NCBI GenBank assembly: GCA_964636085.1
Contig: CAZWPQ010000012.1
Coordinates: 1-14,990 of the forward strand
Source: an uncultured Nitrososphaerota archaeon
GTDB taxonomy: Archaea; Asgardarchaeota; Njordarchaeia; Njordarchaeales; Panguiarchaeaceae
Direction of reading: 5' to 3'
Length of the DNA: 14,990 nt
Below, piece by piece: positions 1-14,990 of this stretch. Position numbers and translations under genes: made by a program. Below the pieces are notes generated by a model, which saw only the letters and a list, made by a program, of their open reading frames with translations, did no database searches and was not told where the DNA came from. Each line of letters begins with the position of its first letter. The first letter of the stretch is position 1.

Positions 1-492
1 GTTATACATTTTGAACCAATAAGCGGTAATTATCTCAAAATCATTGTTTTTCCGAAGGGTGGGGGGTCGAGTTATGTCGCAAAACTATATTCGATACCCC
101 CCGCGAGGGGTTTAAATGGCGTGATTGAGGTTGCTACAAAAGCTGTTTATGATGCGGGCCCCAAGCCATGCCCCCCAACATTTATGGGAATTGGTATAGG
201 AGGAACTGAGGACTTGGCGCTCTTTCTGGCGAAAAGTGCATTGATTGAAAGAATGAATGAAAATAGTGGCAATGATACCATAGCGAAGTTGGAGAGGAAA
301 ATTGTAGAGAATGCTAATAGCCTCGGCATAGGACCAATGGGCCTAGGTGGTAAGTGGACGGTATTTAACGCTAGGATAAAATGGGCATGTAGGCACCCAG
401 CAACATTTTTAGTTGGTATTGTATTTAACTGCTGGGCATTGAGAAGATCATTTCTCGAATATAGAGATGGAGAATTTTTAGTTTATCAGTGA
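1..492 (+). CDS. Fe-S hydro-lyase (class I fumarate hydratase / L-tartrate dehydratase) alpha subunit, 5'-truncated by window edge
   Basis: Frame is open from base 1 (VIHFEPISGNYLKIIVFPKGGGSSY...) into the listed 121..492 ORF. Family motifs PKGGGS, PCPP, GIGIGGT, LGIGPMGLGG, RHPA and CWA.RR are present, and the beta subunit follows. Confidence 0.92.
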   Translation, partial: VIHFEPISGNYLKIIVFPKGGGSSYVAKLYSIPPARGLNGVIEVATKAVYDAGPKPCPPTFMGIGIGGTEDLALFLAKSALIERMNENSGNDTIAKLERKIVENANSLGIGPMGLGGKWTVFNARIKWACRHPATFLVGIVFNCWALRRSFLEYRDGEFLVYQ

Positions 493-506
493 AGGAGGTG
501 ATATGT

Positions 507-1097
507 ATGGCTGAATATCACTTAAAGACGCCTCTCTCAGAGGCAGAGGTGAGAAAATTAAGAGTAGGAGACGTTGTATATGTCTCAGGTCTAATATTTT
601 CCGCTAGGGACTCGGCACATAGAAAAATGCTTAAAATTGCAAGTGAGGGAAAAGAATTACCATTCGATCCGAAGGGCCTATTGGTATATCATGTAGGCCC
701 TGTAGTTAAGAAACATAATGATAGATGGAGAGTTATAGCTGCAGGTCCAACAACATCCGCACGTATGGAATCCCTAGAGCCCGAATTTATAAGGCAATTT
801 GGAGTTCGGGGGATAATCGGCAAGGGCGGTATGTTTGAGAAAACAACACATGCATGTAAAGAATATGGAGCCTTCTATGGAGCTTTCGTTGGTGGTTGTG
901 CTGTACTTGCGGCTAGGGCTATAGAGGAGGTGGAGGCGGTCTATTGGCTAGATGAACTGGGTATCCCAGAGGCAGTATGGCTGTTTAGGGCAAATAAGTT
1001 TGGCCCTCTTATAGTGGCGATAGACTCGCATGGGAATAACATGTTTTTGGAGGTCTTAAACAAGGCAAAAGCAAGGCTTGAAGAATTGCTAGGGTAA
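507..1097 (+). CDS. Fe-S hydro-lyase (fumarate hydratase / tartrate dehydratase) beta subunit
   Basis: Motifs LRVGDVVYVSG, ARDSAH, HVGP, AGPTTSARM, IGKGGM, LGIPEAVW, FGPLIVAIDSHG. ATG 507 is preferred over GTG 489 because SD GGAGGTGA lies at 494-501. Confidence 0.93.
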   Translation: MAEYHLKTPLSEAEVRKLRVGDVVYVSGLIFSARDSAHRKMLKIASEGKELPFDPKGLLVYHVGPVVKKHNDRWRVIAAGPTTSARMESLEPEFIRQFGVRGIIGKGGMFEKTTHACKEYGAFYGAFVGGCAVLAARAIEEVEAVYWLDELGIPEAVWLFRANKFGPLIVAIDSHGNNMFLEVLNKAKARLEELLG

Positions 1098-1103
1098 TTT
1101 TTT
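1098..1103 (+). terminator. Possible archaeal oligo-T terminator
   Basis: T6 immediately after the TAA stop of the beta subunit gene. Confidence 0.35.
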
Positions 1104-1174
1104 AATAAATCCCAAAAGGAGATATTAAGATATTATAGTGGTTTTTTACCCTATTTTTATGATGGGGGATAGTT

Positions 1175-1570
1175 TTGAGCGAGGATGAGGACTCTAAACT
1201 GACAGAGTTCGCTAAGAAGCATAATGTGGTTATGGCTAAGAGCTCTAAAATGGATGAGAAAACAACAATATATGTATTGACATCCAAGGAGTTGGATTCT
1301 AAGGACAAAAGTGATTTGGAGAAGGATTTCATGCAGTGCTTTGACCCATCCAAATTTGACTTGCTGTTCATTAGGGATCTTCATCCCTCACAGCTTAAGC
1401 GTGTCTTAGAGGAGTATAAGACCATATATATTGATGATCAAGATCTATGCGATGCTATTCTTGCGGCTATCCTAACGCTTGGTCATGATTTTAAGTATTT
1501 TGTCAATGAGAAAATGAGTATAACAATAAAGAAAAAGCTGAAGGAGATATTGTCTGGTTATAGTGCATAG
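1175..1570 (+). CDS. Degenerate minimal nucleotidyltransferase (MNT/MntA)-like protein lacking the GS-x10-DxD motif
   Basis: TTG start with GGGGGA SD at 1164-1169. Size and pattern (KKHNVV...IYVL...KFDLLFIRDLHP..LKRVLEE..TIY...DFK) resemble the MNT scaffold, and the gene is directly upstream of a DUF86/HEPN-like gene. Confidence 0.55.
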   Translation: MSEDEDSKLTEFAKKHNVVMAKSSKMDEKTTIYVLTSKELDSKDKSDLEKDFMQCFDPSKFDLLFIRDLHPSQLKRVLEEYKTIYIDDQDLCDAILAAILTLGHDFKYFVNEKMSITIKKKLKEILSGYSA

Positions 1571-1580
1571 TTGGGTGGAA

Positions 1581-2012
1581 ATGAGAATGAGCATAGAAGA
1601 ACTAGAATATATGAAGACCAGCCATAAAGTTGTAGATAACTCCCTAATAATGATAAATGACATGCTCAAATTGAAGTTAGAGGATATAGAGAAGGATAGT
1701 GATGCCAAATATGCCTTGTACGGGGCCGTATTTTTCTTCGTCCAGGGGCTCATGGATATATCGAATTATCTGATGATTATGAGGGATCTTACACCAACAA
1801 ACTACAGGGATATTTTCGGTATTATGATTCGGATGAAAATGATTGATGAGAAATACAGCAATATCGTTAACATGCTTGTGGACATTAGAAACAAGCTATT
1901 ATTTTTATACGATACCCCAGACATAGGATATCTTTATGACTTCGTGAAGAATAATATAGAACTCCTGAACGAGTTATATCATGATATCTTAAAGCTCATG
2001 AGAGAGATATAG
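1581..2012 (+). CDS. HEPN/DUF86 (HepT)-like protein with the catalytic His replaced
   Basis: All-helical DUF86 pattern: A....FFFVQGLMDISNYL...P.NYRDIF..M....IDE...MLVDIRNKLLFLYD..D...LY. R-x4-H is altered to R-x4-F. Start could be GTG 1563 or ATG 1581/1587. Confidence 0.75.
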   Translation: MRMSIEELEYMKTSHKVVDNSLIMINDMLKLKLEDIEKDSDAKYALYGAVFFFVQGLMDISNYLMIMRDLTPTNYRDIFGIMIRMKMIDEKYSNIVNMLVDIRNKLLFLYDTPDIGYLYDFVKNNIELLNELYHDILKLMREI

Positions 2013-2024
2013 CGGGGGATTACC

Positions 2025-2297
2025 ATGACGCAGAAAAAGCTAAACACATGGGAAAAGCCCTTGAGAATAAAGATACTGGAAATATTGGAGCAGAGAGGCG
2101 GCAGGATCACGGAAAAGGAACTAATAGCCAGACTCAAACAAGAATACACTGACATACCGACAAAAGAGGTATATGCAGAACTAATGCATCTTGAGATAAA
2201 CCGGTTGGTGTATGTTGACTCCACTACACCAGCAAATAAGGTGATAGAACTACTCAGGGGCGAAAAGTGGTTTAAGGCTATGGGGGCTACAGAATAG
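2025..2297 (+). CDS. Small winged helix-turn-helix protein
   Basis: SD GGGGGA precedes the ATG. Pattern PLRIKILEILEQRGG-ITEKELIARLK-helix-LMHLEINRLVYV-wing-VIEL fits a wHTH fold. Confidence 0.7.
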   Translation: MTQKKLNTWEKPLRIKILEILEQRGGRITEKELIARLKQEYTDIPTKEVYAELMHLEINRLVYVDSTTPANKVIELLRGEKWFKAMGATE

Positions 2298-2315
2298 GAC
2301 TCGATGTGGTTTATA

Positions 2316-3320
2316 ATGTCACTTCCATTAGGAAAAGTGTCCATAAAAATCCTGAGAAAAATTCTAGGCTATGTGAAAACAGATACTAGTGTAATTGTTA
2401 CACCTGGAGTTGGGATAGACGCGGCGATAGTATCGGTGGGTGAAGAATTGATAGTATCGGCTTGCGATCCCATAACTGGTGCATCGAGAGAAGTGGGTTG
2501 GCTCTCTGTGCATGTGAACGCTAATGATATTGCTGTATGTGCGGCATATCCAAGGTGGTATGTCGTGACGCTACTTTTGCCACCCCGTATTAGGGAGGAG
2601 GACATATATGATGTTATGGAGGGGATAAATAATGCATTGTCTGAGATTGGGGCTAATTTGATATCTGGACATACCGAAGTCACTAACAAAGTAACCGATA
2701 CAATCGTTGTCGGTACAATGATTGGCATCCCTATGGTTAAAGGCAAGTACGTTACCAATAGAGGTGCAAGAGATGGAGATTACATTATAATGACGAAGGG
2801 CGCAGGTATTGAGGGTACCTGGATTCTGGCCGAATCCTTGGGCAAGGAGCGGGGGCTTAGTGAGAGTGAAATAAGGAGGATTAGGGCGCTTAAGAACAAG
2901 ATTAGTGTGCTTCCAGATGTTAAAGTACTTATGGAGATCGGAGTGGATAATATACATGCAATGCACGACGCCACGGAGGGAGGTGTTCTAGGTGCCTTGT
3001 ACGAAATGGCAGAGGCGTCTGATGTCGGGTTTAGGGTATACGAAGACAAAATTATTGTTCGTGAGGAAACCAAGAAGATTGCGAGCTTGTTTAGTTTGGA
3101 TCCATTGAAATTAATATCTTCAGGCACTCTCATAGCCGCAATTGATGGGGATTTTGTTGATAAGGCCATTAATTTGCTTAGGAAGGGGGGCATTGATGCT
3201 TGTGTTATAGGGGAGATAACAAAGGGAAATAGGGAAATCATTAAGGATGATGGAAGCGTCGTAATTTTAAGGGAACCACCAATAGATGAATTATGGAGGA
3301 TTTTGGGGTCATCACAATGA
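2316..3320 (+). CDS. AIR synthase-related (PurM/HypE-like) ATP-dependent enzyme, function unknown
   Basis: Motifs LPLGKV, PGVGIDAA, DPITGA, VHVNANDIA, GHTEVT, TKGAGIEGT, MHDATEGG, DPLKLISSG. Start is ATG 2304 or 2316. Confidence 0.9.
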   Translation: MSLPLGKVSIKILRKILGYVKTDTSVIVTPGVGIDAAIVSVGEELIVSACDPITGASREVGWLSVHVNANDIAVCAAYPRWYVVTLLLPPRIREEDIYDVMEGINNALSEIGANLISGHTEVTNKVTDTIVVGTMIGIPMVKGKYVTNRGARDGDYIIMTKGAGIEGTWILAESLGKERGLSESEIRRIRALKNKISVLPDVKVLMEIGVDNIHAMHDATEGGVLGALYEMAEASDVGFRVYEDKIIVREETKKIASLFSLDPLKLISSGTLIAAIDGDFVDKAINLLRKGGIDACVIGEITKGNREIIKDDGSVVILREPPIDELWRILGSSQ

Positions 3321-4537
3321 TAGCGATGATAGGTCTCGCTTCACGAATGCAGTCTGGGAGAGCGCATGAAATATATAGTAGCTATAAGGAGGTGTTTGCT
3401 CCAATAATAGATATAGACCATGGGCTTGTATGTTCTTCTGATGAATTTGAGGAAAAACTCAAGGAGCTGGCCAGGTGTAGTATAATAATTGTGGCTGTGA
3501 TAACTGGTGGGACAAAAAGATTTATTGTTCGTCTTGGGGGGCTAGGTAGTTATGTAATATTGCTGAGCCATAACACACAAAATGCTTTAGCGTCTGTGCT
3601 ACATGCATTATATATTTTATCCAAAGGCGATCATGGCAGGATAATACATATCCATGGGGGACCAGAGAAAATAGCGGGAGAGGCCGTATGTATAATTGAG
3701 GGGATTAAAAATATAGAATCACTGCGAGGAAAAAAGATATTGCTGATAGGTGTGGATGAGGAATATATCGATAAAGAAAGATACGATATGAAAATGCTGA
3801 AAAAAATATTTGGCATAACTGTCGAAACAATAAATTTAGAAAAGTTTTATGAGATCTATTCGTCAGAGCATTGGCCCAGTGAGAGTCGGTGCAAAGTGGT
3901 AGATATCCCAAAAAAAGATGTTAATGACGAATCTATTAAACAGTCATTGCGCTTGTATAGGTCAATAAAGAAACTTCTAGATGGGTATTGTGGTGGAGGC
4001 ATTCGATGTTTTCCGATGATATCGAAAGTGAATGTTACTCCATGTATCGCTGTATCAAAGCTTATAGATGAGGACATTATAGTTTCTTGTGAAGCAGATT
4101 TACCATCGCTTATAACGATGCTTGTCGTAAGGAATATCACTAAAAGGAAACCATTCATGGCCAATGTTGAAGATGTTGGTGAGAACAGAATAATTATTGC
4201 ACACTGTACAATAGCTCTATCTATGGTTAAATCCGCTCTCCTTAGAACGCATTTTGAGTCTGGATATGGCGTAGCAATACAAGGAAAACTTAGAAAGGGA
4301 GAGGTAACATTAGTAAAAATATCCCCTGACTTCTCCAAGGTTTTCATAACCGAAGGCAAAATAGTGAAGGGAGAGAATTTTTCGGAAGACTTCTGCAGGA
4401 CGCAAGCAATAGTAGAGGTATATGAGGGCTTCGATAAATTTATGACAGGCGAATATGGACACCATATAATTATGGTCTATGGCCGATATAAGAGCGTCTT
4501 ATCAAAAATTTTTAAAGCATTGGGTCTAAAGCTATAG
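3317..4537 (+). CDS. L-fucose/L-arabinose isomerase-related protein
   Basis: Motifs TGGT, RCFP, TPCIAVS, SCEAD, AHCT, THFESG.GVAIQG, CRTQ, GHH...VYG. ATG 3317 overlaps the upstream stop (ATGA). Confidence 0.82.
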   Translation: MIAMIGLASRMQSGRAHEIYSSYKEVFAPIIDIDHGLVCSSDEFEEKLKELARCSIIIVAVITGGTKRFIVRLGGLGSYVILLSHNTQNALASVLHALYILSKGDHGRIIHIHGGPEKIAGEAVCIIEGIKNIESLRGKKILLIGVDEEYIDKERYDMKMLKKIFGITVETINLEKFYEIYSSEHWPSESRCKVVDIPKKDVNDESIKQSLRLYRSIKKLLDGYCGGGIRCFPMISKVNVTPCIAVSKLIDEDIIVSCEADLPSLITMLVVRNITKRKPFMANVEDVGENRIIIAHCTIALSMVKSALLRTHFESGYGVAIQGKLRKGEVTLVKISPDFSKVFITEGKIVKGENFSEDFCRTQAIVEVYEGFDKFMTGEYGHHIIMVYGRYKSVLSKIFKALGLKL

Positions 4538-4565
4538 AAGCACGCACATTATGCATCCGTAAGAG

Positions 4566-5411
4566 CTACGATTCTATTGATAATTGTATTCCTATCTCCC
4601 TCAACAATATTGCTGTGGTTATCGATGATATGTCGAACGGACTTTGAGGAACGACCTCAGTGACATCAACGATTCTTGCCCCTATCCCGGGTATCATCAT
4701 AAGGAAGTCTCTTATGTTATATCCCATCGGCTCTGGGCACGATACCTCAGGGACATATGCAGGATCAAAGAAGTCCATATCTATCGATAAGTAGTCCGCA
4801 CTTCTAATTTCTTTCTTAAGGATGCTCGGGTCGTCATAAACATCGAGGATTGTATAGTACCTAACACCAAACTCTTCCAAATCCATAATGTTTTGTTTAG
4901 AAAAGGATCTTATCCCTATTATTGTTATTCTATCAAATCCAATTGTCTCGCCTATACGTCTAGCAACGCAAGCGTGTGAAAATTTATTACCCTCATAATT
5001 CTCATAGAAATCTGGATGGGCGTCAAGTTGTACGTATTTTTTGATTCTTTCAGCGAAAGTATTTACAACCATAATTGAAATTGTATGCTCTCCTCCAAGG
5101 AGCAGATATTTCTGGGCGTTAATGGAGCCTAGTACGTTTTTGACACGTTTTAAAGTCTCTCCGAAATCCCCAAAAGATACATTTATGTTACCCCAATCAC
5201 TAATATCGCATTCACGTATGTCTCTTCTATACAACATACTGAATTCTTCTAAGAATTCTGACGACTGTCTAATATACCAAGGTGCAAAGCGTGATCCTGC
5301 TCTACAGGTGTTTCCGGCATCATATGGAATACCAAGGAAGGCGACTTTAGAAGTATACATCGCCTTGATGGAGAACAGTGTTTTGGTTGGTTGAAGTGTA
5401 TAAGTGATCAT
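4566..5411 (-). CDS. speB: Agmatinase / aminopropylagmatine ureohydrolase (arginase family)
   Basis: Motifs GIPYD, GSRFAP..IR, GGEHT, DAHPD, SHAC, SIDMDFFDP, PEP.G, EVVP. SD AGAGGA precedes ATG 5411. Lies in a polyamine gene cluster. Confidence 0.9.
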   Translation of the reverse strand: MITYTLQPTKTLFSIKAMYTSKVAFLGIPYDAGNTCRAGSRFAPWYIRQSSEFLEEFSMLYRRDIRECDISDWGNINVSFGDFGETLKRVKNVLGSINAQKYLLLGGEHTISIMVVNTFAERIKKYVQLDAHPDFYENYEGNKFSHACVARRIGETIGFDRITIIGIRSFSKQNIMDLEEFGVRYYTILDVYDDPSILKKEIRSADYLSIDMDFFDPAYVPEVSCPEPMGYNIRDFLMMIPGIGARIVDVTEVVPQSPFDISSITTAILLREIGIQLSIES

Positions 5412-5553
5412 GTTATTCCTCTCTTATTTTTTATAAAAAAGATCTATTAGCAGGATTTCGGTGGTGGCATTCCTATACATGAGACAAAAACAATTCTTTA
5501 AAAGAATAAAAAAACAAATATAGTATAGCCTTAAAGAGGTGGGGGTGTTGAAA
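5412..5553. promoter_or_regulatory. Divergent promoter region between speB and speD
   Basis: AT-rich intergenic region between divergent genes. A perfect 14-bp palindrome TTTTTTATAAAAAA at 5427-5440 is TATA-like on both strands, and TTTAAAA lies near 5497-5503. Confidence 0.5.
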
Positions 5554-5913
5554 ATGTTGGGCAAGCACATAATTCTAGAACTCCATGGAGTCGACAGAGA
5601 TATACTAAATAACAAAGAGCTCCTAGAGAAGATACTTAGAGAAGCGGCAATAAAGGCGGGTGGTAGAATACTGGGATCATTTTTCCACGAGTTTAACCCC
5701 CATGGTGTTACTGGGATAATTGCTATTGCAGAGTCTCATCTATCCATACATACTTGGCCTGAGTTTAATTATGCTGCTATAGACATATTTACATGTCGGG
5801 GGATATCCCCAGAGAAAGCGGCCGAATATATCATAGAGATGCTGAAACCAGATAAGCACTTCACAATAACACTTTCGAGGGGGGAACCCTACAAAGAAAT
5901 AACAAGATCTTGA
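5554..5913 (+). CDS. speD: Pyruvoyl-dependent S-adenosylmethionine decarboxylase proenzyme (class 1B); an arginine decarboxylase paralog is not excluded
   Basis: Motifs LGKHIILEL, F.PHGVTG, AESHLSIHTWPE (E|S autocleavage site), DIFTC. Lies next to speB and bpsA. Start is ATG 5554 (or GTG 5539). Confidence 0.9.
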   Translation: MLGKHIILELHGVDRDILNNKELLEKILREAAIKAGGRILGSFFHEFNPHGVTGIIAIAESHLSIHTWPEFNYAAIDIFTCRGISPEKAAEYIIEMLKPDKHFTITLSRGEPYKEITRS

Positions 5914-5915
5914 TT

Positions 5916-5979
5916 TTGGCCCCGGGGGCTATTGCTCTCGGTTCCCCGGGGTCAGGAGGCGTATGGGCGCTCTGCGCCA
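5916..5979 (+). ncRNA. Candidate structured cis-RNA element (two hairpins) between speD and bpsA
   Basis: 45 of 64 nt are G/C in an AT-rich genome. A 13-bp stem (5916-5928 with 5943-5955) has three G-U pairs that form only on the + strand. A second stem GGCGC-TCT-GCGCC lies at 5966-5978. Confidence 0.5.
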
Positions 5980-6097
5980 AGAAGGTTTTATCCCTTTCTA
6001 TTTTTTATCAGAAAGAAAAATTGGTTTTCTCTGGCAAATATAAAGACTATTTTTTCACACTATTCACAGGTTGTTATTTGTATACTTGGGGATCATA

Positions 6098-7180
6098 ATG
6101 CCGAATGAATATAATACATTGGTCGTTAGTATCGCTGAAAAAGTGGAAGAAAGCACTGGTATCCCGGCCTATCCTAGAACTGTGCTGAATGTGTTAAATG
6201 CTATCAGGTTTGCTGATGATATATTTTGGATAAGTAGGTATTCACGGGAGGCATTCAATCTAGTTGTGGCGATAATTAAGGAGCTAAAAAATAGGGGGTT
6301 TGTGTCGTATGATAATGGAAGGGCAGTGCTTACCCCCAAGGGCGAGAATTTACTCTCAAGCATAGGCTATGAGGCAAAAATTATTCATTGTGATAAGTGC
6401 AAGGGCAGAAGAGTTCTAAATGATTTAATATCTAGCGGCGTTATAGAGGAATTTTTGAAAATACAGAAGGAAAGGCCACAGCCAATTAGAAAGTATGATC
6501 AAGGCTACGTGACCCCTGAGACTACATTGGCGAGAGTTGCATATATGTATTACAGGGGAGATCTCAAAGGTAGGGATATAATAATGTTGGGAGATGATGA
6601 TTTAGTATCGATAGCCGTGGGGCTAACTGGCTATGCGAGGAGGGTTGCTGTTGTGGATATAGATGATAGACTTACAAAATTTATAGCGAAAGTCTCGAGG
6701 GATTATGGTTTGAATATAGAAATATTAACCATGGATCTTAGAAAGCCTCTCCCAGATGATGTTGCTGGGCAATATGATGTCTTCCAGACAGATCCTCTTG
6801 AAACTGTCAAAGGCTTCAGGGCCTTCGTTGGAAGAGGCATAGCAACACTCAAAGGACCGAGATGCGCAGGTTATTTCTACTTAACATTGGTTGATTCTTC
6901 GTTGGATAAGTGGAGAGAGATTCAGAATATACTGGTGCATGAATTTCGTGTAGTTATTACTGATATCATCCCCGATTTTTCGGAATATATAAACTGGGGA
7001 TATTTTGAGGAAATGCATGGCTGGCAAATATTGCCTCAAGAATTGAGGATAAGGCCAAAGGATGGTTGGTATACATCGACAATGTTTAGGGTCGAGACAC
7101 TGAGAGGAAGTAGAGGATTTATGGATGAAATACCGAGTGATGAAGACATATACGAGGATGAGGAATTGGCATCTGCATGA
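6098..7180 (+). CDS. bpsA: N4-bis(aminopropyl)spermidine synthase (branched-chain polyamine synthase, DUF43)
   Basis: N-terminal wHTH-like region with CxxCxG, plus YDQGYVTPETTLARV, RGDL.G, LGDDDLVSIA, DIDDRL, TDPLET and YTST. ATG 6098 has SD GGGGA at 6088-6092. Confidence 0.93.
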   Translation: MPNEYNTLVVSIAEKVEESTGIPAYPRTVLNVLNAIRFADDIFWISRYSREAFNLVVAIIKELKNRGFVSYDNGRAVLTPKGENLLSSIGYEAKIIHCDKCKGRRVLNDLISSGVIEEFLKIQKERPQPIRKYDQGYVTPETTLARVAYMYYRGDLKGRDIIMLGDDDLVSIAVGLTGYARRVAVVDIDDRLTKFIAKVSRDYGLNIEILTMDLRKPLPDDVAGQYDVFQTDPLETVKGFRAFVGRGIATLKGPRCAGYFYLTLVDSSLDKWREIQNILVHEFRVVITDIIPDFSEYINWGYFEEMHGWQILPQELRIRPKDGWYTSTMFRVETLRGSRGFMDEIPSDEDIYEDEELASA

Positions 7181-7204
7181 TATGTATCCCGTTCTGGGAG
7201 CCCT

Positions 7205-8422
7205 ATGCGTATCGCGTTTTTAAGCATACACGGTTATGTGGATCCTGTTCCAAATCCAGGCCTAACGGATACAGGAGGCCAGGTTGTGTATGTACTGGAA
7301 ATGGCCAAGAAATTGGGCGAGGAAAACGTTAGTGTGGATATATTTACCAGACGATTTGGAGGGAGGAAAGAGCTTGAGCCCGTGGCTAGGAATGTAAGGA
7401 TTATAAGAATACCATGCGGCCCACCAAGATTTGTGCCAAAAGAAAAACTATACCTCTATCTAGAGGAATATGCTAGAAATTTTTTGAGATATATAGAAAT
7501 GGTTGGGTTGAAGTATGACATAATACATTCTCACTACTGGGATGCAGGCTTCGTGGCTTTGATTGCTAGGGAAGAGCTAGGAGTACCCATGTTTCATACA
7601 TCTCACTCCCTAGGGTTGCTAAAGAAAATAATGCTGGGAGATATTGGCAAAAAAGTAGAATATGGGTTTGATGTAAGAATAGAAACCGAGAGAAAAATTT
7701 TAAGAATGGCTGACAAGTTGGTATCCGCATCACCCATAGAGCCCGAATATGTAACTAGGTACTATGGGATAGTGAGAGAATTTGATATAATCCCGCCTGG
7801 TGTCGATATAAGGTTTTTTAATCCAAAGACAAAGAATATAGATATTGATGTTCCTAAAATATATGTATTCACAACTGGCCGCATAGAGTGGACTAAAGGT
7901 TTTGATCTTCTCGTAAAGGCCTTTGGTAAGGCTGTTAAGTATTTAGGGGATGTAAAATTATTGATAGGTGGGGGATCACTGTCGCCCTCAAAATTGGAGA
8001 AAGAGATACGGGATAGGATATCAAGGCTATCGAGAGGGCTCGGGATAAGTGACAAGGTTGTTCAATTGGGTAGAATTCCCAATGATTTGTTGCCAGCGTA
8101 TTATGCGAAGTCTAGGGTAGTGGTGCTTCCATCACGGTATGACCTATTTGGCATGGTCGCGATTGAGGCCCTAGCCTGCGGTAGACCAGTAATTGTTTCG
8201 AAATACGCTGGGGTGCATAAGTTAATAAGGGATGATTTCGGGTATATTGTCGATCCGCTCGACGAAGAGGATCTAGCTGAAAAGATAATATTACTGGTGA
8301 GGGATCGATATAGAGCGGATAGGATGGGCCATAGGGGACGTATGTACGTGGAGAAGAATTTGACATGGAAAAAACTGGCGCTAGATCTAAAAGCGATTTA
8401 TGAAAATTTTCTGGGACAATAA
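7205..8422 (+). CDS. GT4 glycosyltransferase, sucrose-phosphate synthase / mannosylfructose-phosphate synthase-like
   Basis: Motifs SIHGY...DTGGQVVYVLE, DIFTR, IPCGP..FVPKE, HSHYWDAG, HTSHSLG, IPPG.D, GRI..TKG, PSRYDLFGMVAIEALACG. Confidence 0.85.
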   Translation: MRIAFLSIHGYVDPVPNPGLTDTGGQVVYVLEMAKKLGEENVSVDIFTRRFGGRKELEPVARNVRIIRIPCGPPRFVPKEKLYLYLEEYARNFLRYIEMVGLKYDIIHSHYWDAGFVALIAREELGVPMFHTSHSLGLLKKIMLGDIGKKVEYGFDVRIETERKILRMADKLVSASPIEPEYVTRYYGIVREFDIIPPGVDIRFFNPKTKNIDIDVPKIYVFTTGRIEWTKGFDLLVKAFGKAVKYLGDVKLLIGGGSLSPSKLEKEIRDRISRLSRGLGISDKVVQLGRIPNDLLPAYYAKSRVVVLPSRYDLFGMVAIEALACGRPVIVSKYAGVHKLIRDDFGYIVDPLDEEDLAEKIILLVRDRYRADRMGHRGRMYVEKNLTWKKLALDLKAIYENFLGQ

Positions 8423-8430
8423 CTTAACGA

Positions 8431-8438
8431 TTTTTAAA
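8431..8438 (+). promoter_or_regulatory. Putative TATA box for rps7
   Basis: TTTTTAAA preceded by AACGA in the short intergenic region upstream of rps7. Confidence 0.45.
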
Positions 8439-8494
8439 GGCAGATTTCCATACTAGTTTTGAGCAAGGTTAATAGTGAAGGAATGGGGATGTTA

Positions 8495-9166
8495 ATGGTT
8501 TCCGATGTTGAGGAGAAAAAACAAAAAACGCAGGAAGAGGAGGGGAGAGAAGATATAGGCGAGCTGAATCCAGACATAAAATTGTTCGGCAGATGGAGCT
8601 GGGATGGTGTAAAAGTTCGTGATCCGGGGCTATTCCATTATATCTCCCTGAAACCCATATATGTTCCTCATAGCTTTGGAAGGCATGAAAAAACAAGATT
8701 TGCAAAGGCCAATATAAATATTGTGGAGAGGCTTATTAATAGATTGATGGTACCAGGAAGGGAAAGAGGGCTACCCAAGACTGGAAGGTTCTCTGGAAAG
8801 AAGCTTCACGCTATGAGAATTGTTGAAAAAGCATTTGAGATAATCGAAAAACGAACGGGTGAGAACCCGATACAGGTTTTTGTTCGGGCTGTAGAAAATT
8901 GCGCACCAAGAGAAGACATAACGAGTTTTAGAATAGCGGGCATAATCAAAAAGTTTGCCCTAGATATTTCTCCCCAAAGGAGAGTCGATATGGCCCTCAA
9001 GTTCTTAGTGATGGGGTCGAGAAAGAGATCCTGGAGATCTCCACTAAGTATTGCTGAGTCGCTTGCGCAGGAAATAATAGAAGCGGCTAAAAGTCCAGAT
9101 AATGTCAACTCCATAGCTATTAGCAAGAAGATGGAACTAGAGCGTATTGCTGAGGCAGCAAGATAG
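8495..9166 (+). CDS. rps7: 30S ribosomal protein S7 (uS7), archaeal type
   Basis: Motifs IKLFGRWS, V.DPGL..YI, PHSFGRH, IVERLIN, GKK..A..IV..AF.II, NPIQV.V.AVEN.APRE, DISPQRR, ERIA.AAR. Start is uncertain (ATG 8483/8489/8495); GGGGA at 8485-8489 favours 8495. Confidence 0.96.
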   Translation: MVSDVEEKKQKTQEEEGREDIGELNPDIKLFGRWSWDGVKVRDPGLFHYISLKPIYVPHSFGRHEKTRFAKANINIVERLINRLMVPGRERGLPKTGRFSGKKLHAMRIVEKAFEIIEKRTGENPIQVFVRAVENCAPREDITSFRIAGIIKKFALDISPQRRVDMALKFLVMGSRKRSWRSPLSIAESLAQEIIEAAKSPDNVNSIAISKKMELERIAEAAR

Positions 9167-9208
9167 AGGGGGGTATCTAAGTCTTTCTAGATAGATTGGC
9201 TGAAGAAC

Positions 9209-10372
9209 TTGCATACCCTGAAAATTAGTAACCTTGAGGTTTTCTACAAGGTTTCAAGATATTCCGCAGCACATTTAAAGGAACAGGAGTCTGCGGAGGA
9301 GCTAGCTAGATATCTAACTGTGGCGGAAGGTTATGCTGCTGGCGCAAAAAAATCAAGGTTGGGCCCGGAGGCGATCCAAGACCACATATTGAATGAATTA
9401 GAACTATATAAACAAATGGGGTATTTTAGACTTTATGCGTTAAACGGTATAGAGATGTCCGTGAAAAAAGGCAGGATTTTAGCATGTGTTGGGGAATCCG
9501 GTTGTGGAAAATCTACATTGGCTCTATCTATACTCAGAATACTACCTATTAATGCGGAGGCTCACGGCAAAATAGAGCTAGATGGCGTAAATCTAATGGA
9601 GATACCAGAGGAAATAATGCTTAAAATTCGGGCAACAAAATTGGGCTACATAGGCCAAGGAAGCTATACATATCTAAACCCTCTAATGACGAATGCCTTC
9701 CAAGTATTAGAATCTGCGATCGTAGCGGCTGGGAGAGACATGGATGAAGCATTTAAATCATTCATAAAGGCCATCAGGGAGGCGAACTTAGATACGAGAG
9801 TACTCTTATCATTCCCAAGGCGACTTAGTGGTGGGGAAATTAGGAGAGTAGCGTTTGCATTAGCCCTAGCCAAGAATCCTGAATTACTTGTCTGTGATGA
9901 ACCATTTAGAAATATAGACGTGTACTTAGCCAAACAATTGGCATATGTACTGAAGGAACTAATAGAGAGATTGAACATAACAGCAATAATATTTACACAT
10001 AACCTTTCCCTAATGGCAGAAATAGCAGACGATATCGCGGTGATGTATCACGGAATAATTGTAGAAATGGGCGACATAGTCAGCGTATTTAAGAAGCCAT
10101 ACCACCCATACACAAAGGGGCTCATAGGTGCACTGCCAGACCCCAGAAACCCCAAAAAGAAAATAATCTACATCCCAGGAGAGCCACTACCAAGAATGAT
10201 AAAACCAAAATTCTGCCCCTTCTTTAATAGATGCCCCCTAGCAGACGAGGAGTGCATGGAGAAAAAGCCAGATCTAAGGGAATTCGAGGGCAGACTAGTT
10301 GCGTGCCAAAAAATAGAGGAAGTATGGGAAAAAGAACCCATAGACTTCTGGTCCCCTCACCTTGATCCCTGA
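9209..10372 (+). CDS. DppD/OppD-type ABC transporter ATP-binding protein with an N-terminal insertion
   Basis: Walker A GESGCGKS, Q-loop YIGQ, signature LSGGE, Walker B LLVCDEP, H-loop FTH, and a C-terminal HPYT..L + CPF..RC......C...VAC domain. The TTG start has no clear SD. Confidence 0.88.
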   Translation: MHTLKISNLEVFYKVSRYSAAHLKEQESAEELARYLTVAEGYAAGAKKSRLGPEAIQDHILNELELYKQMGYFRLYALNGIEMSVKKGRILACVGESGCGKSTLALSILRILPINAEAHGKIELDGVNLMEIPEEIMLKIRATKLGYIGQGSYTYLNPLMTNAFQVLESAIVAAGRDMDEAFKSFIKAIREANLDTRVLLSFPRRLSGGEIRRVAFALALAKNPELLVCDEPFRNIDVYLAKQLAYVLKELIERLNITAIIFTHNLSLMAEIADDIAVMYHGIIVEMGDIVSVFKKPYHPYTKGLIGALPDPRNPKKKIIYIPGEPLPRMIKPKFCPFFNRCPLADEECMEKKPDLREFEGRLVACQKIEEVWEKEPIDFWSPHLDP

Positions 10373-10403
10373 ATCAAAAATTCGTAGGGAAAATTTGGGA
10401 TCA

Positions 10404-10892
10404 ATGAGGAACATGCTCCAGAAAAAGAAAAAACATATAGCTATCCTAGCTGGAGCAGTATCGTTACTTATTATCTCATGTCTATATTTCTACCATTTCC
10501 ACAATCAAAAGAAATACGTGCTAATAGGAGAACTCTACGCGAATGACTGTGGAGCTCCGAGAGGAGGATTTGAATGGTGTGGACTCTATAATCTGACCAT
10601 AGAGAAGGGGGAGATGGTTCTGAAGCTCGCAGCGGGACTAGGAGACCCACTGATAGTCAATCGATATCCATGCGAAACACTAACCGTAGACGCTGGAAAA
10701 TCCATAAGACTTAAGGTTTATGACCAATCAAAGACAAGATACATAGAGATAGAGCTAACATATTATGAGGAGGATCCAATATGGGGGATAAGGAATATGT
10801 ATATTGCATACTATGTTGACCCGACAATATTTCAGGGATTCAAAGACCACTACTATGTGGAGATAAGAATCTACAAAATAATCGAGAAATAA
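10404..10892 (+). CDS. Hypothetical protein with N-terminal membrane anchor or signal peptide
   Basis: KKKKH followed by hydrophobic IAILAGAVSLLIISCLYFY, then a beta-rich, Tyr-rich domain. The ORF fills the gap between genes. Start could be 10362, 10404 or 10413. Confidence 0.7.
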   Translation: MRNMLQKKKKHIAILAGAVSLLIISCLYFYHFHNQKKYVLIGELYANDCGAPRGGFEWCGLYNLTIEKGEMVLKLAAGLGDPLIVNRYPCETLTVDAGKSIRLKVYDQSKTRYIEIELTYYEEDPIWGIRNMYIAYYVDPTIFQGFKDHYYVEIRIYKIIEK

Positions 10893-10934
10893 ACCCCAAG
10901 AACATACATCATGTTCCCTAAATCATGAAGGGTC

Positions 10935-10978
10935 TTTTAAATAAACAAAAACAAATAAAAAATAATAGACAACGGTGA
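10935..10978 (+). promoter_or_regulatory. Putative TATA box and SD for the rps12-GTPase unit
   Basis: TTTTAAATA at 10935-10943 and GGTGA at 10974-10978, 6 nt before ATG 10985. Confidence 0.5.
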
Positions 10979-10984
10979 GAAATT

Positions 10985-11425
10985 ATGGTTACAAAATCAC
11001 CAAGAGGAGAATTCGCAGCCAGAGTGCTTAGAAAAAAGAGGAAAAAAGCCAGATGGGCAGACCTAGACTACAAGAGAAGGGTACTTAAATTTAAGGAGCG
11101 TTTCGATCCGTTAGAAGGGGCACCACAAGCATTGGGTATAGTGCTTAAAAAGGTTGGTGTTGAAGCCAGAAAGCCTACTGGAGCACTAAGAAAATGTGTC
11201 AAGGTCAAGCTAAAGAAAAATGGAAAAATTGTGACGGCTTTCGTGCCGTGGGATGGAGGCCTATTATACATTAATGAACATGACGAGGTACTCATTCAGC
11301 CAATTGGTGGTGTTAGGGGTAGATCATTTGGAGATATTCCAGGCGTTAAATATCGTGTGATAAAGGTTAATAGAATTTCACTAAAAGAGTTGGTCACTGG
11401 TAGGAAGAAGAAAGAGGCTAGGTAG
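10985..11425 (+). CDS. rps12: 30S ribosomal protein S12 (uS12 / eukaryotic S23 type) with variant decoding loop
   Basis: Motifs [55 protein letters not shown]...GDIPGV.Y.V.KVN..SL. Confidence 0.96.
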
Positions 11426-11455
11426 CATATATTCGATGTCCCGGTGAATATATGC

Positions 11456-12037
11456 ATGAGTAAGCCTAGAGAAGTTAGGCTTAAGGTCGTCCTATTGGGT
11501 GATGGTGGGGTCGGCAAAACTTCTATTGCGCGGAGATACCTCGGCGAGCATTTCAGGACCGATTATAGGGCAACGATTGGCGCAGATTTTTATGTAAGAA
11601 AAGATACTTACAATTTCCAAGGACTAGGTACTTTTGTCTTCCAATATCAGATTTTCGATCTCGCTGGCCAGCCTACCTTTAAGCAAGTTCGTCCAATTTA
11701 TTATCAGAGAGCTAAGGCTGCCATTATGGTGTTTGATGTCTCTAGGCCCGAGACTTTTCAGTCGGTTCCAAGTTGGCTCAGGGAGTTCTGGACTCATGCG
11801 GGCGGGGTATATCCGTTTATTCTAGTCGGAAATAAGGTTGATCTGAGAAAAACACATCCGTGTCTTACTCCTGAGCATGGGAAAAAGTATGCAGAGATAC
11901 TATCGCAGCGCCTAGGTTTTCCTGTTCCCTATGTTGAGACTTCGGCCAAAACTGGGTATAATATAAATGAGGCCTTTAAAACACTTGCCCATACATTAGC
12001 CGTTTGGATTGTGAGGGTTGCCTCCAGACGACGCTAG
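11456..12037 (+). CDS. Rab-like small GTPase (Ras superfamily)
   Basis: G1 GDGGVGKT, G2 YRATIGADF, G3 DLAGQ, G4 NKVD, G5 ETSAK. SD GGTGA at 11443-11447 precedes ATG 11456. Confidence 0.95.
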   Translation: MSKPREVRLKVVLLGDGGVGKTSIARRYLGEHFRTDYRATIGADFYVRKDTYNFQGLGTFVFQYQIFDLAGQPTFKQVRPIYYQRAKAAIMVFDVSRPETFQSVPSWLREFWTHAGGVYPFILVGNKVDLRKTHPCLTPEHGKKYAEILSQRLGFPVPYVETSAKTGYNINEAFKTLAHTLAVWIVRVASRRR

Positions 12038-12044
12038 TTTTTTT
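12038..12044 (+). terminator. Oligo-T terminator after the GTPase gene
   Basis: T7 directly after TAG, before a convergent gene. Confidence 0.5.
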
Positions 12045-12113
12045 GCTGTTGGTTTCTTAATGTTCTTAAAGAAGCGTGTAGGTGAGGAGTAAGGGGGATT
12101 TCTGCGGGCTCCC

Positions 12114-12560
12114 TCATAGTTCGTAGTCCTCATCTCTCTCGTGGGTCTTCTCAAAGAGTCTATTACGTGGATTCGTCAGCATCTTATCGAGTTTCATTTT
12201 TTCTGCATTTTGCCGTATCATTAGAATTATTAGGAGCCTATGTATGTTTGACATGTCTTTCTCTAGTTCGGATGTTATTATAAAAATGAAGGCCAATAAT
12301 ATGATTGATATCACGAAAAATGTGTAGCTACCAAAATTGTCTATTAACCATAAAACAAAATAACACATCATTGCGGAAACTAGTGTTCCCTTAACAAGTA
12401 AGTTGCCATTTCTGAAATTCATGACATATTCACCACTAATTAGTTTCACATAGAATATATGGGGACATATTTTGTGCCAAGCCATCCCAAATTTTTCTGC
12501 AAGTCCGCCAGTTCTCTTCAATAGGAGGGGTTTATCTGAGGAACTATCGTATTTCTCCAA
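12114..12560 (-). CDS. Hypothetical membrane protein (two adjacent TM helices)
   Basis: Only long ORF in this gap. Hydrophobic segments TLVSAMMCYFVLWLI and YTFFVISIILLAFIFIIT are followed by a charged helical tail. The TTG start is uncertain. Confidence 0.6.
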   Translation of the reverse strand: MEKYDSSSDKPLLLKRTGGLAEKFGMAWHKICPHIFYVKLISGEYVMNFRNGNLLVKGTLVSAMMCYFVLWLIDNFGSYTFFVISIILLAFIFIITSELEKDMSNIHRLLIILMIRQNAEKMKLDKMLTNPRNRLFEKTHERDEDYEL

Positions 12561-12589
12561 TCATGCGATTTTATATACATAACTTTAAA

Positions 12590-12643
12590 TACCTAGTAAC
12601 ATTATATACTGTGTATGGCTAGGTATGTAGTATAACTAGGTAT
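12590..12643. promoter_or_regulatory. Three tandem imperfect palindromes (TACCTAG-N5-CTAGGTA), probable PadR operator
   Basis: TACCTAGTAACATTATATA (12590-12608), TACTGTGTATGGCTAGGTA (12607-12625) and TATGTAGTATAACTAGGTA (12624-12642) recur with a 17-bp period directly upstream of padR. Confidence 0.65.
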
Positions 12644-12656
12644 ATTCGTCTGAAGG

Positions 12657-13016
12657 ATGATGCAGATGAGCAAATTTTTGGGTGTTGGGAAGTGGAGGAG
12701 AGAGATAAGGAGAGGTGTCATAAAGATGTGTGTTCTTGCGCTACTATGCAGGAAGGAAATGTATGGTTACGAGATTTCTAAAGCTCTGAGTCTATCTGGA
12801 AATAGTGTGCTGTACGTTAAGGAGGGGACTCTTTATCCCCTTTTGAGGCGTCTTGAGGAGGATGGCTATGTGGTTGGTGAATGGAGGTTGGTTGGTGGTA
12901 AAGCTAGGAGGTATTATAGGATAACCCATAAGGGCCGAGAGGTTCTGTATTTGATGAGGGAGTTCTGGGATAAGCTTAGGGATGCCGTAGATAATATATT
13001 TCATGGAGGGGAATAA
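12657..13016 (+). CDS. PadR-family transcriptional regulator
   Basis: Motifs RRG.IKMCVLALL, MYGYEI, EGTLYPLLRRLEEDGYV, RRYYRIT.KG, W..L...V. Start is 12657, 12660 or 12666. Confidence 0.93.
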   Translation: MMQMSKFLGVGKWRREIRRGVIKMCVLALLCRKEMYGYEISKALSLSGNSVLYVKEGTLYPLLRRLEEDGYVVGEWRLVGGKARRYYRITHKGREVLYLMREFWDKLRDAVDNIFHGGE

Positions 13017-13018
13017 TT

Positions 13019-14113
13019 ATGGAGAGTTCTGATGCACTTCGCATTATTGATGAATATCTAGAGGAGGTTAGGAGATATCTTCCAGACGATATAGCTGATG
13101 ATATTGTGAGTGAGTTACGGGTAAATATCATGGACCGCGTGGAGGATATGGGAGGTCTAACCGTAGAAAACGTATACACAGTCCTCAGCGATTTGGGCCC
13201 ACCAAGAAAGCTAGCAAGCAAGTACGTTGTGGGGCGGGGAAAGAGAAAAATAAGATTTGAACTTGGAATCAGCGAGGATCTCTACCCATACTTCATACAA
13301 CTATCCCTCCTAATGTTTATTGTAATGGTCTTGGCATACACGATTAAGATGATGAACTATGTATTCTCCACAAATGAAGTATCGATAGCTAAAATAACGG
13401 TAATATTCTTAGAGATGGGGATCTCCATAATTTTGGCAATCCTAATGTTGTACATTCTTATGTCCTTTGTTTCGAGTAACCCAGACCTAAAGGAAGCCAT
13501 CAGGGAGATAATAGCAGATATATTTGGGGCACGCAAGACACATGAGCACGATGTTGAGGAGAAGAAGAAGGCTAGGCGAAAAATGGTTGCCAGACCTAGA
13601 GAAACTTTACCCAGAGAAGCCAAGCCCCACGCAGTGCCTTATCTTATTTCATCAGTGGCAACGTTTATTTTATCATATGTAATCTACATATATGGAATGT
13701 CTCTAGGTTTCAACTGGTTGATGATGTTTCTAGTGGAGACTCTTGTTGTCCTGCTGGCATTTAGTGGGGCTATATCTCTTATACATTTCTTCTATGTGCT
13801 TTATTATGAGGAGAAAAGCTTTGCTTTAGAAACGCTTCATTCTCTAACCCCCCTGTTTCTTGTTCCCTGGTTACTCCTTGCAAACATATTCACAGAAGAT
13901 ATACAAATAATCATTGTTGATACAGCAAAATTGGAGAATGAGTCCTCCAACATCTTTGAGGCCCTAAAAATAGCTCCAATACCATCAGAATATATCATCC
14001 TAGCAAAACTACTCACAATAATACTCCTTATCGCCATAATTGTGGGAGAGATACTAGTCATCCTTAGATACGCCAGAACAATGCCTAGAAAGGAACAAAA
14101 TCCCAACATTTAG
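13019..14113 (+). CDS. HAAS-domain multi-pass membrane protein (PadR partner)
   Basis: N-terminal IDEYLEEVRRYLP....DIVSELR.NI.D...VLSDLGPPRKLASKY is a HAAS/DUF1700-type signature, followed by about six TM segments. Strong SD GGAGGGG, 2 nt after the padR stop. Confidence 0.8.
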   Translation: MESSDALRIIDEYLEEVRRYLPDDIADDIVSELRVNIMDRVEDMGGLTVENVYTVLSDLGPPRKLASKYVVGRGKRKIRFELGISEDLYPYFIQLSLLMFIVMVLAYTIKMMNYVFSTNEVSIAKITVIFLEMGISIILAILMLYILMSFVSSNPDLKEAIREIIADIFGARKTHEHDVEEKKKARRKMVARPRETLPREAKPHAVPYLISSVATFILSYVIYIYGMSLGFNWLMMFLVETLVVLLAFSGAISLIHFFYVLYYEEKSFALETLHSLTPLFLVPWLLLANIFTEDIQIIIVDTAKLENESSNIFEALKIAPIPSEYIILAKLLTIILLIAIIVGEILVILRYARTMPRKEQNPNI

Positions 14114-14170
14114 TACATTAAGTTTTTATAATTATCGCTGACTAATTGAATAGAGATTGAGGGTTTCATT

Positions 14171-14990
14171 ATGGTGGATTGGGAAGAAATTAGGGAATTA
14201 TTCCCAGCACTAAATGAATTCATATATCTTAATACTGCGTCTAATGGATTGCTCAGCAAGAAGGCCATAGATACTGGAGTAAAATTTCTTAGCGAGCGTA
14301 AATACGGAAGTATGAGATGGATAGAGTGGTATAAAACTATAGACGAAGAACTTAGGAATAGAATTGCACGGCTCCTCAATTGTGATCCTTCTGAGGTTGG
14401 ATTCGTACCAAATACTTCAACGGGGATCAATATGATTGCACACTCTATAAGGTGGGAAAAAGGAATGAATATTGTTACAACAGACATGGAGTTCCCAACG
14501 AATTTATACCCCTGGCAAGTGGTTGCTAGAAGATATGGTCTGGAGATTCGATATGCGCAGAATATTAATGGGATAATTTCAATGGAGGAGTTCGAGACGA
14601 AAGTCGATGATAATACGCAGGCTATTATTGTGTCATGGGTAGAGTTTGCTAATGGATTTACAAATGATCTGAAGGCACTTTCTAGGCTAGCTAGAAAATA
14701 TGGAGCATATATGATCGTGGATGGAATACAGGGAGTTGGATCTATCCCACTTAACCTTGGGGAGGTCGAGATAGACATATTAATATGTGGAATGCAGAAA
14801 TGGTTATTGGGTACGGGGGGAGGATTTATATACATCAATAGTAAGATCCTAGATGATCTTGAAGTCAGTTTCGCTGGTTGGCTGGGGGATGAGCGCCCCT
14901 TCGATTTTTCATTTAGAACGTTTAAGCCCGCAAAAGCGGCAAAGAGGTTTGAACTGGGAACCCCAAGCTTTTTCGACCTGCATATAGCGA
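14171..14990 (+). CDS. Class V PLP-dependent aminotransferase / cysteine desulfurase-like enzyme, 3'-truncated by window edge
   Basis: Absent from the ORF track because it has no stop in the window. My translation: MVDWEEIRELFP...IYLNTAS...FVPNTSTGIN...EFPTN.YPW...VSWVEFANG...VDGIQGVG...CGMQKWLLG (PLP Lys)...RFELGTP. TTTTTATAA at 14123-14131 and GAGGG lie upstream. Confidence 0.9.
   Translation, partial: MVDWEEIRELFPALNEFIYLNTASNGLLSKKAIDTGVKFLSERKYGSMRWIEWYKTIDEELRNRIARLLNCDPSEVGFVPNTSTGINMIAHSIRWEKGMNIVTTDMEFPTNLYPWQVVARRYGLEIRYAQNINGIISMEEFETKVDDNTQAIIVSWVEFANGFTNDLKALSRLARKYGAYMIVDGIQGVGSIPLNLGEVEIDILICGMQKWLLGTGGGFIYINSKILDDLEVSFAGWLGDERPFDFSFRTFKPAKAAKRFELGTPSFFDLHIA

Follow-up and report, generated by a model that had tools for sequence, protein, structure and literature searches.

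In structures of the 30S subunit during decoding, the contact that a short loop of ribosomal protein uS12 makes with A1492 and the codon can be attributed in part to the hydroxyl group of its serine. The ribosome literature regards this loop, PNSA, as universal and as reading the codon-anticodon helix directly (PMC4224418; PMC12700985). In Escherichia coli, the asparagine side chain of the loop is held in a stable hydrogen-bond network with an aspartate of the second loop and an arginine that follows the first (N45-D88-R49), and R53 lies nearest to 16S helices 44 and 27 in simulations, its replacement by alanine (R53A) altering paromomycin-induced miscoding (PMC4224418). Laboratory mutations of bacterial S12 that affect fidelity or streptomycin response (rpsL K42, R53, and the PNSA and PGVR loops) fall on the same protein surface (PMC4224418). 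Among the archaea, the uS12 proteins of solved ribosomes, those of Thermococcus kodakarensis (6SKF) and Pyrococcus furiosus (4V6U and related structures), read EAKQPNSAMRK across the loop. Intein-interrupted uS12 genes are targeted at the same hyper-conserved site. Many archaeal uS12 matches of 468-660 amino acids contain an intein (e.g., P0123, P0125 and P0163), and in P0202 it sits inside the loop itself (...KQPN/C...HN/SAMRK...).

A uS12 gene with a different loop lies in the window, the stretch of 14,990 nucleotides analysed here, which belongs to an assembly (G000) of 2.41 Mb in 102 contigs that is 83% complete. The encoded protein resembles the Thermococcus and Pyrococcus proteins in length class and fold family, aligns with them from end to end (E ~1e-57), and shares with them the GDIPG(V/I) loop, Pro64, R69-K70, and a basic N-terminal extension. 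It differs from them in its loop, R-K-P-T-G-A, and in R73K, R50L, and E55K. Against the Pfam profile PF00164 (Ribosom_S12_S23) it scores 131.2 bits (cut-off 22.3) over profile positions 2-109 of 110. The codons of the loop stretch, GAA GCC AGA AAG CCT ACT GGA GCA CTA AGA AAA, are in frame with the ORF and translate as E60-A-R-K-P64-T65-G66-A67-L-R-K70, so that the bases, frame, and translation bear out the PTGA loop reported in the preliminary description (Table 1). R-K-P-T-G-A takes the place of the motif K-[KQ]-P-N-S-A, and the second motif, G-D-[IL]-P-G-V with its conserved aspartate, is present as GDIPGV. A basic residue, R62, stands at the position of E. coli K42, and R69-K70 after the loop fall in invariant columns of the archaeal alignment. 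The arginine two residues before the proline, to which special weight had been given as a change from lysine, is the majority state, found in 81 of 113 comparison sequences. The remainder of the protein had been called intact, which holds for GDIPGV but not for R50L, E55K, R73K, V131I, and P144E, all at columns that are near-invariant among 113 other archaeal uS12 sequences; by alignment, R73K is the counterpart of R53 in E. coli numbering. The residues altered in the window's protein, those of the loop included, lie at or beside positions at which bacterial substitutions alter accuracy (PMC4224418). Unlike the rpsL mutants, which are single and laboratory-selected, the changes are natural, multi-residue, and lineage-wide, and they replace the asparagine and serine themselves. 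In contrast to the intein-interrupted genes, the window's gene has no intein, and its loop has been changed by substitution.

Table 1. Coordinates of the uS12 gene, its decoding loops, and related loci in other contigs and genomes.
Feature	Position	Strand	Details
uS7 gene (PF00177)	8459-9166
rps12 (uS12)	10985-11425	+	ORF of 146 aa plus stop; PF00164, 1.7e-38; only uS12 gene found in the genome
Decoding-centre loop, aa 60-70	11162-11194	+	P64-T65-G66-A67 codons at 11174-11185, replacing PNSA
K73 codon, AAG	11201-11203	+	Arg column in 113 of 113 comparison sequences; E. coli R53 equivalent by alignment
Second decoding loop, G116-D-I-P-G-V121	11330-11347	+	canonical; without intron in the window's gene
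Window site equivalent to intron of sister-family rps12	11335/11336		intron-bearing genes: L006 (G012), L010 (G009), L009 (G008), L019 (G010)
Contig of run X1 over the loop			run is a possible source of the window; identical
Contig of run X2 over the loop	record 5, 10987-11500		identical
Contig of run X3 over the loop	record 14, 11134-11286		identical
16S gene of G001	L039, G001:C11
16S genes with C518G	L148, L159, L168, L171		Micrarchaeota-type MAGs
16S genes with C1404U/G1497A	L154, L156, L158, L182		PHSGIIK group
rps12 pieces of G004	C171:2432-2524, C60:121-201, C88:3132-3212		three contig ends
tRNA-Sec(TCA) call in G000	C6:63541-63630		90 nt
'tRNA-Pyl(CTA)' call in G000	C1:131286-131371		intron-containing

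Between positions 8459 and 12037, the window encodes uS7, an ABC-type ATPase of the oligopeptide-transporter type, an unknown ORF of 176 amino acids, uS12, and a Ras-family small GTPase. The gene for uS7 is therefore upstream of rps12 with two genes in between, and the usual rps12-rps7 adjacency of str-type clusters is broken and reversed in order. A gene outside its usual arrangement, in a genome that is 83% complete, would be in keeping with a specialised or unexpressed second copy of uS12, or with an artefact of assembly or sequencing, but both are highly improbable given the intact ORF, the single PF00164 match that a profile search returned from G000 (the window's own rps12), the identical contigs of three runs, and the sameness of the loop across the genus. 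The match tables of relatives showed no second full-length copy, and the window's uS12 is 54-93% identical over residues 1-146 to single full-length matches in the same-phylum genomes searched. These searches speak against the specialised second uS12 that had been proposed, and no canonical rps12 was found elsewhere in the G000 assembly at its 83% completeness.

The loop DNA is identical, with zero differences, in contigs of three runs (X1, X2, and X3) from different studies. The public runs containing the stretch are hydrothermal-vent and sediment metagenomes, with no RNA runs among those listed. Two congeners, whose uS12 proteins are 91-93% identical to the window's, both carry PTGA. Varied codons spell the loop in G001, G002, G009, and G012 (ACT/ACA, GGA/GGC, and GCA/GCT), and the congeners also differ synonymously from the window in the codons that flank it. 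PTGA likewise occurs in each of the 13 further proteins read from the 90%-identity cluster, drawn from several repositories and as many as 16 contigs, and in both other members of a second cluster of truncated proteins (cluster 2, P0023). Identical residues amid synonymous turnover are the pattern expected of purifying selection, not of error or of a pseudogene. The preliminary description had reasoned that the change needs several substitutions and is therefore unlikely to stem from a single sequencing error; as few as two single-base changes (AAY to ACY and AGY to GGY) would suffice, and it is the spelling of the same residues by different codons in relatives that argues against an error. 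With sister genomes and the contigs of three runs in agreement, the PTGA uS12 is confirmed as real and lineage-fixed.

The closest named proteins in the database carry the label Candidatus Njordarchaeia, and the organism is regarded as Njordarchaeia-type, from a hydrothermal-vent metagenome, its name being taken only from the labels of these nearest named relatives. Njordarchaeales and Panguiarchaeales have been placed within the Asgard archaea as the class Njordarchaeia, the members of which are described as thermophiles and include some genome-reduced, likely symbiotic lineages such as Panguiarchaeum (bioRxiv 10.1101/2025.02.13.637844). The congener G001 is a hot-spring MAG that was deposited as 'Crenarchaeota archaeon JZ-1.bin_83'. 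Of the order's 14 genomes, 12 gave a readable uS12 gene, and in all 12 the asparagine after the loop proline is absent. PTGA is present in three genomes of the window's genus and two of another family, PCSG in four genomes, and PSSA, PCSA, and PHSA in one each. Column 65 is asparagine in 112 of the 113 full-length archaeal sequences aligned from outside the order; inside the order it is the most variable column (entropy 1.65). Only small or polar residues (T, C, S, and H) stand in for the asparagine there, and neither the proline nor the length of the loop has changed; the flanking R/K-K and R-K and the partner loop GDIPGV are likewise conserved. A Njordarchaeia-labelled environmental cluster retains PNSA, with R-N for R-K before the proline. 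In the uS12 tree, the window's genus forms a long branch with 100/100 support, and the order's core collapses into a polytomy, so that this tree is compatible with either one or two origins of PTGA. PTGA is an inherited trait that is fixed in the window's genus.

Beyond the order, the claim that K-[KQ]-P-N-S-A is nearly invariant in all domains is not supported by a wider comparison. Among the best 120 database matches in a large protein collection, 18 read PNAA, which is frequent among Thermoprotei-type matches, and two read PNAG, while representatives of 50%-identity clusters include PNSG (12 of the 142 loops read) and PHSG (two). With the window's protein as the query, 65 loci were fetched from species-representative genomes, mostly DPANN MAGs, and the 63 readable archaeal loci divide into 27 with PNSA and 36 with other loops (PHSG 14, PSSG 10, PASG 8, PCSG 2, PNSG 1, and PTGA 1), proportions that follow from sampling by similarity to the query and are not population estimates. 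Most of the non-PNSA loci belong to Aenigmatarchaeota and Micrarchaeota MAGs, in which xRK after the loop has become xIK and GDIPGV has become GS(M/Q)WG or GSIPG; PHSG-LRK, with GDIPGV intact, is read in three MAGs that bear the label Thermoproteota or Crenarchaeota. The invariance of PNSA is thus overstated, as the loop is replaced in several archaeal groups, and with so many of the loci lacking it the motif is not truly defining for uS12. PTGA itself was met, among the sequences examined, only in the window's order, and a literature search for natural PNSA variation in archaea found no paper. Non-PNSA loops as such are common in several archaeal groups, so that the possibility named in the preliminary description, that PTGA-like loops are common in archaea, is only half borne out.

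The loops PHSG, PSSG, and PASG of Aenigmatarchaeota and Micrarchaeota, the PHSG of 'Thermoproteota/Crenarchaeota' MAGs, and the PNAA of Thermoprotei-type sequences resemble the window's loop in that the substitutes are small or polar and the proline and loop length are unchanged. The DPANN loops differ from it in keeping the serine, replacing the alanine by glycine, and having a rewritten second loop (GS[MQ]WG or GSIPG) along with xIK, whereas the window's protein keeps RK and GDIPGV and has lost the serine. Across all sequences examined, the asparagine position is occupied only by T, C, S, H, A, or N and the serine position only by S, A, or G. Judged from sequence comparison, the window's gene is quite probably a single working uS12, with PTGA an inherited and selectively maintained variant of PNSA. 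What weighs against this reading is that a single GTDB genus contains the loop states PCSG, PSSA, and PTGA together with a related environmental cluster that has PNSA, at least four states in one genus-level group; change of the loop state inside one genus looks more like weak constraint than like a tuned design. The main rival, which overlaps with the preferred reading, is accordingly one of relaxed constraint alone: near-neutral drift of the loop in fast-evolving, partly genome-reduced or symbiotic lineages such as Njordarchaeia and DPANN archaea, with PTGA lacking functional meaning and the rRNA changes described below being unrelated drift. The genome-reduced likely symbionts within Njordarchaeia and the variation, inside the order, of thirteen uS12 columns that are otherwise near-invariant (alignment against 113 other sequences) favour it. 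Such drift is possible but somewhat doubtful, as the residues admitted at both positions are few, PTGA persists through synonymous turnover in three genomes at species level and in 13 environmental sequences, and G000, at 2.4 Mb and 83% completeness, is not strongly reduced.

Asparagine followed by serine is prone to deamidation at high temperature. Hyperthermophiles might therefore avoid the pair by replacing either its asparagine, as in Njordarchaeia, or its serine, as in the PNAA lineages. Such thermal chemistry would suit the frequency of PNAA among Thermoprotei-type matches, the hydrothermal-vent source of the window, and the Njordarchaeia as bearers of reverse gyrase that are regarded as (hyper)thermophiles. 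It is nonetheless unlikely as an explanation, since Thermococcus and Pyrococcus retain PNSA in their solved ribosomes, groundwater-labelled Aenigmatarchaeota MAGs also lack the asparagine, and the environmental cluster with PNSA falls within the order itself.

In the 16S rRNA, the U-U pair 1406/1495 of helix 44 adjoins A1492/A1493. Inspection of helices 18 and 44, as proposed in the preliminary description, gave a divided result: helix 44 is altered in the congener G001, its 530 loop is canonical, and no 16S gene was found in the G000 assembly to which the window belongs. Only two of 14 genomes in the order yielded a 16S sequence, G000 not among them, so that the rRNA changes are known from one congener only. 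The G001 gene is full-length (1311 bits) and lies on a 410-kb contig, and the uS12 of this genome is 91% identical to the window's. Adjoining the 16S gene here, but on the opposite strand, are a tRNA and the 23S gene's 3' end. The decoding region carries A1396U, C1400U, U1406C, U1495G, and U1498A (E. coli numbering). In a comparison of 28 same-phylum 16S genes that were readable on both strands, A1396U, U1406C, U1495G, and U1498A occur in G001 only, and C1400U recurs in a PCSG genome of the same order and, outside that family, in one genome with PNSA. U1406C and U1495G together convert the conserved U-U pair into a Watson-Crick pair, and when 185,579 species genomes were scanned for C1406/G1495, five stretches matched, G001 being the only archaeon. 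Ribosomes engineered to carry U1406C/U1495G are reported to be viable, with an almost unchanged aminoglycoside MIC (PMC3140962).

An obligatory coupling between 1406/1495 and the loop is rejected, because two small Bacillota MAGs with C1406-G1495 retain a canonical PNSA uS12, TTPKKPNSALRK. The other two C1406-G1495 rRNA stretches look eukaryote-like, and a normal bacterial uS12 is present in one of the two bins. Loop and rRNA were further compared in 31 genomes, of DPANN archaea and others, that have both genes. C518G, in the 530 loop, is present in all four PHSGLIK genomes with GSIPG or GCIPG and nowhere else among the 31, and a compensated C1404U/G1497A is present in all four PHSGIIK/GSM(W/H)GV genomes (Table 1). 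A single genome has G1406-C1495, and one PHSG genome (G113) has a fully canonical decoding site. Nearly all PNSA Woesearchaeota-/Pacearchaeota-type MAGs in this set carry A1499C, several of the PNSA MAGs C1400U, and one both A1396U and C1400U. Each of the lineage-specific loop/rRNA groups is probably a single evolutionary event, and they are leads rather than statistics; as the groups are phylogenetically non-independent, no general rule follows from the 31-genome comparison. Scattered changes at 'universal' 16S positions whatever the loop, in reduced DPANN genomes with a similar loss of the loop, are also what relaxed constraint would account for. Diphthamide loss was considered as another correlate of the loop and does not discriminate: a search of 101 same-phylum genomes for Dph2 (PF01866) drew a blank in 85, among them all members of the order and most PNSA families, and most of the genomes thus lack it whatever their loop. 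In the earlier proposal of a remodelled decoding centre with compensatory 16S changes, a lineage-fixed loop and an altered helix 44 in a congener can be upheld, but a specific compensation between uS12 and 16S rRNA is not supported, in view of the PNSA Bacillota, G113, and the PNSA DPANN genomes.

How a selectively maintained PTGA loop would work can be outlined from the bacterial analogue. The asparagine may serve mainly to tie the PNSA loop to the aspartate of the second loop, a bond that the hydroxyl group of a threonine could keep; the aspartate and arginine partners of this network are both retained in the window's uS12. The substitutes found at this position (T, S, C, H, and A) are all small, and all except alanine are able to hydrogen-bond. 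The contact made by the serine hydroxyl would be helpful but not essential, and it appears dispensable because PNAA is natural in many archaea and glycine stands at this position in the window's protein. The essential contacts would then be borne by the loop backbone and the proline. N65T, S66G, and R73K may slightly re-tune the decoding surface of a ribosome that remains functional, and the effect of PTGA on accuracy is probably modest. The window's lineage is one in which the decoding centre as a whole evolves fast and departs from the canonical form, and there uS12 and rRNA would diverge in parallel, perhaps with local co-adaptation, which falls short of a proven one-to-one compensation. 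A stronger version is improbable, in which uS12 loops and 16S positions 518, 1400, 1404/1497, 1406/1495, and 1498/1499 have co-evolved into a rewired decoding centre in Njordarchaeia and, independently, in several DPANN groups, altering the landscape of accuracy or recoding.

Whole archaeal lineages thus live without the asparagine of the loop, and some without its serine, within a restricted pattern of substitution, and these lineages also vary at nearby rRNA nucleotides regarded as 'universal'. Such lineages are natural experiments on which contacts of the decoding centre are essential, and they call for caution in annotation and phylogenetic pipelines that assume these uS12 positions to be invariant. 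PTGA is one case among many, and the wider lesson on the replacement of PNSA is worth more than the single instance. Some interest is added by the phylum, the archaeal one to which the origin of eukaryotes is commonly traced.

In four genomes of the sister family, rps12 is interrupted between the D and I codons of GDIPGV by an insert of 33 nt (34 nt in one), which brings an in-frame TGA in three genomes and breaks the frame in the fourth. The insert folds as a helix, a bulge, a helix of 4-5 bp (GGGG/CCCC), a bulge, and a hairpin of 9-11 bp, whose sequence varies between genomes through compensatory differences that keep the pairing, and without it each of the four genes encodes a perfect uS12 of 146 aa. 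From its predicted fold it is a putative BHB-type intron, since the archaeal tRNA-splicing endonuclease cuts RNA of this bulge-helix-bulge shape; among precedents, the intron in the cbf5 pre-mRNA of Crenarchaeota is the best known (PMC2738675). One intron-bearing and one intron-less relative differ by a single amino acid in uS12, which indicates that gain or loss of the intron was recent. In G004, of the window's genus, rps12 is split over three contig ends and includes two different C-terminal pieces, both starting at about residue 120, just past the intron site of the relatives. Strain heterogeneity or an intron polymorphism may have broken this assembly.

Reassignment of CGG from arginine to tryptophan has been described in two assemblies assigned to Njordarchaeales (bioRxiv 10.64898/2026.04.02.715157). 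The uS12 gene of G007 (L032), a genome of the same order with a PHSA loop and a locus of about 51% G+C, has CGG at a conserved tryptophan (...YR[CGG]RD...) and no TGG, and also has CGG at two positions where relatives have arginine; its codon use appears to fit the reported reassignment. The window's uS12 uses TGG for both tryptophans and has no CGG codon, and ordinary tRNA-Arg(CCG) and tRNA-Trp(CCA) are called in G000. If the decoding centre were indeed rewired, its loosening may, speculatively, have helped the sister family of the order to reassign CGG. ARAGORN also calls a tRNA-Sec(TCA) and a 'tRNA-Pyl(CTA)' in G000, the latter being probably a mis-parsed intron-containing tRNA.
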